Shown here: positions 1-64,000 of the stretch, piece after piece
Layout of the letters: each line of letters begins with the position of its first letter
How positions within the stretch are numbered: the first letter of the stretch is position 1
Assembly (NCBI GenBank): GCA_900541985.1
Contig: UQLX01000001.1
Span: 61,046-125,045, forward strand
Direction: 5' to 3'
DNA length: 64,000 bases
DNA from: an uncultured Blautia sp.
GTDB taxonomy: Bacteria; Bacillota; Clostridia; Lachnospirales; Lachnospiraceae
Program-made: the position numbers and the translations under genes
The notes under the pieces: model-generated
Databases searched by the model: none
Seen by the model: only the letters and a program-made list of their open reading frames with translations
Told to the model about the DNA's origin: nothing

Positions 1-93
1 GACCAAAATTTTGATAAAAATATAAAAAAATGGACATTGACACTTTTTTTCTCCTGTGACACTATAAAAGAAGTACAAGGAAGGAGAAAGATT

Positions 94-1590
94 ATGTCAG
101 ATAGAAGAGAATGCGGCGTGCTGCTTCCCATCAGCAGCCTGCCGTCAAAATATGGAATCGGATGTTTTTCCAAAAGCGCTTATGAGTTTGTAGACGGACT
201 GAAGGCAGCCGGACAGGACTGCTGGCAGATCCTGCCGCTGGGACCTACCAGTTATGGGGATTCTCCCTACCAGAGTTTTTCGACTTTTGCAGGAAATCCG
301 TATTTTATCAGCCTGGAGGATCTCATTGAAGAGGGCGTGCTTTCGGAAAAGGAATGTGACGCTGCAGATTTTGGGACGGATCCTTCCAGTGTGGATTATG
401 CAAAGATATACAAAAGCCGTACGACACTTTTAAGAAAAGCATATGAACGCAGCAATATAGCAGAAAATGAAGAATTTCTGCGTTTTCAGCAGGAAGAGGC
501 CTCGTGGCTGAAGGATTATGCTCTTTTTATGGCTGTGAAACAGCGTTTCGACGGAAAGCCATGGAGTGAGTGGGCGGAGGATATCCGTCTCAGATGGCAG
601 AATGCACTGGATTATTACCGGGAAGAACTGTATTTTGAAATTGAATTTCAGGAATATATGCAGTTTAAGTTCCTCCAGCAGTGGATGAAACTGAAGAATT
701 ATGCCAATGAACAGGGAATCCGGATCATCGGAGACATTCCTATTTATGTTGCCATGGACAGTGCCGATACCTGGGCGAGTCCCTGGCTGTTTAAGCTGGA
801 CGAAAAAAACTGTCCGACTCAGGTTGCCGGATGTCCGCCGGACGGCTTTTCTGCCACAGGACAGCTTTGGGGAAATCCTCTTTATAACTGGGAGGTTCAC
901 AGAAATACAGGCTTTGACTGGTGGATCCATCGTATTGAGCATTGCTTCCGTCTTTATGATGTGGTGCGTATTGACCATTTCCGCGGCTTTGATGAGTATT
1001 ATGCCATTCCATACGGAGATAAGACCGCAGAAAACGGATGGTGGGAAAAAGGACCGGGGATCGATCTTTTCCGGGCAATTTCTGCCAGACTGGGACAGCG
1101 TGATATCATTGCAGAGGATCTGGGCTACATGACAGATTCTGTGAAGACCCTTGTGGAAGAAAGCGGTTATCCGAATATGAAGGTCATTGAGTTTGCCTTT
1201 GATGAAAGAGATACCGGAAATGCAAGCGATTATCTTCCGCATAATTATCCGGAAAACTGTGTGGTTTATACGGGAACCCATGATAATGAAACATTGCTTT
1301 CCTGGTTCCCGGATATCAGTCCTCTGGAGCGGAGACAGGTAAGAGAGTATCTGAATGACTTCCATAGCTCCGAGCAGGAAATCTGCCAGAACCTGATCTG
1401 TCTGGTCATGAGAAGTGTGGCAAAGCTTTGCGTGATCCCTATGCAGGATTATCTTTACCTGGATAATTCTGCCCGTATGAATCAGCCATCCACTTTAGGC
1501 AAAAACTGGAAGTGGAGACTTGTACCCGGACAGTTTACAGAAGCACTTCAAAAAGAAATGAAAGCACTTGCAAAACGGTACGGCCGTTAA
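94..1590 (+). CDS. malQ: 4-alpha-glucanotransferase (amylomaltase)
   Basis: The translation from the ATG at 94 (GGAGAA RBS about 8 nt upstream) reads 'MSDRRECGVLLPISSLPSKYGIGCF...', with 'RIDHFRGF' and 'YTGTHDN' GH77 motifs. The 37-93 extension in the ORF track lacks an RBS. Confidence 0.9.
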   Translation: MSDRRECGVLLPISSLPSKYGIGCFSKSAYEFVDGLKAAGQDCWQILPLGPTSYGDSPYQSFSTFAGNPYFISLEDLIEEGVLSEKECDAADFGTDPSSVDYAKIYKSRTTLLRKAYERSNIAENEEFLRFQQEEASWLKDYALFMAVKQRFDGKPWSEWAEDIRLRWQNALDYYREELYFEIEFQEYMQFKFLQQWMKLKNYANEQGIRIIGDIPIYVAMDSADTWASPWLFKLDEKNCPTQVAGCPPDGFSATGQLWGNPLYNWEVHRNTGFDWWIHRIEHCFRLYDVVRIDHFRGFDEYYAIPYGDKTAENGWWEKGPGIDLFRAISARLGQRDIIAEDLGYMTDSVKTLVEESGYPNMKVIEFAFDERDTGNASDYLPHNYPENCVVYTGTHDNETLLSWFPDISPLERRQVREYLNDFHSSEQEICQNLICLVMRSVAKLCVIPMQDYLYLDNSARMNQPSTLGKNWKWRLVPGQFTEALQKEMKALAKRYGR

Positions 1591-1621
1591 AAATAAGTTT
1601 GTGTTTTTTGTGAGATGAGCC

Positions 1622-1650
1622 TTGCACAGGAATTTTTTCAGTGCTATAAT
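1622..1650 (+). promoter_or_regulatory. sigma-70-type promoter for the tRNA gene
   Basis: TTGCAC (1622-1627), a 17-nt spacer, then TATAAT (1645-1650). The hexamer ends 8 nt upstream of the tRNA 5' end. Confidence 0.6.
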
Positions 1651-1658
1651 AGGCTCAT

Positions 1659-1729
1659 GCAGATATAGTTCATCGGTAGAACACCAGCTTCCCAAGCTGG
1701 GGAGGCGGGTTCGATTCCCGTTATCTGCT
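1659..1729 (+). tRNA. tRNA-Gly (anticodon CCC), no encoded CCA
   Basis: A 71-nt cloverleaf was folded by hand. Acceptor GCAGATA/TATCTGC; D arm GTTC-ATCGGTA-GAAC; anticodon arm CCAGC-TTCCCAA-GCTGG; T arm GCGGG-TTCGATT-CCCGT; discriminator T. Confidence 0.85.
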
Positions 1730-1876
1730 TGAAGAGGCATCCTGCTTTATAAAAAGGCAGAGGTGCTTTTTTTATTACTTTTAAGCTGTCAGGGGAAACT
1801 TTTCCGGAATTTCTTGAACACAGGAACAGAACCATGTATGATAGAGAAAAGGAGGTACGAAAGGATAAGGAGATAT

Positions 1877-2320
1877 ATGAAAAAAGAAGTGAATCACGCA
1901 ATAAGAAAACGCTTTAATGACATTATCTACAACATTGCCCGTTATACAGAAATCCTTCTGTCTGTTGTGATTCTGGTAGTGATCACATTTGCCGGGATCC
2001 GTTTGATCTATGATGTGGCAGGCACCGAGATTATGAATATGGATTCGGGATTCTTTTCAGAGTTTCTGGCTAACGGACTGTCTTTGGTGGTTGGGGTGGA
2101 ATTTGTAAAAATGCTTTGCAGACACTCTTCTCAGACAGTTGTTGAGGTGCTGATGTTTGCCACTGCCCGGCAGATGGTTGTCGAGCATCTGGGAACGACG
2201 CAGACACTGATTGGTGTGATCGCCATTGCCCTTTTGTTTGCGATCCGCAAATATCTGATGACGGAAATAGATGTGGTAGGATATCATGCAGAAAATCACA
2301 GAGAGGAAGAATGTAAATGA
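1877..2320 (+). CDS. small polytopic membrane protein, PsiE-like (phosphate-starvation-inducible E family)
   Basis: ATG at 1877 follows GGAGAT. The protein is about 147 aa with 4 hydrophobic helices. The 'VGVEFVKML...EVLMFATARQMVV' pattern resembles PsiE. The family call is from memory only. Confidence 0.45.
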   Translation: MKKEVNHAIRKRFNDIIYNIARYTEILLSVVILVVITFAGIRLIYDVAGTEIMNMDSGFFSEFLANGLSLVVGVEFVKMLCRHSSQTVVEVLMFATARQMVVEHLGTTQTLIGVIAIALLFAIRKYLMTEIDVVGYHAENHREEECK

Positions 2321-3111
2321 AAATTGGATTTATTGGATGCGGAAACATGGCTTCAGCCATGATCGGGGGAATTCTGAAAAAGGGAATTGTTGAAAAAAAT
2401 AATATTATTGTATCAAATCTGACAGAAGCGGGATCAAAGCGCAGCCGGGAAAAACTGGGTGTGGAGACCACTATGGACAATCGTGAGGTTGCAAAAAAAG
2501 CAGAGATTCTTTTTCTGGCAGTGAAGCCGCAGTTTTACGAGGAAGTGATTATGGAAGTCAGGGATCTTCTGACAGAGGAACAGCTTCTGGTAAGTATTGC
2601 TCCGGGCAAAACACTGAAATGGCTGGAAGATACCTGCGGACGTCCGATGAAGATCATCCGTCTGATGCCAAATACACCGGCACAGGTAGGGGAAGGCATG
2701 ACCGGAGGATGCTGCAATGAACGCGTGACAGAGGAAGACGCACAGAAGATCCGTGAGATTGCTGGCAGCTTCGGAAGATTTGAGTTTGTTCCGGAACGGC
2801 TTCTGGATGCATTCAGTGCAGTCTGTGGCTGCTCTCCGGCATATGTGTTTATGTTTATTGAAGCTATGGCTGATGCAGCAGTGGCGCAGGGACTTCCGAG
2901 AAGCCAGGCATATTCTTTTGCAGCCCAGGCAGTTATGGGAAGTGCTAAAATGGTGCTGGAAACAGGAAAACATCCGGGAGAACTGAAAGATATGGTCTGC
3001 TCTCCGGCCGGAAGCACCATTGAGGGTGTCAGGATCCTGGAAAAGGCCGGAATGAGGAGCGCAGTGTTTGAGGCGCTGAACGGAGCGGCAGAAAAAGGGA
3101 AACGTCTGTAA
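2317..3111 (+). CDS. proC: pyrroline-5-carboxylate reductase
   Basis: N-terminal Rossmann motif 'MKIGFIGCGNMASAMIGG', 'RLMPNTPAQVGEG', and C-terminal 'SPAGSTIEG'. Confidence 0.9.
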   Translation: MKIGFIGCGNMASAMIGGILKKGIVEKNNIIVSNLTEAGSKRSREKLGVETTMDNREVAKKAEILFLAVKPQFYEEVIMEVRDLLTEEQLLVSIAPGKTLKWLEDTCGRPMKIIRLMPNTPAQVGEGMTGGCCNERVTEEDAQKIREIAGSFGRFEFVPERLLDAFSAVCGCSPAYVFMFIEAMADAAVAQGLPRSQAYSFAAQAVMGSAKMVLETGKHPGELKDMVCSPAGSTIEGVRILEKAGMRSAVFEALNGAAEKGKRL

Positions 3112-3161
3112 AATAAGAAATGAATAAATAATTTTTATTAAATTGTGTTAAAGAACAGAAT

Positions 3162-3206
3162 GTGCTAAACTATTCCTGTGAGGAGGTTTAGCACATGTTT
3201 TTATTT
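3162..3206 (+). terminator. intrinsic terminator after proC
   Basis: 9-bp stem GTGCTAAAC (3162-3170) / GTTTAGCAC (3186-3194), followed by ATGTTTTTATTT. Confidence 0.6.
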
Positions 3207-3400
3207 ATGGGAAAAATGCTGGAATTTTCTATGAGGCTCGAAAAATGTCGGAGTCGGGCTGTGCGTATGATGGGAAAAATGATTGGGGCGATTCCTTTGT
3301 ACTATGCAGAACATATGCAAAAAAGGCTGCTGGAAGGAAAGTGGGATCCGGGTTTGCGATGGCGGAAGCAATCTGCCCGCATCCGAAAGAGTATGAACAG

Positions 3401-3434
3401 AAAAAAGACATCTGTTCATAAAAAAACAGATGTC
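3401..3434 (-). terminator. intrinsic terminator after the CYTH gene
   Basis: 9-bp stem GACATCTGT (3407-3415) / ACAGATGTC (3426-3434). On the minus strand it is followed by a T6 run (the complement of A6 at 3401-3406). Confidence 0.6.
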
Positions 3435-3455
3435 CGCAAAAACTCCAGGAGTCGG

Positions 3456-3923
3456 TCAGTCCTCTGAAGAGTGCTTTCCGCGACTCAGGGAACTGTTATG
3501 ATACTGAGAAGACCAGGTTACGTCTTTACCAAACCAGGCAGGCGGAATATAGCCTTCCGCAGCCTCTTCTGATGAAAATTCCACTTCGGCAAGAAGAAGA
3601 CCTTCATATTCTTCGTGGAAAACATCAAGCTCAATGGTGAGTCCGTCTTTTTCCGGAATCAGATACCTTGTTTTTGAAATGACCAGTCCGTCTGCTTTGG
3701 GTTTCAGATGAAGATAAGCTTCCTCTGTAAGCGGAAGGTTGTATTCCTCACGGGACATAAATCCTTTGGACTTGTAGGTCAGATAATATTCGTCATCCTG
3801 TCTGCGGATGCGAACGACAGGTTCTGTACACAGATAGCCTTGTTCGATCCTGTGAAAAGGATATTCTTCCAGATTCCGGGGAAGCCGGTTCTGTTCGATC
3901 AGAAATTTACGTTCTATTTCCAT
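3456..3923 (-). CDS. CYTH-domain protein (CyaB/ThTPase-like triphosphate tunnel metalloenzyme)
   Basis: N-terminal 'MEIERKFLI' (the ExExK signature of CYTH), a size of about 155 aa, and 'LLLAEVEF' near the C-terminus. Confidence 0.8.
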   Translation of the reverse strand: MEIERKFLIEQNRLPRNLEEYPFHRIEQGYLCTEPVVRIRRQDDEYYLTYKSKGFMSREEYNLPLTEEAYLHLKPKADGLVISKTRYLIPEKDGLTIELDVFHEEYEGLLLAEVEFSSEEAAEGYIPPAWFGKDVTWSSQYHNSSLSRGKHSSED

Positions 3924-4131
3924 TATTTCCCTCCGTTTCTGTTATGGTGCATGTATTTGAGAACCATTATATCATCTGTAGATCTCCGCGTCATCTTTTC
4001 ATGAAGAGAAAAGTGTGATTTCAGACCTGTTTCCCGGTAAAATTCCCCAAAACCTTGTATGGAAGTAACTGGAAGTGGTATACTTACCGACATACAGAGG
4101 GACAGAAGTCCGAAAAACGGGAGGTACGTTC

Positions 4132-4686
4132 ATGAGCAAAAAAGTATACATTTTTCTGGCAGACGGTTTTGAAGACATCGAGGGACTGACGGTGGTGGAT
4201 CTTATGAGAAGAGCCGGAATTTCTGCAGATACCGTTTCTATTAAGGAAACAAGAGATATCATAACTTCTCATGGAATTGAAATGAAAACAGACAGGATTT
4301 TTTCCGGGACAGATTTCTCCGATGCAGACATGCTGGTACTTCCGGGAGGTATGCCGGGAACCAGATATCTGGGAGACTTTGCACCGCTTACAGAGCTTCT
4401 TACAGAACATTATAATAAGAATGGAAAAATCGCAGCCATCTGTGCAGCTCCCAGTGTGTTTGCAAAACTGGGATTTCTTAAGGGGAAAAAAGCAACTTCC
4501 TATCCGTCTTTTATGGATCAGCTTGATGGAGCTGAAACCTGCGAGGATGCAGTAGTGACAGATGGTAATGTGACAACCAGCCGCGGCCTGGGTACTGCCA
4601 TTCCTTTTGCTCTTTGTCTGATCGAACAGCTTATGGGAGAAGAGAAGGCTTCGGAAATCGCAGAATCCATTGTATATAAAAGGTAA
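4132..4686 (+). CDS. DJ-1/PfpI (ThiJ) family protein
   Basis: ATG at 4132 follows GGAGG. 'KVYIFLADGFEDIE', the nucleophile-elbow 'AAICAAPS' and 'VTDGNVTTSRG'. Confidence 0.85.
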   Translation: MSKKVYIFLADGFEDIEGLTVVDLMRRAGISADTVSIKETRDIITSHGIEMKTDRIFSGTDFSDADMLVLPGGMPGTRYLGDFAPLTELLTEHYNKNGKIAAICAAPSVFAKLGFLKGKKATSYPSFMDQLDGAETCEDAVVTDGNVTTSRGLGTAIPFALCLIEQLMGEEKASEIAESIVYKR

Positions 4687-4869
4687 ATATACAAACCTGA
4701 AAAAAACTCTGGTGTTTTTGTGCCAGTTGTGCTATACTTCGATAATGACTGTAATTGTATCCTTTTTTAAGAGGATACACCTGCCTGAATTGCTGAAAAG
4801 CAGGCAAATATAGAGAAAATTTATAAAAAATAGAATCAGAACCTGACAATTTAAGGAGGAACAGGAAAC

Positions 4870-6156
4870 ATGAGTTTACAGGTAGAAAAAATGGAAAAAA
4901 ACATGGCGAAACTGACTATCGAGGTTTCCGCTGAGGATTTAGACAAGGCAATGCAGAATGCATATCTGAAAGCCAGAGGAAAAATCTCTATCCCTGGTTT
5001 CCGTAAAGGCAAAGCACCGAGAAAAATGATCGAGCAGATGTACGGAAAGGGAATCTTCCTTGAGGACGCTGCAAACGCTCTTATTCCGGAGCATTACAGC
5101 AAAGCACTTGAGGAGTGCGAACTTGAGATCGTTTCTCAGCCGGAGATCGATGTTGTTCAGGCAGAGCCGGGCAAAGCATTTATCTTTACTGCAGAAGTTG
5201 CTGTAAAGCCGGAAGTAGCTCTTGGTGATTACAAGGGTCTTGAAGTTCCGAAGTCTGATGTGGAAGTAACAGACGAGGATGTTGATGCTGAGATCAAAAA
5301 AGAGCAGGAGAAAAACTCCAGAACAGTAACTGTTGAGGATCGTGGTGCAGAAAACGGCGATATCGCAACAATTGATTTTGAAGGATTTGTAGACGGTGTT
5401 GCATTTGAAGGCGGAAAAGGTACAGATTATCCGCTGACACTTGGTTCCGGTTCCTTTATTCCGGGATTCGAAGATCAGCTGGTTGGTGCAAAAGCCGGAG
5501 ATCATGTAGAAGTAAACGTAACTTTCCCTGAGGAGTATCAGGCAGCAGAGCTTGCCGGTAAAGCAGCTGTATTCCAGTGCGATGTGAAGAAAGTAGAAGC
5601 TAAGGAACTTCCGGAGCTTGACGACGATTTTGCTCAGGACGTTTCCGAGTTCGATACTCTTGTAGAGTACAAAGAAGATGTTAAGAAAAATCTTACAGAG
5701 AAAAAAGAAAAAGAAGCACGCGCTGTAAAAGAAAACGCAGCAGTAGATAAAGCGATCGAAAATGCACAGATGGAAATTCCGGACGCTATGGTAGACACTC
5801 AGGTTCGTCAGATGATCAACGATTTTGCATCCAGAATGCAGTCCCAGGGTCTTACTATGGAGCAGTACTTCCAGTTTACAGGAATGACTGTAGAAAAAAT
5901 GCAGGAAGAGATGAAACCGCAGGCTCTTAAGAGAATCCAGACAAGACTTGTTCTTGAAAAGATCGCTGAGGTTGAGAACATCCAGCCTACAGAGGATGAA
6001 GTAAACGAAGAGATCAGCAAGATGGCTGAAATGTACAAAATGGAAGCTGACAAATTAAAAGAGCTTCTTGGAGACCGTGAATTAGAGCAGATGAAGAAAG
6101 ACATGGCTGTACAGAAAGCAGTTACTCTTGTAGCAGACGAGGCAAAGGAAGCGTAA
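4870..6156 (+). CDS. tig: trigger factor
   Basis: 'GFRKGKAPRKMIE' ribosome-binding motif, an FKBP-type PPIase core 'IDFEGFVDGVAFEGG', and its position upstream of clpP-clpX. Confidence 0.95.
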   Translation: MSLQVEKMEKNMAKLTIEVSAEDLDKAMQNAYLKARGKISIPGFRKGKAPRKMIEQMYGKGIFLEDAANALIPEHYSKALEECELEIVSQPEIDVVQAEPGKAFIFTAEVAVKPEVALGDYKGLEVPKSDVEVTDEDVDAEIKKEQEKNSRTVTVEDRGAENGDIATIDFEGFVDGVAFEGGKGTDYPLTLGSGSFIPGFEDQLVGAKAGDHVEVNVTFPEEYQAAELAGKAAVFQCDVKKVEAKELPELDDDFAQDVSEFDTLVEYKEDVKKNLTEKKEKEARAVKENAAVDKAIENAQMEIPDAMVDTQVRQMINDFASRMQSQGLTMEQYFQFTGMTVEKMQEEMKPQALKRIQTRLVLEKIAEVENIQPTEDEVNEEISKMAEMYKMEADKLKELLGDRELEQMKKDMAVQKAVTLVADEAKEA

Positions 6157-6204
6157 GCGGACATCTTTGAAATCCACTGTGACGCGACGAATGGAGGCAT
6201 ATAT

Positions 6205-6786
6205 ATGAGTTTAGTACCTTATGTCATTGAGCAGACAAGCAGGGGAGAGAGAAGCTACGACATTTATTCCAGACTTCTGAAGGACAGAATTATTTTTCTG
6301 GGAGAGGAAGTCAATGATGTGAGCGCCAGCATTATTGTGGCACAGCTTCTGTTCCTGGAGGCTGAAGATCCGAACAAGGACATCCAGCTTTATATCAACA
6401 GTCCGGGAGGATCTGTCACCGCAGGTATGGCGATCTATGACACCATGAAATATATCAAATGTGACGTATCCACTATCTGTCTTGGAATGGCAGCCAGCAT
6501 GGGCGCCTTCCTTCTGGCAGGAGGAACCAGGGGTAAGAGATTTGCCCTGCCACATTCTACCATTATGATCCATCAGCCTTCCGGCGGTGCGCAGGGTCAG
6601 GCTACGGAAATTCAGATCGTGGCAGATCATATCGCACAGACGAAGAGGACTTTGAATGAGATGCTGGCAGAAAACACAGGGCAGCCTCTTGAAGTGGTTG
6701 AGAAGGATACCGACCGGGATAATTATATGACTGCAGAAGAAGCAAAAGCATATGGACTGATCGACGGTGTTGTCGAGCATAAATAA
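6205..6786 (+). CDS. clpP: ATP-dependent Clp protease proteolytic subunit
   Basis: '[18 protein letters not shown]', catalytic '[11 protein letters not shown]' (Ser), 'MIHQPSGG' (His). Confidence 0.97.
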
Positions 6787-6873
6787 AAAGACGAAAGAAA
6801 AGACTCCTCTAACAGGGAGTCTTATCTTGCTTTTATCTCAGCATATCAAATAGAAAGGAAACGAAAAATATCC

Positions 6874-8178
6874 ATGGCAGATAAGATAAGAGACGGAAAA
6901 GTCAGATGCTCTTTTTGCAATAAATCGGAGGATCAGGTACGCAAACTGATCGCAGGTCCGGAAGGAGTATTTATCTGTGATGAATGTATAGGAATCTGTG
7001 CAGAAATCATGGAAGAAGAACTGGCGCCCTATGACCAGGAGAATTACGACAGTGAGATCAATCTGCTGAAACCGGAGGAGATTCATAAAATTCTGGACGA
7101 TTATGTAATCGGACAGGATGATGCAAAAAAAGCTCTTTCTGTGGCAGTTTACAATCACTACAAAAGGATCACTGCAGCCAAAAACCTGGATGTAGAGCTG
7201 CAGAAAAGCAATATTCTTATGCTTGGACCGACCGGCTCCGGAAAGACACTTCTTGCACAGACACTTGCCCGCCTTCTGAATGTCCCCTTTGCCATTGCAG
7301 ACGCTACGACTCTGACAGAGGCAGGCTATGTAGGTGAGGATGTGGAAAACATTCTTCTGAAGATCATACAGGCGGCGGATTATGATATCGAACGGGCTCA
7401 GTACGGCATTATTTATATTGATGAAATTGATAAGATCACCAGAAAATCCGAAAATGCATCGATTACCCGTGACGTATCCGGAGAAGGTGTACAGCAGGCG
7501 CTGCTGAAGATTCTGGAGGGTACGGTTGCAAGCGTTCCGCCACAGGGAGGAAGAAAGCACCCGCATCAGGAATTTATCCAGATTGATACTACAAATATCC
7601 TGTTTATCTGCGGTGGCGCTTTTGACGGAATAGAAAAGATCATCGAAGCACGTCAGGATACGAAATCCATTGGATTCGGAGCAGAGGTTTCCTCTAAACA
7701 GGAAAGAAATGTAGGAGAAGTGCTGAAGCAGGTAATGCCTGAGGATTTTGTAAAGTTTGGTCTGATCCCGGAGTTTATCGGACGAGTTCCGGTAGTGGTT
7801 ACTCTGGATGGTCTGGATGAAAAAGCGCTGATCCGTATTTTAAGAGAACCGAAAAATTCTCTTACCAAGCAGTATCACAAGCTGTTTGAGCTGGATGGAG
7901 TGGAGATCGACTTTCAGGAGGAAGCGCTGGAGCTGGTTGCAAAGAAATCCCTGGAACGCAAAACAGGAGCCAGAGGACTTCGCTCCATTATGGAGACCTC
8001 CCTTATGGATCTTATGTATAAGGCGCCTTCGGACAGTACAATCCGTAAAGCGATCATTACCAGAGAGACGGTAGAGGGAACCGGAGAGCCGGAGATCATC
8101 CGTGGAGAAGAGCCGGAACAGCCGGCAGGAAAGAGAAACCCACGTTCCAGAAAGAAAGGCAGATCAGAAACTGCCTGA
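6874..8178 (+). CDS. clpX: ATP-dependent Clp protease ATP-binding subunit ClpX
   Basis: N-terminal zinc ribbon 'CSFCNK...CDECI', Walker A 'GPTGSGKT', Walker B 'IIYIDEIDK', and 'ARGLRS'. Confidence 0.97.
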
Positions 8179-8196
8179 GGAAGGAAATGAATATAC

Positions 8197-10515
8197 ATGA
8201 CACAGTCAACAAATATCTTGCCGGCGATCGCCCTTAGGGGAACTACGATCCTACCGGATATGATCGTCCACTTTGATGTGAGCAGAGAACGCTCTGTCAG
8301 AGCAGTTGAGGCAGCCATGCTCCATGATCAGGAGATTTTTCTGATTACTCAGAGAGACCCTGAAATCCAGGAGCCGGGGCTTTCACAGCTTCATAAGGTG
8401 GGAACGATCGCATATATCAAACAGGTGATCAAGCTTCCGCACGATCTTCTCCGCGTGTTTGTAGAAGGACGGGAAAGAGCTGCCCTGCTGTCACTGAAGC
8501 AGGAGGAACCTTTCCTCAGTGCAGAGATATCAGTAATTGAAACAGACGAAGATCAGTATGGAACAAACATCAGAGAAGCCATGCACAGAAGTCTCAGTAA
8601 TCTGTTCCAGCAGTATAGTGCAGAAAGCAGAAAAGTCAGCAAAGAGCTGACAGTACAGATACTGAACATCGAAGACCTGGATGAAATGATCACGCAGATT
8701 TCTGTGAATATTCCACTGACATGGCAGAACAGGCAGAAGTTTCTGGAAGCAATCACACTGGAAAACAGATATGAGGTACTGGGGGGAATTCTCCAGAATG
8801 AAATAGAAATCCTCAAGGTGGGACAGGATCTGCAGAAGAAGCTGAAGACCCGGATCGACAAAAATCAGAGAGACTATATTCTGCGCGAGCAGCTGAAACT
8901 GATCAGGGAGGAACTCGGCGAGGAAAATACTGCGGATACAGCTGAGGAATACCGCACAAAACTGAAAGAACTGGATGCACCGAAAGAAGTAAAGGATAAA
9001 ATAGCCAAAGAGATCGGACGTTTTAAATCCATGAACAGCAGTGCGGCAGAAAGCGCAGTTTTGAGCACATATATCGAAACACTTCTCAGTCTGCCGTGGA
9101 ATAAGCGTTCCCTGGATTCTGAGGATCTGAAGGAAGCCTGGAGAATCCTTGAGGAAGGTCATTATGGTCTGAAGGATGTAAAAGAGAGGATCATGGAGTT
9201 CCTTTCCGTCCGTAAGCTTACCAGAGGAGGTAAAAGTCCGATATTATGTCTGGTAGGTCCTCCGGGAACCGGTAAGACTTCCATAGCAAAATCTGTGGCA
9301 GAAGCTCTTCACAAAAAATATGTCCGCATCTGTCTGGGCGGTGTCCGGGATGAGGCAGAGATCCGTGGTCACAGAAAAACCTATGTAGGAGCCATGCCGG
9401 GACGAATCACGGTTGCTCTTCAGCAGGCAGGTGTCAGCAATCCACTGATGCTTCTGGATGAGATAGACAAAACAAGCAGCGATTATAAGGGAGATACTTC
9501 CGCTGCTCTTCTGGAGGTTCTGGATCCGGAGCAGAACAGCCGGTTTAATGATCATTATGTGGAGGTTCCGCAGGATCTTTCAGAGGTATTGTTTATTGCC
9601 ACAGCCAATGACATGCAGGAGATCCCGCGTCCATTGCTGGACCGTATGGAAGTGATCGAGATTTCCGGCTATACAGAAAATGAGAAAGAGCATATTGCAA
9701 AGGAGCATCTGATTCCCAAGCAGATGGAGATCAATGGTATTCCAAAAGGCAGTCTGGCGATCCAGACACCGGCGCTCCGCAAAATCATCAATCTTTATAC
9801 CAGAGAAGCCGGTGTGCGTGATCTGGAGAGAAAAATCGGACAGATCTGCCGGAAATCAGCCAGAGAGATCATGGAAAATGATCTGGCAAAGGTAAAGGTT
9901 ACAACCAAAAATCTGGAAAAATTTCTTGGTAAGAGCCGCTATTCTTATATGATGGCAAACAAAAAGGATGAGATTGGTATTGCCAGAGGACTTGCGTGGA
10001 CACAGGCAGGCGGAGATACGCTTCAAATAGAAGTGAATGTAATGCCTGGAAAAGGGGAGCTTGTACTGACCGGTCAGCTTGGTGATGTAATGAAAGAATC
10101 TGCGCAGGCGGGTATTTCTTATATCCGTTCCGTGGCAGAAAAGTATGATATCAAGCCTGCATTTTTCCAGGAAAATGATATTCATGTACATATTCCGGAG
10201 GGAGCTGTTCCCAAAGACGGACCATCGGCAGGGATCACAATGGCAACAGCCATGCTGTCCGCTATTGTGAAAAAGCCGGTAAGAGCAGATGTAGCCATGA
10301 CGGGAGAGATCACGCTCAGAGGAAGAGTACTTCCGATCGGCGGTCTGAAAGAGAAGCTTCTCGCAGCCAAATATGCAAAAATACAGGAGGTGCTGGTTCC
10401 GGCAGAGAACAGAGCGGACATTGAAGAGATGGACGCAGAGATTCTGGACGGATTGAAGATCTCCTTTGTGGAAAACATGAAAGAAGTGCTCCATCGGGCA
10501 CTGACCAGAGATTAA
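8197..10515 (+). CDS. lon: endopeptidase La (Lon protease)
   Basis: Lon N-domain, Walker A 'GPPGTGKTS', and proteolytic 'PKDGPSAGITMATA' with the catalytic Ser. Confidence 0.95.
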   Translation: MTQSTNILPAIALRGTTILPDMIVHFDVSRERSVRAVEAAMLHDQEIFLITQRDPEIQEPGLSQLHKVGTIAYIKQVIKLPHDLLRVFVEGRERAALLSLKQEEPFLSAEISVIETDEDQYGTNIREAMHRSLSNLFQQYSAESRKVSKELTVQILNIEDLDEMITQISVNIPLTWQNRQKFLEAITLENRYEVLGGILQNEIEILKVGQDLQKKLKTRIDKNQRDYILREQLKLIREELGEENTADTAEEYRTKLKELDAPKEVKDKIAKEIGRFKSMNSSAAESAVLSTYIETLLSLPWNKRSLDSEDLKEAWRILEEGHYGLKDVKERIMEFLSVRKLTRGGKSPILCLVGPPGTGKTSIAKSVAEALHKKYVRICLGGVRDEAEIRGHRKTYVGAMPGRITVALQQAGVSNPLMLLDEIDKTSSDYKGDTSAALLEVLDPEQNSRFNDHYVEVPQDLSEVLFIATANDMQEIPRPLLDRMEVIEISGYTENEKEHIAKEHLIPKQMEINGIPKGSLAIQTPALRKIINLYTREAGVRDLERKIGQICRKSAREIMENDLAKVKVTTKNLEKFLGKSRYSYMMANKKDEIGIARGLAWTQAGGDTLQIEVNVMPGKGELVLTGQLGDVMKESAQAGISYIRSVAEKYDIKPAFFQENDIHVHIPEGAVPKDGPSAGITMATAMLSAIVKKPVRADVAMTGEITLRGRVLPIGGLKEKLLAAKYAKIQEVLVPAENRADIEEMDAEILDGLKISFVENMKEVLHRALTRD

Positions 10516-10534
10516 AGAAACAGAGAGGAAACCA

Positions 10535-11143
10535 ATGGTTATTAAACAGGCAGAGTTAGATATTGTATGCGGTGTCACCAGTAAGCTTCCGGATACGGGA
10601 ATGCCGGAGGTAGCATTTGCAGGAAAATCCAATGTGGGGAAATCCTCCCTGATCAACGGGCTGATGAACCGGAAGTCGCTGGCACGTACCAGCGGACAGC
10701 CGGGAAAGACCCAGACGATTAATTTTTATAAGGTCAATGGGGAAATGTATCTGGTGGATCTTCCGGGTTATGGTTATGCAAAGGTTTCTCAGGCGGAAAA
10801 AGAAAAATGGGGAAAGATGATTGAAAAATATCTCCATACTTCTAAGAATCTGAAAGCAGTTTTTCTGCTTATTGATATCCGCCATGAGCCTTCTGCCAAC
10901 GACAGACAGATGTATGACTGGATCCTGCATAATGGCTATGAACCTATTATCATAGCAACAAAGCTGGATAAGCTGAAAAGAAGCCAGGTTCAGAAACACC
11001 TGAAAATGGTTCGCGAAGGACTTCAGGTAAAAAAAGGAACTGCAGTGATCGCCTATTCAGCGGAGACCAAACAGGGAAGAGAAGAAATCTGGGAGCTGAT
11101 CGACTCTCTGACAGGAAAAGAAGATCCTGCAGAAGAAGTCTGA
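10535..11143 (+). CDS. engB: ribosome biogenesis GTP-binding protein YsxC/EngB
   Basis: G1 'GKSNVGKSSLIN', G3 'DLPGYGYA', G4 'TKLDK'. It follows lon, as in Bacillus and Clostridium. Confidence 0.9.
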   Translation: MVIKQAELDIVCGVTSKLPDTGMPEVAFAGKSNVGKSSLINGLMNRKSLARTSGQPGKTQTINFYKVNGEMYLVDLPGYGYAKVSQAEKEKWGKMIEKYLHTSKNLKAVFLLIDIRHEPSANDRQMYDWILHNGYEPIIIATKLDKLKRSQVQKHLKMVREGLQVKKGTAVIAYSAETKQGREEIWELIDSLTGKEDPAEEV

Positions 11144-11154
11144 AAGGATAAAAA

Positions 11155-12000
11155 ATGGGAATCATCAAAGCTTTAAAGGTTGGATTTGATTATTTTAAAT
11201 ATGATGATGACGGCAATATACAGGAAACACAGAGGGCAGTTGATGATGTCAGCGTAGACATCCAGGAAGGGGAATTTGTAGCAATCCTGGGGCATAACGG
11301 TTCTGGAAAATCTACTTTTGCCAAGCATATCAATGCCCTTCTTCTTCCTACGGAGGGCACTGTCTGGATCGATAAAATGGATACCCTGAAAGAGCCGGAA
11401 CTGTGGAAGATCCGGCAGAAGGCAGGAATGGTATTTCAGAATCCGGACAACCAGATTATTGGTACGGTTGTAGAGGAAGATGTGGGATTTGGTCCGGAAA
11501 ATATGGGAGTACCCACGGAAGATATCTGGAAAAGGGTGGAGGAAAGCCTGAGTAAAACAGGGATGACAGCGTATCGCCATCATTCACCGAATAAGCTTTC
11601 CGGAGGGCAGAAGCAGAGAGTGGCGATCGCCGGTGTTATGGCTATGCGCCCCCGGTGCATTGTCCTGGATGAGCCTACGGCCATGCTTGACCCTAATGGC
11701 CGAAAAGAAGTGCTGGATGCAGTACATCAGCTGAACAGACAGGAAAAGGTGACGGTCGTCCTGATCACGCACTATATGGAAGAAGTGATCCAGGCAGATC
11801 ATGTCTATGTTATGGATGAGGGACATGTAGTGATGGAAGGAACGCCAAGAGAAATTTTTTCTCAGGTGGAGACTTTGAAAAAGTACAGACTGGATGTGCC
11901 GCAGGTTACACTTCTTGCACATGAACTGAAAAAATCCGGAGTCGATCTTCCGGATGGGATCCTTACTACGGAGGAACTGGTGAACGCCTTATGTCAATAG
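11155..12000 (+). CDS. ecfA1: energy-coupling factor transporter ATPase EcfA1
   Basis: Walker A 'GHNGSGKST', signature 'LSGGQKQR', Walker B 'IVLDEPT'. It is the first gene of an ecfA-ecfA'-ecfT-truA array. Confidence 0.9.
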
Positions 12001-12878
12001 AGTTAAAAAATGTAACATATACCTATAGTCCGGGAACAGCTTATGAGATTCATGCATTAAAGGATATCAATCTGAATATTCCTGACGGACAGTTTATCGG
12101 AGTGATTGGTCATACCGGAAGCGGGAAATCTACGCTGATTCAGCATCTGAACGCTCTGATCCGACCTACCTCGGGAACAATTCTCTATAATGGAGAAGAT
12201 GTGTGGGCAGAGAAGTATGACAGGCGAAGTCTGAGAAGTCAGGTGGGACTTGTATTTCAGTATCCGGAGCATCAGCTTTTTGAAAGTGATGTGATCTCAG
12301 ATGTCTGTTTTGGACCTGTAAATCAGGGAATGAGCCGGGAAGAAGCAGAAAAAGAAGCAAAAAAGGCACTTCTTCAGGTTGGATTTAAAGAAAAAAATTT
12401 CAGCAAGTCTCCTTTTGAACTTTCCGGAGGTCAGAAAAAACGAGTGGCCATAGCCGGGGTACTTGCCATGAATCCAAAGATCCTGATTTTGGATGAGCCT
12501 ACAGCAGGGCTGGATCCGAAAGGACGGGACGAGATTCTGGATCAGATCGCAGAGCTTCACAAGGTACGGGGGATTACGATCATCCTGGTATCTCACAGTA
12601 TGGAGGATGTGGCAAAGTATGTGGAGAGGCTGATCGTGGTCAATCATGGAGAGATCGCCTTTGACGATACGCCCAGAAAAGTGTTTGCGCATTATCAGGA
12701 ACTGGAGACGATGGGACTTGCAGCGCCTCAGATTACCTATATCATGCATGCACTGAAAGAAAAGGGACTGGATGTGGATCCGGATGCCACCACAGTGGAA
12801 GAAGCGGCGAAGGATATTCTGAGAACCCTGAAGGAAACCGGTTCTCCGCTTTTGAAGGGAGGACATAACGATGATTAG
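11991..12878 (+). CDS. ecfA2: energy-coupling factor transporter ATPase EcfA2
   Basis: Walker A 'GHTGSGKST', 'LSGGQKKR', 'LILDEPT'. Its start overlaps the end of ecfA1. Confidence 0.9.
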
Positions 12879-13674
12879 AGATATTACCATCGGACAGTAT
12901 TATCCGGCAGATTCTCCTCTTCATAAGCTGGATCCAAGAACCAAGCTTATGGGGACACTGATTTTTATTATTTCGGTGTTCTTATTCCATACCATACCCG
13001 GATATGCGGTGGCAACATTATTTTTGGCTGCTTTGATCAAAATTTCCAAAGTGCCTGTAAAATTTATTTTCAAGGGTCTGAAAGCAATTTTTATGATCCT
13101 TCTGATCACCATGCTGTTCAATGTGTTTCTGACACCTGGAGAGGTGATCTGGAAACTGGGATTCCTGAAAATGACGAAAGAGGGAATTTCTCTGGCCGTA
13201 AGGATGGCTATCCGTTTGATCTATCTGGTGATCGGCTCCTCTCTTATGACACTGACAACTACGCCGAACCAGCTTACAGACGGACTGGAAAGAAGTCTTC
13301 GTCCATTAAATCGACTTCGTGTGCCGGTTCATGAGATTTCTATGATGATGTCGATCGCTCTTCGTTTTATCCCGATCCTGTTGGAGGAGACGGATAAGAT
13401 CATGAAAGCGCAGATCGCCAGAGGTGCGGATTTTGAAAATGGAAATCTGATCCAGAAAGTAAAAAATATGGTTCCTCTTCTGGTGCCTCTTTTTATTTCT
13501 GCATTCCGCAGGGCCAATGATCTTGCAATGGCTATGGAAGCGCGCTGTTATCATGGAGGAGAGCACAGAACACAGATGAAACCTCTCTGCTATCAAAAAA
13601 GAGATTATGTGACCTATTTGATCCTGGCAGCTTATCTGGCTGTTGCGATCATATTCCGGGTGGTGGGAATATGA
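12871..13674 (+). CDS. ecfT: energy-coupling factor transporter transmembrane subunit EcfT
   Basis: Polytopic membrane protein with the conserved 'ARG' coupling helices ('IARGADF', 'AMEARCY'). It overlaps both neighbours. Confidence 0.9.
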   Translation: MIRDITIGQYYPADSPLHKLDPRTKLMGTLIFIISVFLFHTIPGYAVATLFLAALIKISKVPVKFIFKGLKAIFMILLITMLFNVFLTPGEVIWKLGFLKMTKEGISLAVRMAIRLIYLVIGSSLMTLTTTPNQLTDGLERSLRPLNRLRVPVHEISMMMSIALRFIPILLEETDKIMKAQIARGADFENGNLIQKVKNMVPLLVPLFISAFRRANDLAMAMEARCYHGGEHRTQMKPLCYQKRDYVTYLILAAYLAVAIIFRVVGI

Positions 13675-14411
13675 AACGAGTAGGACTTGTCGTTGCCTAT
13701 GATGGCACAAATTACTGCGGCTGGCAGATCCAGCCAAACGGAATTACCATTCAGGGTGTGCTGAATGACGCACTTTCAGAGCTTCTGGGAGAAAAAATAG
13801 AAACCATCGGTGCCAGCCGGACAGATGCAGGAGTTCATGCGCTGGGAAATGTGGCGGTATTTGATACAAATACCAGGATACCAGGAGAAAAAATTTCCTA
13901 TGCTCTGAATCAGAGACTCCCGGAGGATATCCGGATCCAGTTTTCGGAGGAAGTAGAACCGGATTTTCACCCGAGATACTGTGACAGTGAAAAAACATAT
14001 GAATACAGGATTCTGAACCGGAAGTTTCCGGTTCCCACAGAACGCCTCTATTCTTATTTTTATCATTATAAGCTGGATGTGGCAAAGATGCAGGAGGCAA
14101 CCTCCTATCTGATCGGACGCCATGATTTTGCCAGCTTCTGCGGAACAGGAGCCCAGGTAAAATCAACGATCCGTACTGTGACCGGGATCGATGTATGGAG
14201 AGACGGCGATATTGTTACGATCCGGGTTTCCGGCGAAGGATTTCTTTATAATATGGTGCGCATCATTGCCGGAACACTGATCCAGGTAGGAAATGGACAG
14301 TATCCGCCGGAGCGCGTCCGCGATATCCTGAATGCCTGTGACAGATCTGTGTCCGGACCTACTGCGCCGGCTCATGGACTGACCTTAATGGGAATTGAAT
14401 TTTTTGACTGA
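13671..14411 (+). CDS. truA: tRNA pseudouridine(38-40) synthase
   Basis: 'VAYDGTNYCGWQIQPN' and 'GASRTDAGVHALGNV' (catalytic Asp). Confidence 0.92.
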   Translation: MKRVGLVVAYDGTNYCGWQIQPNGITIQGVLNDALSELLGEKIETIGASRTDAGVHALGNVAVFDTNTRIPGEKISYALNQRLPEDIRIQFSEEVEPDFHPRYCDSEKTYEYRILNRKFPVPTERLYSYFYHYKLDVAKMQEATSYLIGRHDFASFCGTGAQVKSTIRTVTGIDVWRDGDIVTIRVSGEGFLYNMVRIIAGTLIQVGNGQYPPERVRDILNACDRSVSGPTAPAHGLTLMGIEFFD

Positions 14412-14434
14412 TATTCAGGAGATGTAAGTTTATT

Positions 14435-15604
14435 ATGATTGAATTGTTGGCTTCTTTATTTATCAGAGACAGACGAAATTATACCTCGCCTGCTGTCCGA
14501 CAGTCCTATGGAACGCTTTGCGGGGCAGTAGGCATCGGGCTGAATATCGTGCTGTTTCTGGGAAAGTGGATTGCAGGATTTCTGAGTGGCTCCATTGCCA
14601 TTACCGCAGATGCATTTAACAACCTTTCCGATGCAGGTTCATCTATAATCACACTGATCGGATTTCGGATCTCAGGACAGAGACCGGACCCTGAGCACCC
14701 GTTCGGACATGGAAGGATGGAGTATATTTCCGGTCTGCTTGTTTCGGTAGCCATCCTGATCATGGGATTTGAACTGGTAAAATCCTCTGTGGAAAAACTG
14801 TTCCATCCGGAACCGATTGAGAGCAGTCCCGTGATCATTGGAATTCTGGCTGCTTCCATACTTGTAAAGATTTATATGTTTTATTATAACCGGGCAGTAG
14901 GCAAAAAGATTGAAAGCGCCGCCATGCATGCAACAGCCATGGACAGCTTAAGCGATACCATATCCACAGCGCTTGTACTTGCGGCAACCGTGATCAGTCA
15001 GTATACCGGTCTTCTGCTCGATGGCTGGTTTGGGATTCTGGTAGGTCTTTTTATTCTCTATACCGGAGCATCCACCATTAAAGAGACCATGGATCTTCTT
15101 CTTGGTCAGCCGCCGAAGGAGGAATTTATTGACGAGATTCATGAGATCGTAACTTCTCATGATCTGGTTTACGGAATCCATGATCTGATCGTTCATGATT
15201 ATGGTCCCGGTCGTCTGATGGTCTCTCTTCATGTGGAAGTGGATTCCGAGGGGGATATCCAGGCTATCCATGAGCAGATCGATCATATTGAGAATGAGCT
15301 TCAGGAAAAGCTGCACTGCTCAGCCACTATCCATATGGATCCGATTGTGACCAATGATGAGGAAGTTGTGGAGATGCGCCAAAAGGTCAATGAGATTGTA
15401 CGGGAGACAGATCCGACTTTCAGTATGCATGATTTCCGTATGGTAAAGGGTCCAACCAGCACAAATCTGATTTTCGACGTGTCAGTACCAAGCGGATGCA
15501 AAAGTACAGACAATGAGATCATGAACAGTCTGAAGGATAAGATCCGGAAGCTTCCGGGAAGCAAATACTTCCCGGTAATCCAGATCGATCATGAATATTA
15601 CTGA
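14435..15604 (+). CDS. cation diffusion facilitator family transporter
   Basis: Six TM helices, 'ADAFNNLSDAGS' and 'HATAMDSLSDT' metal-site motifs, and a C-terminal cytoplasmic domain. Confidence 0.85.
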   Translation: MIELLASLFIRDRRNYTSPAVRQSYGTLCGAVGIGLNIVLFLGKWIAGFLSGSIAITADAFNNLSDAGSSIITLIGFRISGQRPDPEHPFGHGRMEYISGLLVSVAILIMGFELVKSSVEKLFHPEPIESSPVIIGILAASILVKIYMFYYNRAVGKKIESAAMHATAMDSLSDTISTALVLAATVISQYTGLLLDGWFGILVGLFILYTGASTIKETMDLLLGQPPKEEFIDEIHEIVTSHDLVYGIHDLIVHDYGPGRLMVSLHVEVDSEGDIQAIHEQIDHIENELQEKLHCSATIHMDPIVTNDEEVVEMRQKVNEIVRETDPTFSMHDFRMVKGPTSTNLIFDVSVPSGCKSTDNEIMNSLKDKIRKLPGSKYFPVIQIDHEYY

Positions 15605-15640
15605 TTTTTTTGCAGACCGGAGCCGAAGGGCAGAAGCGTG

Positions 15641-15964
15641 TCAGAGCTGTCTGATCAGCCTTTCAAGAAGATCACCCTGAAGATAGTAGGTGGTCTCGAA
15701 ATGAAGGAAGGACATGGAGTTTTCATCCCAGAGCAGCATCAGCTTAGGCGGAAACTCCTCATCCCCTTCCCAGAACTGAAGCAGTACAGGAAAGTAGGGA
15801 GTGACCGGGATCAGGCAGGTAATATCAGCGCCGGCAAGTTTTTCCTGTACCTGCCCGGTCTTCCGGCTGATCCGGTATGGCGTGTGGAGATAATCCAGAT
15901 AGATCCATGTTTCATCAGAGATCAGGTGAAACCGCCGGATCAGCATTTCCTGATCATATTCCAT
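15641..15964 (-). CDS. short DUF3786-like protein (possibly degraded)
   Basis: 'YDQEMLIRRFHL...YLDYLHTPYRISRKTG' and 'PVLLQFWEGDEEFPPKLMLLWDEN' resemble, from memory, the N- and C-terminal blocks of DUF3786. Only 107 aa. Confidence 0.4.
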   Translation of the reverse strand: MEYDQEMLIRRFHLISDETWIYLDYLHTPYRISRKTGQVQEKLAGADITCLIPVTPYFPVLLQFWEGDEEFPPKLMLLWDENSMSFLHFETTYYLQGDLLERLIRQL

Positions 15965-16172
15965 AAAGAGTTTTTTTCAATATCTACCTGAAGATCATAA
16001 TTGGATGCTATGCTTTTTCTTTTCATTGTGAACTCCTTTTTGTGTCGAAGAGCGTTTTTCAAAGAAACTGTTAAATAATTATTTATCATTGGTTTTATTG
16101 TAGCATGCTTTTCTTTATAATTACAGATGATGGAGCAAACATAGAACGAAAAAAAGCATATTTCAGGTTTTT

Positions 16173-16192
16173 CCTTATAAAATCCTTATAAT
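16173..16192 (+). promoter_or_regulatory. direct repeat CCTTATAA-N3-CCTTATAA overlapping a TATAAT -10; candidate response-regulator box for the immunity operon
   Basis: Identical 8-mers at 16173-16180 and 16184-16191 with 11-bp periodicity. TATAAT lies at 16187-16192, and there is no good -35. Confidence 0.35.
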
Positions 16193-16286
16193 CATCTCGT
16201 ATCCTGTAGATGTAAAAGAAAAACAGGGCTGCTGATGACCAGGCTTCTGCGAAAGACATCGGCTGCTTATTTTACAGGAGGAAAAG

Positions 16287-16991
16287 ATGAGTCAGAATAT
16301 CATAGAAATCAAAAATCTTGAAAAATCATTCAAATATCACAAAGTACTTAATAACATATCCATGGCAATTCCGGAAGGCTGTGTATACGGTCTTCTGGGG
16401 CCAAACGGCGCAGGCAAATCCACAATTTTGAAAATGCTTGCAGGTCTTCTGCGGCCGGATTCGGGAAAAATCCTGTTCCGGGGACAACCGTGGAGCAGAA
16501 AAAATCTGGAAGAAACAGGCTGCCTGATCGAAACACCACCTATTTATGAGAATCTGTCTGCCTGGGAAAATCTGAAGGTGAGGGCTCTCCTTCTCGGAGA
16601 GTCAGAAGAGCGGATGCGGGAAGTTCTTGAGACAGTGGATCTTACCGGTACAGGAAGAAAACCGGCGGGGAAATTTTCTCTGGGAATGAAACAGAGACTG
16701 GGAATTGCCATTGCCCTTCTGGGACGTCCGAAGCTTCTGATTCTGGACGAACCGGTTAATGGTCTGGATCCACTGGGAATACAGGAACTGCGGCAGATGA
16801 TCCGAAATTTTCCCAGGCAGGGGATCACTGTGATCGTATCCAGTCATATTTTAAGCGAGATTCAACAGACGGCAGATTATATAGGGATACTGGCAAATGG
16901 AAAGCTGGGATATGAAGGAACTATGGATACGCATACAGATCTGGAACAGCTTTTTCTGGATATTGTGGCGGCGGAAAGGGAGGCAAGATAA
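16287..16991 (+). CDS. lantibiotic-protection ABC transporter ATP-binding subunit (MutF/SpaF type)
   Basis: Walker A 'GPNGAGKST', 'FSLGMKQRLGIA', 'LILDEP'. It is followed by two small, related 6-TM permeases. Confidence 0.8.
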   Translation: MSQNIIEIKNLEKSFKYHKVLNNISMAIPEGCVYGLLGPNGAGKSTILKMLAGLLRPDSGKILFRGQPWSRKNLEETGCLIETPPIYENLSAWENLKVRALLLGESEERMREVLETVDLTGTGRKPAGKFSLGMKQRLGIAIALLGRPKLLILDEPVNGLDPLGIQELRQMIRNFPRQGITVIVSSHILSEIQQTADYIGILANGKLGYEGTMDTHTDLEQLFLDIVAAEREAR

Positions 16992-17756
16992 ATGAAGAAT
17001 TATTTTTATGCGGAAAAATTAAAATACCGCGGTACGTTTTTGTGGGGGCTGCTGTTTCTGATGCCTGCAGTCTGCACCTTCCTGTCTGCTCAGCTTACCC
17101 ATAATTATTTTGCCATGGATGGCTATAACTGGTGGTATATCACGATGCTTCCGGGATTTCTGGTTATTATCTGCGGTCAGATCGGGGGAAAGGATCTGAA
17201 AAAGCAGAACCGTACCATAGGATCTCTTCCGGCAGATATGGGAAAAATCTGGGATGCCAAGATTCTTCTGGCTGTGACGCTGAGTGGAGTAGCTACACTG
17301 ATTCTGCTTATTCTGATCCTGATTGGGACAGCAGCTATGGAAAAAAGTCTTCATATGACTTTCATCAATCCTCCTTCGGTGGAAAGGCAGATCCTTGCAG
17401 CCTTTCTGATCTGGATCACTTCTCTCTGGATGCTTCCGTTTTGCCTTTTTCTGGTGCAGAAAACAGGTGTGATTCTTATGGTAGTGATAAGCCTTGCGTC
17501 CAGTCAGATACTGGCGCCTCTTATTGCCCTGAAAAACTGGTTTTTTCTGGTTCCTTTTGGGATTACGGCAAGGGTGATGTGCCCGGTATTGCGTACGCTT
17601 CCAAACGGATTACCCGCAGAACCGGGACAGATTACTTTCACACAGGAATTAATGAGTGTTTCTGCGGCAGCGACAGGAGTGGGCGCCTCCCTTCTGTGGT
17701 TTGGAGGATTCTGGTTTCTGACCCGGAAATGGTACAAAAGGCAGGTGGAAGTCTGA
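16992..17756 (+). CDS. lantibiotic-immunity ABC permease, MutE/EpiE type
   Basis: 254-aa 6-TM protein beginning 'MKNYFYAEKLKYRGTF'. It is contiguous with the ATPase. Confidence 0.7.
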   Translation: MKNYFYAEKLKYRGTFLWGLLFLMPAVCTFLSAQLTHNYFAMDGYNWWYITMLPGFLVIICGQIGGKDLKKQNRTIGSLPADMGKIWDAKILLAVTLSGVATLILLILILIGTAAMEKSLHMTFINPPSVERQILAAFLIWITSLWMLPFCLFLVQKTGVILMVVISLASSQILAPLIALKNWFFLVPFGITARVMCPVLRTLPNGLPAEPGQITFTQELMSVSAAATGVGASLLWFGGFWFLTRKWYKRQVEV

Positions 17757-18493
17757 TGAAAAGAGTAAAAGCGGAACTATATAAAATGCATCATACTTTT
17801 TTGATTCCAATTCATATCCTGATACCGGTGATTTCAGCAGGTGTTTTTCTTGCGTGGACCAGGATGAGCGCCCAGCTTCAGTTTTCTGTTTTTGTACAGG
17901 CGGTGGGAGTGGCTTTTCCGGCGCTTTCCGCTCTGATCTGTGCGGGAAGTGTGGAACTGGAACTCCCCGGGCATTTTCAGGGATTCCTCATGCTTCCTGG
18001 AAGAAAGGAAAGCGCCCTTCTGGCAAAATGGATCACTTTGCAGAGTATGGCTTTTCTGGCTGTAATGGGAGCCATGATTATTTATGGAGCAGGAAACCGC
18101 CTGATATTAGGCGATATGGAAATATCGTTTTCTGTTTTTCTGAAAGCAGGAGTGCTTCTCTGGCTGGGAAGTCTGCCTCTTTATCTGGAGCATTTGTTTC
18201 TCAATCTCTGCCTTTCAAAAGCCGTGTCACTGGCTGTTTCCATAGGGGAACTTCTTATCTCTGCTCTGTTTCTGACAGGACTTGGAGAGGGGAAATGGCA
18301 GTATGTTCCCTGTACCTGGAGCGCTCGTGGAACCTCTCTGTATCTTGCAGAAAAATTTAACAGAAGAGCAGCACTGGGAGCTTCTGCCACGGAGCTGCAT
18401 GAGATTCTGACCTGCGTCTTGATGGGCGTGAGTCTTTGTGTCATAATCTTTATATGGTTTCATTTTTATGAAGGAAGACAGGAAAATGATTAG
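17756..18493 (+). CDS. lantibiotic-immunity ABC permease, MutG type
   Basis: The ATG at 17756 overlaps the mutE-like stop (ATGA). 'MKRVKAELYKMHHTFLIPI...' is a 6-TM protein. The 17132 start in the ORF track is a frame-shadow extension. Confidence 0.65.
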   Translation: MKRVKAELYKMHHTFLIPIHILIPVISAGVFLAWTRMSAQLQFSVFVQAVGVAFPALSALICAGSVELELPGHFQGFLMLPGRKESALLAKWITLQSMAFLAVMGAMIIYGAGNRLILGDMEISFSVFLKAGVLLWLGSLPLYLEHLFLNLCLSKAVSLAVSIGELLISALFLTGLGEGKWQYVPCTWSARGTSLYLAEKFNRRAALGASATELHEILTCVLMGVSLCVIIFIWFHFYEGRQEND

Positions 18494-18504
18494 GAGGAAA
18501 ACAT

Positions 18505-19164
18505 ATGTGCAGGATTCTGGCTGTTGATGATGATCAGGGGATTCTGGCAGTGATCCGTAAAGCACTGGAAAAGGAAGGCTATCTGGTGGATACGCTGGAT
18601 GACCCGGAAAAAATAAATCCGGAGAGATTAAGTGATTATCAGCTGATCCTTCTGGATGTTATGATGCCGGGAACAGATGGATTTACAGTCTGCCGCAGGA
18701 TTCGGGAACAGGTGGACTGCCCCATACTTTTTGTAACGGCAAAAACAGAAGAAGGTGATCTGATCACCGGTTTTGGTCTGGGGGCAGACGATTATATCAG
18801 AAAACCCTTTGGTCTGGGAGAACTGCGGGCAAGGGTGGCGGCTCATCTTCGTCGGGAGAGCAGGGAAAAAAGGCATCGGGTCACTTTGGGCGATCTGGAA
18901 TTTTCTCTGCAGTCGAAAGAGATATATTGTCAGGGAAAGCAGATTCCTCTGACAAAAAGCGAATATGCCATCTGTGAGTATCTTGCCCTGAACCGGGGGC
19001 AGGTGTTTTCAAAAGAGCGGATTTATGAGTATGTTTTTGGATACGATGGAGAAAGTGACAGCTCTGCCATTACAGAGCATGTGAAAAACATCCGGGCGAA
19101 ACTTCAGAAGGTGGGAGTGTCGCCTGTAGAAACGGTGTGGGGGATCGGGTATAAATGGAAGTGA
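18505..19164 (+). CDS. OmpR-family response regulator
   Basis: Receiver 'ILAVDDD...LILLDVMMPG' plus a winged-helix 'VETVWGIGYKW' C-terminus. Confidence 0.9.
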   Translation: MCRILAVDDDQGILAVIRKALEKEGYLVDTLDDPEKINPERLSDYQLILLDVMMPGTDGFTVCRRIREQVDCPILFVTAKTEEGDLITGFGLGADDYIRKPFGLGELRARVAAHLRRESREKRHRVTLGDLEFSLQSKEIYCQGKQIPLTKSEYAICEYLALNRGQVFSKERIYEYVFGYDGESDSSAITEHVKNIRAKLQKVGVSPVETVWGIGYKWK

Positions 19165-20642
19165 AAAGCGGCAAAAAAATAACCCTGACAGGTCTCTTTG
19201 GAAAATATATCCTGAGCTTTACCGGCATAGTGATCCTGCTGGCTTTTTTCTGCTTTTTTGTAATGCTGGGCACTGTCACCATGATCGGAGGTCTTTTGCT
19301 TCCGGCCAACTATGCGGAACAGGTTCTGGCAGAAAACGGCGAGGAGATCCGAAATGCAGAAAGGGTGACAGAGAAGCTGATACCTGCGGGAACTCTTTAT
19401 GGAGTCTTTTCGGAAGATGGAAAACTTCTTTATGGAAATTTTGATGAAAAAGAAGAAAAAAACGCATGGGACAAATACCGGAAAGATAATAAATATGCAG
19501 AGGGAAAAGGTTATTATTCTTTTTTTCAGAGAAAAAACGGCGAGGTATGTATTACAAAATATTTTATAGAAGTCCGTTATGCAAAGGAAAGATGGAATCA
19601 GATTCTTCCGCCGGCGGAACAGCTTACCACCTGGTTTACCATAGGTTTGTTTATTATTCTGACAGTTGTCAGCGGTTTTATCCTGTCCAGATGCTTTGCC
19701 CGAAGGATGAAAAAACAGCTGGAGGGGCTTTGCGAGGCAACGGAAAAAATTGCTGCCAACAACCTGGAATTTGAGAGCAGGCTATCGGAAATTCAGGAGA
19801 TCGGAGATGTCATGATGTCCCTGGAAAAAATGAAGCTTGCGCTGAAGGCTTCTCTCCAGCAGCAGTGGGAATCCGAGCAGCAGAAAAACCGGCAGATTTC
19901 TGCCCTGGCACACGATATCAAAACGCCTTTGACCGTAGTCCGGGGAAATGCAGAGCTTCTTTCTGAGGGAGAGTCCGGAGAAGAAGAGCAGGAATGTATT
20001 CGGGAGATTTTGAAAAATGTGGATTACATGGAGCAGTATCTGGATTCTATGCGTCAGGTTCTGAGAGGCAGGGAAAAAGAAGAAATAAAGAAGCTGGTGA
20101 GAGCAGAAGAGCTGACCCGAAAACTTCGGGAGGAAGCAGAGGCTCTTGGGGCAGCGGAGAAGATTCCGGTGATCCTGGAAAGCAGAAATCCGAATGCGGG
20201 AAAAGAGGAGGGATTCTCTGCTTATGAGAAAGCAGATTCGGAAAGTACAGGAGAAATCCTCTGCTGTATAGACGAAGTGATGCGGGCATGGAAAAACATT
20301 CTTGGAAATGCGCTGGAGCATACAGATTCTGCTCAGGGAATCCATATAGAGATCCGTACAGAGGAGATAGCAGAGGATGGGCGTTTTTCCGGAAGCTATC
20401 TTGTGGCTTTGGTAAGGGATCATGGACCGGGATTTTCCGGGCAGGCGCTTGTCTACGGAGCAGAGCCATTTTTCAGCGGAGATAACAGCCGCCATGACCG
20501 GACTCATCAGGGACTGGGATTGTCTATTGCAGATACTTTTATGAAAAAGCAGGGAGGATTTCTAAAATTCGCGAATTCAGAGGATGGGAGCGGAGCAGAG
20601 GTTTCCCTCTGGATCAAAACAGTTGATAATAAAGGGGACTGA
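19155..20642 (+). CDS. sensor histidine kinase
   Basis: Two TM segments, H-box 'SALAHDIKTPLT', and N/G boxes 'LGNALEHT' and 'GLGLSIA'. It overlaps the RR stop. Confidence 0.85.
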   Translation: MEVKSGKKITLTGLFGKYILSFTGIVILLAFFCFFVMLGTVTMIGGLLLPANYAEQVLAENGEEIRNAERVTEKLIPAGTLYGVFSEDGKLLYGNFDEKEEKNAWDKYRKDNKYAEGKGYYSFFQRKNGEVCITKYFIEVRYAKERWNQILPPAEQLTTWFTIGLFIILTVVSGFILSRCFARRMKKQLEGLCEATEKIAANNLEFESRLSEIQEIGDVMMSLEKMKLALKASLQQQWESEQQKNRQISALAHDIKTPLTVVRGNAELLSEGESGEEEQECIREILKNVDYMEQYLDSMRQVLRGREKEEIKKLVRAEELTRKLREEAEALGAAEKIPVILESRNPNAGKEEGFSAYEKADSESTGEILCCIDEVMRAWKNILGNALEHTDSAQGIHIEIRTEEIAEDGRFSGSYLVALVRDHGPGFSGQALVYGAEPFFSGDNSRHDRTHQGLGLSIADTFMKKQGGFLKFANSEDGSGAEVSLWIKTVDNKGD

Positions 20643-20651
20643 ATAAGAATT

Positions 20652-20692
20652 CCCGGGAATCAGAAACGATTCCCGGGTGTTTTTATTTTTTT
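20652..20692 (+). terminator. intrinsic terminator between the convergent HK and TetR genes
   Basis: 10-bp stem CCCGGGAATC / GATTCCCGGG with a 6-nt loop, followed by TGTTTTTATTTTTTT. Confidence 0.6.
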
Positions 20693-21252
20693 GGAAAAAA
20701 TTTTTCGATATAGGAAGCGGTGAGACTGATAAAACTGTCGGTATCCAGATTATTGTCCCGGATTGTCTCGTGCATGGAAAGACCGTCGGAAAGGAGCAGC
20801 AGAAGCCATGCAAAATATTCGCCGGATACCTTGTCGGTACGTTTGGAAATTTTTTCTGCGATCAGGGAGGCGAAGCACTGGTAGCGCCGGATCAGATGCG
20901 TCCGTATTTCTTCGTTGCCGATCATGGCATCATAAAAAAGCGGAAGACGGAGTCTAACCCCTGCCACATCACGTTCCAGAATATATTTTACCAGACGGTG
21001 GAGAGAAGTGTCCTTGTCTGCATTTTCAGTCCACTGACAAAGTTCCTTCCATTGTTCATCCAGGTATTTATCTGTGATGGCAAAAAGGATCTCGTTTTTA
21101 TTTTTAAAATGATAATAGAGAGTTCCCTTGGAAATGCCCGTCTGGGCTGCCAGCTGGGAAAGAGAAATCTCTGAAAAGGGTTTTTCTGCTAAAAGTTCTT
21201 CCGCAACTTCGATGATCAGGCTGCGGACATCTTCTTTACGGGGAGCGGCCAT
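20683..21252 (-). CDS. TetR/AcrR family transcriptional regulator
   Basis: N-terminal HTH 'FSEISLSQLAAQTGISKGTLYYHFKNK'. Confidence 0.85.
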   Translation of the reverse strand: MAAPRKEDVRSLIIEVAEELLAEKPFSEISLSQLAAQTGISKGTLYYHFKNKNEILFAITDKYLDEQWKELCQWTENADKDTSLHRLVKYILERDVAGVRLRLPLFYDAMIGNEEIRTHLIRRYQCFASLIAEKISKRTDKVSGEYFAWLLLLLSDGLSMHETIRDNNLDTDSFISLTASYIEKFFPKK

Positions 21253-21381
21253 AGGTGTACCTCCTGAAATCTGTTTACAGAAATATCATAGCGTGTTTTG
21301 TATGCTTTGCCTATAAAAACTGTGAAAATGATAATAAATTTATTGACTTTGCATAAAAACATGATACTATAAGATAAAAGA

Positions 21382-21399
21382 GTCGTACATATGACCGAC
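21382..21399. promoter_or_regulatory. imperfect palindrome GTCGTACATATGACCGAC, candidate TetR operator
   Basis: GTCG-NN-CATATG-NN-CGAC symmetry (14 of 18 positions). It sits just downstream of a TTGACT-N17-ACTATA promoter that faces the FGGY gene. Confidence 0.35.
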
Positions 21400-21424
21400 T
21401 TGCGAAAGAAGGGATATAGATGGA

Positions 21425-22873
21425 TTGTCAGAAACTTCAAAAAAAGTCAGAAGTGTCTATGGAAATAGTGTCTATCCTGCCTATATTTCCAAAAAATCCG
21501 GCTGGGCAGAGCAGGATCCGGATTTTTACTACCAGAATCTCTGCCGGGTTTTCTGGCAGCTGAAGGAAAGCTTTCCGGAAATTTTTGCTCGGGTCGAGGC
21601 AGTGACTCTGACCACGATCCGCTGCACCAGTGTGTGCGTGGGACGTGACGGCAGGCCTCTGCGTGCGGCCATTCTCTGGCTTGACCAGAGAAGAGCGTCA
21701 GGGAAACTCCGGATGAAGCCATGGGCTGTGGCAGCCATAAAGGCAGTGGGAATGACAAAAACGCTGAATCTGCAGTATCAGAAATCCCACTGTAACTGGA
21801 TCCGGGAAAACGAACCGGATATCTGGGCAAAAACAAAAAAATATGTACTCTTAAGTACTTATCTGAATTACAGACTGACCGGAAGAATGGCAGATTCCAC
21901 CGCCTCCATCGTGGGCTATTTGCCCTATGATTTTAAAAACAGGCGATGGAAAAAGGCAAATGATCTGGTGCGTCCTGTGTTTGACATTCCGGATGAAATG
22001 ATGTGTGAACTGGTACCACCGGGGGCGTATATCGGTTCTCTGACAAAAGAGGCAGCCGAGGATCTGGGGCTTTCCGGTAAACTGAAGCTCATTTCTACCG
22101 GAACAGACAAGGCCTGCGAAGTTCTGGGACTGGGCTGTGTCAGCAAAAAAAGAGCTGCCTTCAGCTTTGGAACCACAGCAACGGTTACTTTTACGACCGG
22201 GGAATATCTGGAACCGGAAACCTTTATTCCACCTTATGATGCGATCCTTCCGGGGCACTTTAATCCGGAAATCGAGATTTTCCGTGGCTACTGGCTGATC
22301 TCCTGGTTTAAAAAGGAATTTGCCCAGAAAGAGGTCATGGAGGCAATAGAAACAAAGGTACAGCCGGAAGAGCTTTTGAACAAAAGACTGAAAGAGGTTC
22401 CGGCAGGATGCCAGGGGCTTCTGCTCCAGCCGTACTTTACTCCGAATCTGACGATGCCGGAGGCAAAAGGTTCGGTGATCGGACTTTCTGATGTTCACAC
22501 AAGGATCCACCTGTATCGGGCGATCATTGAGGGAATCAATTTTGCTCTTATGGACGGAATGCGCCATATGGAAAAAAGAGGAAATTTTCGGTTTGAGGAG
22601 ATCCGGGTAGGCGGCGGAGGCGCGCAGAGCAGTGAAATCTGCCAGATCACGACTGGTATGTTCGGGCTTCCTGTAGTGCGGACACAGACCTATGAGGTTT
22701 CCGGGATCGGAAGTGCCATTCCTGCTTTTGTGACTCTGGGAGTTTTTGATGATTATAAAGAAGCGATTTCCCATATGGTACATAAAAAAGAAGTATTTAA
22801 ACCTGATAAACGGCAGCCCCCTGAAAATTTAAGCAGCAGTCAGGAACTTTTGACAAAATTGTCTGTATCATAG
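21425..22873 (+). CDS. FGGY-family carbohydrate kinase, N-terminally short (lacks the phosphate-1 DxGT motif)
   Basis: 'GWAEQDP', 'FSFGTTATV' and 'GGGGAQSSEICQI' are FGGY motifs. The ORF starts at a TTG only 26 codons before GWAEQDP. Confidence 0.7.
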   Translation: MSETSKKVRSVYGNSVYPAYISKKSGWAEQDPDFYYQNLCRVFWQLKESFPEIFARVEAVTLTTIRCTSVCVGRDGRPLRAAILWLDQRRASGKLRMKPWAVAAIKAVGMTKTLNLQYQKSHCNWIRENEPDIWAKTKKYVLLSTYLNYRLTGRMADSTASIVGYLPYDFKNRRWKKANDLVRPVFDIPDEMMCELVPPGAYIGSLTKEAAEDLGLSGKLKLISTGTDKACEVLGLGCVSKKRAAFSFGTTATVTFTTGEYLEPETFIPPYDAILPGHFNPEIEIFRGYWLISWFKKEFAQKEVMEAIETKVQPEELLNKRLKEVPAGCQGLLLQPYFTPNLTMPEAKGSVIGLSDVHTRIHLYRAIIEGINFALMDGMRHMEKRGNFRFEEIRVGGGGAQSSEICQITTGMFGLPVVRTQTYEVSGIGSAIPAFVTLGVFDDYKEAISHMVHKKEVFKPDKRQPPENLSSSQELLTKLSVS

Positions 22874-22897
22874 TACAATGATAACAGGTTTAGGAAG

Positions 22898-23959
22898 ATG
22901 AGAAAGGGGGGAGTTAAGATAAAAAAGAAAAACCTGCTGTTTTTGTACAGCCTGTTTCATTTCCTAGTGGATTTTTCTACGATCTATCTTATGTATACCC
23001 GGATCCTGCCACCTGTATTTGGGAGAGAGGAAGCTATCTGGTGGGTTCTGCTTTATAATGCGCTGGCCTTTGCAGTGCCTCTTCCTGTGGGGATACTGGT
23101 GGACAAATGGAACCGCAATCCACTGGCAGCGGCAGCAGGACTGGGGATGACCCTGGCAGGATATCTGTGGACGGGAAGCAGCCTGATCTCGCTTTTACTG
23201 GCAGGACTGGGAAACGGACTTTTCCATGTAGGAGGAGGACTGGATGTTCTGAATATGAGTGACGATCAATACACTCCAAGCGGATGCTTTATTTCTACAG
23301 GAGCTATGGGGGTGTTTCTGGGAACTTTTTTTGGAAAGAAGGTTTTTCCTGTGGAAGCGGTGATTTTGCCGGTGCTGACAGGAGGAATCCTGCTGTTTCT
23401 GATCTGTGGACGCATACATAAAAAAGAAAAGCTGCTTCAGAACCCTCCTGTTGGGCTTCCCTTTGGGAAAAAGGGCTTCGGAATGGTATTCACTGCTTTT
23501 TTTCTTGTGGTTGTCCTGCGGTCTTATACCGGAAGTATCCTGTCCTATGACTGGAAACAGCAAAGCTTCTGGAGCGTGGTATGTGCTCTGAGTGTCATGT
23601 TTGGAAAAATGGCAGGGGGTATTCTGGCGGATCTCTGGGGAACGGATAAGGTGATCCTGTCTTTGGGAGTGTCCGGGATTCTTTCTCTTTTTTCCTTTGC
23701 ACACCCATGGGCAGGTATTGCGTCCATTTTTCTTTTTAATATGACCATGCCGGTTACGCTGTTATCTATGGCCCGGATATTTCCGAAAGCAAAGGGATTT
23801 GCCTTCGGTATCCTGACTTTTGCCCTGTTTCTGGGTGTGCTTCCAGTATGCATGCAGTGGGACAGTCCTCTTTTTTCACCGGGAGGACTGCTGGGACTTT
23901 CCTGGATTTCCATGATACTTCTGTATATGGGGTGGAAAAAGGAGAAAGTCTGTGTTTAG
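22898..23959 (+). CDS. polytopic membrane protein (MFS-like, family not recognised)
   Basis: About 10-12 hydrophobic helices. There are two loosely repeated halves, each with a 'G.L.D.WG/N' loop. Confidence 0.5.
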   Translation: MRKGGVKIKKKNLLFLYSLFHFLVDFSTIYLMYTRILPPVFGREEAIWWVLLYNALAFAVPLPVGILVDKWNRNPLAAAAGLGMTLAGYLWTGSSLISLLLAGLGNGLFHVGGGLDVLNMSDDQYTPSGCFISTGAMGVFLGTFFGKKVFPVEAVILPVLTGGILLFLICGRIHKKEKLLQNPPVGLPFGKKGFGMVFTAFFLVVVLRSYTGSILSYDWKQQSFWSVVCALSVMFGKMAGGILADLWGTDKVILSLGVSGILSLFSFAHPWAGIASIFLFNMTMPVTLLSMARIFPKAKGFAFGILTFALFLGVLPVCMQWDSPLFSPGGLLGLSWISMILLYMGWKKEKVCV

Positions 23960-24287
23960 ATATGTGCTGCTGGCTTTGCTGGTGACAGAAATATCAGAGC
24001 TTATGACAGCAGTAATCATGGGAATACGGGACTTTTACGAACTGCGCCTGGTGTTTCTTGTAAATCTGATGACGAATCCTCTGATCTCTGTTCTGAATCT
24101 GGCAGGGGGGATTTTTCTCGGCCCGGCGCTTAGATGGTATCTGATAGCCGCGGAGCTTGCCGTATGGCTGACAGAAGCAGCTGTATATCAAATCTGTATA
24201 GAGAAAAAAAGATCATTTCTGTTATTTTCCGCAGTGGCAAACGCAGTCTCTGTTTTTGCGGGAGTACTGGCAGGAAGGTGGATCTAA
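23952..24287 (+). CDS. small membrane protein (about 4 TM), unknown function
   Basis: The GTG start overlaps the preceding stop. The sequence is hydrophobic throughout. Confidence 0.4.
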   Translation: MFRYVLLALLVTEISELMTAVIMGIRDFYELRLVFLVNLMTNPLISVLNLAGGIFLGPALRWYLIAAELAVWLTEAAVYQICIEKKRSFLLFSAVANAVSVFAGVLAGRWI

Positions 24288-24300
24288 AAGGAGAGAAAAC

Positions 24301-25017
24301 ATGAAAAAGATAAAAAGAGCAGTGATTTGTATTTTGGCATTACTTTTAACTGTAGTACCGGTTTATGGAGATGCAATGATCGTACCGGATTATCAGGATG
24401 TGACAGTGGACTATTATGTAATCGTGTCTGCGCCTGACGGCGGGGTGAATTTCCGGTATGGAGCCGGAGTAGAGTACGATCAGATCATCAGTAATATGAT
24501 TCCTAACGGGGAGATTCTGCATATTGTGGGAGAGCGCACTGCCAGTACAGGAAGAGCCTGGGGATATACCTGCTATCAGGATATGTGGGGATATGTAGCT
24601 CTTTCCCAGACCAGCTATTATGATATGGCACAGGCGCAGGCAGAGGCTGCGGCAAAAGCCGAGGCGGAACGTCAGCAGAAGGAGGCGGAAGCAAAAGCCG
24701 AAGCAGAGCGTCAGCAGAAGGAGGCGGAAGCAAAAGCTGAAGCAGAGCGGCTGCAGGCAGAGGCTGCGGCAAAAGCCGAGGCAGAGCGCCTGCAGCGAGA
24801 AGAAGAGACGAAGGCAAAGGAGGAAGCAGAACGTCAGCAGAAAGAAGCAGAGGAAGAAGCCAGACGCCTGAAAAAAGAGGCGGAAGAGATGAAACAGAAA
24901 AACAAGGCATTATTTATGAAACTGATTGTCTTGGCAGTCATCTGCCTGGTGCTTGCAGTTACAGCAGTGATTCTGATCATTTATTTTTATAAGCATAAAA
25001 GGAAGAAAAACAGGTAA
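24301..25017 (+). CDS. secreted SH3b-domain protein with an Ala/Glu/Lys/Gln-rich repeat stalk and a C-terminal membrane anchor
   Basis: The ATG at 24301 gives the signal peptide 'MKKIKRAVICILALLLTVVPVYG'. SH3b-like 'VNFRYGAGVEYDQI...GYVALSQ'. Repeats of AKAEAERQQKEAE. A C-terminal TM plus 'KHKRKKNR'. Confidence 0.7.
   Translation: MKKIKRAVICILALLLTVVPVYGDAMIVPDYQDVTVDYYVIVSAPDGGVNFRYGAGVEYDQIISNMIPNGEILHIVGERTASTGRAWGYTCYQDMWGYVALSQTSYYDMAQAQAEAAAKAEAERQQKEAEAKAEAERQQKEAEAKAEAERLQAEAAAKAEAERLQREEETKAKEEAERQQKEAEEEARRLKKEAEEMKQKNKALFMKLIVLAVICLVLAVTAVILIIYFYKHKRKKNR
24652..24807 (+). repeat. four tandem 39-nt (13-codon) in-frame repeats
   Basis: Units start at 24652, 24691, 24730 and 24769 (gcaaaagcYgaRgc...). 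A 24-nt exact copy is present at 24640-24663 and 24757-24780. Confidence 0.85.
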
Positions 25018-25038
25018 GATTCAGGAGGCTTGCGTAAC

Positions 25039-25716
25039 ATGCGGATTTTTTTGATCGAAGATGATAAAGCGCTGGCAGAAGGGATTTCTTTTACATTACA
25101 AAGAGAAGGATATGAGACAGAGGTTTATTTTACCTGCAGAGAAAGCCGGGCGGCGTTGGATAAAAGTCAGCCGGATCTGGTGCTTCTGGACTGGAATTTA
25201 CCGGATGGTGACGGACTTGCGCTTTGCCGGGAAATTTCTGAAAAATGGAGAATACCGATCCTGATGATCACAGCCCGGGATATGGAGATTGATCAGGTCA
25301 TGTGTCTGGAAAGCGGCGCAGACGATTATATAGCCAAACCTTTTTCTCTTGCAGTGCTGAAAGCCAGGGTTGCAGCCCTGCTCAGGCGGCAGGGTGTATA
25401 TGGAGAAGGAACGCTTACTTCCGGGCAGATCCGTGTGGATACCAGAGAAATGAGAGCCTGGAAGGGGGATCAGGAGCTGGATCTGAGTCTGACGGAGTAC
25501 AGGCTTTTAAAATATTTTATGGAAAATAAGAATCAGGTGCTTTTAAAGGAACAGCTGCTGGCTCATGTGTGGGACAGCGGCGGCCGCTTTGTGGAGGAAA
25601 ATACGCTGATGGTGAATATACGCAGGCTTCGGATAAAAATAGAAGAAGACGCCTCCCACCCGGAATATATCAAAACCGTACATGGAATGGGATATCTTTG
25701 GGAGGAACGAAGATGA
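25039..25716 (+). CDS. OmpR-family response regulator
   Basis: The ATG at 25039 lies 10 nt after AGGAGG. 'MRIFLIEDD...LVLLDWNLPDGDG' and 'KTVHGMGYLW'. Confidence 0.9.
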   Translation: MRIFLIEDDKALAEGISFTLQREGYETEVYFTCRESRAALDKSQPDLVLLDWNLPDGDGLALCREISEKWRIPILMITARDMEIDQVMCLESGADDYIAKPFSLAVLKARVAALLRRQGVYGEGTLTSGQIRVDTREMRAWKGDQELDLSLTEYRLLKYFMENKNQVLLKEQLLAHVWDSGGRFVEENTLMVNIRRLRIKIEEDASHPEYIKTVHGMGYLWEERR

Positions 25717-26633
25717 CAGAGAAAATTCTGACAGGAATCCTGATCCTGGCTGTTCTGGCAGTATTGCTGCTGGGGATTTCTTTTATAAAAGCCCTGAACC
25801 GGATGCAGAAGCTAATGTGGGATTATGAAGAAAATGGAAGCGCTGCTTTTTCTACTATGAAAGAGACACGGGAGTCCAAGCTGGAAAACAGACTGCAGAG
25901 ACTCCTTGGGCAGGCTGCCCAAAAAGAAGAAAAGGCAGAAAAAGAAAGAGATGAAACTGCGGCTCTTTTATCTGATCTTTCCCACCAGCTGAAAGCACCG
26001 ATGGCAAACGTGATCATGTACACAGAGCTTCTGGAGGATGAAAGCCTGGAACCGGAAGAGCGCCGGAGATTTGTACAGCAGACAAAGGAACAGGCAAGGA
26101 AAATGAAATGGCTTCTGGAAAGTATGCTGAAGGCTTCCCGACTGGAAACCGGGAGCATTTCTTTTTCTGCGGAATATACCTGTATCCGCAGGACCATTGG
26201 AACTGCCATCAGCGGTGTTTATGCCAAGGCAGAGGACAAGGGGATTACCATAGCAGCAGAGCCTTTTGAGGACCGGAAGCTGTATCATGATCCCAAATGG
26301 ACCGCAGAGGCAATTGGAAATATTCTGGATAATGCCATAAAGTATTCTCCTTCCGGAAGTACGGTCCGTGTGCGAGTGCTGCCAATGGAAATTTATACGC
26401 AGATCGAGATCACAGATCAGGGGATAGGAATCGCCAGGGAGGAATATAATCAAATTTTTTGCCGTTTTTACCGCAGCCACAGCGTGGCGCAGGAGGAAGG
26501 CAGCGGACTGGGGCTGTATCTTGCGCAGCTGATTTTAAATAAGGAAAAGGGATATGTGACGGTAGCCTCCGAAAAAGGAAAGGGGAGCAGTTTTCGGATA
26601 TTCCTTCTGAATGAAGTTCTGACAGTTTTGTAA
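25713..26633 (+). CDS. sensor histidine kinase (single N-terminal TM, short sensor)
   Basis: The ATG at 25713 overlaps the RR stop. H-box 'LSHQLKAPMA', 'LDNAIKYSP', 'GSGLGLYLA'. Confidence 0.85.
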   Translation: MTEKILTGILILAVLAVLLLGISFIKALNRMQKLMWDYEENGSAAFSTMKETRESKLENRLQRLLGQAAQKEEKAEKERDETAALLSDLSHQLKAPMANVIMYTELLEDESLEPEERRRFVQQTKEQARKMKWLLESMLKASRLETGSISFSAEYTCIRRTIGTAISGVYAKAEDKGITIAAEPFEDRKLYHDPKWTAEAIGNILDNAIKYSPSGSTVRVRVLPMEIYTQIEITDQGIGIAREEYNQIFCRFYRSHSVAQEEGSGLGLYLAQLILNKEKGYVTVASEKGKGSSFRIFLLNEVLTVL

Positions 26634-26649
26634 GAACTTTTTTCTTTTT

Positions 26650-26682
26650 TGTCAGAGTGCTGTCAGAAACAGATGGTAATAT
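26650..26682 (+). promoter_or_regulatory. TGTCAGA-N4-TGTCAGA direct repeat plus a TAATAT -10; candidate RR-dependent promoter of the ABC operon
   Basis: Repeats at 26650-26656 and 26661-26667 (11-bp period). TAATAT at 26677-26682. An inverted copy (CTGACA) lies at the end of the HK gene. Confidence 0.4.
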
Positions 26683-26760
26683 GATGTTGAGGTAAAAAGA
26701 TGCCAGGGTAATAAAGGCATCTTAACATATCAGTATCAAAAGAAGCAGGAGGTCAGGATC

Positions 26761-27438
26761 ATGGAAATTCTCAGGACAGTAGATCTGAAAAAATATTATG
26801 GAACAGGAGAAAATCAGGTAAAAGCGCTGGATGGAGTGAATCTTTCTGTAGAGGAAGGGGAATTTCTGGCAGTGGTGGGAACCAGCGGATCGGGAAAAAG
26901 CACCCTTCTTCATATGCTGGGCGGTCTGGATTATGCAACCTCCGGCAGTGTATTTGTGTCCGGAAAAGAGCTTTTTAAACTGAATGAGTCGGAACTGACG
27001 ATTTTTCGCAGAAGGAATATCGGTTTTGTTTTTCAGAATTATAATCTGGTTCCTATACTAAATGTTTATGAAAATATTGTATTGCCAATAGAACTGGATG
27101 GAGAAAAGCCGGATAAAAGATTTATAAAAGAGATCATGGAGATGCTTGGTATTCTCGAAAAAAAGAACAGTATGCCAAACCAGCTTTCCGGAGGGCAGCA
27201 GCAGAGGGTTGCCATAGCAAGGGCGCTGGCAAGCAAACCTGCGATTCTTCTCGCAGATGAACCTACTGGAAATCTGGACAGTAAGACCAGTCAGGAAGTG
27301 CTGGGACTTCTCAAACTGACGGGAGAACAGTTTCAGCAGACGATTGTGATGATCACACACAATGACTCCATGGCGCAGCTTGCAGACCGTGTGATCCGCA
27401 TTGAGGACGGAAGGATCACAGGAGGGAGTGGGTTATGA
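26761..27438 (+). CDS. ABC transporter ATP-binding protein (MacB/FtsE-like)
   Basis: '[11 protein letters not shown]', '[15 protein letters not shown]', '[11 protein letters not shown]'. Confidence 0.9.
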
Positions 27439-30089
27439 GAAATAACAATCAGAAGGTCGTCAGCCGTCTTTCCGGAAGAAGCCTGAAAAACAATAAAATG
27501 AGGAACAGCTTTGTCATCGCTGCAATTGCTCTGACCTGTATGATGTTTACGGCTCTTGCTGCCTTGGGAATGGGGATTTCAGATGCCATGCAGGAAACTA
27601 CCATGCGGGAAGTAGGCGGTCGTTTTCATGCCGGACTGAAGGGTGTGACTGAGGAGCAGATGAACCAGGTGACAGCGGATAAACGGGTAAAGGATTATTC
27701 ATGGAACGTTTTTTTGGGTATGGCGGAGAACGTCGTAAAGAGACAGTATGAAATCCGTCTGGCACAGGGAGAAAAGGAACTGGAAAATTCTTTTATTGAA
27801 CTGGAAGAAGGCGGTTTTCCGGAAAAAATGGACGATATCATTGTGGACACCTATCTTCTGGATGAAATGAAGCTTCCCTGTGAATTGGGGACTGACATTC
27901 CTCTGGATTTTACTTTTCATGGGCAGAAGGTCAGCAAAACCTTCCGGGTATGCGGCTGGTATGAAGGAAATAAGCTTGGCCATGCCTCAGAGCTTTATAT
28001 TTCAGAAGCTTTCTGGAAAAATTTAAAAGGAACGATTACCGACCAGGAGTTGAAAGAGTGGGGTAAGACACATCCCCAGGACTCCGGTGCAGGTCTTTAT
28101 TCTGTAGGTCTGTATTTTGACAGCCCTGCAGAAAGTGAGGATGCAGTACGAGCCATTATCCGGGATGCCGGTTATTATCCGGATGGAGAAGCAGAAGGAT
28201 ATAAACCGGAGGAATCCATTGATTATGGAGTTAACTGGGCATATATGGAGAATCGTGCAGAAAATGCAGATCCTCTGATGCTGGCAATTCTGAGTCTGGT
28301 TTTCCTGGCAATCCTGCTTACCGGTTATCTGATCATTTACAATATCTTTTATATTTCAGTGGTTCAGGATATCCGTTTTTATGGTCTTTTAAAAACAGTG
28401 GGAACCACAAAAAAACAGATCAGATCCATAATCCGCCGTCAGGCGCTGGTTTTATCGATTGTAGGGATTCCCATTGGTCTGGCAGCAGGATATGGAGTGT
28501 CTGAACTGCTTTTCCCCTTTGTTATGGAGATCACTTCCTATACAGATCTGGGGATCAGCCTGAAAATTCGCCCGCAGGTAGCTGTATTCGGAATCGTTTT
28601 TGCTCTTCTGACCGTTTTCATCAGCTGCCGGAAACCCGGAAAAATTGCCGGAAGCGTATCTCCGGTGGAGGCGATCCGGTATACAGAGGGAAAAGGCAGC
28701 CGTAAAAAAAGAAAGAAATCCGAAAACGGCGCGCGGATTCACCGGATGGCTTTGTCAAATCTGGGAAGGAATAAGAAAAAAACAACGCTGGTACTGGTAT
28801 CTCTTTCTATGAGTATGATACTTTTATGCATCGTGCTTACAGGCGTAGGAAGCTTTCGGGTAGACGCCTATCTGGAACAGCGTCTTCTTGGCGACGTACT
28901 TCTGGCATCGGTAAACCTGACCGGAAGCAGTGCGGTAAGAGTGGCAGATTACCAGATAGATGAAGAATATGTGAAGCTGGCAGACGCACAGCCGGGAGTC
29001 ACGGCGAAAAATGAGCTCTGGCAGATTTACAATAATGTGTCGCTTTTTACAGATGATACCGCAATGGAAAGATATCAGAGGTTTCAGGATCAGGGGCTTC
29101 TGCGGCAGGATGATTTTTCCTCCTCGATCATAGATGATGTGAAAAATCGAAGACAGCTGGAAGCCCGTACTTATGGCTATGACGAAGCTGTTCTTTCCAA
29201 ACTGACGGTTCTGGACGGTCAGCTGGACCTGGAAAAATTTGTTCAGGGAGGCTATATTCTTCTGACAGACATTATCGGCGATCATACGGAAGGCGCCAGT
29301 ATTTATAAGCCAGGGGAAAAGGTAAAGCTGCTTGTTCCTACCGAGGAGTCGGAGATTATCGAGGATAAAGACGAAAAAGGAGAAATCACTGGCCATCACT
29401 GGGAAAACCTGGGAGAAACAGAGTACGAGGTCATGGCCATTGTGGATATTCCCGGCAGTATGACAGACATGACTTATCCGGTAAACGGCGTACAGGCGGT
29501 GATCCCCAGACAGGATGTGGAACAGGCTATGGGCAGCTGGTGCTTTGGTATTTCCTACGAGGTGGAGGAGGAATATCTTGACAGCTTTATACAGACGGTA
29601 AAGGATTATTCGGAAAACGTAAACAAAGAAATGGGATATCTTTCCAAGGACGAACTGGTGGAAGGTTTCCAGACCATGAACAGTTCTATTCGCATGATCG
29701 GTATTGCTTTAAGTGCGGTGATTGCGTTCGTGGGAATCCTGAATTTTATCAATTCTATTATTACCGGCATCATTGCCAGAAAAAGAGAATTTGCCATCCT
29801 TTGCAGTATTGGAATGACAGAGCAGCAGCTAAAGAGGATGCTTCTGGAAGAAAGTATGTATTATGTGCTGATATCAGGGGGCATCAGCCTGATTCTTGGC
29901 ACGGCACTTTCACGGATCATAATGACGGCATTGAACAATGTGATCCTGTTCTTTGCCTACCGCCCGAACTTCCAGACATTTGTCATTATGCTGCCGATAC
30001 TGGCGGTTCTTGCTGTGCTGGTGCCCTCACTGGCATATCAGAGGATGAAAAAAGAAAGTATCGTAGAGCGGCTGAGGAATACAGAGTAA
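27435..30089 (+). CDS. FtsX-family ABC transporter permease (duplicated FtsX module, 884 aa)
   Basis: Two TM-plus-large-extracytoplasmic-domain-plus-3-TM units. 'YGLLKTVGTTKKQI' and 'FAILCSIGMTEQQL' are FtsX signature loops. Confidence 0.85.
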   Translation: MRNNNQKVVSRLSGRSLKNNKMRNSFVIAAIALTCMMFTALAALGMGISDAMQETTMREVGGRFHAGLKGVTEEQMNQVTADKRVKDYSWNVFLGMAENVVKRQYEIRLAQGEKELENSFIELEEGGFPEKMDDIIVDTYLLDEMKLPCELGTDIPLDFTFHGQKVSKTFRVCGWYEGNKLGHASELYISEAFWKNLKGTITDQELKEWGKTHPQDSGAGLYSVGLYFDSPAESEDAVRAIIRDAGYYPDGEAEGYKPEESIDYGVNWAYMENRAENADPLMLAILSLVFLAILLTGYLIIYNIFYISVVQDIRFYGLLKTVGTTKKQIRSIIRRQALVLSIVGIPIGLAAGYGVSELLFPFVMEITSYTDLGISLKIRPQVAVFGIVFALLTVFISCRKPGKIAGSVSPVEAIRYTEGKGSRKKRKKSENGARIHRMALSNLGRNKKKTTLVLVSLSMSMILLCIVLTGVGSFRVDAYLEQRLLGDVLLASVNLTGSSAVRVADYQIDEEYVKLADAQPGVTAKNELWQIYNNVSLFTDDTAMERYQRFQDQGLLRQDDFSSSIIDDVKNRRQLEARTYGYDEAVLSKLTVLDGQLDLEKFVQGGYILLTDIIGDHTEGASIYKPGEKVKLLVPTEESEIIEDKDEKGEITGHHWENLGETEYEVMAIVDIPGSMTDMTYPVNGVQAVIPRQDVEQAMGSWCFGISYEVEEEYLDSFIQTVKDYSENVNKEMGYLSKDELVEGFQTMNSSIRMIGIALSAVIAFVGILNFINSIITGIIARKREFAILCSIGMTEQQLKRMLLEESMYYVLISGGISLILGTALSRIIMTALNNVILFFAYRPNFQTFVIMLPILAVLAVLVPSLAYQRMKKESIVERLRNTE

Positions 30090-30300
30090 AATTTCTGTTT
30101 GTTGTTTTCCACAGACGATGCATATGAAAAAAGGCAGATCATGTGCAGTGCTGCGCCCTGCGCTCTTCCGTCCGGGAACATAACATATAGAAGGAATATA
30201 AATTTGCTGTCTGGAAAATGTAATGCAGGATCAAAGAAATCTGATTCAGAAGCCTTGAGAGATTTGGTCAAAAGTTCTTGTCTTCTGCGACTTTGCTTTG

Positions 30301-30352
30301 CTTCCTCTGATGCTGCTGTCTGAGTCGAAGACGAGTTCTGCATCAGAGGAAG
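30301..30352. repeat. perfect 13-bp inverted repeat with a 26-nt spacer
   Basis: CTTCCTCTGATGC (30301-30313) / GCATCAGAGGAAG (30340-30352). An outer CTTTGC/GCAAAG pair adds to it. Confidence 0.7.
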
Positions 30353-30495
30353 TGTATTTTGCAAAGAAGCAGAAACATAGAACTTTCCAAATCGCGAACC
30401 AGCGTCTGTGGCAGATTTCTCTGATCCTGCATATCCTTTACAGGCAAAAAATAATATTCCGCCCCACCCTCACAAACACAAAGTTATTTTACAGA

Positions 30496-30523
30496 TTGAC
30501 ATATCTTCTCCACGGGTTACAAT
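30496..30523 (+). promoter_or_regulatory. near-consensus sigma-70 promoter for the ATPase-Toprim gene
   Basis: TTGACA (30496-30501), a 16-nt spacer, then TACAAT (30518-30523). It lies about 88 nt upstream of the ATG at 30611. Confidence 0.6.
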
Positions 30524-30610
30524 GAAAGAAAACATAGAAAGTAAAGAACTGATCGTAACTGTGAAGGTGCTGGAAGATCACAGGGAACTGATCCGGGGGA
30601 GGTGTATGTT

Positions 30611-32461
30611 ATGCAGATCACAGACCTGCAGATTCGGAATTTCAAATCCATAAAAAATATTCATATTTCGGATATTGAGAGTGCGTTGATTCTGGTGGGG
30701 CAGAACAACACAGGGAAGACAGCGGTTCTGGATGCCATTCGGGCAGTCAGCGGCGATTATCAGATCTGTCTGGAGGATTTTCTGGAAGATTTTCCCAATA
30801 TTGAGATCGGGGTCAGACTTCGGATCACAGAAGAGGATCTTTCCCGGATGCAGGAAAAACGGATCATCAGTCCCTATCGGAACTATACGGCCTGGTATCA
30901 GGATTTTTGCCGGAAGCTTCCCTCCTATCAGGACGGGATACTTACTTTTGAGTTTGTGGCAAACAAAGAGGGACGGATCCGCTACAGTGACGGCTATCAG
31001 AAAAACAACAGTCATATCCCCGAGATCTTTCCAAAGGTGTATTATATCGGAGCCCAGAGAAAGATGGATTTTCTCCAGGAGAATATTTTGCTCCTTCAGG
31101 AGGATGAGCTTCTGAAACAGATGCGTTCCGACTGCTGTATGTTTGACCGGGCCAAAAAATGCACTCACTGTTTTTCCTGCATTGGATATCTGAACCAGAA
31201 AACTACAGAAGAACTGAATGCCTTTGAGACTGCCAAGCTTCTGGACTATAAACTGTATCAGCTGAACCTGGATGATTTTTCACGGCGGGTTAATGAAAAT
31301 TTCCGGAAAAACGGAGGAAAAGAGCAGATCTTTTATTCCATGAATCGTGATATTGAAAAAATGCTTTCCGTAACGGCAGAGGTCTATGATGAAAAACAGG
31401 AAAAATATAAACCGATCAGCTGTCTGGGAAAAGGTATGAGAAGTATCTATATGCTGTCTCTTCTGGAAACCTGTGAGGAAACAGGAGATGACGCGGCGGA
31501 TCTGATCATTGTGGAGAATCCGGAAATATTTCTTCATCCCAGATTGCAGAAAGTATCCGGAGATATTCTGTACCGTCTTTGCAGATCAGGACAGGTGATC
31601 TTTTCTACCCATTCTGCAAATCTCCTTTCCAACTTTAACAGCAGACAGATCCGTCAGATGGTTCAGGGAGAAGACGGGTATGCAAAAATATGTGAGAAAA
31701 CAGACATCAGCGCGGTTCTTGATGATCTGGGATACTCTGCCGGAGATCTGATGAATGTAAACTTTGTATTCATTGTGGAAGGAAAGCAGGATAAAACAAG
31801 ACTGCCCCTTCTTTTGAAAAAATATTATTCGGAGCTTCATGACGAGGAGGGGAATCTTCAGAGAATCGCTATTATTACAACAAACAGCTGTACCAATATC
31901 AAAACCTATGCGAATCTGAAGTATATGAATCAGATATACCTGAAAGATAATTTTCTGATGATCCGGGATGGAGACGGCAAAGACAGAGAAATGCTCCAGC
32001 GTCAGCTGTGTAAATACTATGAAGACAGAAATCTGGAGGATATAGACAGGCTTCCCAGAGTTATGCCAAGGAATGTGCTGATCCTGAAATATTATTCCTT
32101 TGAAAATTATTTTTTTAATCCAAAGGTTATGGCGCAGCTTGGAGTTATCAGTTCCGAAGAGGAATTTTATGAGATCTTTCTGGAGAAATGGAAGGAGTAT
32201 CTCCACAGGATCAAAAGTGGAAAAAATCTCAGGGAGGTACTGGGTAAGGATCTGGAAACCATAGAAGATGTAAAAGCGCATATGGAGGAGATCAGGATTT
32301 ACATGAGAGGGCATAACCTTTATGATATCTTTTACGGAAGGTATAAAAAAGAAGAAACAGAACTCCTGACCCGGTATATCGAAATCGCTCCAAGGGAGGA
32401 TTTCAGGGATATTCTTGACGCGGTAGATCAGTTTATTTACTTTGAAAACAGAAAAAAATAA
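30611..32461 (+). CDS. ABC-type ATPase fused to a Toprim/DUF4435-like nuclease domain (OLD-family or merged PARIS AriA-AriB-like)
   Basis: The ATG at 30611 lies 8 nt after GGGGGAGG. 'LQIRNFKSIK', Walker A 'GQNNTGKT', 'LIIVENPEIFLHP', 'FSTHS'. C-terminal 'FVFIVEGKQD', 'IRDGDGKD', 'YSFENYF'. Confidence 0.75.
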   Translation: MQITDLQIRNFKSIKNIHISDIESALILVGQNNTGKTAVLDAIRAVSGDYQICLEDFLEDFPNIEIGVRLRITEEDLSRMQEKRIISPYRNYTAWYQDFCRKLPSYQDGILTFEFVANKEGRIRYSDGYQKNNSHIPEIFPKVYYIGAQRKMDFLQENILLLQEDELLKQMRSDCCMFDRAKKCTHCFSCIGYLNQKTTEELNAFETAKLLDYKLYQLNLDDFSRRVNENFRKNGGKEQIFYSMNRDIEKMLSVTAEVYDEKQEKYKPISCLGKGMRSIYMLSLLETCEETGDDAADLIIVENPEIFLHPRLQKVSGDILYRLCRSGQVIFSTHSANLLSNFNSRQIRQMVQGEDGYAKICEKTDISAVLDDLGYSAGDLMNVNFVFIVEGKQDKTRLPLLLKKYYSELHDEEGNLQRIAIITTNSCTNIKTYANLKYMNQIYLKDNFLMIRDGDGKDREMLQRQLCKYYEDRNLEDIDRLPRVMPRNVLILKYYSFENYFFNPKVMAQLGVISSEEEFYEIFLEKWKEYLHRIKSGKNLREVLGKDLETIEDVKAHMEEIRIYMRGHNLYDIFYGRYKKEETELLTRYIEIAPREDFRDILDAVDQFIYFENRKK

Positions 32462-32473
32462 AAGGAGGACGGC

Positions 32474-32632
32474 TTGCTTTATGATGGAGCAACATATCTG
32501 GGAAATCAATTAGAATGTGAATTTGATTGTAGCAGATGTTTCGGGATTGCTGCTAATATGGAATTCATTCTTATCAGTACCTATGAACAAAATGGTACAA
32601 ATCCGGAACTGGTTATTTACAGGAAAAGATAA
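32474..32632 (+). CDS. possible 52-aa ORF (TTG start) immediately downstream of, and in frame with, the ATPase-Toprim gene
   Basis: AGGAGG (32463-32468) lies 5 nt before the TTG. The translation is 'LLYDGATYLGNQLECEFDCSRCFGIAANMEFILISTYEQNGTNPELVIYRKR'. It is below the ORF-track size cut-off. Confidence 0.25.
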   Translation: MLYDGATYLGNQLECEFDCSRCFGIAANMEFILISTYEQNGTNPELVIYRKR

Positions 32633-32822
32633 TCTTCTCTTTGCATCTGAAAGTGGATAGCAGCCAAACAGAAATTTTTACATTTGGGAAGGATGTTTGA
32701 TATAAATTTAACATAACCGGGCAAGTGCATTTAATCATGTATTGATAAGCTGTGTTCTGTCGGGGAGAAGTGATTCCTGACGCAGATTACAAAGTATTGA
32801 CCGTGAAAAAGGAGAACAATCT

Positions 32823-34385
32823 ATGAACGCGAAAAAAATCAGTGCATTATTACTTGCGGCAGCAATGATGGTACCGTGTGCAGTTCCGGTCCGGGTACTG
32901 GCGGCAGGGGAGGCCGGGCAGGAAGCTTCTCAGGAAACAGAAGCAAAGACACCAAAATATATTTTTCTTTTTATTGGAGATGGAATGAGCTATCCTCAGA
33001 TTCAGACTACCAATTATTATCTGAATGCCATAGAGGATGACGGAGACGATATTCTTACAAGTGAGAGCAGACTGAACATGATGAAGTTTCCGGTAGCAGG
33101 ATCTGCCCAGACCTATGACAGCACTTCCTTCTGTCCGGATTCTGCATCTACTGCCACCTCTATTTCAACCGGTCATAAGACCTACAGCGGAACCATCAAC
33201 ATGGATGAAAAGATGGAAACCGCATATGAGACTATTGCAGAAAAACTGAAAAAACAGCTTGGCTACAAGGTGGGGATTCTTTCTACTGTGAATCTGAACC
33301 ATGCGACTCCGGCAGCTTTTTATGCACATCAGGCATCCAGAAACAGTTACTATGAGATCGGTCAGGAAATGATCGCCAGTGAGTTTGATTATTTTGCAGG
33401 AGGCGGTCTGAAGAAAACCACAGGTGACGAAGGTGATAAGACAGATCTTTACCAGCTGGCGCAGGAGGCAGGCTATAAGGTTGTCAAAACACAGGAAGAA
33501 GCAGAAGCGCTGACTGCGGAAGACGGAAAGACGATCGTGATTGATGAGACTCTGGCAGATGACGATGCCATGAGCTATGATATGGATCGGGAAGAAGGAG
33601 AATGGGGACTTGCCGATTATGTGGAAAAGGGAATCGAGGTTCTGAATAACGATACAGGATTCTTTATGATGGTAGAAGGCGGCAAGATTGACTGGGCATG
33701 TCATGCAAATGATGCAGCTGCCACAATTACAGATACGGTTGCCATGGATCAGGCGGTAGGAAAGGCTGTGGAGTTTTATAATAAGCATCCGGACGAGACG
33801 TTGATTCTTGTTACAGGAGACCATGAGACGGGTGGTCTGACGATTGGATTTGCCGGAACGGATTACGATACTTTTCTGGAAAATATCAGCAATCAGAAAA
33901 TTTCCTATGCAAAATTTGATTCAGATTATGTAGCCGGATACAAAGAAAATAAAACGGATTTTGACACAGTTATGGCAGATATTACAGAGCTTTTTGGACT
34001 GGAGGCTCCATCCGGAGAGTCAGAGACAACCAATCAGGCAGACGGCAAGGATGTACATCCGGAAGGAGAAGAAGGCGGTTCTCTGGTTATGACGGATTAT
34101 GAATACAACAAACTGAAAGCTGCTTATGAGGAAACTATGAGCCGGACCGGTGAGGAGGAAGCGTTTGGACAGGAGGAATATCTCCTCTATGGAAGCTATG
34201 AGCCTCTGACTGTGACCATCACTCATATTCTGAACAACAAATCCGGTATTAACTTTGCATCCTATGCCCATACAGGACTTCCGGTAGAGGTGTTTGCAAT
34301 GGGCGCTGAGCAGGAACAGTTTGAGGGATATTATGATAATACGGATATTTATAACAAACTGGCTGCCATCACAGGAGTGCAGTAA
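32823..34385 (+). CDS. alkaline phosphatase (PhoA family), secreted
   Basis: Signal peptide; 'FIGDGMSYPQ'; the active-site region 'DSASTATSISTGHKT'; 'TGDHETGG'. Confidence 0.85.
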   Translation: MNAKKISALLLAAAMMVPCAVPVRVLAAGEAGQEASQETEAKTPKYIFLFIGDGMSYPQIQTTNYYLNAIEDDGDDILTSESRLNMMKFPVAGSAQTYDSTSFCPDSASTATSISTGHKTYSGTINMDEKMETAYETIAEKLKKQLGYKVGILSTVNLNHATPAAFYAHQASRNSYYEIGQEMIASEFDYFAGGGLKKTTGDEGDKTDLYQLAQEAGYKVVKTQEEAEALTAEDGKTIVIDETLADDDAMSYDMDREEGEWGLADYVEKGIEVLNNDTGFFMMVEGGKIDWACHANDAAATITDTVAMDQAVGKAVEFYNKHPDETLILVTGDHETGGLTIGFAGTDYDTFLENISNQKISYAKFDSDYVAGYKENKTDFDTVMADITELFGLEAPSGESETTNQADGKDVHPEGEEGGSLVMTDYEYNKLKAAYEETMSRTGEEEAFGQEEYLLYGSYEPLTVTITHILNNKSGINFASYAHTGLPVEVFAMGAEQEQFEGYYDNTDIYNKLAAITGVQ

Positions 34386-34388
34386 AAA

Positions 34389-35525
34389 ATGAAGAGCAGA
34401 CTGAAAAAAAGCTCTGTTTCTCTTGTGGCAATCTGTCTGATGGTGATCCTCATGGCCCTTCCTACGGGCTATGAGGATGCTGTCATTTATCAGGGAACAG
34501 ATAAAGTGAAGGCAAAGGTGCTTTCCACCGATGAAAGTACAGTCAGAAGCTCTGGCCTGATCCAGTCAGGAGAACAGTTTTGTCAGATTGAGCTTCTGGG
34601 CGGCCGGTTTAAGGGAGAGAAAATCCGTGCGGTGAACATGCTCAGTGGCTCTCTGGAGTCGGACAAAATTTTTGAAGAAGGGGACATTGCCCATGTAGTG
34701 GTAAGCTACAGTGGGGATAAGATCACCTCTGTGACTATGAGCGATCATTATCGTCTGGATAAGGAAATCCTTCTGGCAGGAATGTTTGTGGTACTTTTGA
34801 TCGCATTTGCAGGATGGACAGGGCTGAGAGCTGTGTATTCGTTTGTGATCACAATTCTGACTATCTGGAAGATTCTTGTTCCGGCATATCTGGCAGGGGT
34901 GAATCCGGTGTGGTGCGGGATTCTGATCACCGCCTTCCTGACCCTTCTGATCATATTTCTGGTATATGGTTTTGACAGAAAGACAGTAGCGGCTTCATCA
35001 GGAGCACTTCTGGGTGTTCTGGTCACCTGTGTGATCGGCTGCATTTTTACAGATGCATTTAAGATCCATGGTGCAGTCATGGCGTATTCGGAAAGTCTTC
35101 TCTATTCCGGCTATCAGGATCTGAATCTGACAAAAATATTTATGAGCGGGATTTTTATCGGAGCCTCCGGCGCAATGATGGATCTTTCTGTGGATATCAC
35201 GTCGGCAGTAAATGAGGTCGTACAGAAAAAGCCGGAGATTGGATGGAAAGAAGCGGCCTGTTCGGGCATGAATGTAGGGCGGGCCGCCATGGGAACCATG
35301 ACAACGACACTTCTTCTGGCTTATTCCGGAGGGTATATAGCTCTTTTGATGACCTTTATGGCTCAGGGCACCCCTGTGGAAAATATCCTGAATTATAAGT
35401 ATGTTTCTGCAGAAATACTGGATACGGTGGTGGGGAGTTTTGGCCTGGTAACCGTAGCGCCGTTTACGGCCGTTACAAGTGGCTGGCTGCTTACCAGGAA
35501 AAAGAAAGATTGTAAAGAAAGCTGA
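34389..35525 (+). CDS. YibE/F family membrane protein
   Basis: An N-terminal TM and soluble domain, followed by about 6 TM helices. The architecture and sequence feel are typical of YibE/F (from memory). Confidence 0.65.
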   Translation: MKSRLKKSSVSLVAICLMVILMALPTGYEDAVIYQGTDKVKAKVLSTDESTVRSSGLIQSGEQFCQIELLGGRFKGEKIRAVNMLSGSLESDKIFEEGDIAHVVVSYSGDKITSVTMSDHYRLDKEILLAGMFVVLLIAFAGWTGLRAVYSFVITILTIWKILVPAYLAGVNPVWCGILITAFLTLLIIFLVYGFDRKTVAASSGALLGVLVTCVIGCIFTDAFKIHGAVMAYSESLLYSGYQDLNLTKIFMSGIFIGASGAMMDLSVDITSAVNEVVQKKPEIGWKEAACSGMNVGRAAMGTMTTTLLLAYSGGYIALLMTFMAQGTPVENILNYKYVSAEILDTVVGSFGLVTVAPFTAVTSGWLLTRKKKDCKES

Positions 35526-35601
35526 TGCTGTGGTAAACTGTCTTTAAAAGAGCCGGAAATGTGGATAACTTTTCAGGTAAAACAGATTTCAGGAGGACAG
35601 G

Positions 35602-36144
35602 ATGAATATTTGTGTATATGGGGCTTCCAGTGCATTTCTGGAAGAGATTTATTACAAAAAGACAGAAGAGCTTGGAAGAGAGATCGGAAGAAGAGGACAT
35701 GGTCTGGTATTTGGCGGAGGTGCCACGGGAATGATGGGAGCCGCTGCCAGAGGCGCAGATGCAGAGAAGGGATATATTCTGGGGATTGCACCGCATTTTT
35801 TTGACAAACCAGGTGTTCTTTATGAAAACTGTTCGGAATTTATTTTTACAGAAACCATGAGAGAAAGAAAGCAGCTTCTGGAAGACAGATCCGATGCAAC
35901 CATTGTCACTCCGGGAGGAATCGGGACGTATGAGGAGTTCTTTGAGATCCTGACACTGAAAAGCCTTGGACGTATCGATCGCCCGATTGTGCTTTATAAT
36001 ATCAATGGCTATTATGACAGAATGAAGGAACTTCTGGAATATACAGCAGAGCAGAGGTTTATGAAAAGTGCAAACCTCGGCCTCTGCTGTTTTATGAAGG
36101 ATCCGGCTGAGATCCTGGACTACATAGAGCATTATCATGGATAA
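35602..36144 (+). CDS. LOG-family protein (TIGR00730; cytokinin riboside 5'-monophosphate phosphoribohydrolase-like)
   Basis: 'VYGASS', 'LVFGGGATGMMG', 'PGGIGTYEEFFE'. Confidence 0.85.
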   Translation: MNICVYGASSAFLEEIYYKKTEELGREIGRRGHGLVFGGGATGMMGAAARGADAEKGYILGIAPHFFDKPGVLYENCSEFIFTETMRERKQLLEDRSDATIVTPGGIGTYEEFFEILTLKSLGRIDRPIVLYNINGYYDRMKELLEYTAEQRFMKSANLGLCCFMKDPAEILDYIEHYHG

Positions 36145-36149
36145 AAGGT

Positions 36150-36701
36150 TCAGTGCTGTGTCCGTATCTGATTTCTGATCTGGCGGATACCCGGAACAGA
36201 AATGAGAAAGGGGTAAAGGATACAGGCTAAGACCAGACCTCCGGTTCCCTGGATCAGGTTTGCCGGAATACTGGCTGCAGCTCCCGGTATTCCATACATA
36301 GGAATTTCACAAAGAAAATAACCTCCGGCTACCAGTACGATGTCGGATATGCCTCCCAGAACCACTGCCAGACCGCGGCTTCTGGGAGTATTTTTCATAT
36401 GCTGAAAAATAAATCCGCAGGACAGAGCAACCAGTCCCTTGACGGCAAGGGTAACAGGAACATAGATAAAATAACCGCCCAGAAGATCTGCAAGTGCGGA
36501 TCCGATTCCGCCTGCCAGAAATCCCCAGACGGGACCAAGGACGATTCCGGACAGAATGACTATGGCATCTCCGGGATGGATATAGCCTCCGGTACCCGGT
36601 GTGGGAATTCGTATAGACATGGTTGCAGCACAGGAAAGAGCTGCAAAAAGAGCCGCTGTGATCATAAGCTTTAATTTGCTGTCTGCTGGATTTTGAGTCA
36701 T
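36150..36701 (-). CDS. ECF-transporter S component (substrate unknown)
   Basis: About 6 TM helices; 'IHPGDAIVILSGIVLGPVWGFLAGGIGSALADLLGG'. The ATG at 36701 lies 8 nt after GGAGG. No riboswitch was recognised upstream. Confidence 0.6.
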   Translation of the reverse strand: MTQNPADSKLKLMITAALFAALSCAATMSIRIPTPGTGGYIHPGDAIVILSGIVLGPVWGFLAGGIGSALADLLGGYFIYVPVTLAVKGLVALSCGFIFQHMKNTPRSRGLAVVLGGISDIVLVAGGYFLCEIPMYGIPGAAASIPANLIQGTGGLVLACILYPFLISVPGIRQIRNQIRTQH

Positions 36702-36885
36702 ATGGTTCACCTCCGTTAATGATGAACTTACTTTACACCATGATTGTGCTTTGAAAAAGATGCAAAAACGATAAAATATCAGGGGACAGTTTTTGGAAAT
36801 ATGAAAATAAAGCTTTTTCTAAAGGAAAAGATATGATAAAATAAAAAACTATGTGTTAAACTATAAAAAGAAAGTGTGAGTGATA

Positions 36886-37758
36886 ATGAAACAGGAAAAT
36901 TATATCAAAGGAATGGTTATGATCATTCTTTCAGCCTTCTTTTTTGCGTGCATGAATGTCAGTGTGCGTCTGGCCGGAGACCTTCCTTCTTTTCAGAAAA
37001 GCTTTTTCCGGAATCTTGTGGCGGTGGTTTTTGCAGCAGTGATCCTTTTGAAAGACCACGAAGTACCAAAAGTGAAAAAACAATATTGGGGACCTTTGTT
37101 TCTTCGCTGCGCCTTTGGCACAATTGGAATTCTCTGTAATTTTTATGCGATCGATCATCTTCTGGTGGCAGATGCTTCGATCCTGAATAAGCTGTCTCCT
37201 TTTTTTGCCATTATTTTTTCCTATTTTATCCTGAAAGAAAAAATCAATCCGATACAGGTCACGGCTGTGCTTCTGGCATTTGCAGGCTGCCTTTTTGTGG
37301 TAAAACCGGGATTTCAGAATGCGTCATTTCTTCCGGCATTGATCGGTGTATGCGGCGGACTGGGAGCGGGGATCGCTTATACCATGGTAAGGGTGCTGGG
37401 AACGCAGGGAGTCAGAGGGCCGGTGATCGTATTTTATTTTTCCCTTTTCTCATGTCTTGCGATACTGCCATTTGTCCTGCTTCATTATACCCCGATGTCA
37501 GCAGGACAGCTGGGGAGCCTTCTCATGGCAGGATTGTTTGCAGCAGGAGGACAGTTTACGATTACGGCTGCCTATACATATGCGCCGGCTGGGAAGATAT
37601 CTATTTTTGATTATTCGCAGATTCTCTTTGCCACGATGTTGGGATTTTTCCTTTTTGGCGAGATTCCGGACAAGTACAGTTTTATAGGATATGGACTGAT
37701 CATTCTGGCTTCGCTGGGGATGTTTATCTACAATATGAGAACCGCAAAGAAGAACTAA
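36886..37758 (+). CDS. DMT-superfamily (EamA) transporter
   Basis: Ten TM helices in two EamA halves. ATG at 36886. Confidence 0.8.
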   Translation: MKQENYIKGMVMIILSAFFFACMNVSVRLAGDLPSFQKSFFRNLVAVVFAAVILLKDHEVPKVKKQYWGPLFLRCAFGTIGILCNFYAIDHLLVADASILNKLSPFFAIIFSYFILKEKINPIQVTAVLLAFAGCLFVVKPGFQNASFLPALIGVCGGLGAGIAYTMVRVLGTQGVRGPVIVFYFSLFSCLAILPFVLLHYTPMSAGQLGSLLMAGLFAAGGQFTITAAYTYAPAGKISIFDYSQILFATMLGFFLFGEIPDKYSFIGYGLIILASLGMFIYNMRTAKKN

Positions 37759-37776
37759 AAACTTTGCGGTTTTTTC
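37741..37776 (+). terminator. intrinsic terminator of the EamA gene
   Basis: ACCGCAAAG / CTTTGCGGT 9-bp stem followed by TTTTTT. The 5' arm overlaps the last codons. Confidence 0.7.
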
Positions 37777-37823
37777 ATAAAATAAAACTTGATAAAATTT
37801 GTCAAATATTTAACGAAAATCTA

Positions 37824-37852
37824 TTGATTTTCCTGTAAAGAACGGATATAAT
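37824..37852 (+). promoter_or_regulatory. sigma-70 promoter of the flavodiiron gene
   Basis: TTGATT (37824-37829), a 17-nt spacer, then TATAAT (37847-37852). Confidence 0.6.
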
Positions 37853-37896
37853 AAGAACAACTGATAAAAGTACATCAAATAAAAAGGGGTATTAAA

Positions 37897-39687
37897 ATGA
37901 AGATTACAGATGACATCTTGTATGTGGGTGTGAACGATCATGATGTGGATCTCTTTGAGGGACAATATGTAGTGCCAAATGGAATGGCCTATAATTCTTA
38001 TGTGATCAAAGACGAAAAAATTGCGGTTATGGATACAGTAGACGCAAGATTTACTCATGAATGGCTGGACAACATTGCAAAGGTTCTCGGAAATGCGAAA
38101 CCAGATTATCTGATCGTACAGCATATGGAGCCGGACCATGCTGCAAATATTGAAAACTTCATGAAGGTCTATCCGGATACCACAATTGTAGCAAATGCAA
38201 AAACATTTGTAATGATGCAGAACTTCTTCCGCAATATGAGACTGGAGGGAAGAACTCTTGAGGTTGGAAACGGAGAGTCCCTGACTCTTGGAAAACATGT
38301 GCTTACTTTTGTATTTGCACCTATGGTACACTGGCCGGAGGTTATGGTTACCTATGACAGCACAGATAAGGTTCTTTTCTCCGCAGATGGTTTCGGCAAG
38401 TTCGGAGCTCTCGATGTGGAAGAGGACTGGGATGATGAAGCACGTCGCTACTATATTGGAATTGTGGGTAAATACGGCGCTCAGGTACAGAAGCTTCTGA
38501 AGGTGGCAGCTACCCTGGACATTCAGACAATCTGCCCGCTTCATGGACCGGTACTTACAGAAAATCTGGGACACTATATTGAGAAATATGATATCTGGTC
38601 CTCTTATAAGCCGGAAAGTGAAGGTGTTGTGATCGCCTATACATCTGTTTACGGAAATACCAAAAAAGCAGTAAATATTCTGTCAGAAAAACTGAAAGAA
38701 AAAGGCTGCCCGGTTGTTAAAGTATTTGATCTTGCAAGAAATGATATGGCAGAGGCTGTATCCAGTGCTTTCCGCTATAATAAGCTGGTACTGGCAACCA
38801 CTACCTACAATGCAGAGCTGTATCCTTTCATGCGTGAATTTATCGATCATCTGACAGAGCGAAACTATCAGAACCGTACCATTGGTCTGATTGAGAACGG
38901 AAGCTGGGCTCCTCTGGCTGCAAAGATCATGAAGGGTGAATTTGAAAAGAGCAAAAATATTACCTGGCTGAACAGCGCAGTAAAGATCCTGTCTTCCGTA
39001 AGTGACGAAAATATGGAGCAGCTGGAAGCAATGGCAGAGGAACTGTGCAGAGAATATGTGGCACAGTCTGAAACTGCAAATAAAAAAGACATGACAGCAC
39101 TGTTTAAAATCGGATATGGTCTGTATGTTGTAACTTCCAATGATGGAAACAAGGATAACGGACTGATCGTAAATACAGTTACACAGCTTACAGATAATCC
39201 CTATCGTGTTGCTGTCAACATTAACAAAGAGAATTATTCTCATCATGTGATCAAGCAGACGGGTGTTATGAATGTAAACTGTCTGTCTGTAGAGGCTCCT
39301 TTTGAAATTTTCCAGAGATTTGGCTTCCAGAGTGGACGTCAGGCTGACAAATTTGAAGGTATGGAGAAGCTCCACTCCGATAACGGACTGGTATTCCTTC
39401 CGAAATATATCAATGCATTTATGTCTCTGAAGGTAGAGCAGTATGTGGATCTGGGAACTCATGGCATGTTTATTTGTTCTGTAACAGAAGCAAGGGTAAT
39501 GAGTGATAAGGATACCATGACTTATACCTACTATCAGAAAAATGTAAAACCGAAGCCTCAGACAGAAGGAAAGAAGGGCTTTGTATGTAAGGTCTGCGGA
39601 TTTATCTATGAGGGAGATGAACTCCCGGATGATTATATCTGTCCGCTTTGCAAGCATGGTGTTGCTGATTTTGAACCGATTGAATAA
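37897..39687 (+). CDS. multidomain flavodiiron protein: diiron metallo-beta-lactamase-like + flavodoxin + flavin-reductase-like + rubredoxin
   Basis: 'VQHMEPDHA' diiron site, 'VVIAYTSVYGNTKK' flavodoxin, 'GLYVVTSNDGNKDNGLIVNTVTQL' flavin-reductase fold, and C-terminal 'CKVCGFIY...CPLCKHG' rubredoxin. Confidence 0.85.
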   Translation: MKITDDILYVGVNDHDVDLFEGQYVVPNGMAYNSYVIKDEKIAVMDTVDARFTHEWLDNIAKVLGNAKPDYLIVQHMEPDHAANIENFMKVYPDTTIVANAKTFVMMQNFFRNMRLEGRTLEVGNGESLTLGKHVLTFVFAPMVHWPEVMVTYDSTDKVLFSADGFGKFGALDVEEDWDDEARRYYIGIVGKYGAQVQKLLKVAATLDIQTICPLHGPVLTENLGHYIEKYDIWSSYKPESEGVVIAYTSVYGNTKKAVNILSEKLKEKGCPVVKVFDLARNDMAEAVSSAFRYNKLVLATTTYNAELYPFMREFIDHLTERNYQNRTIGLIENGSWAPLAAKIMKGEFEKSKNITWLNSAVKILSSVSDENMEQLEAMAEELCREYVAQSETANKKDMTALFKIGYGLYVVTSNDGNKDNGLIVNTVTQLTDNPYRVAVNINKENYSHHVIKQTGVMNVNCLSVEAPFEIFQRFGFQSGRQADKFEGMEKLHSDNGLVFLPKYINAFMSLKVEQYVDLGTHGMFICSVTEARVMSDKDTMTYTYYQKNVKPKPQTEGKKGFVCKVCGFIYEGDELPDDYICPLCKHGVADFEPIE

Positions 39688-39724
39688 AAATCAGAAAAAC
39701 AATATTTTATAACTCATATAAGAA

Positions 39725-39759
39725 CAGCCCTGGAAAGAAAACTTTCCGGGGCTGTTTTA
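39725..39759 (+). terminator. intrinsic terminator of the flavodiiron gene
   Basis: 13-bp stem CAGCCCTGGAAAG / CTTTCCGGGGCTG (one G-U pair), followed by TTTT. Confidence 0.7.
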
Positions 39760-39846
39760 CGGACAGCTCCGGAAAAAATTCTTTTCCCGAAGTTTATGAT
39801 ATGCTAAAATAAAGACAGGATGAGGAAGCGCAGAGGAGGAGAAATA

Positions 39847-40125
39847 ATGGAAATACCGGAAATGCTTGATGAACTGAAACAGAAAGCCCTGAAAGATAAG
39901 GTGCTTCGCAGAGAGCTTATGGACACCAGAAAAGAGGATCAGCCTCTTGCTGCATTCTGCCGGAAATGCCGGGAACTGGGATATCCTGTATATGAAATGG
40001 ATCTGATCAGCGCCGGAGAGGATTTTTATGCGACGATGAGGCGAAGCACCAACGGCGGTGGAGAAAATTCTCCCATGCTGGAAGGTGAAGATGATTTTTA
40101 CGAGCTGTTTTTTGCCGGATTATAA
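39847..40125 (+). CDS. small acidic protein, Nif11-like N-terminal domain (tentative)
   Basis: ATG at 39847 follows GGAGGAG. 'MLDELKQKALKDKVLRRELMD...AFCRKCRELGY' resembles Nif11-type domains (from memory). Confidence 0.4.
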   Translation: MEIPEMLDELKQKALKDKVLRRELMDTRKEDQPLAAFCRKCRELGYPVYEMDLISAGEDFYATMRRSTNGGGENSPMLEGEDDFYELFFAGL

Positions 40126-40148
40126 AATTGAAAACGGAGGAAAGAAAA

Positions 40149-40823
40149 TTGAAAAGCAACAGGAGTTTTACATTTGATGAGCTTCTTACCGGAAATCGAT
40201 CAGAGGAGTTTATCGAATCGGCCTATCCTTTTATGAAACTGATGATGCAGTATCAGTGTGCTATGCTGGAAGTACGGACAAAATTTGAGGTCCTGAATAC
40301 AGAACTGTCTCTGGACAGCGACAGAAATCCGATCGAGTCTATTTCCTGCCGTATTAAAAAGCCTATAAGTATTGCAGAAAAACTGAAGCGTAAGGGATTG
40401 GATGTAAGCCTTCAGAGTATAGAAGAAAACCTTCATGATGTGGCAGGTATCCGTGTTGTATGTTCTTTTCCAAAGGATATTTACAAGCTTGCAGACAAGA
40501 TCTGTTCCCAGGATGACATTCATTTGCTGGAAAAGAAAGATTATATTGCAAATCCCAAACCAAACGGATATCGAAGCCTTCATCTGATCCTGGAGGTTCC
40601 TGTGTTTTTTGCCAACGAAAAGAAATGGATGCCGGTGGAAGTACAGTTTCGTACCATTGCCATGGATTTCTGGGCGAGTATTGAACACAAAGTAAAATAT
40701 AAGAAAAACATTGATGATTCAACTGCGGAGATCGCAGAAAAACTGAAAGAATGTGCGGAAGGAATTCACTCTCTGGATCTTCGGATGCAGGAGATCAGTG
40801 AATATATTGACAGTAGAAAATAA
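40149..40823 (+). CDS. small alarmone synthetase (RelQ/RelP-type GTP pyrophosphokinase)
   Basis: 'DVAGIRVVCSF', 'PKPNGYRSLHLI', 'VEVQFRTIAMDFWASIEHK'. Probable TTG start at 40149, 8 nt after GGAGG (the alternative start is TTG at 40128). Confidence 0.85.
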   Translation: MKSNRSFTFDELLTGNRSEEFIESAYPFMKLMMQYQCAMLEVRTKFEVLNTELSLDSDRNPIESISCRIKKPISIAEKLKRKGLDVSLQSIEENLHDVAGIRVVCSFPKDIYKLADKICSQDDIHLLEKKDYIANPKPNGYRSLHLILEVPVFFANEKKWMPVEVQFRTIAMDFWASIEHKVKYKKNIDDSTAEIAEKLKECAEGIHSLDLRMQEISEYIDSRK

Positions 40824-41026
40824 ATTCCGGAGATATCCATATTTTTACGCCCTGCGGAGGCCGTGGAAATTGTGCGAAGTGTAAGGTAAGAATACTGAAA
40901 GGAGAAGCCAGGATCAACACCATGGATCGGATCTGGTTTTCTCAGAAGGAACTGGAGGAAGGATACCGGCTTGGATGTCAGGTATTTGCCAAAGAACCGC
41001 TGACTATAGAAATATATGAAAAGTGA
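40817..41026 (+). pseudogene. 5'-truncated plant-type [2Fe-2S] ferredoxin-domain remnant
   Basis: An open frame with no ATG/GTG/TTG start upstream of the Cys cluster: '...GDIHIFTPCGGRGNCAKCKVRILKGEARINTMDRIWFSQKELEEGYRLGCQVFAKEPLTIEIYEK*'. The first roughly 30 aa of the domain are absent. Confidence 0.5.
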
Positions 41027-41036
41027 GGGCGGCTAA

Positions 41037-41651
41037 ATGAAAATAATACGAATGAGCATGCTTGCAGTGTGTATGGCAGCATTGACAGGATGTGTACAGA
41101 TGGGACCTCATACGCTGCCAAAGGAGCAGGTAGTTCCCTATGAACTTTCGGAGCGTGAGACACAGCTTCTGGAAGCTTTTGGAATGGATCAAAATTCGCA
41201 GATTATATCTTTCTGTGCTCCGGAAACTGCCATTACAGTCACTGCCAGGGTTTATAGACTGAAAGAGGATCACACCTGGGAGACCATAGGGGACGGTTCT
41301 ATGTCTATTGGAAAAGAAAAAGAACCTGTGGGGCAGATCTCAGGAACCTTTACCATGCAGATACAAGATGACCGCAGCATAGATTTCCACATAAATATGG
41401 CCGGGCAGGGAGCTTTTTCCACAAAAGATATCGGGAAAAACCAGGAATATACAATTGAAGGAAAGGCTTTTTTGAAGGAAGCTCAGAAAATTGAGCTGGA
41501 TAAGGAAATTCCGGTATCAGTACTGGTTTATGACAATGGAAACAGTATGAGAAGTTATACCACTGAGGATTATTTTGAACCGGAAAAATTTAAAGATATG
41601 GATCTGGTACAGGCAGTGACACTGGAATTTTCGGATCAGGAGATTCACTGA
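41037..41651 (+). CDS. lipoprotein, unknown function
   Basis: Signal peptide with the lipobox 'AALTGC'. Confidence 0.7.
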   Translation: MKIIRMSMLAVCMAALTGCVQMGPHTLPKEQVVPYELSERETQLLEAFGMDQNSQIISFCAPETAITVTARVYRLKEDHTWETIGDGSMSIGKEKEPVGQISGTFTMQIQDDRSIDFHINMAGQGAFSTKDIGKNQEYTIEGKAFLKEAQKIELDKEIPVSVLVYDNGNSMRSYTTEDYFEPEKFKDMDLVQAVTLEFSDQEIH

Positions 41652-41672
41652 AACGGAGACAAAACAAAAAGG

Positions 41673-42254
41673 TCAGGCTGCCTGACCTTTTTGTTTTGCC
41701 TTACAGATTAACTGTGTCATAGTACCCATGGGGCAGTAGACACACCAGCTTCTAGGCTTAAAGAGAACCATAGTGAAAAAACCAAGGATGGTAGAAGTCA
41801 GCATGACACTGTAAAAGCCAAAGGCAAACTGAGCCACACCCGGGTGAAGGAGGGACCCGTGATATGCCCAGTGCCAGGGAACCTTAAAGGTCCACAATAA
41901 AGTTACCACCTGCTTCAGATCCTGCACATTGGAGAATACCAGCCAGGTATTCCACAGCATCTGGAAGAACATAATAAAAAAGAAAATCAAAAATCCATAA
42001 CGAAACCATTTGTTTTTCATCCATTTTGGAATATCTTTTTTGCGGGAAATTCCGAAATTGCCGCCTAACAAACTGAAAAGCTGGCCTCTTCCGCAGTAGC
42101 GGTTACAGTAGCCTTTTGTTCCCTTTGCCACGGAGATGATCAGAGGGATAAAAAAACAGAAAAGTCCCAGCCAGGCAAACAGGATATTAAAAAATCCCAG
42201 TACCAGATATGTCAGAGATAAAATCCAAAGATAATCATACCAGTGTTTTTTCAT
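41673..42254 (-). CDS. membrane protein with NapH-like Cys motifs (4Fe-4S-binding membrane protein family)
   Basis: The ATG at 42254 overlaps the stop of the upstream ferredoxin. 'YCNRYCGRGQ' and 'WCVYCPMGT'. About 5 TM helices. Confidence 0.55.
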   Translation of the reverse strand: MKKHWYDYLWILSLTYLVLGFFNILFAWLGLFCFFIPLIISVAKGTKGYCNRYCGRGQLFSLLGGNFGISRKKDIPKWMKNKWFRYGFLIFFFIMFFQMLWNTWLVFSNVQDLKQVVTLLWTFKVPWHWAYHGSLLHPGVAQFAFGFYSVMLTSTILGFFTMVLFKPRSWCVYCPMGTMTQLICKAKQKGQAA

Positions 42255-42463
42255 GCTTCCGCCTCCTGTATCACGATCACAGATGCGGGACATTCTTTTG
42301 CACATTTGCCGCATCCAATACATCTTTCCATATCGACTCTTGCCATAATCCCATGCCATATTTCGAGGGCATTCCTGGGACATACCTTCAGACAGCTGCC
42401 GCAGGCAACACAGTCGTCAGCGCTGACAAAGGCTTTTTTCTTTTTTCTGCTCTTTTTTTCCAC
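42251..42463 (-). CDS. 2x[4Fe-4S] ferredoxin
   Basis: The GTG at 42463 lies 7 nt after GGAGG. 'CVACGSCLKVCP' and 'CIGCGKCAKECP'. Confidence 0.75.
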   Translation of the reverse strand: MEKKSRKKKKAFVSADDCVACGSCLKVCPRNALEIWHGIMARVDMERCIGCGKCAKECPASVIVIQEAEA

Positions 42464-42666
42464 AGTGAGACCTCCTGAAATTTGATAAAAACAGTATAGC
42501 ACAGGTGCGGAAAGGAGTCTGTGAGTTTGTCACAGACGGTAATATAGTTTGAATGGTATATCGATTGTGCATTTTGCACATATTTTGAAAAATAATCTGA
42601 TGACCTATTGACTTTTTGAATAATTAATGGTATATATATTATAGTTTTATAGTTGCAGAGAGACGA

Positions 42667-42712
42667 GAGACAATGCAATGAACACGAAGTGTTTTTTGTG
42701 TTGTCTTTTTTG
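42667..42712 (+). promoter_or_regulatory. terminator-like hairpin plus U-run inside the 5' leader of the Ldh_2 gene (possible attenuator)
   Basis: Outer stem GAGACAA/TTGTCTT, inner stems CAA..AACAC-GAA-GTGTT..TTG, then TTTTTT. It lies between a TTGACT-N17-TATATA promoter and the RBS. Confidence 0.35.
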
Positions 42713-42734
42713 TTATGTTAAGGAGGATTTTATT

Positions 42735-43853
42735 ATGCAGAAAGAAACAAGACCTTTTATTCCGTGGGAACTGGTAGACGATTTTATGACAGCAGTTTTT
42801 GTAAAACTGGGACTGCCGGAGGACGACGCCCGTCTTTGCTCAGATGTTTTGATGCAAAGTGACAAATGGGGAATAGAAAGTCACGGCTGTAATCGCTTTA
42901 AACCGATTTATGTGGATCGTATCCGTAAGGGAATCCTGAATCCGGTCACAAAAATAGATGTTTTGAAAGAAACACCAACTACAGCAGTTCTGGATGCCAA
43001 TGACGGTATGGGAATGGTAGCCAGTAAGAAAGCGATGGATATGTGTATTGAAAAAGCACATAAATATGGCATGGGAATGGTGGCAGTAAGAAATTCTTCT
43101 CATTATGGGATTGCAGGCTACTGGGCGAATCTTGCTGCAAAAGAAAATATGATCGGAATTACCGGAACGAATGCAAGGCCATCCATTGCTCCTACTTTTG
43201 GTGTGGAAAACATGATGGGAACCAATCCCCTGACCTTTGCAATGCCTACGGATGAAGAATTCCCGTTTTTGCTGGACTGTGCAACGTCTATTATCCAGAA
43301 TGGCAAAATTGAGTATTATGCCAGAATCGGCAAAGATACACCGGCAGGAATGGTAATTGGAAGAGATGGTTCTACACTGACAGACAGTGCACAGATCCTG
43401 AAAGATCTTCGCAGCGGAAATGCGGCTCTGGCTCCTCTGGGAGGTATCGGTGAGACCCTTGCCGGATATAAAGGCTATGGATATGCTGCTGTTGTGGAAA
43501 TTCTTTCTGCTGCTTTGCAGTCCGGCATTTTCCTGAAAGACCTGGACGGAAAGGATGAAAACGGAAATCTGCGACCGTATCATTTGGGACATTTCTTTAT
43601 TGCGATCGATACAGATGCGTTTATGGGAGCTGAGGCATTTAAAAAGACAGCAGGAGATATTTTGAGAAAGCTGAGAGATTCTCAGAAGGCACCTGGACAG
43701 GATCGTATTTATACAGCAGGAGAAAAGGAACATGATGTATGGATGTACCGGAAGGACAAAGGTATTCCTGTAACAGAGGCTGTACAGAAGGAATTTATAC
43801 AGTTGAGAGATGAACTGGGATTGACAGAATTCAGTTTTCCTTTTGAGGCATAA
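42735..43853 (+). CDS. Ldh_2 family (malate/L-lactate/ureidoglycolate-type) oxidoreductase
   Basis: ATG at 42735 follows AAGGAGG. 'GIESHGCNRF', 'VRNSSHYGIAGYWA', 'APLGG..GYKGYG'. Confidence 0.85.
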   Translation: MQKETRPFIPWELVDDFMTAVFVKLGLPEDDARLCSDVLMQSDKWGIESHGCNRFKPIYVDRIRKGILNPVTKIDVLKETPTTAVLDANDGMGMVASKKAMDMCIEKAHKYGMGMVAVRNSSHYGIAGYWANLAAKENMIGITGTNARPSIAPTFGVENMMGTNPLTFAMPTDEEFPFLLDCATSIIQNGKIEYYARIGKDTPAGMVIGRDGSTLTDSAQILKDLRSGNAALAPLGGIGETLAGYKGYGYAAVVEILSAALQSGIFLKDLDGKDENGNLRPYHLGHFFIAIDTDAFMGAEAFKKTAGDILRKLRDSQKAPGQDRIYTAGEKEHDVWMYRKDKGIPVTEAVQKEFIQLRDELGLTEFSFPFEA

Positions 43854-43906
43854 AAGAGAGAATGACAGAAAGTTGAGAGGAAGAGTATCTGGTTTATGTA
43901 AAATAA

Positions 43907-45430
<1,524 letters not shown>

Positions 45431-45489
45431 GACAAAAATCACCTAATTAATACTTATTAAACACAACACATTATATTATACTGTAAAAA

Positions 45490-45876
45490 ATGAATCCGAA
45501 AAAGAAATTTTTGCAGGTAATCAAAATCGAAGTAAACGGTCAGGTGATACGTGACATATCAAATGAAAAAGACTCCGTTTATCAGGGACTCAGTGTCGTA
45601 GAAACGGGGGCTGCATCGGGAGAAGAAAAAGAGGTGAACAGAAATCTGTTTGAACTGGATGAACTTCAAATAAAAGAATTTGAGGAAATAGGAGTAGTTT
45701 TCGGAATTATAGAAGTGACAGGAGATAAAAACAATCCTATGGAAAGACGGTACAGTGAAATCGCTTGTACAGATACGATTCCCGTAAAAACACCCAAAGG
45801 GGATGCGGCAGAAGATTCGATGAACGAATGTGGAGTGACCGGGGAACAGATGGAGCTTCTGAATACAGCGTATTGA
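45490..45876 (+). CDS. hypothetical protein (AT-rich, no recognisable domain)
   Basis: Open reading frame only. It lies in an AT-rich stretch that starts right after glpK. Confidence 0.3.
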   Translation: MNPKKKFLQVIKIEVNGQVIRDISNEKDSVYQGLSVVETGAASGEEKEVNRNLFELDELQIKEFEEIGVVFGIIEVTGDKNNPMERRYSEIACTDTIPVKTPKGDAAEDSMNECGVTGEQMELLNTAY

Positions 45877-46501
45877 TGAAACGCCTGTTCATAAGGCTGT
45901 GAGAGAAGCTTTTGTAAATCAGATCATACATGCAGATTATCTCCCTGATGCGGGTACATTAAAAGTAATCAAGCGCTCGAATGAATTTGAATTTACGAAT
46001 CCGGGAATCTTAAAACTTCCTGTGGAAGATATTTATCGTGGCGGTAATTCAAAATCAAGGAATCCACGTATGCAGACGATGTTGAGAATGGTAGGATTTG
46101 GGGACAATGCCGGTTCCGGATTCCCAGCGATTCTTGCTACATGGAAAAATGCAGGGTGGATAGAACCTGTGTTGGAAGAGGATACTGGATTAAATCAGGT
46201 GACTCTGACGCTAAAAATGATTTCCAAGTCGCAGGAAGTACAAGGAAACTCTAATCCAGAATCAATAGAAACGGCAGAAAAATTGACAGATAAAACCGTA
46301 GGATTAGAAGTAAATTTATCAGATCGTCATAAACAAATCTTGTCTCTCATGGATACAAATGTAGAGTATAGTGCGGAAGAAATTGCAGAGTTTATTGGTC
46401 TGAAAGGCTCAAGAACAAGACAATTGTTAAAAGAACTGGCTGATAAAGGAAAAATATGCTTTACAGCAGCAACGAAAAATCGAAAATATAAAAAAATATA
46501 G
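45863..46501 (+). pseudogene. 5'-truncated fragment of a COG2865-type ATP-binding/transcriptional-regulator gene (the AlbA_2 N-domain is missing)
   Basis: The frame opens right after the TGA at 45860-45862, with no upstream start. 'ETPVHKAVREAFVNQIIHADY', 'GGNSKSRNPRMQTMLRMVGFGDNAGSGFP', and a C-terminal wHTH. Confidence 0.55.
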
Positions 46502-46572
46502 AAAAGTAAGAAATTCGTTCAAAAAATAAAGGCTCATAATCACCGTTGATAGGAGATTGTGAGCCTGTTCTA

Positions 46573-47067
46573 TTATTGAGAAGGAGAAGTACGCCATTTC
46601 TTATGTGGGTCATATTTTCCACAACCATCACAAGTCTGTGGCCAGTTGATTTTCCATTCAAAATACTTATCTCTGGTAATCACACCGGATTTCAGTTCAT
46701 CCATCCGAACCACCCATTCTTTCAGAAAATCATTCAGAACCCCATAATTAAACCACATACAGACAGGAGCATGGGCAGGCCAGCTATCGTTATCATGGTA
46801 GTAAACGGAAGTGTCTGCTACTTCATTGCATTTTTCACCAGGAAATTTCCGAGGAAGAAACAGGTGCAGGGCAGATGGATTAAATTCATCCAGCCAGAAA
46901 TGATTATTGGAAGACGTGTTCTTTATAACGTGGATAAGATAAAAAAATATCTTGATGCAATGGCAGTGTAATGAAAGATGAGAAGATAAAATACAACAAC
47001 TTTCCTTCGGAATGAAAAGTAAAAAAGGGAAAATATTCCTGTAAAACAGGCAAATAAAAATTAGCAT
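46573..47067 (-). pseudogene. probable gene fragment (only the C-terminal roughly 105 codons look protein-like)
   Basis: The distal part, 'HFWLDEFNPS...WPQTCDGCGKYDPHKKW', has normal composition. The N-terminal 55 codons are AT-rich low-complexity with no RBS. Confidence 0.3.
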
Positions 47068-47202
47068 TTTGCAGGAATTTACCCTTGGAAATCATAAAAT
47101 ATTATGTTAATCTGTGAGCAGATATCAGACAGTATATGACTGATACCGTCAGGACAAAAATCATTCCGAATAACGAAAAATAAAGTGAAAGGAATGATTG
47201 AT

Positions 47203-48426
47203 ATGGCAAGAAAAGATAATAAAGGCAGAAATTTAAAAACAGGTGAATATCAGCGTCCGGATGGACGTTATGAGTATCGCTACAAGGATGAAATTACCGG
47301 AAAACGTAATTCGGTTTATGCAGCTGATCTGGCGAGTCTGCGAGAAATGGAAAAGAAGATCAATAAGGATATGGATGATCTGCTTATTACAGATTCATCA
47401 GTCAAGAAGCTGACCGTAAATACGTTGTTTGAGCGATACATGGCAACAAAGAATATCAAGGAAAGAACGAAAAAGAATTATATACGTATGTGGGATTATC
47501 GGATACGAAATACTTTGGGAAATATTCGTGTTTTGGATTTTAAGACATCTCACGTAAGAACGTTCTTTTCCGCATTGTCAGATGAAGGACTGGCACACAG
47601 TACAATCAAAGGTCTTTATGGCTTATTGAATCCCAGTTTTGAACTGGCAGTGGAAGATGGGATTATCCGCAAGAATCCGGTAACAGGAACACTTGGAGAT
47701 TATGGGACTCCGGCAAAGGAGAAAGAAGCACTGACGCTGGAGCAGCAGGAAAAACTTCTGAAGTTTGTGGAACAGAGTAATGTGTATAAGCCTCATCTTC
47801 CAATGATGCAGGTTATGTTTGGGGCTTGCCTGAGAGTGAGTGAAACCATCGGATTAACCTGGTCAGATGTGGATATGAAGAATCGGGAGATTCATGTAGG
47901 TGGACAGCTTGTGTATTATGAAGGTGATGAAGGATATTGTTTCCATGATTCAGAAACCAAAACGGATGCAGGAATCAGAAATATTCCTATGACACAGATG
48001 GTATATGATGCGTTCCGTAAGCAGAGAGAACTGAACCTAATGCTTGGTTTACAGAGTAATGTAGAGATAGGTGGACGCAGTGGATTCATCTTCAATACAA
48101 AGCATGGACGTCCGATTATGCCGGCGGGAGTGAACAGCTTTCTGAAAAACATTGTTAATGCCTATAATAAGAAAGAAAGCAAACTGGCAGAAGAAGAGAA
48201 GCGAGAGCCGGAGCTGATGCCGCCCATTTCATCGCATACCCTTCGTCATACGGGATGTACCAGATTGGGTGAGAACAATGTCAATCCCAAAGTTATGCAG
48301 TATGTGATGGGTCACTCAGATGCACAGATCACAATGAATGTCTACAATCATATTGCAGAGAAGTCTCACGTGGAGAATGAGATGTCTAAAATGAACCTGC
48401 CGGAAACTGTACCTGCTGTGGTATAA
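47203..48426 (+). mobile_element. int: tyrosine site-specific recombinase (phage/ICE integrase family)
   Basis: N-terminal arm-binding 'ARKDNKGRNLKTGEYQRPDGRYEYRY'. Catalytic 'LRVSET' (Arg), 'HTLRHTG' (HxxR), 'GHSD...NVYNH' (His, Tyr). Confidence 0.9.
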
Positions 48427-48437
48427 ACCATAAGTTG

Positions 48438-48505
48438 TTGTCGTAAAATGTGGTAAGAAAATCAGACGAATATATTTTTCCAAAGATTTGTCGTAAAAAT
48501 GTGGT
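48438..48505 (+). repeat. two direct repeats TTGTCGTAAAA(A)TGTGGT downstream of int (candidate arm-type or att-proximal sites)
   Basis: Copies at 48438-48454 and 48488-48505. They differ by one extra A. Confidence 0.5.
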
Positions 48506-48592
48506 CAAATCAAGAAAATCGAGTGCGAAAGCAAGTGAAAAATCCCTGTGAAGTCCGTAAAATCAAGGCTTCACAAATTCTTCACAAAATAA

Positions 48593-48619
48593 TTAGCACT
48601 CAATGCTTGACAGTGCTAG
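48593..48619 (+). promoter_or_regulatory. CIRCE-like inverted repeat (HrcA operator) overlapping the clpB -35
   Basis: TTAGCACTC-N9-CAGTGCTAG versus the consensus TTAGCACTC-N9-GAGTGCTAA (16 of 18 positions). A TTGACA lies inside the element. Confidence 0.5.
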
Positions 48620-48723
48620 CAAAAAGTGATATGTTATACAAGAACTAGAACAGCAAAATAAATATTGCTGCAGTTTTCAGGCAGCAATCCATTACTTTTT
48701 GTATAGATACAGGAGGAGAGCCT

Positions 48724-51318
48724 ATGAATATCAGTAAATTTACACAGAAATCCATACAGGCTGTTCAGGATCTGGAGAAGATCGCCTACGAATACGGGAA
48801 TCAGGAGGTGGAACAGGAGCATCTTCTGTATGCACTTCTGACTCAGGAAGACAGCCTGATCCTTAAGCTCATCGAGAAGATGGAGATCAATAAGGAATAT
48901 TTTATAAACACAGTGAAGAAAGCACTGGATGCCAGAGTGAAGGTCAGCGGAGGAGATCTGCGGTTTGGACAGTATCTGAACAAAGCGCTGGTCAGTGCGG
49001 AGGATGAAGCAAAGGCAATGGGAGACGAGTATGTTTCCGTAGAGCATCTGTTTCTGTCTCTTCTGAAGCAGCCAAGCCCCGGCATGAAAAAAATCTTCGA
49101 TGAATTCGGAATCACCCGGGAAAGATTTTTACAGGCACTTTCTACCGTAAGGGGAAATCAGAGGGTGGTCAGCGATAACCCGGAGGCAACTTATGATACT
49201 TTAAATAAATACGGAGAGGATCTGGTGGAAAAAGCCAGAAACCAGAAGCTGGATCCGGTGATCGGCCGTGATGCAGAAATCCGTAACATTGTCAGGATCC
49301 TTTCCCGTAAAACCAAAAACAACCCGGTTCTGATCGGTGAACCCGGTGTCGGCAAAACAGCTGCGATTGAAGGACTTGCACAGAGAATCGTGGCGGGAGA
49401 TGTTCCGGAAGGACTGAAAAATAAAAAGATTTTTGCTCTGGACATGGGTGCGCTTGTTGCAGGAGCCAAATACAGAGGCGAGTTTGAGGAACGTCTGAAA
49501 GCGGTTCTTGAAGAAGTGAAAAAGAGCGAGGGAAACATCATTCTCTTTATTGACGAACTTCATCTGATTGTAGGTGCCGGCAAGACAGACGGTGCTATGG
49601 ATGCTGGAAATATGCTGAAGCCTATGCTGGCAAGAGGAGAACTCCACTGTATTGGAGCAACGACTCTGGATGAATATCGTCAGTATATTGAAAAGGATGC
49701 AGCACTGGAACGTCGTTTTCAGCCGGTTATGGTAGACGAGCCTACAGTGGAGGATACGATTTCCATCCTTCGTGGACTGAAAGAACGTTATGAGGTATTC
49801 CATGGAGTAAAGATCACAGACAGTGCTCTTGTGGCAGCGGCAACTCTTTCTCACAGATATATTACAGACCGATTCCTTCCGGATAAGGCCATTGACCTGG
49901 TGGATGAAGCCTGCGCGCTGATCAAGACAGAGCTGGATTCCATGCCTACCGAGCTGGATGAACAGAGACGCAGGATCATGCAGATGGAGATCGAGGAGTC
50001 TGCCCTGAAAAAAGAAACGGATAATCTGAGTAAGGAACGACTGGCAGACCTCCAGAAGGAACTGGCAGATCTGCGGGATGTGTTTAACACACAGAAAGCA
50101 CAGTGGGATAACGAGAAACATTCTGTAGAAAAGCTCCAGAAGCTCCGCGAGCAGATCGAGGAAGTAAATAAACAGATTCAGAAAGCACAGCAGAGCTATG
50201 ACCTGGAGAAGGCGGCAGAACTTCAGTACGGAGAGCTTCCAAGACTTCAGCAGCAGCTTGAGATCGAGGAGCGCAACACGAGAGAAAGCGGTCATCAGCT
50301 GGTGCATGAGGCAGTGACGGATGATGAGATCGCAAGGATCATTTCCAGATGGACAGGAATTCCTGTAACCAGACTGACAGAGGGCGAAAGAGCCAAGCTT
50401 CTTACATTGGAGAATGAGCTTCATAAACGCGTGATCGGTCAGGATGAGGGTGTACGTCTGGTAACGGATGCGATCCTTCGTTCAAAAGCCGGAATCAAGG
50501 ATCCCAGCAAGCCCATTGGTTCATTCCTGTTCCTTGGACCTACCGGTGTAGGTAAGACGGAACTGGCCAAGACTCTGGCAGCCACACTTTTTGATGATGA
50601 ACAGAATATGGTTCGTATTGACATGAGTGAATATATGGAGAAATATTCCGTATCCCGCCTCATCGGAGCGCCTCCGGGATATGTAGGTTATGAAGAAGGC
50701 GGTCAGCTGACAGAGGCAGTGCGCCGGAAACCGTACAGCGTTGTGCTGTTTGATGAGATCGAAAAAGCCCATCCGGATGTATTTAATGTACTTCTTCAGG
50801 TACTGGATGACGGTCGAATCACGGATTCTCAGGGACGTACGGTAGACTTTAAGAATACGATATTGATCATGACCTCCAACATCGGTTCCCCATACCTTCT
50901 GGATGGAATTGATGAAAACGGAGAGATTAAGCCGGAGGCACAGGATATGGTCATGAATGACCTGAGAGGACATTTCCGTCCGGAATTTTTGAACCGTCTT
51001 GACGAGATAATTCTGTTTAAACCCTTGACAAAAGATAATATTGGTAACATAGTAGACCTGATGGTGGCAGAGCTGGATCAGCGTCTGTCCGACCAGGAGC
51101 TTTCCCTGACCCTGACAGAAGCAGCCAAGGCACAGGTGGTCGAAAACGGGTATGACCCGGTATACGGCGCCCGCCCGCTGAAGCGTTACCTGCAGAATTA
51201 TGTGGAGACACTTGCTGCGAAGAAAATTCTTTCCGGCGATGTCCATGCAGGAGATACGCTGGAACTGGATGTCCGGGATGGGAAGTTTATTATCAATGTA
51301 AAGGATGGTAACAGATGA
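48724..51318 (+). CDS. clpB: ATP-dependent chaperone ClpB
   Basis: Clp N-domain, two AAA+ modules ('GEPGVGKTA', 'GPTGVGKTE'), and a long middle coiled coil. Confidence 0.95.
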
Positions 51319-51488
51319 TACCCAAGGACCCGGTAATTCTACTGAGTTATGTAAACACACAGCTTCGGGATTATTATGAATCCCTGGAGGCACTCTGTAC
51401 CTGCAGAGGTCTTAAAAAACAGGAACTGGTGGAGAAGCTTAAGTCTATAGATTATGAGTATGATCAACAGACAAACCAGTTCATATAA
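51315..51488 (+). CDS. DUF4250-like small protein (57 aa)
   Basis: The ATG overlaps the clpB stop (ATGA). '[28 protein letters not shown]...[11 protein letters not shown]'. It is below the ORF-track cut-off. Confidence 0.65.
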
Positions 51489-51529
51489 GAAGCGGTTTCT
51501 TCCGGTTTGATTTTCGGGAGAGAAGGAAA

Positions 51530-51567
51530 CTCTATGTGAATGGATCAACCATTTGTATAGAGTTTTT
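51530..51567 (+). terminator. intrinsic terminator after clpB and the DUF4250-like gene
   Basis: Imperfect 14-bp stem CTCTATGTGAATGG / CCATTTGTATAGAG followed by TTTTT. Confidence 0.5.
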
Positions 51568-51610
51568 CTTATACTTTTTAAATAATACAGTTCTAAAAGG
51601 AGGGAAACAG

Positions 51611-52036
51611 ATGATAGAAACTACAGGTACACTGTTTAACAAACTGAATAATCGTAAAAATGGCGAGGCTCTTTTGAGCCAAAAACAGACGGCTCCTACC
51701 TGTGCCCGACTTTTGCGGGAAATACTGGAGAAAGCGAAAATGTCGGTTTCGGAATGGATTGCCGGTGCAAATATCAGTAAATCATATGGATATCAAATAC
51801 TGAGAGGAGAGCGGACGCCTGGACGGGATATATTACTGCGTACAGCACTTGTGGTGCAGCTTTCTCTGAAAGATACTCAGCGGTTGCTGGCGGTAGGGGG
51901 ATGTGGAGCACTCTATCCAAAAGTGCGCCGGGATGCCGTAGTCATTTTTGCGCTCAACCAGAAAATGACCCTCCTGGAAACGGAAGAGCTGATTTCCTCC
52001 TTGCCGGAACGGAGTCTCTTTGACAAGGAGAAGTGA
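51611..52036 (+). CDS. helix-turn-helix (XRE-like) protein
   Basis: ATG at 51611 follows GGAGGG. 'MSVSEWIAGANISKSYGYQILRGERTPGRD' is an HTH-like segment. Confidence 0.55.
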   Translation: MIETTGTLFNKLNNRKNGEALLSQKQTAPTCARLLREILEKAKMSVSEWIAGANISKSYGYQILRGERTPGRDILLRTALVVQLSLKDTQRLLAVGGCGALYPKVRRDAVVIFALNQKMTLLETEELISSLPERSLFDKEK

Positions 52037-52037
52037 T

Positions 52038-52640
52038 ATGAACGTAAGAGAAAAATTTTTACAGGAATACCAGAGTCAGGTAATAGATTCTCTTAGACTT
52101 CCCCCTCTCCTGCATAGCCAGTATAGCACCTTATCTTGTTTAAAGGATGGAGAACGGCAGGTATATCTTATACAGGATCGAGCAGGCTGGCCTGCAGTAT
52201 TGAAAATGCAGCCTGCGGGACGAGAGGATGCCTTAAGACAAGAATATGATTTGCTACAGGGGGTAAGTCATCCGCAAATTCCCCGCCCCTTGCTTTATCT
52301 GGAGTGGGAAGGAGTAGAGTATCTGGTTCGAGAATATGTGGAAGGCATTAGTCTTTATGAGCTGGTGACAGCTAAGGGGGCTCTTGCACCAGACAAAGTG
52401 CGGTCAATTGCCAAATCTCTGTGTCAGGTATTACACTATCTACATAGTCAGAGTCCGCCAGTTATATGTCGGGATGTGAAGCCTCAGAATGTAGTTTTGG
52501 ATTCGTCTGGCTGCTGTCATCTCATAGATTTGGGAACTGCCCGCCGCCATCGGCCAGAAAAAAAGGGAGATACTGTGTTCCTGGGAACTCAGGCGACTGC
52601 TCCGCCAGAGCAATTTGGATACAATATGATTACCAACTGA
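52038..52640 (+). pseudogene. Ser/Thr protein kinase truncated just after the APE motif
   Basis: Catalytic Lys 'AVLKMQ', 'ICRDVKPQNVVL', 'DLGTAR', 'TQATAPPEQFGY', then 'NMITN*'. Subdomains IX-XI and any C-terminal domain are missing. Confidence 0.65.
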
Positions 52641-53137
52641 AGGCCGGAGAAGTGACCGAAATTTATGATACGACTTTTGATAAAATGGTTACGGTCACTG
52701 TAGATCCAGACAGCACGCGAGATGGAGCAAATGATTTACGCAGTAATCTCTTTTTTGACAACTGCACCTTTGACGGAGGTCTTACTATCGTAGGCGACTA
52801 TCATGCTATGGTCAGCTTGGGGGGCGGTTGTACTTTTGGTGATGATTCTACTGTTATTTGTAAAGAAGCTACATCTGGAACTGCAAAAGAAACAACACTG
52901 GAAGATAACCTGGTGAAATTGTTTGTGTCTTGTGAAGGAGTTACTGTAAATACGGAATCGGCAATGGGGGTAATTACGGATAGTCCTGATATTATTTTGA
53001 ACGGTATAACTTACAGCAAAAAAGAGCTTGCTCCAGATACCGATTTTCTGGGCGTATATAGCATTTATGAAGACAGCACAATTACATATATCAAACTTGC
53101 CATCGGTGAAGATGACAGCGTAGAGTTTTTAGACTGA
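52627..53137 (+). pseudogene. orphan C-terminal coding segment in a different frame (no start of its own)
   Basis: The distal part of the ORF-track frame 52466-53137, 'YQLKAGEVTEIYDTTFDKMVTVTVDPD...DDSVEFLD', is protein-like. The proximal part overlaps the kinase in another frame. Confidence 0.45.
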
Positions 53138-53141
53138 TTAT

Positions 53142-53180
53142 AGCTCCTCTACTTTTTGAATAGCAGAGGAGCTGTTTTTT
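53142..53180 (+). terminator. intrinsic terminator
   Basis: AGCTCCTCT (53142-53150) / AGAGGAGCT (53165-53173), followed by GTTTTTT. Confidence 0.65.
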
Positions 53181-53291
53181 ATAATTACTCGTCTAATGAT
53201 TATATTGTGAAAATAATGTGTTCAAAAGATGAAAAAAGTGTAAAGTGCACAAAAATTACTTGCCTTTTTTGTGCAAAAGAGTATCATATAA

Positions 53292-53307
53292 AATTAGTCG
53301 ACTAATT
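53292..53307. promoter_or_regulatory. perfect 16-bp palindrome AATTAGTCGACTAATT, candidate MarR operator
   Basis: Exact dyad symmetry. It lies 20 nt upstream of the marR-like ATG, between the putative -10 and the RBS. Confidence 0.5.
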
Positions 53308-53326
53308 AAAAGACAGGAGATAAAAA

Positions 53327-53815
53327 ATGAAAACGGAAAAAGAACCAGAGGAAACCGGATTCCAGGATTTATTTGTACAGCTGAACAGAGCCTACGCATC
53401 CAAATGTTTCCGGCAGATGGCGGCTCTGGGACTTCATCCCGGCCAGATCCCCTTTATCATGCTTTTGTCCCAGCATGAGGATATGAGTCAGAAGGAGATC
53501 GCGGAGGAGCTTCAGGTAAAGCCGCCCACAGTCAATGTCATGGTGCAGCGTATGGAAAAAGCCGGAATCATCGGACGGAAGCACGATCCGGATGACCAGA
53601 GAGTAACCAGGGTTTTTCTCACAGAAAAAGGACAGGAGATGAAGACGCTTGTTGCCAGACAGGTAGAGAAAAACGAAAGCTACGTGCAGAAGGGGTTCAC
53701 CGATACGGAAAAATGTCTGTTCCGTCGTTTTCTGGAGCAGATTATAGAAAATATTCACAATATCCCGGAGGATGCCGAAGGGGAAACTGAGGAAAAAGGA
53801 GAGGCTGACAATTGA
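53327..53815 (+). CDS. MarR family transcriptional regulator
   Basis: Winged-helix 'MSQKEIAEELQVKPPTVNVMVQRMEKAGIIGRKHDPDDQRV'. Confidence 0.85.
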   Translation: MKTEKEPEETGFQDLFVQLNRAYASKCFRQMAALGLHPGQIPFIMLLSQHEDMSQKEIAEELQVKPPTVNVMVQRMEKAGIIGRKHDPDDQRVTRVFLTEKGQEMKTLVARQVEKNESYVQKGFTDTEKCLFRRFLEQIIENIHNIPEDAEGETEEKGEADN

Positions 53816-55980
53816 TCAAGTTAATGAAATATCTGAAAAGATCAGCCGGATATGTGGTGCTGATCATTGCTCTGCTGTTTCTGCAGGCATACTGTGATCT
53901 GTCGCTGCCGGATTACACTTCAAGAATCGTGAATGTGGGAATCCAGCAGAAAGGGATTGAAGATGGTGTACCTGAGAAATTGCGGAAATCCTCCATGGAC
54001 AGTCTGAAACTGTTTATGAGTGAGGAGGAGGCTTCCGGGATGGAGGCGGCTTACACAGAGGAGGGGGATATCTGTACTCTCCATAAAGACATAGACAAAG
54101 AAACCAGAGAAGAGCTGAATGAAAGCCTTGGAAAACCCATGCTGATCCTTACAGGCCTTATGACAGGAGGCGGGGAGACAGAAAAAATGCTGACAGAAAT
54201 GGGATTTCCAGAAGATACAGATCCCATAGAGGCCATTGCAGCGATGCCGGAAGAGGCAAGAGCACAGATGACAGAAGCCATGGAAGAGAAATTTGCGGAA
54301 ATGCCGGATTCGATCATTACGCAGGCAGCAGTTTCTTATGTGCAGATGGAATATGAAGCCCTGGGAGAGGATATTGACAAAATTCAGATGAACTATATCG
54401 GAAAAGCGGGGCTGAAGATGATTCTGATGGCGCTTCTGATCATGGCAGCATCCATATCGGTGGTTTTTCTTTCTGCAAAGGTGGCTGCCAGCCTTGGACA
54501 TGATATCAGAGGAGATGTTTACCGGAAAGTCATTGGATTTTCCAGCAATGAATATAATAAATTTTCCACGGCGTCTCTGATCACAAGAAGCACCAACGAT
54601 GTGCAGCAGGTTCAGCAGACCATGGCCATGATGTTTCGGATCGTGCTGTATGCACCGATCATCGGTATCGGAGGTGTCCTCAGAGTTCTGGATACGGATT
54701 CTTCCATGACCTGGATTCTTGGTGTGGGAGTGGTGCTGATCCTTGTTTTGATCGGGCTTCTTTTTTCCATTGCCATGCCGAAGTTTACAAAGCTTCAGGC
54801 GCTGATCGACAGGCTGAATCTGGTTACCCGTGAAATACTTACGGGAATTCCTGTGATCCGTGCATTCAGCAGGGAAAAGCATGAGGAAGAACGCTTTGAG
54901 GATGCAAACCACATCCTGACAAAGACCAATCTGTTTGTAAACAGGTGTATGACCTTTATGATGCCGTCCATGATGCTGATCATGAATGGGATCTCTGTTC
55001 TGATCGTATACAATGGTGCCCATGCGGTGGATGCCGGAAATATGCAGGTGGGGGATATGATGGCATTTATTCAGTATGCAATGCAGATCATTATGGCTTT
55101 CCTGATGATTACAGCAATGTCTATCATGCTTCCGAGAGCCAATGTGGCGGCGCTCCGTATTGTGGAGATTCTGGAAACAGAGAATTCTCTGGAAGATCCT
55201 GAGAATCCGGTTCATCCATCTTCTGCAGAGACCGGAACAGTAGAATTTGACCATGTATCCTTTGCTTATCCGGATGCAGGAGAAAATGTACTGACGGATA
55301 TCAGCTTTAAGCTTCAGAAGGGACAGACCCTTGCTGTGATCGGAAGCACCGGAAGCGGAAAAAGTACCCTGATCAATCTGATCCCCAGATTTTATGACGC
55401 AACAGAAGGGCAGGTAAAGGTAGATGGTACAGATGTCCGGGATATGGCACAGAAGGATCTGAGGGACCGTCTGGGATATGTTCCGCAGAAAGGTGTGCTT
55501 TTTTCCGGAACGATTGATTCCAATATCCGGTACGGAAAGACAGAGATTTCACGGGATCAGGTAAAAATGGCTGCGGCAGTTGCACAGGCACAGGATTTCA
55601 TCGAGGAAAAGCCTCACGGCTATGATTCCCCGGTATCGCAGGGAGGTACGAATGTGTCCGGCGGACAGAAGCAGAGACTTTCCATTGCCCGGGCGATCGC
55701 AAGAGATCCGGAGATCTTTATCTTTGACGACAGCTTTTCCGCCCTTGATTTTAAGACCGATAAAACTCTGAGACAGGCATTGAAGGAGCACACCGGAAAT
55801 GCGACTACTATTATCGTGGCACAGCGTATCAGTACCATTCTGGGGGCAGATCAGATCCTGGTACTGGACGAAGGAAGAATGGCAGGGCTCGGAACTCACA
55901 GAGTGCTGATGAAAAACTGTGAGGTATACCGGCAGATCGCCATGTCACAGCTATCAGAGGAGGAACTGGCAAATGAGTGA
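53812..55980 (+). CDS. ABC exporter, fused permease/ATPase (half of a heterodimer), with a long extracytoplasmic insert after TM1
   Basis: Six-TM exporter fold, 'GSTGSGKST', 'VSGGQKQRLSIARA', 'FIFDDSFSALD'. Confidence 0.9.
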   Translation: MIKLMKYLKRSAGYVVLIIALLFLQAYCDLSLPDYTSRIVNVGIQQKGIEDGVPEKLRKSSMDSLKLFMSEEEASGMEAAYTEEGDICTLHKDIDKETREELNESLGKPMLILTGLMTGGGETEKMLTEMGFPEDTDPIEAIAAMPEEARAQMTEAMEEKFAEMPDSIITQAAVSYVQMEYEALGEDIDKIQMNYIGKAGLKMILMALLIMAASISVVFLSAKVAASLGHDIRGDVYRKVIGFSSNEYNKFSTASLITRSTNDVQQVQQTMAMMFRIVLYAPIIGIGGVLRVLDTDSSMTWILGVGVVLILVLIGLLFSIAMPKFTKLQALIDRLNLVTREILTGIPVIRAFSREKHEEERFEDANHILTKTNLFVNRCMTFMMPSMMLIMNGISVLIVYNGAHAVDAGNMQVGDMMAFIQYAMQIIMAFLMITAMSIMLPRANVAALRIVEILETENSLEDPENPVHPSSAETGTVEFDHVSFAYPDAGENVLTDISFKLQKGQTLAVIGSTGSGKSTLINLIPRFYDATEGQVKVDGTDVRDMAQKDLRDRLGYVPQKGVLFSGTIDSNIRYGKTEISRDQVKMAAAVAQAQDFIEEKPHGYDSPVSQGGTNVSGGQKQRLSIARAIARDPEIFIFDDSFSALDFKTDKTLRQALKEHTGNATTIIVAQRISTILGADQILVLDEGRMAGLGTHRVLMKNCEVYRQIAMSQLSEEELANE

Positions 55981-57832
55981 AAACAGAAGAGGCCATATGG
56001 GGGGACCCATGGGGCATGGAAGGGGAATGCATGGAGGAGAAAAAGCCAAAGACTTTAAAGGATCGATGGCAAGGATCCTCCGGTATATGGGACGGTATAA
56101 ACTCCGTTTTATCCTGATGTTCTTTTTTGCAGTAGCAGGTACGATCTTTAATATCTGGGGACCTAAGGTTCTTGGAAAAGCAACCACAGAACTTTTTTCC
56201 GGACTTGTTGCAAAGGTAAACGGCACAGGGGGCATTGATTTTGAAAAAATCGGAATGATCCTTTTGAGCGTTATGGCACTGTATCTGGTAAGTTCCTGCT
56301 TCTCGTTTATACAGGGATTTGTCATGACCGGGATATCGAATGATGTGACTTATAATCTGAGAAAGGATATCTCTAAAAAGATCAACCGTCTGCCGATGAA
56401 TTATTTTGAGAGCAGAACAAACGGGGAAATTCTTTCAAGGGTTACAAATGATGTGGATACCCTGCAGATGAGCCTGAATCAGAGTATGACACAGCTGATC
56501 ACTTCAGTCACTACCATTATTGGCGTTCTGTTTATGATGCTGTCCATCAATGTATGGATGACACTGGCAGCTGTTCTGATTCTTCCGGTTTCCATGGTGA
56601 TCATTAATTTTGTGATGAAACATTCTCAGAAATACTTCCGGGACCAGCAGAATTATCTTGGAAAAGTAAACGGACAGATTGAAGAAAATTATGGCGGACA
56701 TAATGTAGTGAAAGTGTTCAGCAAGGAACAGGATGTAGTAAGAGAATTTGAAGAAGACAACAAAAAGCTTTATGAGTCGGCATGGAAATCCCAGTTCTTT
56801 TCCGGAATGATGATGCCTGTTATGCAGTTTGTAGGAAATCTGGGTTATGTAATGGTTGCCTTTCTGGGTGGTGTGTTTACCATTAAGGGAAGTATTGAGG
56901 TGGGAGATATCCAGTCCTTCTTCCAGTATATCCGAAACTTTACTCAGCCGATCCAGCAGATCGCCCAGGTGACCAACCTCCTGCAGTCATCTGCTGCGGC
57001 TTCCGAGCGGGTATTTGAATTTCTGGATGAGCCGGAAGAGGTGCAGAAGGCAGAACATCCGGTTTCTGTTGAAAATCTTTCCGGTGAGGTGCAGTTTGAC
57101 CATGTTTCCTTCGGATATGATCCGGAGAAGATCATTATCCATGATTTTTCTGCAAAGGTGAAGGACGGGCAGAAGATTGCCATTGTAGGACCGACCGGTG
57201 CGGGTAAGACCACAATGGTGAAACTGCTTATGAGATTTTATGATGTAAACAGCGGACAGATCCGGGTGGACGGTCACGATATCAGGGATTTTAACAGAAG
57301 CGAGCTTCGTGAAATGTTTGGTATGGTACTTCAGGATACCTGGCTGTTTTCCGGAACAATTATGGAAAATATCCGTTACGGAAGGCTGGATGCCACTGAC
57401 GAGGAGGTTATTGCAGCTGCGAAAGCGGCTCATATCCATAATTTTATCATGCAGCAGCCCGGTGGCTATCAGATGGTGCTGGATGAAGAGACCAGCAATA
57501 TTTCCCAGGGGCAGAAACAGCTTCTTACCATTGCAAGAGCCATTCTTGCAGACAATAAGATCCTGATCCTGGACGAGGCAACCTCTTCGGTAGATACCCG
57601 AACCGAAATGCGGATCCAGAAAGCAATGAACAATCTGATGAAAGGAAGAACCAGCTTTGTGATCGCTCATCGCCTTTCTACCATTAAGGATGCAGATCTG
57701 ATCCTGGTGATGAAGGACGGAGATATCATTGAGCAGGGAAATCATACGGAACTTCTGGAAAAAGGCGGATTTTATGCGGAACTGTATTACAGTCAGTTTG
57801 AGAACAGCGGAAAAGGCCAGATGTGTTCCTGA
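55973..57832 (+). CDS. ABC exporter, fused permease/ATPase (second half of the heterodimer)
   Basis: The ATG at 55973 overlaps the upstream stop region. 'GPTGAGKTT', 'ISQGQKQLLTIARA', 'LILDEATSSVD'. Confidence 0.9.
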   Translation: MSENRRGHMGGPMGHGRGMHGGEKAKDFKGSMARILRYMGRYKLRFILMFFFAVAGTIFNIWGPKVLGKATTELFSGLVAKVNGTGGIDFEKIGMILLSVMALYLVSSCFSFIQGFVMTGISNDVTYNLRKDISKKINRLPMNYFESRTNGEILSRVTNDVDTLQMSLNQSMTQLITSVTTIIGVLFMMLSINVWMTLAAVLILPVSMVIINFVMKHSQKYFRDQQNYLGKVNGQIEENYGGHNVVKVFSKEQDVVREFEEDNKKLYESAWKSQFFSGMMMPVMQFVGNLGYVMVAFLGGVFTIKGSIEVGDIQSFFQYIRNFTQPIQQIAQVTNLLQSSAAASERVFEFLDEPEEVQKAEHPVSVENLSGEVQFDHVSFGYDPEKIIIHDFSAKVKDGQKIAIVGPTGAGKTTMVKLLMRFYDVNSGQIRVDGHDIRDFNRSELREMFGMVLQDTWLFSGTIMENIRYGRLDATDEEVIAAAKAAHIHNFIMQQPGGYQMVLDEETSNISQGQKQLLTIARAILADNKILILDEATSSVDTRTEMRIQKAMNNLMKGRTSFVIAHRLSTIKDADLILVMKDGDIIEQGNHTELLEKGGFYAELYYSQFENSGKGQMCS

Positions 57833-57843
57833 AAGCAGGCAGA

Positions 57844-57884
57844 GAGCAGCGGATGACAGAACCCTTGTCATCGGCTGCTCTTTT
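57844..57884 (+). terminator. intrinsic terminator of the ABC exporter operon
   Basis: 15-bp stem GAGCAGCGGATGACA / TGTCATCGGCTGCTC (one mismatch), followed by TTTT. Confidence 0.7.
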
Positions 57885-58022
57885 CGATATAATGAAAGAT
57901 ACTGCATGTAAAAAAGATTGTAAATCTGCTCTTTGGGGGATTGTATATTACAGTCTGATCCGGGGTATCGTGTATGATAAAAACGATACCAATAAAAAAT
58001 CCAGGATAAAGGAGGATTTAAC

Positions 58023-58343
58023 ATGATTGTAACGACAACCAATGCTATAGATGGAAAAAGAATTGTAGAATATAAAGGAATCGTATTTGGTGAAGTTGTC
58101 AGCGGTGTAAATGTGCTGAGAGATTTTACCGCAGGAGTCAGAAACTTTTTTGGAGGAAGATCAGCCGGTTATGAGGAAGAACTTCAGAATGCCAGAGAAG
58201 AAGCTATCCGTGAAATGGAAGAAAGGGCAGCAGGCCGGGGCGCCAATGCAGTGATCGGCGTGGATGTAGACTATGAAGTTCTGGGAAGCGACAATGGGAT
58301 GCTTATGGTCACAGTCAGCGGCACAGCTGTTGTAGTGTCATAG
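58023..58343 (+). CDS. ybjQ: YbjQ-family (UPF0145) protein
   Basis: 'MIVTTTN...[16 protein letters not shown]...G.RN..GGRS..YE' is the typical YbjQ pattern. Confidence 0.85.
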
Positions 58344-58347
58344 TTTT

Positions 58348-60399
58348 ATGCCTGAAGAAAAGACAGGACGGGAATATCTGGATCAGGTACTTTCCTGCCT
58401 CCGCAAGAGACTGGAGGAGGTCAATGCTTCTATTGAGGCAGGCGCCAGAGAGATTGAAGACATGCATGAATACTACTGGGAAAATTATACGGAAATGGAC
58501 CAGTACGGATATGAGGAATTTGATAACCGGCAGGCGCTTCTGGCACAGGTAAATGCCAACCAGGAGCAGCTTCTTCTGCGCAAGAGGTTTCGGAATATGC
58601 TGGATTCCCCATTTTTTGGAAGAGTGGATTTTATCTATGAAGGAGATGAGGAGCCGGAGCAGTTTTATATCGGAATCGGCAATCTGGCGGAGCAGGCAGG
58701 CGGGCGTCCTCTGGTTAATGACTGGAGAGCTCCTGTCAGCGGACTGTTTTATGATTTTGATAAAGGACGGGCATCTTATGAAGCGCCGATGGGAATGCTT
58801 ACCGGAGAGATCAGCTCCAAGTGGCAGTATAAGATCCGCCGCGGAGAAATGGTCTATGAATTTGAAAGTGATATCAAGATCGATGACGACATCCTGAAAG
58901 CAGAGCTCGGAAGCAGCGGCGAGGTGCAGCTGAAAAACATCATCCGTACCATACAGAAGGAACAGAATGCGATCATCCGTAATATGGAAGACCGGATCAT
59001 GGCGATCCAGGGAACTGCCGGAAGCGGTAAGACCTCTGTGGCGCTCCACAGGATCGCCTATCTGCTTTATCACGACAGAAAGAACCTGAAATCTTCCAAC
59101 ATTCTGATTCTTTCACCCAACAGTGTGTTTGCAGATTACATTTCTCATATCCTGCCGGAACTTGGAGAAGAAAATATCCGGGAAATGAGCTTTGACCTTT
59201 TTGCTTATAGGGATCTTCAGGATATCGCAGCTGACTGTGAGGACAAGTACGACCAGATTGAGAAAGCGGTGCAGAATTCTTCCACCTGGAAGCAGTACAG
59301 GGAAAAGCAGTCTCCGGAATTTGCCTCCCGGCTGGACGGCTTCATGCTGGAACTGGAGGATGAGCTGATGAATTTCCGGGAAGTGGAATATAAAGGCTGT
59401 ATTCTGACAGAATCAGAAATCATCCGGCTGTTTTATGACAGATTTCCGGATATTCCGCTTTTATCCAGGATGGAAGCCATTGCGGAATATTTTATCGATC
59501 AGGTGGAAACACTACGTGACAGAGATCTTTCTGAAGAGGAAAGAGAGGAGATCACGGATAAATTTATGAAAATGTACAGCACCAGAGACTGCTATGTGCT
59601 TTACAGCCGTTTTCTGGACAGAGAGGGGTATCGGCCTTTGCCGAAACGTCCTGTGGAAAAACGTGCGCTTAAATATGAGGATGTCTACCCGCTTCTTTAT
59701 CTGAAGCATCATCTGATCCGGTGCAGGACACACAGCGAGATCCGTCATCTGGTTGTGGATGAGATGCAGGACTATTCCTGGATCCAGTATCTCCTTCTTC
59801 AGAAGCTTTTTCCCTGCAGGATGACGATCCTGGGAGACAAGGCTCAGACCATGGAGGAAGAGCAGCAGGATGTGATGAAGTTCCTGCCGAAGATTTTTGG
59901 AAGAAATATCCGGAAGATCTATATGAACAGAAGCTATCGGAATACCGTAGAGATCGCGGAATATGCCAACCGTCTGGCGGGGATCACGGATATGGAACTG
60001 TTTGAACGCCATGGAGCGCCGGTTCGGGAGGAAAGCTTTATATCACAGGAGGCGGCTCTGGATGCTGTCCTTGAAGGCTGGCTGCAGGCAGAGGACCGTC
60101 TGGAAACGGCGGCAGTGATCCTGATGACAGAAAAAGAGGCCAATGAGGCTTTCCTGTATCTGAAAAAACGTCTGGAGGATCTGGAACCGGAGAAAGCAGA
60201 CAGACTGACCTATCTTGACAGGAACAGCGGTAAATTTCAGAAGGGATTGACGGTGACAACCTTTTATCTGGCAAAGGGACTGGAATTTGACAGAGTTTAT
60301 GGTGTGTTCAGTGGGAAAGGCCAGAGTCCGTTAAGGACACAGGCAGAATATATTACGGCAACCAGAGCACTCCATGAATTGTTCATGTACAGGATATGA
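58348..60399 (+). CDS. helD: UvrD-like helicase, HelD type (RNA polymerase recycling ATPase)
   Basis: 'IQGTAGSGKTSVALHRIAYLLY', 'VVDEMQDYS', 'SYRNT', 'AKGLEFDRV', and a long N-terminal coiled region as in HelD. Confidence 0.8.
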   Translation: MPEEKTGREYLDQVLSCLRKRLEEVNASIEAGAREIEDMHEYYWENYTEMDQYGYEEFDNRQALLAQVNANQEQLLLRKRFRNMLDSPFFGRVDFIYEGDEEPEQFYIGIGNLAEQAGGRPLVNDWRAPVSGLFYDFDKGRASYEAPMGMLTGEISSKWQYKIRRGEMVYEFESDIKIDDDILKAELGSSGEVQLKNIIRTIQKEQNAIIRNMEDRIMAIQGTAGSGKTSVALHRIAYLLYHDRKNLKSSNILILSPNSVFADYISHILPELGEENIREMSFDLFAYRDLQDIAADCEDKYDQIEKAVQNSSTWKQYREKQSPEFASRLDGFMLELEDELMNFREVEYKGCILTESEIIRLFYDRFPDIPLLSRMEAIAEYFIDQVETLRDRDLSEEEREEITDKFMKMYSTRDCYVLYSRFLDREGYRPLPKRPVEKRALKYEDVYPLLYLKHHLIRCRTHSEIRHLVVDEMQDYSWIQYLLLQKLFPCRMTILGDKAQTMEEEQQDVMKFLPKIFGRNIRKIYMNRSYRNTVEIAEYANRLAGITDMELFERHGAPVREESFISQEAALDAVLEGWLQAEDRLETAAVILMTEKEANEAFLYLKKRLEDLEPEKADRLTYLDRNSGKFQKGLTVTTFYLAKGLEFDRVYGVFSGKGQSPLRTQAEYITATRALHELFMYRI

Positions 60400-60542
60400 A
60401 ACAGAAAATATGACAGAAGTTTATATTTTCTTCATAGGATTTTCACATTGCGGTGGGGAAATTTTATTGACAGGCATGTAATAAAATTGTAAAATATGGT
60501 ACAAAGGGTCTGCAAGGATCCAGAATTCTTAAGGAGGATATT

Positions 60543-61640
60543 ATGAAGAACAAAAAAATACTTGCTGTTTTAGCGGTTACCATATCAGCATCAGTTTTTA
60601 TGGCAGGATGCAGCTTTGGCGGTGATGAACCGGAGACACAGAAGGTAGTCAGTGTTACACCGGCTCCGGAAGTGACCAAGGCTCCTACAGCAACACCGAC
60701 CATTGCGCCTGATGTGCAGAATACCACATATACCTCTGCAGATAAGTCTGTTTCTATCAATCTTCCGGATGCTACCTGGTCAAACAAGACAGATGAAGCA
60801 GATACGATCAGTTTTGAGTCACCGGATAACGGAAATATCCTGATCCTTCATGGACAGGGTGAGGAGACTATGGCTGCAACTGTGATCCCAAGCACCCAGG
60901 ATATGGCAGTTTCTCTGGAACAGGCAGATGGAGACAAGGTTCAGGGGACAGATTTTGAAATCCAGGATTATAAGGCAGAGGATGTAAACGGTATTGGCGT
61001 TTACAGCTATGTAACGAAGATGCTGAACACAGAAAAGAGCGGCGGTTCTCTTTATGTGATCCATAAAGTATTTGCCAATGCAGGTGAGTTTTATACCATT
61101 GAAGCTTCTGTAAAGAAAGAGGAGGCTCTTGCCTCTGTTAAGAGTGCGGTAGATTCTTTCAGGATCCTTGGAAATTCTTCCCTGAAGGAAGCAGCGCCGG
61201 GAACAGCTCCGGCTGCAGGAAATACTGAAGGAACGGATGCAGCGGCAGGAACGGATGCAGGAGCCGGGGATGCAGCAGCAGGAACCGATGCGGGAGCAGG
61301 AACGGATGCAGGAACCGGAGATGCAGCGGCAGGAACGGATGCAGGAGCCGGAGATACAGCAGGAACAGATACAGGAGCTGATGCAGGTGCTTCTTCCGGA
61401 ACTACCAATTCCGGTGGGTTTACAGAGGAACAGCTCAGCAGTACAGATGCTACGAGAACGATCTACAGAAACTCTGACGGACATCCGATCGTGATCCAGC
61501 CGGATGGAAATGGAAGCTGGGTAGACTTTGACGGTAATACTTATAACTTTGCAAATGACGAGGACGTTTATGCAGAGGACGGAACCGATTATTACTGGCA
61601 CGGAGAGGCTGCAGACGTATACTATATGCCAGTTCAGTAA
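60543..61640 (+). CDS. lipoprotein with a Gly/Thr/Asp/Ala-rich repeat linker
   Basis: Lipobox 'FMAGCS'. The central repeat is 'AAGTDAGAGDAAAGTDAGAGTDAGTGDAAAGTDAGAGD'. Confidence 0.7.
   Translation: MKNKKILAVLAVTISASVFMAGCSFGGDEPETQKVVSVTPAPEVTKAPTATPTIAPDVQNTTYTSADKSVSINLPDATWSNKTDEADTISFESPDNGNILILHGQGEETMAATVIPSTQDMAVSLEQADGDKVQGTDFEIQDYKAEDVNGIGVYSYVTKMLNTEKSGGSLYVIHKVFANAGEFYTIEASVKKEEALASVKSAVDSFRILGNSSLKEAAPGTAPAAGNTEGTDAAAGTDAGAGDAAAGTDAGAGTDAGTGDAAAGTDAGAGDTAGTDTGADAGASSGTTNSGGFTEEQLSSTDATRTIYRNSDGHPIVIQPDGNGSWVDFDGNTYNFANDEDVYAEDGTDYYWHGEAADVYYMPVQ
61230..61390 (+). repeat. degenerate tandem repeats (units of about 12-36 nt, ggaacggatgcaggagccgg...) inside the lipoprotein gene
   Basis: There are repeated occurrences of GGAAC(G/C)GATGC(A/G)G(G/C)AGC within 160 nt. 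Confidence 0.75.
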
Positions 61641-61715
61641 TTACGGCAGGAGTATCATATGGCAGACAGTAAAGGCAGGTGAGAGATCATCTGCCTTTTT
61701 ATAAGGAGTGAGACA

Positions 61716-62474
61716 GTGGAATCATACGGAAAATTTGCGCAGGTCTATGATATGTTCATGGATAATATAGATTATGAAATCTGGGCGGAATATATAGAAG
61801 GACATCTGAAAGCCCGGGGGATAGAAGAGGGGCTTGTGCTGGAGCTGGGCTGCGGCACAGGTACGATGACAGGATTGCTGGCACAAAAAGGATATGATAT
61901 GATCGGTGTGGACAATTCTGAAGAAATGCTGGCAGAAGCCATGAAGAAGAAAATGGAGACCGGACAGGATATTTTGTATCTTTTGCAGGATATGCAGGAG
62001 TTTGAACTGTATGGGACGGTGCGGGCAGTGGTAAGCGTCTGCGACAGCCTGAACTATATCACGGACAGAGAGGAACTTCTTCAGGTATTCCGTCTGGTAA
62101 ATAATTATCTGGATCCGCAGGGGATTTTTCTGTTTGATATGAATACCGTACATAAGTACAGAGATATTCTTGGAGAGACTACGATTGCGGAAAACCGTGA
62201 TGAGGGAAGTTTTATCTGGGAAAACAGCTATGATCCGGAAAACGGAATCAATATTTATGAGCTGGCAGTTTTTCTTCCGCGGGAGGATGGCCTCTATGAA
62301 AAATGTGAGGAACTGCATTGTCAGAAAGCCTATGAACAGAAAGAGATACAGGATCTGATCCGGGAGGCAGGGATGGAGCTTCTGGCGGTTTATGATGCCT
62401 ATACCATGGAACCTGCCCGGGAGGACAGTGAACGTCTGTTTTTTGTGGCGAGAGAAAAAGGAAAAGAAGTTTAA
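61716..62474 (+). CDS. class I SAM-dependent methyltransferase
   Basis: GTG start. Motif I 'VLELGCGTGTMT' and 'DSLNYI'. Confidence 0.8.
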   Translation: MESYGKFAQVYDMFMDNIDYEIWAEYIEGHLKARGIEEGLVLELGCGTGTMTGLLAQKGYDMIGVDNSEEMLAEAMKKKMETGQDILYLLQDMQEFELYGTVRAVVSVCDSLNYITDREELLQVFRLVNNYLDPQGIFLFDMNTVHKYRDILGETTIAENRDEGSFIWENSYDPENGINIYELAVFLPREDGLYEKCEELHCQKAYEQKEIQDLIREAGMELLAVYDAYTMEPAREDSERLFFVAREKGKEV

Positions 62475-62513
62475 GAAAATAATTTCAGAATAGATTGATC
62501 CAGGAGGAAAGAA

Positions 62514-63392
62514 ATGAAAGATTATATTGTAAGAGCAACTGCTGCAGACAGCCAGATCCGTGCATTTGCAGCTGTGACAAAAGAGACAGTGGAGGCAGCC
62601 AGAAAAGCACATAATACCAGCCCGGTGGCAACGGCTGCTCTGGGGCGGCTTCTTACGGCAGGCGCAATGATGGGTGTGATGATGAAGGGAGAAAAAGATA
62701 TCCTTACGCTTCAGATCAAGGCGGATGGCCCGATTAATGGAATCACTGTTACCGCAGATTCCCAGGGAAGAGTGAAAGGCTATGTAGGAAATCCGGAAGT
62801 GATCCTTCCTGCAAATGCAAAGGGAAAGCTGGATGTGTCCGGCGCTGTGGGGAATGGTTTCCTGAATGTGATCAAGGATATGGGTCTGAAAGAGCCTTAT
62901 TCCGGACGGGTGGATCTGCAGACCGGAGAGATCGCAGAGGACCTGACCTATTATTTTGCAGTCAGTGAGCAGGTTCCGTCAGCGGTAGGCCTTGGAGTCC
63001 TGATGAACAAGGGCAACACGGTACAGCAGGCAGGGGGATTTATTGTGCAGGTTATGCCTTTTGCAGAAGAAAAAACCATTGCAAAGCTGGAGGAGAATAT
63101 CCAGAAGATCCAGTCCGTTACGACACTTCTGGAGCAGGGACACACACCGGAAAGTCTTCTTGAGGCAGTATTTGAAGGCTTTGATGTGGAGATCATGGAT
63201 AAGGTTCCGGCAGAGTTTTACTGTAACTGCAGTAAGGAACGAGTGGAAAAAGCGCTGATCAGTATCGGACGCAAGGATCTGAATGAGATGATCCAGGAAG
63301 GCAAGGAAGTGGAACTGAACTGTCATTTCTGCAATACCAATTATGTATTCAGTGTGGAGGAACTGAAAGAAATCCTCAGAAAATGTAAATAA
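62514..63392 (+). CDS. hslO: Hsp33 family redox-regulated chaperone
   Basis: 'DYIVRATAADSQIRAFA' and the C-terminal zinc centre 'CNCS...CHFC'. Confidence 0.92.
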   Translation: MKDYIVRATAADSQIRAFAAVTKETVEAARKAHNTSPVATAALGRLLTAGAMMGVMMKGEKDILTLQIKADGPINGITVTADSQGRVKGYVGNPEVILPANAKGKLDVSGAVGNGFLNVIKDMGLKEPYSGRVDLQTGEIAEDLTYYFAVSEQVPSAVGLGVLMNKGNTVQQAGGFIVQVMPFAEEKTIAKLEENIQKIQSVTTLLEQGHTPESLLEAVFEGFDVEIMDKVPAEFYCNCSKERVEKALISIGRKDLNEMIQEGKEVELNCHFCNTNYVFSVEELKEILRKCK

Positions 63393-63465
63393 GAGCTGTG
63401 ATAAGATGCCGTGTGAACAGGAACGCCGCGGATGTCCGGTGGTAACGGACAGGAAAGGGGAAAAT

Positions 63466-64000
63466 ATGAAGGATGGATTTATAAAGGTAAGTGCGGGAAC
63501 TCCGGATGTAAGAGTGGGAGACTGCGAATACAATGCAGATGAGATCATCCGCATGGCACATGAAATGGAAGGAGAAGGCGCCAGGGTCATGGTGTTTCCG
63601 GAGCTTTGTATCACCTCCTACAGCTGCGGTGATCTTTTCTGGCAGGAAACGCTTCTCAATGAGGCAAAGGCACAGTTGCTCCGTATTGCAGAAGAAACAG
63701 GAGATGTGGACGGACTGATTTTTGTAGGGCTTCCTATGGAATATAACGGAAAGCTTTATAACATGGCTGCCGGGATCAGTGGAGGAGAAATCCTTGGTCT
63801 GGTACCAAAAATCAATATCCCGAATTATAATGAGTTTTATGAAAGCCGTTATTTTACATCCGGAAAAGATGTGAACGGGTGGGTTACGTTCTGTCACAGC
63901 GACAGCTTTGACACCGGGTATCCGGATTATGAAGTTGCGGTTTCTCCGTACTTACTTTTTTCCTGTCCGCAGATGCCGGAGCTGAAGGTGGCTGCAGAAA
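63466..64000 (+). CDS. nadE: glutamine-dependent NAD+ synthetase, N-terminal CN-hydrolase part (runs off the window)
   Basis: My own translation from the ATG at 63466 reads 'MKDGFIKVSAGTPDVRVGDCEYN...VMVFPELCITSYSCGDLF...KLYNMAAGISGGEILGLVPKINIPNYNEFYESRYF'. Confidence 0.85.
   Translation, partial: MKDGFIKVSAGTPDVRVGDCEYNADEIIRMAHEMEGEGARVMVFPELCITSYSCGDLFWQETLLNEAKAQLLRIAEETGDVDGLIFVGLPMEYNGKLYNMAAGISGGEILGLVPKINIPNYNEFYESRYFTSGKDVNGWVTFCHSDSFDTGYPDYEVAVSPYLLFSCPQMPELKVAAE

Follow-up and report, generated by a model that had tools for sequence, protein, structure and literature searches.

The OLD family of ATPase-nucleases underlies Gabija, some retrons and PARIS, and its Class 1 (single-gene) branch is the least understood. 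In solved OLD structures, an insertion of the ATPase forms the dimerisation domain. Class 1 proteins, among them P2 Old, Thermus scotoductus OLD, Vibrio cholerae OLD and E. coli YbjD/OldB, carry an isolated ABC ATPase and a Toprim domain on a single chain; Patel and Seed give their length range as 500–600 aa, and DefenseFinder detects them in about 0.45% of genomes (PMC12392090). Defence or anti-phage phenotypes are described for the single-gene P2 Old, Vc OLD and E. coli YbjD (PMC10568477, PMC12392090, PMC13261556), and stand-alone defence by Class 1 OLDs has been listed as an open question (PMC10568477). Other classes are defined alongside various partners: GajA of Gabija (Class 2) has GajB, a UvrD-like helicase, the retron Eco8 OLD (Class 3, retron I-B) has a reverse transcriptase and a non-coding retron RNA (msr-msd), and PARIS (AriA/AriB, Class 4) combines an AAA_15/21-type ABC ATPase with a Toprim nuclease and also exists as merged AriAB genes (PMC11464382). 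Cran1, an archaeal 'Class 5' OLD ATPase-nickase, is an essential protein that acts in the cell cycle (PMC12796447).

Here we describe a gene from a window of 64,000 nucleotides (the whole stretch of DNA analysed) of an uncultured Blautia sp. Its product is almost certainly an OLD-family ATPase-nuclease, is already named "ATP-dependent nuclease" in public records, and belongs to a known OLD kind rather than to a new kind of system. Our preferred explanation, to which we assign a probability of about 0.58, is a stand-alone Class 1 OLD enzyme, likely an infection-triggered anti-phage effector, that has become vertically fixed. A preliminary description of this DNA had reported a 616-aa reading frame, which is borne out by the frame itself, its ATG, the GGAGG upstream and the length of its homologues, the close ones being likewise 616 aa and starting with MQI. 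The gene and its flanks contain the following features.

30496..30523, + strand: sigma-70-type promoter TTGACA-16 nt-TACAAT (promoter scan, 11/12 matches)
30597..30601, + strand: ribosome-binding site GGAGG, 8 nt 5′ of the ATG (read from sequence)
30611..32461, + strand: 616 codons from the ATG, with the stop codon included in the range, encoding the OLD-family ATPase-nuclease of 616 aa
32474..32632, + strand: 3′ remnant (last 52 codons) of a 263-aa HTH_3 + Zn_ribbon_2 gene, not part of the system

As had been proposed, the gene appears to be monocistronic. Judging from the promoter scan, it is transcribed from its own near-consensus promoter; both hexamers are kept in an alignment of four related Blautia loci, one of them from B. 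caecimuris, and the GGAGG is invariant in the alignment of related Blautia loci. The 5′ UTR of ~85 nt contains GAACTGATC twice (30546-30554 and 30585-30593) and has no significant RNA structure (z = 0.9 versus shuffles). We dropped the idea of a regulatory leader because the fold does not surpass that of shuffles and the GAACTGATC repeats are poorly conserved. Downstream, a 697-bp deletion whose mapped junction starts ~20 nt past the OLD stop has truncated the HTH_3 + Zn_ribbon_2 gene, which is intact in loci L003 and L001 (domains by Pfam). The 52-aa reading frame left behind has a strong ribosome-binding site, and we rejected it as a partner, since it is a remnant of the HTH/zinc-ribbon gene and not a conserved neighbour.

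In the window the gene is surrounded by transporter genes, a phosphatase gene and two-component systems, in agreement with the earlier account of transporter and phosphatase genes: an ABC ATPase and FtsX permease lie upstream, and an alkaline phosphatase and YibE/F downstream. In the window, the ~13 kb to each side of the gene contain no helicase, none recurs at other loci, and no reverse-transcriptase domain is present among the window neighbours. Clustering of 2,232 ORFs within 5 kb of the gene at 80 loci revealed no conserved partner common across the loci and only clade-specific synteny, namely with a cobalamin operon at 22 loci. The claim that no UvrD-like helicase, reverse transcriptase or separate AriB adjoins the gene thus holds, both from neighbour domains and across the 80 loci. 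A retron or other non-coding RNA partner was also rejected, since an Rfam search of 29500-33500 (E ≤ 1) returned only a chance sRNA fragment and no retron RNA. Because no helicase, reverse transcriptase or other conserved partner lies beside the gene, it is a stand-alone OLD enzyme, Class 1 by genomic context, and differs in this from Gabija and from retron Eco8.

Whole-protein comparisons upheld the proposal that an ATPase and a Toprim domain in one polypeptide represent OLD-family architecture (Pfam, PADLOC, Foldseek, hhalign). The PADLOC Old model PDLC02358 matched residues 1-435 over model positions 2-432 of 578, or ~75% of the model (E = 3.2e-36, 123 bits), and the GajA model PDLC00067 aligned with residues 246-536, including the Toprim core (E = 2e-28). 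The AlphaFold2 (AF2) model of the 616-aa protein has a mean pLDDT of 81, and in Foldseek it matched best to full-length OLD proteins belonging to Classes 1, 2 and 3, namely Thermus OLD (6p74, also the top PDB sequence match), GajA and the retron Eco8 OLD; for the last two the overall fold of the predicted model is matched at E ~1e-15 to 1e-13. No NCBIfam model came near its cut-off for the window protein, and we found no literature on DUF3226.

The N-terminal half carries the following features, and here as in the C-terminal half every motif listed in the preliminary description was found where it had been placed.

30611..31690, + strand: ABC (SMC/Rad50/RecF-like) ATPase, residues 1 to ~360 (Pfam, hhalign)
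Residues 6-15, + strand: LQIRNFKSIK, ATPase motif
30698-30721, + strand: Walker A GQNNTGKT with K36, residues 30-37 (motif and conservation)
Residues 144-151, + strand: YYIGAQRK, with R150 at the Q-loop position (motif and conservation)
Residues ~150-270, + strand: insertion domain within the N-terminal ATPase
31136..31180, + strand: four-cysteine motif C176-x7-C184-x2-C187-x2-C190, inside the insertion domain
31421-31462, + strand: signature-like LGKGMRSIYMLSLL, residues 271-284 (motif and conservation)
31502-31540, + strand: Walker B/D-loop LIIVENPEIFLHP with E302 and E305, residues 298-310 (motif and conservation)
31601-31615, + strand: H-loop FSTHS with H334, residues 331-335 (motif and conservation)

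By its motifs and profile matches, this half is an intact ABC ATPase of the P2-Old type. ATPase motif residues including K36, E302/E305 and H334 are kept in at least 97% of 92 family members, their roles being taken over from mutagenesis of Thermus OLD, and the arginine at the Q-loop position is shared with many Class 1 proteins (PMC7049728). Of the Pfam families suggested at the outset, AAA_15 (E = 1.6e-22) and AAA_21 (E = 5.6e-13) matched. A further Pfam match was to DUF2813. P2 Old itself aligned with the window protein at 24% identity (BLASTP, E = 1e-14) in an alignment that extends through the VEG motif.

The four cysteines form a predicted metal (zinc) site in a region of low to moderate pLDDT in the AF2 model. 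They are retained in 93–98% of the 92 members. Most of the distant relatives examined, a phage-borne one among them, have a C-x2-C-x4/5-C-x2/3-C version; P0183 and P0197 are without it. P2 Old and two AriA proteins contain no CxxC, and neither do six plasmid Class 1 OLDs.

The C-terminal half comprises a Toprim core and a helical domain.

31757..32119, + strand: Toprim nuclease core, residues ~383-503 (ligand conservation, Foldseek, hhalign)
31778-31780, + strand: metal-A ligand E390 in FVFIVEGKQD (invariant or nearly so)
31790-31792, + strand: metal-B ligand D394 (invariant or nearly so)
31967-31975, + strand: metal-A ligands D453/D455 in IRDGDGKD (D453-G-D455; invariant or nearly so)
32096-32104, + strand: metal-B ligands S496/E498 (invariant or nearly so)
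32102-32110, + strand: YSFENYF (E498-N-Y), Toprim motif
32120..32458, + strand: all-helical C-terminal domain, residues 504-616 (helices predicted, pLDDT 85-94)
32306-32314, + strand: R566-G567-H568 motif within the helical C-terminal domain

With its full two-metal ligand set (E, D+4, DxD, SxE), the Toprim nuclease is intact as well. All six ligands of Thermus OLD are found in the window protein and pair one for one with E377/D431/D433 and D381/S478/E480 (PMC7049728), and S426-C427-x-N429 is invariant in the core. The Pfam family OLD-like_TOPRIM (PF20469) matched 9/9 family members, at best with E = 3e-5; the window protein falls below the gathering cut-off of 23.2 bits (17.3 full length, 19.0 for the C-terminal half). 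In the helical domain, G567 and H568 are invariant and R566 is present in at least 97% of the 92 members, with lysine in a few distant ones. This domain of ~110 aa is absent from Thermus OLD, has a counterpart after the Toprim core of Class 2 OLDs, and accounts for the length of the window protein, just beyond the 500–600 aa Class 1 range. Seven P2-Old-like proteins examined lack SxENYFFNP, RGH and the four cysteines, all three of which the window protein carries. On these motifs and profiles, the family reads as a distinct OLD subfamily with a nuclease nearer to AriB, a helical RGH domain and a four-Cys motif.

At least 287 species genomes from many genera carry relatives at 66–100% identity, as counted in a genome scan by exact peptide patterns, which gives a number of matches and not a prevalence fraction; the best 80 of the 287 all bear the label Lachnospiraceae or unclassified Clostridia. 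Lachnospira eligens has a copy at 53% identity. The gene is syntenic in B. caecimuris and co-diverges with its flanking genes in Blautia, and where it adjoins the cobalamin operon it co-diverges with that operon across 21 species (r = 0.66–0.78) and is as conserved as CobQ. It is vertically inherited in two independent clades, and it is under strong purifying selection, with dN/dS of 0.03–0.05, equally low in the flanking genes. It is present on 7/7 distinct neighbourhoods shown, from 15 contigs with an identical alkaline phosphatase, with no presence/absence polymorphism seen among these seven, and phage, plasmid and viral-contig collections hold essentially no relatives. The initial picture of an insert, and of a mobile defence gene, gives way before this synteny, vertical inheritance, purifying selection and near-absence from mobile-element collections, and the evolutionary behaviour of the gene is unlike that of a typical defence gene. 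E. coli YbjD is likewise a stable chromosomal gene and no mobile-element cargo; conservation by vertical descent across a bacterial family nevertheless sets the window gene apart from Class 1 OLDs.

Such behaviour raises an alternative that we consider serious though unlikely, in which a domesticated OLD enzyme serves genome maintenance or chromosome processing in Lachnospiraceae through Cran1-like, ATP-dependent nicking or processing of host DNA, with no immune role. The family-wide conservation, the co-divergence with linked housekeeping genes, the low dN/dS, the fixation in the lineage and the scarcity in mobile-element collections would all fit it, as would the strong constitutive-type promoter predicted here and a 50%-identical relative near murD, ftsZ and dnaJ genes. 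Cran1 provides a precedent as an OLD protein and, like the window gene, shows the behaviour of a conserved gene of the cell; it is archaeal and the window gene bacterial, and the two are likened by description. However, no replication, repair or segregation gene is linked to the family in a conserved manner across the 80 loci, and core-gene status is not established by at least 287 matches, which are a count and not a family prevalence. Universal conservation at this locus within a housekeeping pathway had been named as evidence against defence; we find the gene broadly conserved, which takes it partway to that refutation, but tied to no single locus and to no pathway. Distant relatives that share the signature motifs keep other company: one, 29% identical and with the Cys4, Toprim and RGH motifs, lies next to the CI-like repressor at one end of a Mu-like phage contig, and another adjoins AbiEii. 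The majority of immediate neighbours across loci are metabolic genes, and a minority, very roughly 10/145 (an estimate from overlapping family counts, not resolved to single proteins), are of defence type (GmrSD_N, JetA, NsnA, Type I S, mad3, DRT). We know of no bacterial OLD protein for which a housekeeping role has yet been demonstrated. We are equally doubtful of a broader version, in which a phage-derived OLD lineage with a metal-binding four-Cys knuckle and an AriB-like Toprim/RGH module has been domesticated in Lachnospiraceae as a vertical, near-core gene with a non-immune role, for example in genome maintenance or RNA processing.

The preliminary description had left the choice between a Class 1 OLD and a merged PARIS-like system, and its Class 1 side stands on genomic context and the P2-Old-like ATPase. 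A merged, Class 4-like AriAB, in which the ATPase sensor restrains an AriB-like Toprim tRNase until a phage trigger and ATP hydrolysis activate or free it to cut host tRNA and halt translation, is less probable again. It is favoured by the nuclease comparisons and by the AriA model match given below. The Toprim core aligned with the AriB family alignment at a probability of 95.7% (hhalign, E = 8.4e-9, 105 columns) and with P2-Old-like Toprims, only weakly similar, at 76.7% (E = 2.1e-5) and only up to DxD; a search for P2 Old C-terminal homologues had given three fragments, in place of which we turned to six plasmid Class 1 OLD genes. AriB (8v46, 8ux9) was also the sole meaningful sequence match of the C-terminal-half profile in the PDB (E = 0.005), in an alignment covering VEGxxD and SLENYFFNP versus SFENYFFNP. 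Both nucleases share VEGxxD, SxENYFFNP, RGH and a helical region after the Toprim core, and in that region of AriB the G-H is invariant in 14/14 aligned sequences with a nearly invariant arginine before it. However, a comparison of the tails alone was not significant (E = 0.086), so the RGH likeness stays at the level of a motif, and we demoted tail homology to a resemblance.

Other comparisons separate the window protein from PARIS. DUF4435 (PF14491), the AriB-defining domain whose presence had been suggested, matched 0/9 C-terminal family sequences at E ≤ 10, in a search whose HMMER filters lose most matches weaker than E ~0.1, whereas OLD-like_TOPRIM matched all nine. PADLOC AriB did not match the window C-terminal half and matched one distant member (E = 1.2e-7). 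The AriA model PDLC02979 aligned over its whole length with residues 1-337 (E = 4.9e-24), but its 84 bits fall below the 123 bits of Old. The ATPase domain is far nearer to P2-Old-like Class 1 ATPase domains (hhalign E = 7.6e-33, 328 columns) than to AriA (E = 1e-7, 71 columns; two AriA proteins of one AriA clade), the PARIS comparison having been made with separate AriA and AriB sequences. AriB has DxE where the window protein has the OLD-type DxD. The predicted C-terminal model matched the OLD C-terminal regions of Xcc and Bp (6njx, 6nk8; probability 1.0) and AriB alike (E ~1e-3, probability 0.99–1.0), so that the structure comparison, which tied the protein to OLD and GajA, did not separate AriB from OLD C-terminal regions. 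Finally, the window gene encodes a single polypeptide with no sign of nuclease release, and it does not lie on a satellite or prophage. A pseudogene or decaying gene is ruled out by the dN/dS of 0.03–0.05 and full-length conservation.

Under the preferred reading of a stand-alone Class 1 OLD effector, the protein would self-associate through the insertion domain, probably stabilised by bound metal, and the paired ABC heads, by binding and hydrolysing ATP, would gate or position the Toprim site. That site would then cleave nucleic acid by two-metal catalysis. Its substrate would be DNA, nicked as by Vc OLD and GajA, or else tRNA, cut in the anticodon arm as by P2 Old and AriB, with RNA/tRNA slightly favoured by the AriB-like motifs of the nuclease. 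Constitutively expressed and triggered by infection, the enzyme would act as an anti-phage effector of the abortive-infection type. Anti-phage activity is inferred from membership of the OLD family, and we hold defence to be somewhat better supported than an even chance. The lineage probably descended from phage- and defence-island-borne relatives and then became fixed and vertically inherited in Lachnospiraceae.

The subfamily is abundant in dominant human-gut commensals (Blautia, Mediterraneibacter, Sellimonas), where it joins an Old-type ATPase to an AriB-like nuclease module on a single chain and shows unusual evolutionary stability. This combination and this stability make it useful for three questions about OLD effectors: what sets DNA-nicking and tRNA-cutting Toprim effectors apart, how a fused ATPase controls its nuclease without release, and whether an OLD gene conserved on the chromosome serves "core" immunity or has been recruited to a cellular function. 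Should the domesticated lineage prove true, archaeal Cran1 would gain its first bacterial counterpart.

The window protein is, judged by family searches, models and conserved catalytic residues, an OLD-family ATPase-nuclease whose ATPase and two-metal Toprim motifs are intact. Its gene and domains are laid out as follows.

Features of the OLD gene and its product (window coordinates)
30496–30523, + strand: sigma-70-type promoter, near-consensus TTGACA-16-TACAAT (promoter scan, 11/12 positions matched)
8 nt 5′ of the ATG, + strand: RBS GGAGG, read from the sequence
30611–32461, + strand: OLD-family CDS, an ORF of 616 codons plus stop
30698–30721, + strand: Walker A GQNNTGKT, residues 30–37
ATPase insertion: four-cysteine motif C176-x7-C184-x2-C187-x2-C190, 93–98% conserved in 92 family members
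31778–31780, + strand: Toprim glutamate E390
31967–31975, + strand: Toprim D453-G-D455
32102–32110, + strand: E498-N-Y in YSFENYF
Residues 504–616: C-terminal helical domain, about 110 aa, confidently predicted in the model

Every motif quoted in the preliminary description lies where it was placed. Both promoter hexamers are kept in four related Blautia loci, B. caecimuris among them, and the nearest public proteins (616 aa, 96–98% identity, from Blautia, e.g., B. glucerasea JCM17039_21190) are annotated as "ATP-dependent nuclease" or "AAA family ATPase". The 5′ UTR carries GAACTGATC twice, 39 nt apart (30546–30554 and 30585–30593), with only partial conservation in sister genomes, and no significant predicted RNA structure was found in it.

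Pfam identifies AAA_15 (E = 1.6e-22), AAA_21 and DUF2813; the suggested Toprim profile check did give a match to OLD-like_TOPRIM at residues 386–455, at a sub-threshold 17.3 bits (cut-off 23.2). Old is the top PADLOC model (E = 3.2e-36, residues 1–435), followed by the Gabija nuclease GajA (E = 2e-28, residues 246–536) and the PARIS ATPase AriA (E = 4.9e-24, residues 1–337). The best PDB sequence match is 6p74 (Thermus scotoductus OLD, Class 1), and a BLASTP alignment with phage P2 Old (24% identity, E = 1e-14) extends through the Toprim VEG motif. A full-length AF2 model, for which 14 diverse homologues served as input (mean pLDDT 81), has none but full-length OLD proteins as its top Foldseek matches (retron Eco8 OLD, Thermus OLD and GajA; E 1e-15 to 1e-13), while a separate model of residues 362–616 (pLDDT 80, pTM 0.80) significantly matches only the C-terminal regions of Xanthomonas and Burkholderia OLD and the PARIS nuclease AriB (E about 1e-3, probability 0.99–1.0 each). 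Conserved among the 92 family members are ATPase residues K36, E302/E305 and H334 and Toprim residues E390, D394, D453, D455, S496 and E498; these six pair one-to-one with the metal-A (E377/D431/D433) and metal-B (D381/S478/E480) ligands that mutagenesis established for Thermus OLD (PMC7049728). The earlier reading of an OLD architecture, ATPase and Toprim in one polypeptide, is thus borne out by both searches and structure comparison.

By the context-based definition of PMC10568477, the gene is Class 1, because it stands alone: the roughly 13 kb to its left and right hold no gene for a helicase, a reverse transcriptase or a separate nuclease, as the preliminary description had noted for its immediate surroundings; no retron RNA was detected nearby; and when every ORF up to 5 kb away was clustered for 80 related loci, no partner conserved among them emerged. 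The two halves of the protein lean in different directions. In profile alignments the ATPase half matches seven P2-Old-like single-gene proteins over 328 columns (E = 7.6e-33) vs. 71 columns for two AriA proteins (E = 1e-7), whereas the nuclease half favors the AriB family (probability 95.7%, E = 8.4e-9, 105 columns) over P2-Old-like Toprim (76.7%, E = 2.1e-5, 68 columns). AriB is also the sole meaningful PDB sequence match of the C-terminal profile (E = 0.005), has SLENYFFNP where the window protein has SFENYFFNP and, like this family, retains RGH among the helices that follow the Toprim core; a tail-only profile comparison of the two families was not significant. Membership in PARIS, the other option first proposed, is nevertheless rejected: DUF4435, which defines AriB, matches 0/9 family members vs. 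9/9 for OLD-like_TOPRIM (best E = 3e-5), and the window protein has the DxD of OLD proteins rather than AriB's DxE. DUF3226 matches 4/9 (best E = 2.7e-9). Given the Old-like ATPase, the AriB-leaning nuclease, the lack of DUF4435 and the DxD, we place the protein in a distinct subfamily of the OLD family, Class 1 by context, with a nuclease module between OLD-type Toprim and AriB/DUF4435. The subfamily is narrow: a search of 1.84 billion cluster representatives with the C-terminal half returned 267 matches, mainly fragments.

Two further features mark the subfamily. The four-cysteine motif, a predicted structural metal (zinc) site where model confidence is low to moderate, lies in what is the dimerisation domain of Thermus OLD. 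Most distant relatives examined, including one phage-borne, have a variant (C-x2-C-x4/5-C-x2/3-C); two (P0183 and P0197) lack the motif, and no CxxC occurs in the seven P2-Old-like or two AriA proteins examined. The C-terminal helical domain is absent from Thermus OLD but present in Class 2 OLD proteins and AriB.

The gene is widely conserved in Lachnospiraceae. Scanning one genome per GTDB species, we found relatives in at least 287 species genomes, of which the best 80 (66–100% identity) all bear a Lachnospiraceae or an unclassified-Clostridia label (among them Blautia, Sellimonas, Mediterraneibacter, Faecalicatena, Bariatricus, Roseburia, Eisenbergiella and C. symbiosum). The preliminary description had called the gene an insert; instead, the order FtsX-OLD-alkaline phosphatase is common to the window and B. 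caecimuris, and the gene is present in 7/7 distinct neighbourhoods listed, from 15 contigs with an identical alkaline phosphatase. It is under strong purifying selection in Blautia (dN/dS 0.03–0.05), with dS near that of flanking genes. Along the locus dS is uneven against two sister genomes, L001 and L002 (vs. L001, 0.21 for OLD and 0.63–0.83 for alkaline phosphatase and YibE/F), which suggests homologous recombination between close Blautia lineages. In 21–22 Mediterraneibacter-type species OLD immediately precedes the cobalamin genes cbiB-cobD-cobQ-hemC, its pairwise identities are correlated with the CbiB, CobD and CobQ values (r = 0.66–0.78), and it is conserved about as well as CobQ (83–84% vs. 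82%), above CbiB and CobD. This arrangement occurs at loci L012, L015, L016, L019, L028–L031, L038–L043, L045, L047, L048, L050, L051, L055 and L064, often with a metallo-beta-lactamase-fold gene between OLD and cbiB; no functional link to the cobalamin genes is evident there.

Relatives are nearly absent from phage, plasmid and viral-contig collections. A phage collection gave one partial match (24% identity), 2.9 million viral contigs only two full-length relatives, and plasmid matches are distant except for a 53%-identical copy on a 626-kb replicon of Lachnospira eligens. Immediate neighbours in 78 loci are mainly metabolic, with defence types making up about 10 of 145, a rough figure drawn from family matches that overlap (GmrSD_N, JetA, NsnA, Type I S subunit, mad3, DRT). 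Relatives at 27–32% identity resemble typical defence cargo. One (28%), whose nuclease part scores as DUF3226, directly follows an AbiEii toxin gene (L097 4667–7632, L098 2398–5363). Another (650 aa, 29%) shares the Cys4 motif, the Toprim motifs and RGH, and its gene is the outermost one on a Mu-like phage contig (L103 1–9974, IMG/VR UViG_3300029519_000255), just outside a CI-like repressor (HTH_3 + Peptidase_S24), MuA transposase, MuB-like ATPase and GemA, a place resembling that of old in P2. Our reading is that an OLD lineage of phages or defence islands became fixed and was then inherited vertically in Lachnospiraceae.

The short interval between OLD and alkaline phosphatase is a small hotspot where genes are gained and lost, because an HTH gene and a gene for a 429-aa membrane protein differ between the window, sister Blautia and B. 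caecimuris. Relative to sister genome L003 (11849–12721), a 697-bp deletion beginning about 20 nt past the OLD stop (window 32462–32632) cost a 263-aa HTH_3 + Zn_ribbon_2 gene its promoter, its start and 211 codons; the 52-codon remnant stands by chance behind AAGGAGG, and most sister contigs listed have it annotated as a gene. The membrane protein, transporter-like from its sequence alone, lies between the HTH and alkaline phosphatase genes in L001 (3163–4452) and L002; B. caecimuris has neither gene. Upstream, the 520-bp gap from FtsX to the OLD promoter holds a 12-bp perfect inverted repeat (TTCCTCTGATGC ... GCATCAGAGGAA, 26-nt loop, 30302–30351), and a direct repeat, CTCTGAT(G/C)CTGC, borders a segment absent from L001; in B. 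caecimuris the gap totals about 115 bp. A Tn916-type tyrosine integrase (Phage_integrase + Tn916 Integrase_DNA domain, 47185–48423), followed by large ORFs, lies about 15 kb downstream of OLD, not adjoining it, and may be where an integrative conjugative element begins or ends.

By analogy with solved or characterised relatives (PMC7049728, PMC11464382, PMC12409363, PMC12392090, PMC12445682), the protein would self-associate via its insertion domain, its ABC heads would tie ATP to control of the nuclease, and the Toprim site would carry out metal-dependent cleavage. tRNA is a reasonable first guess at the substrate, given the AriB-like motifs and recent work in which P2 Old cuts tRNA too; alternatively, the enzyme could nick DNA as Vc OLD, GajA and Cran1 do. 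The most likely role is anti-phage abortive infection (probability about 0.55–0.6). A rival to be taken seriously, though unlikely, is that the gene has been domesticated for a cellular role, with precedents in Cran1 (PMC12796447) and, ambiguously, E. coli YbjD (PMC13261556).

Public annotation already names these proteins ATP-dependent or OLD-family nucleases, and the architecture is that of the known family. Less ordinary are the chimeric affinity of an Old-type ATPase joined to an AriB-like nuclease, the conserved Cys4 motif of the subfamily and the family-wide vertical conservation of the gene.
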